From: Salpingoeca rosetta
Lineage: Eukaryota > Protista > Choanoflagellata
Reading direction: 5' to 3'
Assembly (NCBI GenBank): GCA_033442325.1
Contig: JAWQFM010000004.1
Span: 1,424,999-1,451,918, forward strand
DNA length: 26,920 bases
The translations under genes and the position numbers were made by a program. Shown one piece after another: positions 1-26,920 of this stretch; within the stretch, counting starts at the first letter, position 1, and each line of letters starts with the position of its first letter. The notes below the pieces were generated by a model. The model was not told where the DNA came from, searched no databases, and worked only from the letters and a program-made list of their open reading frames with translations.

Positions 1-137
1 ACAGTCGCCCATCGTGGAGCTGGCACAGATCCGACGCGCGTCCCTCGCCGTTCTCCCAGAGCTCGATCAACACATGGGCAACAAGCCCAGATGGCGACCC
101 GAGGACGCCACGGATGAGATTATCCGCCAGGTGTGTG

Positions 138-191
<54 letters not shown>

Positions 192-476
192 CTGTGTGTG
201 TGGCTGTGTGTGTGGCTGTGTGTGTTTGTTTGTTTTGTTTGTTTGTGTTTTGCTTGTGCTCGTTGCATGGTCTCCTCAGACAGCCAATCGCTCATCGGCG
301 CAACAACACATTCTGTAACAGGAGGCCAAGGACACCTCAAACGTGCGCGTGTTCCAGTACTTGAACTTGCCAGCAGAGCTTATCGACGAAAACACGATCG
401 TGGAAGCCAGTCGACAACGGTGAGTTAACCCAGCCGATTGTCCCGCGTTTTACTTTCACACACACACACACACACA

Positions 477-514
<38 letters not shown>

Positions 515-1024
515 GCGTGCATTGTGTGTACTTGTAGACGAGCTTGTGTTCTGACAAACCCTGGTTGCGATGCTGCTGTGCGTGCCCTGTGTGTTGTTGT
601 GCATGACGTCTCGCATGTAGGTTTGAGAGCGCGGCCGCAAGCCGCAAGGTGGCGAGACCGACAACCCAGGCCAGTCGCTCGCCGCCAAACCCACAAGCAA
701 CTGCCAGCCTGAAGGAGGCACGCAATCGCCGCCTAGGCTATGGTGCATGGTACCGAAAAGCAAACAACGTACGTGTTTACATTGTGCATGTGTGTTTGCG
801 CATCGCATGTTGTGTGTGTGTGTGTTGTTGTTGTTTACGTTGTTGTAGCGTGTGAGTGTGTGTGCGTGTTGTGTCGTGTATGCCCTCCGTGAAGTGGAAC
901 ACGCTTCCTACACACACAGGCATTGTTTTGCTAGGCTCTTCTGTACTGTTCTCATCCACAATGCGTTGCTGTGGCTGCTTAGTGGGGCAAAGAGCCGCGC
1001 AACGAGGACGAGCTGTTCTCCACA
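1..1024 (+). CDS. Partial multi-exon gene, hypothetical protein (5' end outside window, 3' end unresolved)
   Basis: GT-AG bounded, phase-compatible exons at about <1-130 (..PELDQHMGNKPRWRPEDATDEIIRQ), 322-419 (EAKDTSNVRVFQYLNLPAELIDENTIVEASRQR), 621-768 (..LKEARNRRLGYGAWYRKANN) and 983-1024 (WGKEPRNEDELFST). Further exons up to ~2000 are possible. No family recognised with confidence. Confidence 0.55.
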
Positions 1025-1657
1025 AAGTGCGTGCAGCCGAATGCCCATGCCACTGCTACGAATGCAACTAGTCTCCTGCTCCAACTGCTTTGTTGCGGGC
1101 TGCGCTCCAATGGAAGTGAATTGGTTCTGATATCGCCCTTGTATTCTGCTCATCATGACGTAGGGCGTCACCGCTGAGCGATAAGTTGCGGTCATGCACC
1201 AGCGCCGCCCGCTTTGCTGCGTTTGCTCAAGTCCAAGACGGGCGAAAGCCATCGGTGCGAGACGAGACCTGCTGAGCTGCTGCTTTTCTTGTTGATGTTG
1301 CTGTGTGTGTGTGTGAAGTTGTCTTACCTCGTGTGTGCGTGTGTGTGTGTGCGTGTGTGCGTGTGTGTGTGTCAAGTTGTATTTATCTGTGTGTGTGTGT
1401 GCGCGTGACATTATATGCAACTTTGTGTGTGCCCGTCTCGAATATCCTGGCGCTCCCACCCATCGTCTCCACTCACACGAGCGTGCTTCCCCCACCCCCC
1501 CCCCTCGTCTCCAGTTCTTGCAAAGTGTCTTGGAAGATTCGCCGCAACCCCGGACGAAGCAGTAGTGACATATCAGCATGCAGCCACGCAATGATTGCAG
1601 AACGGGAACTCTCTCTATCTCTCACGGTTCTTCTCACTCGCTATGAAAGAGTAGCTG

Positions 1658-1691
<34 letters not shown>

Positions 1692-2272
1692 GCACACACA
1701 CACGATTGCTTCGGCCCGCCTTCGATTTCTCTCCCTCCCCTCTGTCTTTCCTCTGTCTTTCCCTCACTCTTCAGGAAATGAAGAGACTTTGCCACCTGAG
1801 CCTGCTGCTCAGCCGCTTTCGTACTTGTGTTGTACAATGTTGTACGATTCCTTCCTTCTCAGCTTCTCCTCGATTTACTCGCACTGCCCTTGCCACACGC
1901 CCCTTCTCGCTGACTTTTGTTTTTTCCATCTCTCCAGCTTTCAAGATTGTTTTGGAGCAAGGGGGCTGCGTTTCAAGCAAGCCATTCCCTCTCTCGCCCC
2001 TCTCCTCTTTGTTCTTCCCACTGAGTGCTTTGCGCGGGAGCTGCCTTGTACTGGCAGCCCTGCAGCACTGCAGCAAGACCACATCGCGTCTTCTTGTCAC
2101 TGCCTTCTTGTCCTCTGCGCTGGTTCCGCGATGGCGTGGAGCACGACCGAATTTTGTTAACCCCACCCATAATAAACATATTCTCTGTAAAGTGAACTGT
2201 GTCCGAAGAACCAAAACAACAAACAAACAACCCACAGGCAGCAAGCACAGCGCCGCAGCAGAACTGGCCACG

Positions 2273-3630
2273 ATGAGCTTTATGCACCAAGAGGTCAGCA
2301 GACTTGCTTGCCGCCGTCCTTGATGTTGCTTGTCGGTGAGGAGGAGGAGGGGAAGGAGGTGGCTCTGCAAGTGGTGGTGACGGCAGTGGAGCCAGGCTGC
2401 TGCTGCTGCTGCTTGGGACGCCTGCGATCGTGCTTTGAGTGGTTGATCATAGCTTGCACGCACCTGATGTGTCGTGTCGGTGGATCGCAAGGCAGTTTTG
2501 TTTTGGTTTGGCTGTGTGTGTTTGTGTGTGTGTGCGCGTGTGCGTGTGTGCGTGTGTGCTTACATCACCTCACTTGCTGTCCTTTGGTGGACACACCAGG
2601 TCAAGTACCGTGGGTACGAGCCCGTGCTCAACTGGTTCCCAACAGATGAGCAGCCACGTCCCAGCAGTACCGAGGTACGTGTGTGTGCGTGTGTGTGCGT
2701 GTTTGCTGGTCATTGTTCCTGTCTTCACTCACTGTGCGTCAAACATATGCAAACGTTGTGGTTGTAAATAAACTTGATGGATGCACTCTGACGAATGCCA
2801 CGGCAATGGTCACAGGCAAATGCATGCGTGAAACGGCTGCTCACCAAGCCCAAGCGCAGCTGTTTGGCCGTGCTTTCCTGCACACCAGATGGTAAGCAAG
2901 CAAGCAAGGTCATTCCTTGCTGCTTGCAGAGTTGCGTGTTCATGTGATCGTGTGTTCGCGTGTGTTTGTGTGTTCGCGTTAGTGTGTGCGCCTGTGGACC
3001 TCGTCTGCGCGTGAACTGATGCCATCGTCAGCCAATGTTGCTCACAACTCCCTGTCCCCCCTCCCTTGTTTTACTGTTATGCAGGGCTCACTTGCATCGA
3101 CACAAATTTCAACCCGCCCAAGACACTCATGAAGTGCGTTCGCCTGCGTCAAGGCAGTGTGTGTGTATGTGTGTGAGGCGTGAGAGATGGTTGAGTGTGC
3201 AGACTTACGTGTGCTGCATGTTTCGTGCGCCAACGCGCTCTCGTCCATGCTCACCAGACAATCATCTGTGCGTTCGCGTGTGCAGCCATTCCGTTTTTGA
3301 GATTGCGCACTGCACAGTGGATGCGACAAAGCCAAGGCTGTTCACGTGCATTGTGGGCAGCAAGGGCTCCACCACCGACTTTTTCTGCCACGTGTTCAAG
3401 TGCAACTCCAAGGAGCAGGCCAAGCGCATCGTGCGCGCGGTGGCGGCAGTGTGCACTGCTGCGTATCAGCAGCACAAGAAGAAGAACTTGTCGCCCTCAC
3501 CTTCCACCAACCGCCAGCCCTCCCTTCGCCAACAGCAGCAGCCGCTCCCACCCACGCCTTCATCGTGCGTTTGTGTGTGCGTGTGTGTGCGTTTGTGTGT
3601 GTGCGTGTGTGTGCGTGTGTGTGCGTGTGC

Positions 3631-3693
<63 letters not shown>

Positions 3694-4257
3694 CGTGGCC
3701 CCATGGCAATGCCACAATCTCAATTGTGCTTCCCTCTGTTGCTTTTTTCACAGGCCGATGGAGGAACGTGTGCAAGCCCACATGCGCAAGGTATCGTTTC
3801 TCTCGCACGCAGGACACACACACACACACTACTCGCCTTCGTGCTCATTGCATCTTTTGAGCAATGTCAGGAACACAGCTGTTACCCGCTCACGCTCACA
3901 TGCACGCACACACTGAGTGACTGCGTGACTGACTCATTGAGTGCCTGGCTACCAAACTGAAGCCCACGCCCTCACACACACACACACACACAACGGCATA
4001 ACCGCACACACACACACACACACACACACTCTCTCTCTCTGGCTGCGGTGTCTGCGTTTGCTGGGGAGCAGTCGATGCGCCGGCGGTCTGCGCCGCGAAA
4101 CGGGCAGCCAAACCCGCGGCTGACGGTGAGAACTGCGATGTGATCGTGTGCATGGTGGTGGTAACGTGAGTGGCATGCATACTCGTCAGCGCCACCAACG
4201 CTGGCCCGATGAAACGCAGCCCCCCCCCCCTGTCTCTCATTCTGAACACACTTACTC

Positions 4258-4333
<76 letters not shown>

Positions 4334-5711
4334 ACAGGACTCGTGGTTTCGGCCGAGCATGACGCGGGGCGAGGTCAACACCATCCTCCGCGCCGGTCAC
4401 ATTGGCGACTTCATCATCCGCGAATCACAGAGCAGGTGCGCCGCGTGCGACAGCTATTGGACCCGGGGGTGTGTACATGCGTGCAAGCACGCGCATCGTA
4501 GAGTGGAGATACACTAGCTGACTTGAAGTTGCCCATGATATGTGTGCTGTGTGTGTGTGTGTGTTTCAGGCCCGGCGACTACGCCATCAGCGTGCAAACG
4601 GGACAGCAGATCTGGACCGGTCTCGTCGTCAGAACACCAGGAGGTCCGTATATCGATGATGGTGATGGTGGTGAGGGGTGGGGAGAAGCTGATGGGCATG
4701 TGAATGCATGCACAGCTGCACGTTCGTTCATGGCTCTGTCAAACACCTGCTATGATATGGTGTGTGCATGCGCTTGGGCACCAGGATTTCAACTTGGCGA
4801 GCGGGGCGGCGTCACGTTTGACGACTTGGCAGAGCTCGTTGCGTACGTCAGCACATCAGCACGACATGCTGCCGATGCATGCGCTTCTTTCCTGGAACTG
4901 CTCTGTATTGCATTGGGTATTTTGGTTTGGTTTGGTTTGTTGCTCCTCACCGTCGTGGCTGCGCGGCTGCTGCATCACAGGTTTTACTCCCAGAACCGCT
5001 TCATGAACGATTCCAACGGCTATCCGCTCACACTCCGCCTCCCAGACGACACCGAGGTAGCACTCGCACACGCGCACTTGGGGTGTCATGATGTCTCCAT
5101 CTGTGTTTGTTTTGCGTCTGCGCACATGCTCACCACCACCACCACCAACCTTGTTTGCACGGATCTTTGTCGTGCAGTATGTGACGGATGCACAGCCGAT
5201 GCGCGGCAGCGTTCGCCGCCCAGACTGGAGGCAGCCCAGCTTCAGGGTACGCACACACACATGCACGCACTTGTACGCAAACACATATGCACACGCATGC
5301 GCACATATGCACGTACGTATACAAACACATATGCACACATGCGCACATGTGTTGGTCGTGTGCTCGCCAATGTTGTGTCCTTACGTCTCACCCGCGTTGT
5401 ACCCTCTCCACCCGCCCCTTTGCGTCTTGTGCGCACATGTGCAGCGCGCGCCGCCGCCGTTTGCTGACCTCGAGGACCACGACTTCCACGAGGAAGACGA
5501 GGAGGGCGACGAGGAGGAGGAGGAAGACGTGCGTTGGCCACATGCCGTGTCTCTGTATAATTGGTATCATGCATTGCTGTGCAACACGAGGGCAACGCGC
5601 TTCGTTGGCCGTACCCTGCACTGCCACCACGGCTGCTACTGTACACGGTTCATCAATGGTTACCCTTTCTACTTGGCTCTTCACGATGCAGACTTGCCCT
5701 AATGACCGCCA

Positions 5712-5802
<91 letters not shown>

Positions 5803-6841
5803 CAGTTTGACGATGTTGACGAGCATACGGCGGGCCCCTCGTTCAAGGACATTATGGATGGCATGGTTGGTATGCCCGACGAAGAAGGTGAGCAGCAGTC
5901 ATGGCGACAGTAGTAATGTTAACCGCAGCAGCAGCAGCAGCAGCAGTCAACAGCCACAAGTGCAGTCATTGCACCTTTCGCTGCAGTCGCAGCATTTGTC
6001 CTACCCACGCCTTCCCCTCCCCAAACGTTTGTCTTTCTTAATTGCGCAAGTATTGACGAGTAGGATTCCCATTTCCAATTGTTTTCGCAGGTGAAGGCGA
6101 CAGTTCAGAGAGCGAGCAGGACGCGTTCAAGCCGTAAGTCATACACACACCCACACACATGAAGGCACGGCACTGTGGGTGGCATTGTGCAATTCATGGG
6201 CCGTCGTCCTCACAAATTTCTCCTCTGTGTGTGTGTGTGTTGCGCGCGCAGGGCTGTGCGGCGGGTTGAGCTGCATGAGATGAGCGAGCAGGAGGCGTTT
6301 GAGATGTTTATGAACCAGGGCACCATCGACCTCGACGAGCACGGCGAGTTTGTGCATCTGGACGACATGCGGGCGGCGCTGGCCGAGGCGGACGATGGCG
6401 CGGAGGAAGAGGCGGGTGCTGGGCAGGGGTTTGATGATGACTTTGTGCCGGGTGGTGATGACGATGCAACAGCAGCGGCGCAGGAGGACGAGGAGATGAA
6501 CGGCGGTGATGGTGGTGGCGACGGTAGACACGCTGACGACGACGCGTTTGCGGTTGCAGACAAGAACAACAACAGCAACAACAGCACGGACGCAGTGAAC
6601 GGGTTTGGAGACGAGGAGGAGGCGGAGGAGCAGGGGGCGGAGGCGCAGATCCAGCACCTGGCACAAGCCATCTTTGAGGTCAGGCCACTGCCCCTACCTA
6701 TTTGTCCTGCTGTGTGCCGCTCTCTTGCACAATGCGTTTCTTTTTTTCTTTTCCCGGGGGGGGGGGTTGGGGTTTGGGTGTGGTCGTGTTTTCCATTCTC
6801 TCTCCTTCCTTCGCTTGGGTTGTGTTTTTGTCTCAACACGC

Positions 6842-6882
<41 letters not shown>

Positions 6883-7374
6883 CACGCACATGTCGCTCCC
6901 TCTCACTGACATGCACGATTTGCGTCGCCGTTTTGTGTTTGTGGCCTGCGCCATTTTCTCGTGCTGGCAGATGGTTGAGCAGGACGATGAGGGCTGCCTC
7001 TCCGGCCAAGGCGTCAGGCCCGTTCTGCTCCGATCAGGTGCGCCGCCACCACGGATGGTGATGCTGATGGTGATTGCGCCTAGTCGTTCTAGGAGAATGT
7101 TTTCGCGCGCACACACACACACACACACACATACACAACTACAAATACACATTCCCACTCTATGGCCATGCCCACCACGCCCCCATTTCTCACACTATTG
7201 TGTGCGTGCCTGTGCAGGACTGGACATCAACACCCTTGGGTCCATCTGGATGGAGGTCGACAACGAGCGGCGCGGAAAGATCGACTTTGATCAGCTCTGC
7301 CTCATCCTTGGCATGATCTCGCAGGCCCAGCAAGGTCCCCTGCACCCCTGCTCTTTGTGTTGTGTTGTGTTGTG

Positions 7375-7447
<73 letters not shown>

Positions 7448-7648
7448 GGGCGCCTGGCTCTTGTGCATGGACATCCAAGCCAAACCGGCCTTACCATCTG
7501 CGCCCGTGATCGTATCACCAACCTCTTTCCCCTTCATGGCACACTTCTCTCTCCGCCTCTCCGCCTACTTACTGCAGGTCTTGAGCCCGATTTGGCGACG
7601 TTGGATATGGCAATCGACGCGCCCACAATCGAGGACGTTGAGATCTAA
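2273..7648 (+). CDS. Multi-exon adaptor protein with PTB domain, SH2 domain, acidic linker and C-terminal EH domain
   Basis: ATG at 2273 (MSFMHQE). PTB exons ~2600-3480 (VKYRGYEPV..; [54 protein letters not shown]). SH2 exons ~4338-5056 ([60 protein letters not shown]). Acidic exons ~5445-6678. EH exons ~6971-7648 ([49 protein letters not shown]). Stop TAA at 7646-7648. Confidence 0.85.
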
Positions 7649-8460
7649 TCCCGCAAGCCCCAGACATACATCCATCCAGACATCCAGACATCCAGACATC
7701 CATCCGTCGGTCCCACCAGGCACCTTCTGTGCTTTGTCTCCCCCTATTCCCATCGCTTGTACCTGATGTTGGCTGTCGTCTTGCACCAGCATCAGCCCCC
7801 GCCCAACCAGCCAACCCAAGCCCCCATCTCTGCTACTCCACAGTTCGCCCCTCCCCCTCCCCAGCACTCACCGCGTCGCGTCTGTGCTGGGTGATGCCTG
7901 GCCGCTCACATGTGCTGCTGCCATTTGTGGTTACACACTCCATTGCACGCGCATCGTGAGCACGTGCGCACGCTTCCTGTTTCCTTTCTCGCGTTGAGTC
8001 TCTCATCCCCCTCTTTCTACCTCAACACGTTCCTAGGCTTTGCTCTGTTGTTGTGTGTTGTTGGTTTGTTGTCGTTGTTGTACGTCTTTTTGGTTGATTA
8101 TGTGTTTGTTGTGCGGGTCCACCTCAAACACTCCACGCGCACACACACACACACGCACACCCCGCACTCTTCCTATCAAGCGCCAATCCCCCGTATGCCA
8201 CCTTGCGTTGAACAGCGCGCGTGTGGTGCGTCGCATGTCTTCCTTTGTTGTTGTCACAGCTCAATATCAAACTTTGGTTCATTACAGTCACAACGAACGA
8301 GTTTCGAACGAGCATGAACTCATCATCATCATCATCATCATCAGCATCATCATCATCACTGCTGTCAGCATCGCAACCAATCAGTCAATCATTCAAACCA
8401 TAGCTTTAGACAGAACAAGAAATCACCACCACCACCACCACCACCACTACACGCGTGGCG

Positions 8461-8563
8461 TCACTGCACCGTGTGCTTCTCCTTGATCACCACACCGCCA
8501 ACAACCTTGTGCACATAACACACGTCCTTGCCTTCATCGTTGGGCAAATCAGGCACAAGCTCC

Positions 8564-8633
<70 letters not shown>

Positions 8634-9366
8634 TGTATGGTGTGTGTGTGTGTGTGTGCGACTTATGATGAGCGGTCAAGCGAAAAGGAGAAGGAGAGAG
8701 CAACAGCCCTCCTTGAAAGCCCAACACACCAACCACCAGTAGCAGGCCAGGGTGCTGACCTGCTGCTTGCTCGTCTCCGGGCGCCTGACAGATCCGCGAC
8801 GGGACCGTATCTCGCGGATGCTGTCGCCGCCGTCCTCATATCGTGCATTGGCGGCAACGCTGATGGAAAGATGACACGAGGGATGGAAAGATGACACGAG
8901 GGATGGAAAGATGACACGAGGGATGGAAAGATGACACGAGGGATGGAGACAGACAGAGGTCACATGAGCTCCAGTGGTGAAGACTTGGTGGTGGCAGCAC
9001 GCAGATGGATCTGCCATCGAGCACATTAACAGGAACAGGGTGGCGGGGATTCAAAAAAAAAAAAACGTACTTTGCGCACATGGTGATCCAGCGCTCAGCC
9101 TCCTCGACAGAATCGCAATACATGAAATAGGTGCGCCCAGACCGCGTCACGAGTGCAAACCCTTTGCCATGTACAGGAAGGGGGTGGCGGTGGCGCAGTT
9201 TAAGGAGAGGAGGGGAGAGGGTGAGTTGAGAAACAGAGCACGCTTGTGTTGTGTTGTGTTCGTGCATGCGTTGTGTGTGTGTGTGTGTGCGTGTGTTGTG
9301 TGTGTTGTGTTGTGTTGTGTTGTGTTGTGTTGTATTGTGTTGTGTTGTGTTGTGTGCGTGCATGCG

Positions 9367-9408
<42 letters not shown>

Positions 9409-10776
9409 CAGAACCGTCGGCGACGTCCTCAGGCCATTTGCACATTTGTTTGGCGGTTGCCTGCACCCGTGAGGTCAGTTGATGATATCATTGGAAGGGG
9501 GACGTGATGGAACGTGAGTGCCAGGGCGGGCAAGTGCTTGTACACGCAGACACACTAGCACTTCCACAGACAGACAGACAGACAGACAGACACACGCTCA
9601 CATACACAAACAAGCACACACACACACACACGTGCACACAAACATACACAAGCACACACACGCACACAGACAGACAGGGACAAGCACACGTACACACACA
9701 TACACACAAGCATACACACATGCATGCACACAGATCATTCAAGCCGACCTGAGCGTGTGTGAGGATGTCGAGGCAGTCGCTGGCGATGTTGACTTCGCCT
9801 TGCGGTTTGTCGTCCTTGCGCGGCTCCTTCTTGTAGTACACCAACATGCCTGTCGCACACATAGAGTTGTGATGGAGGGGGGCAACGTTGTCAATACGCC
9901 AACAAGCATGCGCACAAAGAAACGGTTGCAGACACACAGCCGTACCCACTCAGCTGCAGGCAGACGAACTCACCATTGCTGTACAGCTCCAACCAGCGCA
10001 TCTTCCAGTTCTTCACAACCTGTCATCCGTTGAGACAGTGATAACGAAGTGAGCATGAATCACAAACAGGATGCTGGCCACTTTGAGAGAAAGGGGGGGG
10101 GGGTTGTTTGGTGGTTAACAAGTTGGGCTGAACAAGAAGAGCAAGAAGAAGCAGAAGAAGAGCAAGAAGAAGCAGAAGAAGAGCAAGAACAAGCAGAAGA
10201 AGAGCAAGAAGAAGCAGAAGAAGAGCAAGAACAAGCAGAAGAAGAGCAAGAACAAGCAGAAGAAGAGCAAGAACAACAACAACAACTTCAACAACAACAA
10301 CTTCAACAACAACAACTTAAACAACAACAACAACAACAACTGAAACAACAACACGTGACTCACTTGACCCATTTTCGTGACATATCCGGAGCGGACAACC
10401 TCTGGGGCGGCCTCCTTGGCCTTTCCAGCAAACTTGAGCTTGCTTCCAACCCTGTGGCCACCAAGAGAGAGAGTGTGTGTATGGTGAAACGGTGTCAGTT
10501 TGACCAGAAGAAGAACCAAACAGGACATGCATCAAAGAGCAAGGAAGGCACTCGTTGCTGCCACGCCCACAACACAGCAAGTCAGTAGCACGACAGCACT
10601 CGTACGCAACGCAACGCACAACAAGCTGCACATCATCAAGTACAACTACAACACCGGCACACACTCTCCCACGCACCCATCCACCCATCATGAGTGGCTT
10701 GTTCGGTTGCGGTGCACAGAGCAAGGTGCACACAGAGAGCACACACAACACACACAACCACACACCGACTGGTCAT
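8461..10776 (-). CDS. PH-domain protein (8 exons)
   Basis: Phase-consistent exons 10776-10766, ~10451-10364, 10019-9974, 9849-9749, 9460-9409, 9161-9071, 8859-8760 and 8565-8461. They give MTSRVGSKLKF..VVRSGYVTKMGQVVKNWKMRWLELYSNGMLVYYKKEP..PQGEVNI..FALVTRSGRTYFMYCDSVEEAERWITMC, a canonical PH pattern. The first exon is inferred from phase match. Confidence 0.85.
8862..8948. repeat. 20-bp tandem minisatellite (~4 copies) in a PH-gene intron
   Basis: (GATGGAAAGATGACACGAGG)n directly beside the splice acceptor at 8860. Confidence 0.9.
10129..10352. repeat. Compound intronic repeat: 21-bp GAAGAAGAGCAAGAAsAAGCA units, then (CAA)n
   Basis: Visible periodicity; lies inside the PH-gene intron 10020-10363. 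Confidence 0.85.
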
Positions 10777-11032
10777 GCTTGTGGTCGTCGTGCTCGCCGC
10801 CGCGCTCGATTGGAATCAATCGATGATGAGAAGGCGACAGCATGAAACGCAGTAAAAGGGAAATTTCAAATTCGCGCCGGCCGGCGGGAGGAGCAGAGGC
10901 ATCGCCCACACAACAACAACAATAGGCAAACAACGACCAAACAAACAAACACCCCACCTTCACCACCTTCATCGACGTGCAAGCAGGCATCGACATCACT
11001 TGGAGAGAAGCAGAGTGCGTCTACCTACCACG
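10777..11032. promoter_or_regulatory. Probable bidirectional promoter between divergent PH and MAPK15-like genes
   Basis: Only ~256 bp separate the two head-to-head start codons and the interval lacks long microsatellites. Inferred from gene geometry only. Confidence 0.5.
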
Positions 11033-15796
<4,764 letters not shown>

Positions 15797-15877
15797 GGTG
15801 TGCTGTGTGAAGAAGGGCGAAGCCAGGCGTTGTACGCAAAGGTCAACAAAGTGTGCACTGAAGCGCAGCATGAAGGC

Positions 15878-16709
15878 TCAAGGGTGGTACTTTGACACCA
15901 GCTCCGCCGCTTGCTTCGGCGTGAAAATGGTCTCGGCTTCACCGTCCGGCAGCTCAACATCTGAAGGGCACACAGAAGGCGCCAGTTGGTGAATTGTGGG
16001 GGTGGTATCAAGAGGTGCAAATGCGTTGGCGGTGCAAGGGCGTTGGCGGTGCAAATGACCTCTCTCGCAACAACTAATTGACGCAACAGCACATGGACAA
16101 CCAGCATCACCACGCGCAGGCACACCAAGGCGGAAACGTACTGAATTCGTCTTCAACGGCAACAACAAACTCCACGACATCCAACGAGTCAAGGCCAAGG
16201 TCATTGATCAAGTGCGAGTTTGCCTGGATCTGTGCAGTGACAAGAGCAGCAAGGCAGGCAAGAGGCAACAACGGGGCAGAGGAGGTGGGGTGAAAAGGTG
16301 GAAACGAAAAGCACCAAGCAGCAGCATGAGACGCAGGCAATGGCATGACAGCAAAAGACAATACATCAACAGTCACAAGCACGTCCGCGCACGCACCGCC
16401 TTGCCGTCAAGGCTCGAGTTGTATGAGAGAAGAGAAACGATGTGTTGCGTAAGTTGGTCGACTGTTGGGGGCGCAGCTCCGCCGCCATACGCCCTTGTGC
16501 TGGGTCTGTGCAGGCGTACGTGCATATGTGTGTGTGTGTGCGTGCATGTGTGTGTGTGGGGGGGGGGGGGGAGGGGGAGGGGAGCCACACGCGAACACGC
16601 GCAACAGATGCACCCCATGGTCGACATTGTTCCAACGAATGCACCCTCAACCTGCACACACACGCAAACACACGCACACACACACACACGCAAACACACA
16701 CACACACAC

Positions 16710-16770
<61 letters not shown>

Positions 16771-16871
16771 CACACATACACACGCACACATACACACGCA
16801 CGACACGAATACCTTGCCACGGCCAGTGCAGACCGCACCACCGCTCGTGTTGCCAATCGCAGAGCGCTCAT
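15878..16871 (-). CDS. NDUFAB1: Mitochondrial acyl carrier protein (NDUFAB1/ACP1-like)
   Basis: Four phase-consistent exons (16871-16813, 16505-16397, 16229-16142, 15960-15878). They encode an Arg/Ala-rich presequence (MSALRLATRAVVRSALAVARPSTRAY), then [32 protein letters not shown] with the phosphopantetheine Ser in the DSL motif. Confidence 0.92.
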
Positions 16872-16934
16872 GATGCTGCTGGTTTGGTTTCCTCTTTGCG
16901 TGAGAGCTGAAAATCGCTGAGTCAGCACAAACCA

Positions 16935-17113
<179 letters not shown>

Positions 17114-17540
17114 TTCTGCTGCACGTTTGTTTGATGACCAACAACAACAACAACAACAACAACAACAACTGGGGCTGGTGCTGTGCTTGTCGTGTATTTC
17201 GTCCGTCAACGGAATGATACACACAAGAGGTCACACGCAGGACGCACAGCGACAAGGGGCCTTTGCGCACCACATCAAACAAAGTAACAAGGTCAAGAGG
17301 CAACCAATCCTCACCACGCCCAACAGACGCAATGCAATGCGATACAATCTGAACACCACCACCACCAACCAACAACAATGACACGAGAAGGCAAACAATC
17401 GAGAATAGCGTAGAAGCACCAAACACAACACCCGCCACCACCACCATCTTGGGAGTGCAAATCACAACCAAACTAAAAGACAAACAAACTAAAAGACAAG
17501 AGACATCGTCATGCAATAATGGACACCAGGTGACAACAAA

Positions 17541-17579
<39 letters not shown>

Positions 17580-17592
17580 TGTGCAGGCGCCG

Positions 17593-19161
17593 CTAGCTGA
17601 CAGGTGTGGGGATGGGCACGGCATGGCCAACTGGCTTGGGTGCTCTCGCAATGGCAGCGGTGGCGGCGCCAAGGGTGGCAGTCACCGCAGGCGTGGTGGC
17701 GGCGGATGGCGCAACAGCAAATCCGGCGGCAAGTGGCAAGGCCGCAGGCACGTGCGCGATGCCGTCCGCGGCGGGGACGCGTTGCAGGTCAACAAGGACA
17801 TGGCTGAAGGTGTACACGTGCTTGGTGAGCGCAAAGCCGTTGAACGTGCTGGCAGCGCACGAGGTGTACGCGCCCATGTTGTCAAAGACAAGCCAGTCGC
17901 CCACATCCAGCTCCGGCAGCATCGTCGACGCCTGCACGCAGTCGATGGAGTCGCACGTGGGGCCCCACACGCTGCTCTCGTGCAAAACAGCGGCGGCAAG
18001 GTGCTCGTCGTCCATGGCCGGCACGCCGTTGCCCGTGTACAGCACCTGCGCTTGCACACGCGCGTGGTCGAAGATGATACAGTTGAACGACTGGTACACG
18101 CCGTCATTCACGTAGTACATGAACTTTGGTGGCGGCTCAGTGGCGGGGTGGGGGGTGGCGTTGCTCGCAGGCGTCGTAGGCGTCGCACCCGTCGTTGCCG
18201 TTGGTGTGGTGGCCGTCACATCCACCACGCGGCGCTTGGAAGTGATGCAGACAGCCAGCGAGCTGGCGGACGCAACATAGTACCAGCCCGGCTCAGCAAT
18301 AATGCGGAGACCAGGCACCGCCGAGGGCGGGAAGTGCTCTGCAAAGGCGCTGCGGAGCTCACGCGCAATGTCCTCAAACCGGACTGCGGCCGCTGGCGTC
18401 GCAGCGGGATCATCTCCCGGGAAACCGCCCCCAACATCAAGCAGGTGCGGGCTGAAGCCGAGGGCTGCTGCCTCGTCAAACACAGCGCGCGCGCGTGCAA
18501 CCGCATCGGCAAACGCGCGCGCGTCTGTGGCGCCGCTCCCAACGTGGAAGCTCACCCCTACCACGTCCAGTCCAAGCTGGCGGGCCAGCTGCAGCAGGTG
18601 GCCGGTGACAGCCGGGTCTGCGCCAAACTTGAGGCCGAGGCGGCACGCAGATCGCGAGTCGTCCGCGAGCACGCGAAGCACGAGGGCGGCCCCCGGGTAA
18701 TGCTTGGCAATCTTGAGCAGCTCAAACTCGTTGTCAAAGGTCATCATGCGAACGCCGACCTGCTTCGCAAAGCGCAGGTGAGCGATGGCCTTGCACGGGT
18801 TGGCAAAGATGACGCGGTCGGAGCTAACACCAAGGTTGAGGATGGCCTGGATCTCGCCCAGCGACGCGCAGTCAAAGTTGGCCCCCAAGGCCGCCAGCGT
18901 GCCCAAGATGGCGGGATCACTGTTGCACTTGACCGCATAGAACGGCTCCACCATCGGCAGGTGTGCCTGCCACCGCTTGTGCTTGCGGCACACGTCGCCA
19001 AGGTCTGTCAGGAAAAACGCCTCTTCCTCCGTTGTACCGCTCACAATAACGTCCGCCATGGCAGCATGCCGGCTCGCTGCATCGGGGCCGCTCACGTTCA
19101 CAGTCAAGGGCGCAGCAATCGCGCCGCTGGCGTTGGCGTTGTGGGCGCTGGTGCTGTCCAT
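17593..19161 (-). CDS. ODC1: Ornithine decarboxylase family protein (fold type III PLP enzyme), single exon
   Basis: 522-aa ORF with PFYAVKCN (PLP Lys), FDCAS, FANPCK, KFGA, GVSFHVGSG, LDVGGGFPG, EPG, YVNDGVY, WGPTCDSID and NMGAYT..STFNGF. Confidence 0.93.
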   Translation of the reverse strand: MDSTSAHNANASGAIAAPLTVNVSGPDAASRHAAMADVIVSGTTEEEAFFLTDLGDVCRKHKRWQAHLPMVEPFYAVKCNSDPAILGTLAALGANFDCASLGEIQAILNLGVSSDRVIFANPCKAIAHLRFAKQVGVRMMTFDNEFELLKIAKHYPGAALVLRVLADDSRSACRLGLKFGADPAVTGHLLQLARQLGLDVVGVSFHVGSGATDARAFADAVARARAVFDEAAALGFSPHLLDVGGGFPGDDPAATPAAAVRFEDIARELRSAFAEHFPPSAVPGLRIIAEPGWYYVASASSLAVCITSKRRVVDVTATTPTATTGATPTTPASNATPHPATEPPPKFMYYVNDGVYQSFNCIIFDHARVQAQVLYTGNGVPAMDDEHLAAAVLHESSVWGPTCDSIDCVQASTMLPELDVGDWLVFDNMGAYTSCAASTFNGFALTKHVYTFSHVLVDLQRVPAADGIAHVPAALPLAAGFAVAPSAATTPAVTATLGAATAAIARAPKPVGHAVPIPTPVS

Positions 19162-19485
19162 TGGCTCCGTCGCTGTTGTGACTTGGCTTGGGTGCTGGTT
19201 GAGGCCCTGTGCTGGTGGTGGGTTGCGATGGGCTTGCTAGACGGGCGGTCGTAAGGGCCTTCGATGCTAGTGCTTCCTCTGTTTGCTTGTCTGAGTGAAG
19301 CTGTTGGGTCTGCGCTGTGGTCGTCGTGCCGAAGAGGTCGAGTAGAAAATGAACTCGGTCGCGAGCGCATGGGCACACACAACAGCTGTGCTGCTTCCGC
19401 CTGCAGGTCTGGCTCACATCGCAGTCACATCACATCATCGCTCACACCGACAGCGCTGTTTACCAGTGCATGCGGAAAACGATGC

Positions 19486-19581
19486 TTATGCCCACTGCGC
19501 AATGGAGTAAAGTTGCTGGCGATGACTGCAATCACACCTGCGGTGCCTGCTGGGCGCTTGGGGCCTGGTTGTGGTTGACAT
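19486..19581 (-). promoter_or_regulatory. Candidate AUG uORF (31 aa) upstream of ODC
   Basis: ATG at 19581 to TAA at 19488-19486 gives MSTTTRPQAPSRHRRCDCSHRQQLYSIAQWA. It is only relevant if the transcript starts upstream of it, which is unknown. Confidence 0.3.
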
Positions 19582-19905
19582 TGGTGTCACGGCGGCTGGG
19601 ATTGCGTTGTTTGATGGGGTGGTTGCGGAAACAGAGGCAGCGAATGTTTTGCGACATGTTGTTTGGCAACATTGTCCTATATTTAGTGTATTGGCCTAAC
19701 TATGTAATCAGTTTTGTGTTGTGAGAATCAAAACGACCATGAGCCCGCGCAGATGTCTTGTATTCTTTGCTGTTCTTGTTTGACATCATTCTTGCGCCCC
19801 TCGCCGTGTGCACGATATTGCTACAGGACCACATACCCCATCATGACTCCCACGCGCTCACCGTCATTGGTATGAGCATGACGTCATGAGCACGCGGGCT
19901 ATGAC

Positions 19906-19995
19906 TGTTGCAAGTTCATGGTGGTGGTGCTGTTGTTGGAGACTTGTGTGTGTGTGCTGCGTGTGCAGTGTGTGCAGTGTGTTGTGTGGGAGATT
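19906..19995 (-). mobile_element. Truncated LTR terminus, same family as LTR 23965-24301
   Basis: TGTTGCAAGTTCATGGTGGTGGTGCTGTTGTTGGAGACTTGTGTG..TGTGTTGTGTGGGAGATT is a near copy of 23965-24061. Confidence 0.85.
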
Positions 19996-20695
19996 ACCAG
20001 ACGTCAGCTTCGCGTGCGGACTGCTCTGCCGTTACATGGACCGTTACACGACGGTCCACTGGCAGGCAGCCAAGCACGTCGTGCGGTACCTGAAGGCGAC
20101 GAGCGAGCACGGCCTCCTCTTCAAGCGACGCAGCGGCACGCGCAAGGACCAGCCGCTGGACCTTGTGTGCTACAGCGATGCCAGCTTCGGCACAGACCAG
20201 CTGACGGGCCGCTCCACGACGGGCTTCACCTGCTACATCAACGGCTGTCTTGTGTCTTGGAGCAGCCGGCTGCAACCCACGGTTGCGCTGAGCACCGCCG
20301 AGGCCGAGTACATGGCCATCTCCGCTGCAGCGCAGGACGTCGTCTTCCTGCGGCAGCTGCTCATGGACCTCGGCGAGCCCGAGGCTGGAGCCACCAAGAT
20401 GCTGACAGATAACCAGGCGGCCATCGCCATCGGCAACGACCACGTCACCAAGCCGCGCACGAAGCACATCCGGGTACGCCACCACTTCGTGCGGGAGCTC
20501 ATCGCCGACGGAACCATTGTGCTGCAGCACTGTCCCGGCACGCGGATGGTTGCCGACGCGCTGACCAAGGCACTGGACAAGCAGACCTTCGAGCAGCACC
20601 TGCCACGACTGGTGGGAACCTCGACGGCTGAGACGGAGCAGAGAAGGCAGTTGAGGGGGAGTGTTGAGAGTGAGTGCGTTTCTGTTTTGTGTTGA
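19996..20695 (+). mobile_element. Ty1/copia pol 3' fragment (end of RT plus RNase H)
   Basis: PDVSFACGLLCRYM, HWQAAKHVVRYLK, YSDAS, SWSSRLQPTVALSTAEAEY, TDNQAA, RTKHIRVRHHFVRE, MVADALTK, ending LRGSVE across the PPT/LTR junction. 5'-truncated. Confidence 0.93.
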
Positions 20696-21195
20696 GTCCT
20701 TCCTAATTTGCCTTGTCGTGTGGTTTCGTCTTGTTTGCCAACAACACCTGCTTTGTGGTTTTCTCAGTTGGCAAACATTCCTTCCGCTCTGCTGGCATGT
20801 GTGCCAACTGCCTCTCCTCTCCTCCTTCCCCTACACACGTGAGTTGTGTGCCATGTGTGTGTGTGTGTGCATGCTCGCCATGCTTGGCAAATGCCATGCC
20901 TGCGTGCCATGCAGTGTTGTGAAGTGTTGTCTGTTGTGTATGCTTGCCTGCAAGCATTCATGCCATGTTTAGCATTGCTCTGCGCGCATGTATGCATGCT
21001 GTTCGTTGTTTAGATTGCTTGTGTTCGTGCACACTCTGCCCATGTCGCCTTGGCAGCGTTGTGAACTGTGTGTGCACTTGTCTAGTGTTTGTTTGAGTGT
21101 GCTGCCCGAGTTGATTTGGCAGCAGCTTGTTGTGCTTGTTCATTCTCCTTGTGTTCTTGTTTGTTGCGTTTGCCTACAGTAAACACACACACCAC
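20653..21195 (+). mobile_element. Polypurine tract plus 3' LTR of the + strand copia
   Basis: PPT GAGGGGGAG at 20653-20661 is followed directly by TGTTGAGAG at 20662. The right end is unresolved (no clean CAACA seen), so the end coordinate is approximate. Confidence 0.65.
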
Positions 21196-21992
21196 CTGTC
21201 GTGTTTCTACAATCAGGTACAGCGCTGGGTCGTTGTCGCGGTCGTTCCGTGTTGTTTCTGATGCTGTTCGGAGGATGACGCCGCCTGCCAGTTCCTTGTC
21301 TGTGTTCTTGTGCTCCATGGGCGCTGGGTTGCGCAGTGGTTGTCGTGGGTTGGTGGGGTCTGTTAGGTGAACTTGATCGTTGACGTGGTCAACGCGTGCT
21401 GCATAGTCCTTGAGGAAAGGTCTGCCCAACACGGCGTCGACTCCCCCAATTGGAATCACGAGGAAGTCCCGCGTCGTCGTCAGGCCTTGCACATTGAGGG
21501 TAGCCGTTGTCATGCTCGATCTGGAGACGTGGGATCCGTCTCCGTACGTGACCTGTGTGTCTTGGTGTACCTGTATCACCCTAAGGTTTTTCAAGGCAAA
21601 CTCCTCGGCCACCACGTCGGTTGTGCACCCCGAGTCCAACAGGATGTTGCATGGGGCACCGTTGATCGTTGCACGAAAACGTAGTTGGGGAACGTAGGCC
21701 GGGGTTGATGCTGTGGTAACCGCGCTGAGGTAGTTGGTCGGTGGCTGGCTTCTTGTTGTGGGTGCGTTGCGAACGGTGAGGGTGATAGCGGAGTACTCCT
21801 GGCCGTCCTCCCCATCGCTGTCTCCGTTCCGGCGCCCTGGTCGTGCAGCGCCCGCGCGGCGGGAGGTCTGCTCCTTGCGGAGGCTCGGTGGGGGCTGTCT
21901 CGTCATGGCCAGCTGTAGTGGAGCACTGCTATTGTGGCAGTATTCCACCACAGGATTCGATGCGGGTTGGTTTAATCCGACGTCATCGATGA

Positions 21993-22274
21993 TGTCAAGA
22001 CCTTTAATAGATTAGCATGCATATCTTGCACTGACTTTCTCCTGCTTTGTCTTCCTCTTCTTGACTCCTGATCGTTACACCCTTCTTGCATGCTCCCTCT
22101 GACCTATCTGGCCCCACCTGCTCCGCTGCCACCTGTCACTTCTTCCTTCTCTTTTCTATCTCCTCTTGCCTTGCAAGTTCACCTACCAATACACCATCAC
22201 CCCATATCGAGATCGATCGTACACGCACACCCAGCTACACACTACACACACACTCCTCGTACTACTCTACAACA
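21993..22274 (+). mobile_element. Solo LTR-like insertion (282 bp, TG..CA) inside gypsy pol
   Basis: Ends are TGTCAAG..TACAACA. It shares the GCCACsTGkCACTTCT motif and the pyrimidine-then-CA-rich layout with LTR 23965-24301. Removing it restores the pol frame. Confidence 0.7.
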
Positions 22275-22933
22275 CCAGCAGTGGGTTGTCTTGCCACGCT
22301 CGCAAGTACGCCTTTTGCGCGAGGCGGCTGGATCGTCGAGGCTTCCGCACGGTTGTCGGTGGTGGCCTCCACGAGACACTGGAGGGAAACGGTAACTGTG
22401 GGTCGGTGACGTTGTGCGGATCTGCTCCCGCGCTTGTTGCTATGGTGGGCGTCGTCGCTGTGTCTGCGTTTGTGTGTCTGTGGGCGTGTAGGTCTCTGCA
22501 CGCTGTAGCTGTGTCCGTGACTGTGTGTGCGGTTGTGTCTGTATGTGCACCTGTGTCTGTGTCTGTGTCCGTGTCTGTGTCTGTGTCTGCGTTTGTTTGC
22601 GCATCTGGGTTTGCCACCGTGGCTAATGCTGTGTGTGCTGCGGCAGTGGCTGGGTCCATGGTTGCTGAGTCCGACGACTCTGCCGCTGAGTCTGTGTCCG
22701 TGTGCGCGTGTAGATCTCTGCACGCTGTAGCTGTGTCTGTGTCCGTGTGTGCGTGTAGATCTCTGCACGCTATAGCTGTGTCTGTGTCTGTGTCCGTGTG
22801 CGCGTGTAGATCTCTGCACGCTGTGTCTGTGTGTGTGTCTGTGTGTGTGTCTGTGTGTGTGTCTGTGTGTGTGTCTGTGTGTGTGTGTGTCTGGGGTTGT
22901 CGTTGTGACGGGTGGCGGCTCGCGTGGGATGGT

Positions 22934-22981
22934 CCGCTTCAGGAGGGTCACGCGCCCCCTCACTGAAGCGGGCCGTTTCCC
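22934..22981 (-). promoter_or_regulatory. -1 programmed ribosomal frameshift signal (G GGA AAC plus stem-loop)
   Basis: Slippery heptamer at 22981-22975 in the correct phase in gag (CCG GGA AAC). The hairpin CCGCTTCAG-T-GAGGG-loop-CCCTC-CTGAAGCGG follows, and the -1 frame is open downstream. Confidence 0.8.
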
Positions 22982-23664
22982 GGGCACTGAGCATAGCCGT
23001 GGCCGGGTTTGCGGCAACGGAAGCAGGCGCCCTCGGCCATCAGTCGCTGGCGCTCCTCTGGTGTCAGTGGTGGCAGGCGCTTGCGTGGTCCTTCATCACG
23101 TCGCGGGGCCTGCTTGCTTGCCTGGTACTTGGAGGTGCTGTTTGAAGAGACTGACGTGTGGCGCGCGAAGTGGGTCCCGGATGCATCCTTGGCTCGGTCC
23201 GCGTCCTCGGCGATCTTCATTGCTTGAACCAGCGTCGACGGGCTGGCCACCGATACCACTTGTCGAATCGTCGGGTGGAGTCCTATCAGGTAGAAGGCCA
23301 GCAGGAAGACCTCGCTCCGCTCCGACAGTTGGTCCGCCACGCGGTTGAAGTCTCCGTTGTAGGCTTGAACGTCCTTGGTTTGCCTGATGGCGCGGAGCTC
23401 GAAGACCAGCTGTAGCTGTCGGGATGGGTTGTGGAAGCGGTCGACGATCTTGTCCACGAGGTCGTCCGCCTTGACTGCGGAGTCACTCATGAACTCCTTG
23501 GCGAAGGACTTGGCTCTCCCGTCGAGTTGCAGGTAGAGATGGAGCTTCACTTGGCGGGCGTCCATTGTCGCGGAGGCGACCTCCAGCAGGAGCTTGGTAT
23601 CGTCGGCCCAGTCATGGACGTCCTCGGTCTTCGATCCCGAGAACTTGCGAAAAACGAAGTCCAT
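22960..23664 (-). CDS. gag: Ty3/gypsy Gag
   Basis: MDFVFRKFSGSKTEDVHDW..LDGRAKSF..LRAIRQTKDVQAYNGDF..YLIGLHPTIR, and the C-terminal zinc knuckle CFRCRKPGHGYAQC (CX2CX4HX4C). Confidence 0.92.
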   Translation of the reverse strand: MDFVFRKFSGSKTEDVHDWADDTKLLLEVASATMDARQVKLHLYLQLDGRAKSFAKEFMSDSAVKADDLVDKIVDRFHNPSRQLQLVFELRAIRQTKDVQAYNGDFNRVADQLSERSEVFLLAFYLIGLHPTIRQVVSVASPSTLVQAMKIAEDADRAKDASGTHFARHTSVSSNSTSKYQASKQAPRRDEGPRKRLPPLTPEERQRLMAEGACFRCRKPGHGYAQCPGNGPLQ

Positions 23665-23964
23665 CTTGTCGTGTGTCGAGAGGCGCGGCTGAGCGAGAAT
23701 TGCTAGGTTTGGCTGGGGTGGGTAAGCGGTGTGTTGTGGTTTGCAAAGGTAGGGTCTCAATCACTCAATGGTCGGTGGACTTTGTGCAATCGCTACCATG
23801 TAAGGTCATGGGCTGTGTACTGGGGTCGTTGTCGAAGACAAACAGTAAAACAAAAGAATGAACAAGACGAACGTGACACTCGCACAAAAGGGCATGAGCG
23901 AGTGCACAGAAAGAACAAGCAGGGAGAAACACGAATACGAGAGCAGAAGCCGTAGGGGCTTTAG

Positions 23965-24003
23965 TGTTGTAAGTTCATGGTGATGGTGCTGTTGTTGGAG
24001 ACT

Positions 24004-24034
<31 letters not shown>

Positions 24035-24310
24035 AGTGTGCTGTGTGTTGTGTGGGAGATTGTCTTGGCAAGGGGAAGTTGTGTGTGTTTACTTGAGTTG
24101 TGAAGCAAACAAGGATGTAGGATGAATGAACATGAACTGAGAGACACTCTCACACATAGACAGAAAACTGGAGGAGAGAGAGAGAAGTGCCACGTGGCAA
24201 AACAACCAGAAACGCCCGTTTCTGGGCGCACGTGCACAGAAACGTTTACAGCAGAATTTGCTGACTCAGCAAGCATTGACACTGGAACAGTGATGTCAAC
24301 ACTCCCCCGC
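23965..24310 (-). mobile_element. 3' LTR (337 bp) and PPT of a minus-strand copia element
   Basis: On the minus strand, PPT GCGGGGGAG (24310-24302) is followed by TGTTGACA..TACAACA (24301-23965), with TGTTG/CAACA inverted termini. Confidence 0.88.
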
Positions 24311-24444
24311 AGTGGCGTGCTTGCTGGTGTCGAGTCCCTCCAGTGAAGAGCTGCTGTGTGCAGTACCCGTGAAGTCCTCCATCAGTGACCTGTGGTGACT
24401 TGCAGTGACATGCTCGATTCAAATGTTTGGCGGCACAAAATCGT

Positions 24445-24583
24445 NNNNNNNNNNNNNNNNNNNNNNNNNNNNNNNNNNNNNNNNNNNNNNNNNNNNNNNN
24501 NNNNNNNNNNNNNNNNNNNNNNNNNNNNNNNNNNNNNNNNNNNNNNNNNNNNNNNNNNNNNNNNNNNNNNNNNNNNNNNNNNN
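24445..24583. other. Assembly gap
   Basis: N run between the copia PPT and the Josephin ORF. Confidence 0.98.
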
Positions 24584-24678
24584 NTCGCAGAACAGTCGCT
24601 GAGTTGTGCGATGTTCACCTCAACCGCAGATGAGCATCCCCAAGAAAACCCCGTTTAAGCGGCCATCCTCACAGGGGG

Positions 24679-25158
24679 ATGTCCTGGGCAGGTGATGGGT
24701 TAGTTCAGAAGCAAGTAAGCACTCGATGCGCATTGCATGCTGTGAACAACCTGCTTTCGGGCGTGGTTGCTTCGCCTGCCTCGTTTGAGAAAATCCGTCT
24801 GCGGTATTGTCGCCAGTACCGCCGGAACGGTTGGTCGCTCGCTGGCTTGGGCAAGCCGAAGAGAGCACCAGGGAATTGGTCACTCAACATCCCGCTGGAG
24901 TGGCTCAGTACCAACTCGTACACGGTGACAGCTGTGCGTGGGCGCCGACCTCGTCGTACCGTGTTCAAGCTTGGGCGACAGCGACAGATGTTGCTCCTTG
25001 TTGTGCATCCCCCTGAGAACTTAGACATGCGCCATGTGATATGCATTCGTGACAACATGATCTTAGACAGTTACCGTGGCGTTGCACCCCTTGATGATCT
25101 GCATTGGTCTGAGTGTGTGGGAACTCTCGAGTCAGCATATCGAGTAAAGCGTCGTTGA
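24679..25158 (+). CDS. Josephin-domain (MJD family) cysteine protease, putative deubiquitinase, antisense within the copia 3' region
   Basis: 159-aa intronless ORF: QKQVSTRCALHAVNNLLSG (compare ataxin-3 HEKQEGSLCAQHCLNNLLQG), GNWS, RHVICIR and ILDS. Predicted Gln12, Cys17, His119 and Asp130. Confidence 0.8.
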   Translation: MSWAGDGLVQKQVSTRCALHAVNNLLSGVVASPASFEKIRLRYCRQYRRNGWSLAGLGKPKRAPGNWSLNIPLEWLSTNSYTVTAVRGRRPRRTVFKLGRQRQMLLLVVHPPENLDMRHVICIRDNMILDSYRGVAPLDDLHWSECVGTLESAYRVKRR

Positions 25159-25430
25159 ACGTGAACAGAAGTCTCAAAGAAATGTAGTGTGTATTGTGGT
25201 GAGGACGTTGGTTGGGGCGCGCTCATGGTAGGAAGTGACTTGGTGCGTGCGTGTTGAGGAAGGCACAGTGTAGGAGAAGTATTGCATGAATGAGGCGCTC
25301 GTGGAAAGAGTCGCAGAAGAGGATCATCTATGGTGCCTGTGGTGCCCGGTCAGCGCAGAGAACCGGCCCGTGGAAGGCGTGCCTGTGGTCCTCGCTGATC
25401 AGAGGCCCTATGACGGACAGGAAGGGCGTG

Positions 25431-26920
25431 TCAGACGAGGCCTGGTGTAAGGCACATGGCCTGTGGTGCCTGTGAACCGTCAGGGGCTGCCACGTCGTTG
25501 GTGAATGCAGCGTGAGCGGCGACCCGTGTGAGACCAGATGATGTGGATGCTTTCTTGCTGCCTGTTGCAAGGCAGAAGAGGCGTGCGCTGAATTGAGCCG
25601 TCTTGGGCCGAGGGAGGATCTTCGTGAGAAGATCTGCGATCATATGCTCCGTGGCGAGGTAGCTCAGCACAATCCTCTTTGTGTCGACGCACTCGCGGAT
25701 GTAGTGGTACTTGACGAGGATGTGCCGCATGCGCGAGGCGGCGTGTTCGGCAACGCGCTGCGCCGGCTGGTTGTCCGTGTGCACGAGCGTGGGCTCGCAC
25801 AGGACGGCGCCGGTGAGCTCCTCCTGGAGTTGGCGAAGGAACATGAGTTCCTGTGCGGTGGCTGCGAGAGCCATGTACTCCGCGTCGGCGGAGGCTGTGG
25901 CCACGGTGGCCTGCAGCTTGGAGTTCCAGGACACGGGGCCCGTGGAACAGAAGACGACGAAGCCCGTGCGGGAACGTCGCGTGTCAACGTCGGAGGCGAA
26001 CGACGCATCCGAGTACGCTGAGAGCACGCCGTCGGCAGTGCTGCCGTTGCTGGTGTCGCCAGTGGCGGCGTACTTGATGGTGTAGGACAAGGTGCCCTTG
26101 ATGTAGCGAAGAAGGTGCTTGGCAGCCTTCCAATGGTCCATGCCGAAGTGCTGCATACGGCGAGAGAGGATGGAGACAGCCGCCGAGATGTCTGGGCGCG
26201 TCATCGTCGCAGCATAGAGGAGGGAGCCAAGCAGCTCGCGGAACGGCACATCCGGGAGTGGCTCCTCCTTGTCGGCTGGCTTGTCGACGTAGCCCGTGCA
26301 GAGCGGCGTGCCGACCGGCTTGCAGTCAGCCATGCCGAAGGTCTCCAGCACGCTGCGCAGGTAGTGCTCCTGGCTCATGGTGACGGTCCTGGCCTTGCGG
26401 TCGTGCTGCACCTTGATGCCGAGACAAATGTCTGGGCTGCCCAGGTCCTTCATCTTGAAGCGCTTGGAGATGGCCTTCTTGAACGCGGCCATGTCGCTGT
26501 CGCTGTCGGCGAAGATGAGCAGGTCGTCCACGTAGACGGCAACCCACATCACCTTGCCACCCTTGCAGGTGCGGCGGTAGATGCAGGCGTCCGTGGCTGT
26601 GGCGATGAAGTCCTGCTCGCGCATCCAGGCGTCCAGCGTGTGGTTCCACAGGCGCGGGCTCTGCTTCAGGCCATACAACCCGCGCTTGAGGCGCAGGACC
26701 GTATTCGGCGAGAAGATGCCGTCGACGGCCGGTGGCTGGACGTAGATCTCGTGATCCACGGGCGCGTTGAGGAACGCCGTGTTGACGTCCATCTGCTGGA
26801 TGTCCATGCCACGCGCGACGGCCATGGCGAGCATGGTGCGGATGGCTGCGATGGTAGCCGTCGGGGCAAAGGTGTCCGTGTAGTTGACACCGTGGACCTG
26901 GGAGTAGCCTTTGGCAACCC
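25431..26920 (-). mobile_element. pol: Ty1/copia pol (RT and RNase H), uninterrupted, continues beyond window
   Basis: VAKGYSQVHGVNYTDTFAP, QMDVNTAFLN, LYGLKQSPRLW, YVDD, FKMKDLG, RPDIS, YSDAS, AEY, TDNQ and MIADLLTK. Confidence 0.97.

Follow-up and report, generated by a model that had tools for sequence, protein, structure and literature searches.

An antisense gene for a Josephin-like cysteine protease, probably a deubiquitinase, between pol and the 3' LTR of a Ty1/copia retrotransposon subfamily of Salpingoeca rosetta

The stretch of Salpingoeca rosetta DNA analysed here (26,920 nt, hereafter the window) ends inside a copia retrotransposon which is read from the minus strand. Its 3' LTR occupies positions 23965-24301 (-), has TGTTG...CAACA ends and an internal (CA)n run, and holds the poly(A) site of the genomic RNA at ~24078; position 23965 is the exact terminus shared by all paralogues in the copy alignment. 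A polypurine tract (...GGGGGAG; ~24302-24312, -), read directly from the sequence, abuts this LTR, and the RT-RNase H part of the copia pol (25431-26920, -; RVT_2 E 6e-41) spans 495 codons free of stops, from the pol stop at 25431 on the minus strand to the window end, beyond which the element runs on to its 5' LTR. The 5' LTR (C4:1455062-1455396) sits 6.1 kb off and is 99.4 % identical to the 3' LTR over 337 nt, and since the two match so closely the LTR at 23965-24301 belongs to the same element as the pol and the antisense ORF described below, both of which are enclosed by the pair. Beside the 5' LTR we found a primer binding site (PBS) complementary to the anticodon loop of tRNA-Met, and the start of gag. 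The element thus has the LTR pair, the tRNA-Met-type PBS, the polypurine tract and a gag-pol with copia-type RT by which Ty1/copia elements are recognised, and its relatives show the order PR(Pol_BBD)-IN-RT on a single ORF. A Ty3/gypsy gag (22960-23760) lies directly beyond the copia 3' LTR; its ownership of that LTR was ruled out by the match to the copia LTR and by the PBS and gag start 6.1 kb upstream. There is no 5-bp target-site duplication at the element, the flanks being TTTAG and GTGAC. These flanks are contiguous in a paralogous repeat, save that on the side of the 5' LTR 25 nt take the place of 21 nt, which suggests junction rearrangement or recombination between copies and leaves the internal structure unaffected.

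By sequence the carrier element is a subfamily of the S. rosetta Ty1/copia element Srospv3. Its Gag-Pol is identical to that of published Srospv3 in the stretches compared, up to ...ILPRPKTAQF (PMC6875170), and its 3' LTR matches the rows of the Srospv3 LTR alignment in supplement 7 of the same paper. The published consensus (Southworth et al. 2019, PMC6875170) has the same PBS and the same R/U5 of the LTR, but it is 5680 bp long with a 3' UTR of 225 nt, continues after ...ILPRPKTAQF into another pol tail, has another U3 and carries no antisense ORF. In the element studied here the 3' end of that consensus is replaced by a subfamily-specific module (24133-25587, -) comprising, in the sense of the element, the C-terminal tail of pol, a spacer, the antisense gene, an AT-rich spacer, the polypurine tract and the U3 of the LTR. 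Copies that lack the Josephin gene share homology with the element only from 25587/25590 upward and over 23965-24132. The published work mentions two Srospv3 subgroups (Srospv3A/B) and no extra ORF; the words 'antisense' and 'additional ORF' are absent from its text, and the ORF peptide is absent from its supplements (PMC6875170). The published consensus therefore misses the gene-bearing subfamily. The other copia of the window, a 3' fragment of Srospv2 (19886-21213, +), has no such insert, as had been remarked in the initial annotation, and its pol ORF continues straight into its LTR.

The antisense gene itself lies at 24679-25158 (+), between the pol stop and the polypurine tract and 3' LTR, on the strand opposite to pol and within the LTR pair, which is the position of the aORF-3R class of antisense ORFs. 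It is intact and intronless and encodes 159 aa here and 175 aa in the copies on C17 and C23, with the motifs Q12-x4-C17ALHAVNNLL, G65NWS, H119VICIR and L129DS that had been listed for it. The lower GC content of its third codon positions, judged earlier by eye, is borne out by counting (GC3 0.57, against 0.84 in pol and 0.77 in a host gene). The copy in the window has two private changes, an out-of-frame upstream ATG and a Ser in place of Gly three residues before the Cys. In the window copy only, the upstream ATG that the other copies use (MSNPKKTAVKRPSSVG...) does not share the frame of the main ORF, and the copy alignment and translations show there an upstream ORF of 21 codons (24630-24695, +) overlapping the main ATG. 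The window copy may, from these sequence changes, be a weaker allele.

A run of N at 24445-24584 lies upstream of the ORF, not within it; the ORF begins 94 nt inward from the gap and is uninterrupted. The initial annotation had allowed that closing this gap might reveal a foreign LTR, or that the ORF might be single-copy, and neither turned out to be so. Four other copies, on C17, C23, C25 and C12, match the window copy colinearly on either flank of the gap, from the LTR to the ORF, two of the four extending into pol, and in the paralogues the gap is filled by 140 nt of AT-rich sequence (157 nt in C23). RNA reads and contigs placed on the C17 copy likewise traverse the gap region with no joints. 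In all, at least five genomic copies of the antisense ORF were found, 96-100 % identical, with a sixth masked by N; the other copies have N over many stretches.

The gene is also present in related copia contigs, where its layout is kept. Against the contigs L016, L018 and L030 the ORF gave dN/dS of 0.14-0.15 at dS ~1.0-1.3, and pol of the same pairs gave dS 1.04 and omega 0.25; the frame is open in every diverged homologue, with dN/dS of 0.11-0.28. From these alignments the antisense gene is clearly under purifying selection and co-diverges with pol, where neutral decay had been named as a possible outcome. The ORF cannot be a chance reading frame because it occurs in at least five copies and its diverged homologues keep it open at dN/dS 0.11-0.28. 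Both its presence across the copies of the subfamily and its conservation, which is like that of the other proteins of the element, are as described for aORF-3R genes. It is a real, selected accessory gene of the element. More distant homologues occupy the same antisense slot behind chromovirus integrase-chromodomain ORFs. Since elements at dS ~1 have both the gene and the pol tail next to it in common, and the slot is also used in chromoviruses, the module is old and heritable. The earlier description of the ORF as captured cargo is not supported in so far as a recent capture was meant.

Assignment to the Josephins was examined with sequence profiles as well as with a predicted structure. The window ORF alone scored 13.2 bits against Pfam Josephin (PF02099), over residues 14-40 only and far under the cut-off of 26, and its relatives scored 17.4-18.3 bits. 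One member of the family, P0010, reached 26.1 bits (E 8.7e-6), at the cut-off; an exhaustive search connects it with the ORF (E 8.6e-11), while a word-indexed search with P0010 returned only its self-match. When a family profile made from an alignment of 12 sequences (A3) was run against the PDB sequences, the top five matches were all Josephins and no other proteins matched significantly (JOSD2 E 1.3e-5; ATXN3/ATXN3L E 0.003-0.02, ATXN3 2.6e-3), the similarity to solved Josephins being significant over the N-terminal ~50 residues only. Residues Q12, C17, H119 and D130 are invariant in 12/12 sequences, down to 26 % identity, and in alignments with JOSD2 and ATXN3 the Q and C fall on the catalytic helix.

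The AlphaFold2 model of the ORF reached pLDDT 86.5 and pTM 0.80 with the 12-sequence alignment, on which this confidence depends; an earlier run on six close homologues reached pLDDT 42.7 and was set aside. In the model the H and D lie on adjacent strands, and the arm region (residues ~51-69) is short and poorly modelled. The top 15 Foldseek matches were all Josephins (best E 3.6e-6), the best four clusters of the ESM Atlas were all 100 % PF02099 (TM 0.76-0.69), and VIA-align placed ATXN3L first (Z 13.3 over 141 aa, 19 % identity), with JOSD2 at Z 11.6 (24 % identity). The protein is thus Josephin-like by predicted fold and catalytic residues and, less clearly, by profile, as its motifs had suggested, and it is probably a deubiquitinase. 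When the ORF was modelled together with host ubiquitin, without the family alignment, the outcome spoke neither for this nor against it.

A protein of this fold could, on the other hand, carry out a different chemistry: it might be a clippase cutting ubiquitin before Gly-Gly, or its substrate might be a ubiquitin-like modifier or something other than ubiquitin altogether, such as a protein of the element or host, in the manner of C39 peptidases. The bacterial clippases BpJOS, PaJOS and PcJOS are among the top structural matches of the model, many bacterial Josephins are clippases, and the cleavage mode of that family is unreadable from sequence (10.1101/2024.07.24.604956). C39-type and other papain-like peptidases form a plateau at Z ~10.8 in VIA-align, ~2.5 under the best Josephin, and given these scores the modelled fold alone leaves the substrate unfixed. 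However, the best matches in sequence and structure, and the highest identities (19-24 %), are with eukaryotic Josephins, which cut after Gly76, and the family profile also matches a Josephin-like exon of the host itself (on C35, E 1.6e-7). We therefore consider such a different chemistry rather unlikely, though it is the most serious alternative to a deubiquitinase.

The host gene to which this exon belongs has introns and is only distantly similar to the element gene; no downstream exons were found on C35 within 1.6 kb with the family HMM. No relative of the gene was found in the viral contigs scanned, and a metagenome scan added three short loci and no more. A midpoint-rooted tree placed the copia-borne genes (100/99 support) within a grade of chromovirus-borne genes; its branches are long and it has no outgroup, for which reason we make no claim on the direction of transfer between copia and chromoviruses.

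Transcription of the gene was followed in three stranded RNA-seq runs from one study, the reads of which are not assignable to the window copy and were mapped on the C17 copy (L006). Antisense-only coverage was restricted to the gene and corresponds to a separate polyadenylated mRNA of ~580 nt, with a 5' UTR of 21-44 nt, an ORF of 175 aa in the best-preserved copies and a 3' UTR of 9 nt. Its 5' ends, at L006 8547, 8565 and 8570 (L006 8570-8547, equivalent to 24584-24609, +), are molecule ends which coincide with the start of antisense-specific coverage. The initial annotation had proposed that the gene is driven by an antisense promoter of the 3' LTR. This was not upheld, as the three runs have no antisense coverage at all from the LTR to the mapped 5' ends, and the transcript begins within the element, ~285 nt from the LTR boundary, where the AT-rich spacer ends on its inner side. 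That spacer, 140 nt in the paralogues and corresponding to the N gap of the window, holds the putative promoter of the antisense gene; in the C17 copy it contains a conserved block GA(A)CCCACAAGTGTGCA, kept in S. rosetta, L016, L019 and L030, and a weak TATA-like CATAT. At the other end, convergent poly(A) sites fall within 25159-25174, that of the antisense mRNA at ~25167, 9 nt past its stop, and an internal one of the sense RNA at ~25174, as seen from a T-run before L006 7990 and an A-run behind L006 7983. The sense depth halves at ~25174, where roughly one half of the copia sense transcripts terminate, and poly(A) loose ends of the genomic RNA were found in the 3' LTR at L006 9075-9078. The ratio of antisense to sense varied between samples from ~9:1 to ~1:15, the two strands varying inversely across the three runs, so that the gene is transcribed separately from gag-pol and at an independently varying level.

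It can be argued from the same data that the selected function is that of an antisense RNA, tuning the activity of the element by transcriptional interference or by forming dsRNA with the genomic RNA, and that the protein is secondary. Antisense mRNA and full-length sense RNA share ~580 nt of overlap, the antisense poly(A) site abuts the internal sense site, the levels of the two RNAs are inverse, and regulatory roles have been proposed for antisense transcripts of LTR elements (PMC7264820). However, dN/dS of 0.11-0.28 at saturating dS, the open frames and the invariant catalytic residues show constraint on the protein, which makes this explanation very improbable, and roles of the RNA and of the protein do not exclude each other. 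That the ORF is a piece of a host gene, carried passively or in decay, or that the assembly has wrongly joined it to an LTR from another element, as the N gap between LTR and ORF, the N stretches in other copies, the missing target-site duplication and the Ty3/gypsy gag past the LTR might lead one to suspect, is barely tenable and already contradicted by the four colinear copies, the 5' LTR with its PBS and gag start, the purifying selection and co-divergence with pol, and the distance of the intron-bearing host gene.

Combined together, these results make it likely, in our judgement, that the Srospv3 subfamily carries a heritable accessory module with a self-promoted antisense gene for a Josephin-fold protease, most likely a deubiquitinase which would act in trans and aid retrotransposition. 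This module, specific to one Srospv3 subfamily, accounts for the 1.1 kb that separates pol from the 3' LTR. It holds a compact gene opposite to gag-pol, expressed from a putative promoter of its own in the AT-rich spacer by the polypurine tract, and the mRNA is polyadenylated head-on against the poly(A) site inside the sense RNA. The predicted product is a minimal stand-alone papain-like cysteine protease of Josephin fold with the full Gln/Cys/His/Asp set. We infer that it would have isopeptidase activity, with ubiquitin as the substrate, and that this would benefit the element: made in trans, the deubiquitinase would strip ubiquitin, or a ubiquitin-like modifier, from proteins of the element or from host factors, and the loss of this modifier would favour retrotransposition.

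The occurrence of the same gene in the same slot of copia elements and chromoviruses suggests that modules have been exchanged between the two great superfamilies of LTR elements. Going further, and only tentatively, promoter, gene and poly(A) site may form a portable cassette for counter-defence or self-stabilisation which has moved, among choanoflagellates and other marine protists, between Ty3/chromovirus and Ty1/copia lineages and has each time entered the slot between pol and the 3' LTR, its deubiquitinase protecting the proteins of the element from ubiquitin-dependent restriction by the host, or disarming it. If this is true, it would be the first time that an enzymatic function can be assigned to an antisense accessory ORF in an LTR retrotransposon, and the deubiquitinase effectors of viruses and bacteria would have a counterpart among retrotransposons. 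For decades antisense ORFs behind pol have been familiar from LTR elements of plants and fungi. Here such an ORF comes with a recognisable enzyme, which would make the role of an accessory gene directly testable, in a genetically tractable relative of animals. Ubiquitin-system enzymes of genetic parasites, known from viruses, bacteria, DNA transposons and non-LTR elements, would now extend to LTR retrotransposons.

Among known systems, the eukaryotic Josephins (ATXN3, ATXN3L and JOSD1/JOSD2; PF02099, MEROPS C86) have in common with the ORF the papain-like Josephin fold, as modelled, the motif Q-x4-C-[AG]-x-H-x-x-N-N-[LV]-L on the catalytic helix, and the His and Asp/Asn on adjacent strands. 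The stand-alone JOSD proteins are similar to it in size, and the best ESM Atlas match (TM 0.76) is a Josephin-only protein of 194 aa. The ORF differs from them in its low identity (19-24 %), its score under the Pfam cut-off and an Asp rather than Asn as third residue of the triad, and in being intronless and retrotransposon-encoded with GC3 far below that of host genes. The bacterial Josephin-like deubiquitinases and clippases BpJOS, PaJOS and PcJOS (10.1101/2024.07.24.604956) match the model at Z 10-10.8. Like the ORF they lie outside the cellular genes of eukaryotes, and they serve a genetic parasite or pathogen against the ubiquitin system of its host, as the ORF would, but they are only 12-16 % identical to it, larger, and have extra elements.

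In Dualen elements the Josephin-related cysteine protease (JCP) lies within a sense-strand polyprotein. The initial annotation had mentioned a Josephin-like domain in Dualen, and consistent with this the legend of a figure on Chlamydomonas transposable elements names a 'Josephin-related cysteine protease' (JCP) domain (PMC9977147), the attribution to Dualen being that of the annotation. The Chlamydomonas JCP would also be a retroelement-borne protease of Josephin type; given by the legend among the domains coloured within the genes drawn, it reads as a domain of a transposable-element protein, whereas the gene described here stands apart on the antisense strand and has an mRNA to itself. We found no description of a Josephin gene in an LTR element in the literature, nor any title or abstract on such a gene in a retroelement among the papers matching Josephin and retrotransposon, most of which are from the Arkhipova group and presumably match through the address 'Josephine Bay Paul Center', in agreement with the earlier impression that a stand-alone antisense gene of this kind is unreported. 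NeSL/Utopia non-LTR elements encode a Ulp1-like cysteine protease of ubiquitin/UBL type (PMC4640811), which falls in another protease clan and is a sense-strand fusion. HBZ of HTLV-1 is likewise a protein-coding antisense gene near the 3' end (cited in PMC7264820), but it encodes a transcription factor and is driven from the 3' LTR, unlike the gene described here.

The closest parallel in layout is offered by the aORF-3R genes, antisense between pol and the 3' LTR, of the plant Ty3/gypsy elements Grande of maize (gene23), RIRE2 of rice and Retand of Silene, and of the fungal element Boty (PMC7264820). They agree with the gene described here in slot, orientation, presence across the copies of a family and conservation like that of the element proteins, and in Grande, as here, the antisense promoter lies upstream of the aORF and not in the LTR (PMC7264820). 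According to the 2020 review the products of aORFs have no clear similarity to known proteins (PMC7264820). The gene of the Srospv3 subfamily differs from them in its recognisable, predicted enzymatic fold, its choanoflagellate host, its Ty1/copia carrier and the related genes in chromoviruses.

The Josephin-like ORF was found intact on the plus strand at 24679-25158, encoding 159 aa, and its frame holds all the motifs listed for it in the initial annotation, namely Q12-x4-C17ALHAVNNLL, GNWS (65-68), HVICIR (119-124) and LDS (129-131). Opposite to it lies a minus-strand copia pol ORF of 467 aa; it has a copia-type reverse transcriptase (RVT_2, E 6e-41), stops at 25431 and is in a frame that has no other stop up to the window end. 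A run of N, whose presence had raised the question of whether the 3' LTR belongs to the same element, occupies 24445-24584, outside the ORF and 94 nt upstream of its ATG. In a self-comparison of the window together with 18 kb of the contig beyond it, 23965-24301 matched C4:1455062-1455396 (same contig) with 99.4 % identity over 337 nt, and inward of this partner LTR lie a primer-binding site complementary to the tRNA-Met anticodon loop and then the gag start. The matching LTR pair, primer-binding site and gag start show that the two LTRs, the extra DNA and pol are parts of one minus-strand element, which extends from 23965 to about 6.4 kb further on. Four other genomic copies (on contigs C17, C23, C25 and C12) start exactly at the equivalent of 23965 and remain colinear to the left and to the right of the gap. 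In C23 they have 157 nt of AT-rich sequence at its place and elsewhere 140 nt, and the N run is exactly as long as this paralogue sequence. No target-site duplication was visible at the element flanks (TTTAG vs GTGAC), and in a paralogous repeat these flanks adjoin each other, save for 21 nt replaced by 25 nt.

The LTR start and Gag-Pol sequence match the entries in the supplementary files of PMC6875170 for Srospv3, a copia-like S. rosetta family of 121 copies in two subgroups (Southworth et al. 2019). The published 5680-bp Srospv3 consensus has Gag-Pol in common with the element up to ...ILPRPKTAQF, beyond which it differs by another 34-aa tail, a 225-nt 3' UTR and another U3, and lacks the antisense ORF. 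Homology to Josephin-less copies stops exactly at the borders of a subfamily-specific module, from about 24133 (in U3) to about 25587 (in the pol tail). LTRs starting like that of the window make up 40 of the 126 rows in the published alignment (PMC6875170). The window U3 type occurs at about 20 places in the genome, six of which extend into the internal 3' region, and the ORF is visible in five of these, the sixth (on contig C8) being masked by N at its position; the gene is thus not single-copy. In the other copies (L006-L013, L014 and L033) most of the interior is hidden by N runs that are kilobases long, so that the gene counts, at least five copies included, are lower bounds. On C23 (G000:C23:496339-499300, locus L007) an inverted Srospv3 pol is followed by an N run and then a gene-bearing copy, and, provided that the masked part is colinear, the tails of the two elements face each other at a distance of about 30 nt or less. 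On C12 (G000:C12, about 1379760-1380400, L009) the gene copy stops at a 100-N gap followed by (CCCTAA)n telomere-type repeats. The window copy differs from the others by three small indels upstream of the ORF, through which the start codon used elsewhere falls out of frame; its protein has 159 aa against 175 aa in the others, and an upstream ORF of 21 codons arises. At the third residue ahead of the catalytic Cys this copy has Ser where the others have Gly, and its catalytic domain is complete.

This Srospv3 element lies in LTR-like sequence of a Ty3/gypsy remnant repeat (21085-23760, minus strand, with gag (Ty3_capsid) and aspartic protease), of which an uninterrupted paralogous copy lies about 10 kb away, past the window end. 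The other copia to which it had been contrasted is a plus-strand 3' fragment of a second family, Srospv2 (19886-21213; RNase H end and a 552-nt LTR), and the contrast stands, as the pol stop of this fragment falls within the beginning of its LTR, with no extra DNA. A single-exon ornithine decarboxylase gene (17596-19161, minus strand; Orn_Arg_deC_N, E 2e-78) lies 4 kb from the transposon cluster.

As for the Josephin assignment, the ORF alone scored only 13.2 bits against Pfam Josephin, under the cut-off of 26. An exhaustive search of 1.8 billion representatives returned a small family of six proteins at E <=1e-10 (31-62 % identity), of which the transcript-derived EukProt protein P0010 reached 26.1 bits (E 8.7e-6) against Pfam Josephin. 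In a 12-sequence alignment Q12, C17, H119 and D130 are among 12 invariant columns, and its profile, run against all PDB sequences, matched human JOSD2 (E 1.3e-5) and ATXN3/ATXN3L (E 0.003-0.02), the next match being at E 0.9. The same profile matched an exon of an intron-containing host gene on contig C35 (E 1.6e-7), which in turn matches the start of Pfam Josephin. This Josephin-like first exon (G000:C35:230381-230530, L029/L047) has the sequence ...DLYFETQRRQQCALHATNNFLQ... ahead of a (TG)n-rich intron; the downstream exons of this gene were not located. AlphaFold2 with the 12-sequence alignment gave a model (pLDDT 86.5, pTM 0.80) for which the first 15 Foldseek ranks were Josephin chains (best E 3.6e-6). 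VIA-align gave Z 13.3 against ATXN3L (141 residues, rmsd 3.4, 19 % identity) and Z 11.6 against JOSD2 (24 % identity), with other papain-like folds at a plateau near Z 10.8. The best four ESM Atlas clusters were all 100 % PF02099, the top one being a 194-aa Josephin-only protein (TM 0.76), and language-model features put a Josephin cluster in second place. On this profile and structure evidence, we file the product as a predicted, divergent Josephin-fold cysteine protease.

Homologues 75-80 % identical occur in metagenomic contigs with the same layout, the ORF on one strand and, on the other, a long copia gag-pol ORF terminating about 220 nt on; in L016 this gag-pol ORF has 1314 aa and carries Pol_BBD, rve and RVT_2. 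The pol tails of these contigs are homologous to that of the window. When the window was compared with these elements, the ORF showed dN 0.14-0.18, dS 1.0-1.3 and omega 0.14-0.15, compared with dS 1.04 and omega 0.25 for the last 480 codons of pol. With similar dS and lower omega, the gene has co-diverged with pol under at least equal constraint; it is under purifying selection and not in neutral decay. The gene-bearing form is older than the split of the window element and its metagenomic relatives, which makes the gene-less form published for Srospv3 the probable derived state. The lower third-position GC bias noticed by eye was borne out (GC3 0.57 for the ORF vs 0.84 for pol) and is a stable feature of the module (0.51 vs 0.73 in L016). 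Homologues at a greater distance (31-44 % identity) occur in antisense orientation, 19-85 nt past the stop of ORFs ending in integrase and chromodomain; their carriers are chromoviruses (Ty3/gypsy superfamily). In a midpoint-rooted tree a single clade (support 100/99) holds the copia-borne genes, within a grade of chromovirus-borne genes, and the direction of transfer is not readable from this tree.

Three stranded RNA-seq runs (one study, same species label) were mapped on the gap-free C17 copy (L006:6962-9120; element plus, ORF minus), with reads not assignable to single copies. Sense reads span the whole stretch, with A-tails at 7983 and, in the LTR, at 9075-9078; about half of the sense copia RNA terminates at the internal site 7983, just short of the antisense gene, and this shorter RNA, being without polypurine tract and R, could serve only as mRNA. 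At L006 9020 (about window 24135) reads change over to the other Srospv3 subfamily's U3, the loose-end consensus there matching the published LTR at 240-272; R/U5 is common to both subfamilies and both are transcribed. Opposite-orientation reads are limited to about 7970-8570, with molecule ends at 8547-8570, and T-runs before 7990 represent the poly(A) tail of a minus-strand RNA, 9 nt past the stop codon. The convergent poly(A) sites are 7 nt apart (L006 7983-7990, window about 25167-25174). Peak antisense against sense depth was 172 vs 46 and 285 vs 31 in two runs and 13 vs 200 in the third, and this differing ratio indicates that the gene is regulated separately from gag-pol. An antisense promoter in the 3' LTR, as initially suggested, is not supported by these data, because antisense depth is zero at 8618-8833, from the 5' ends to the LTR, which places the promoter outside the LTR. 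The 5' ends lie at the inner edge of the AT-rich spacer (the window gap), which carries a 17-nt block, GA(A)CCCACAAGTGTGCA, identical in S. rosetta and three diverged elements and followed by a TATA-like motif; together these make up a putative promoter of the antisense gene.

The element thus contains its own, independently transcribed gene for a predicted Josephin-fold protease. Josephins are described as ubiquitin isopeptidases in the introduction of 10.1101/2024.07.24.604956, and by analogy with established Josephin biochemistry the product would act on ubiquitin conjugates in trans. In the simplest case the element would profit in that Gag, Pol or integrase is stabilised, or that ubiquitin-dependent host restriction is blunted. 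Alternatively, the product may perform clippase-type cleavage, its substrate may be another ubiquitin-like modifier, or the convergent transcripts may have a mainly RNA-level role.

An additional or antisense ORF is mentioned neither in the Srospv3 paper (PMC6875170), whose supplements also lack the ORF peptide, nor in a 2025 chromatin paper on S. rosetta transposable elements, and our literature search brought up no description of a Josephin gene in LTR elements. A figure legend in PMC9977147 lists a Josephin-related protease domain for a Chlamydomonas transposable element, and NeSL/Utopia elements carry Ulp1-like proteases (PMC4640811). Antisense ORFs in the stretch from pol to the 3' LTR have been described for LTR elements of plants and fungi, sometimes with their own promoter, and their products have no recognisable similarity (PMC7264820). 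The S. rosetta gene is a variant of this already known type of accessory gene: the slot is alike, but its product has a recognisable, modelled Josephin fold.
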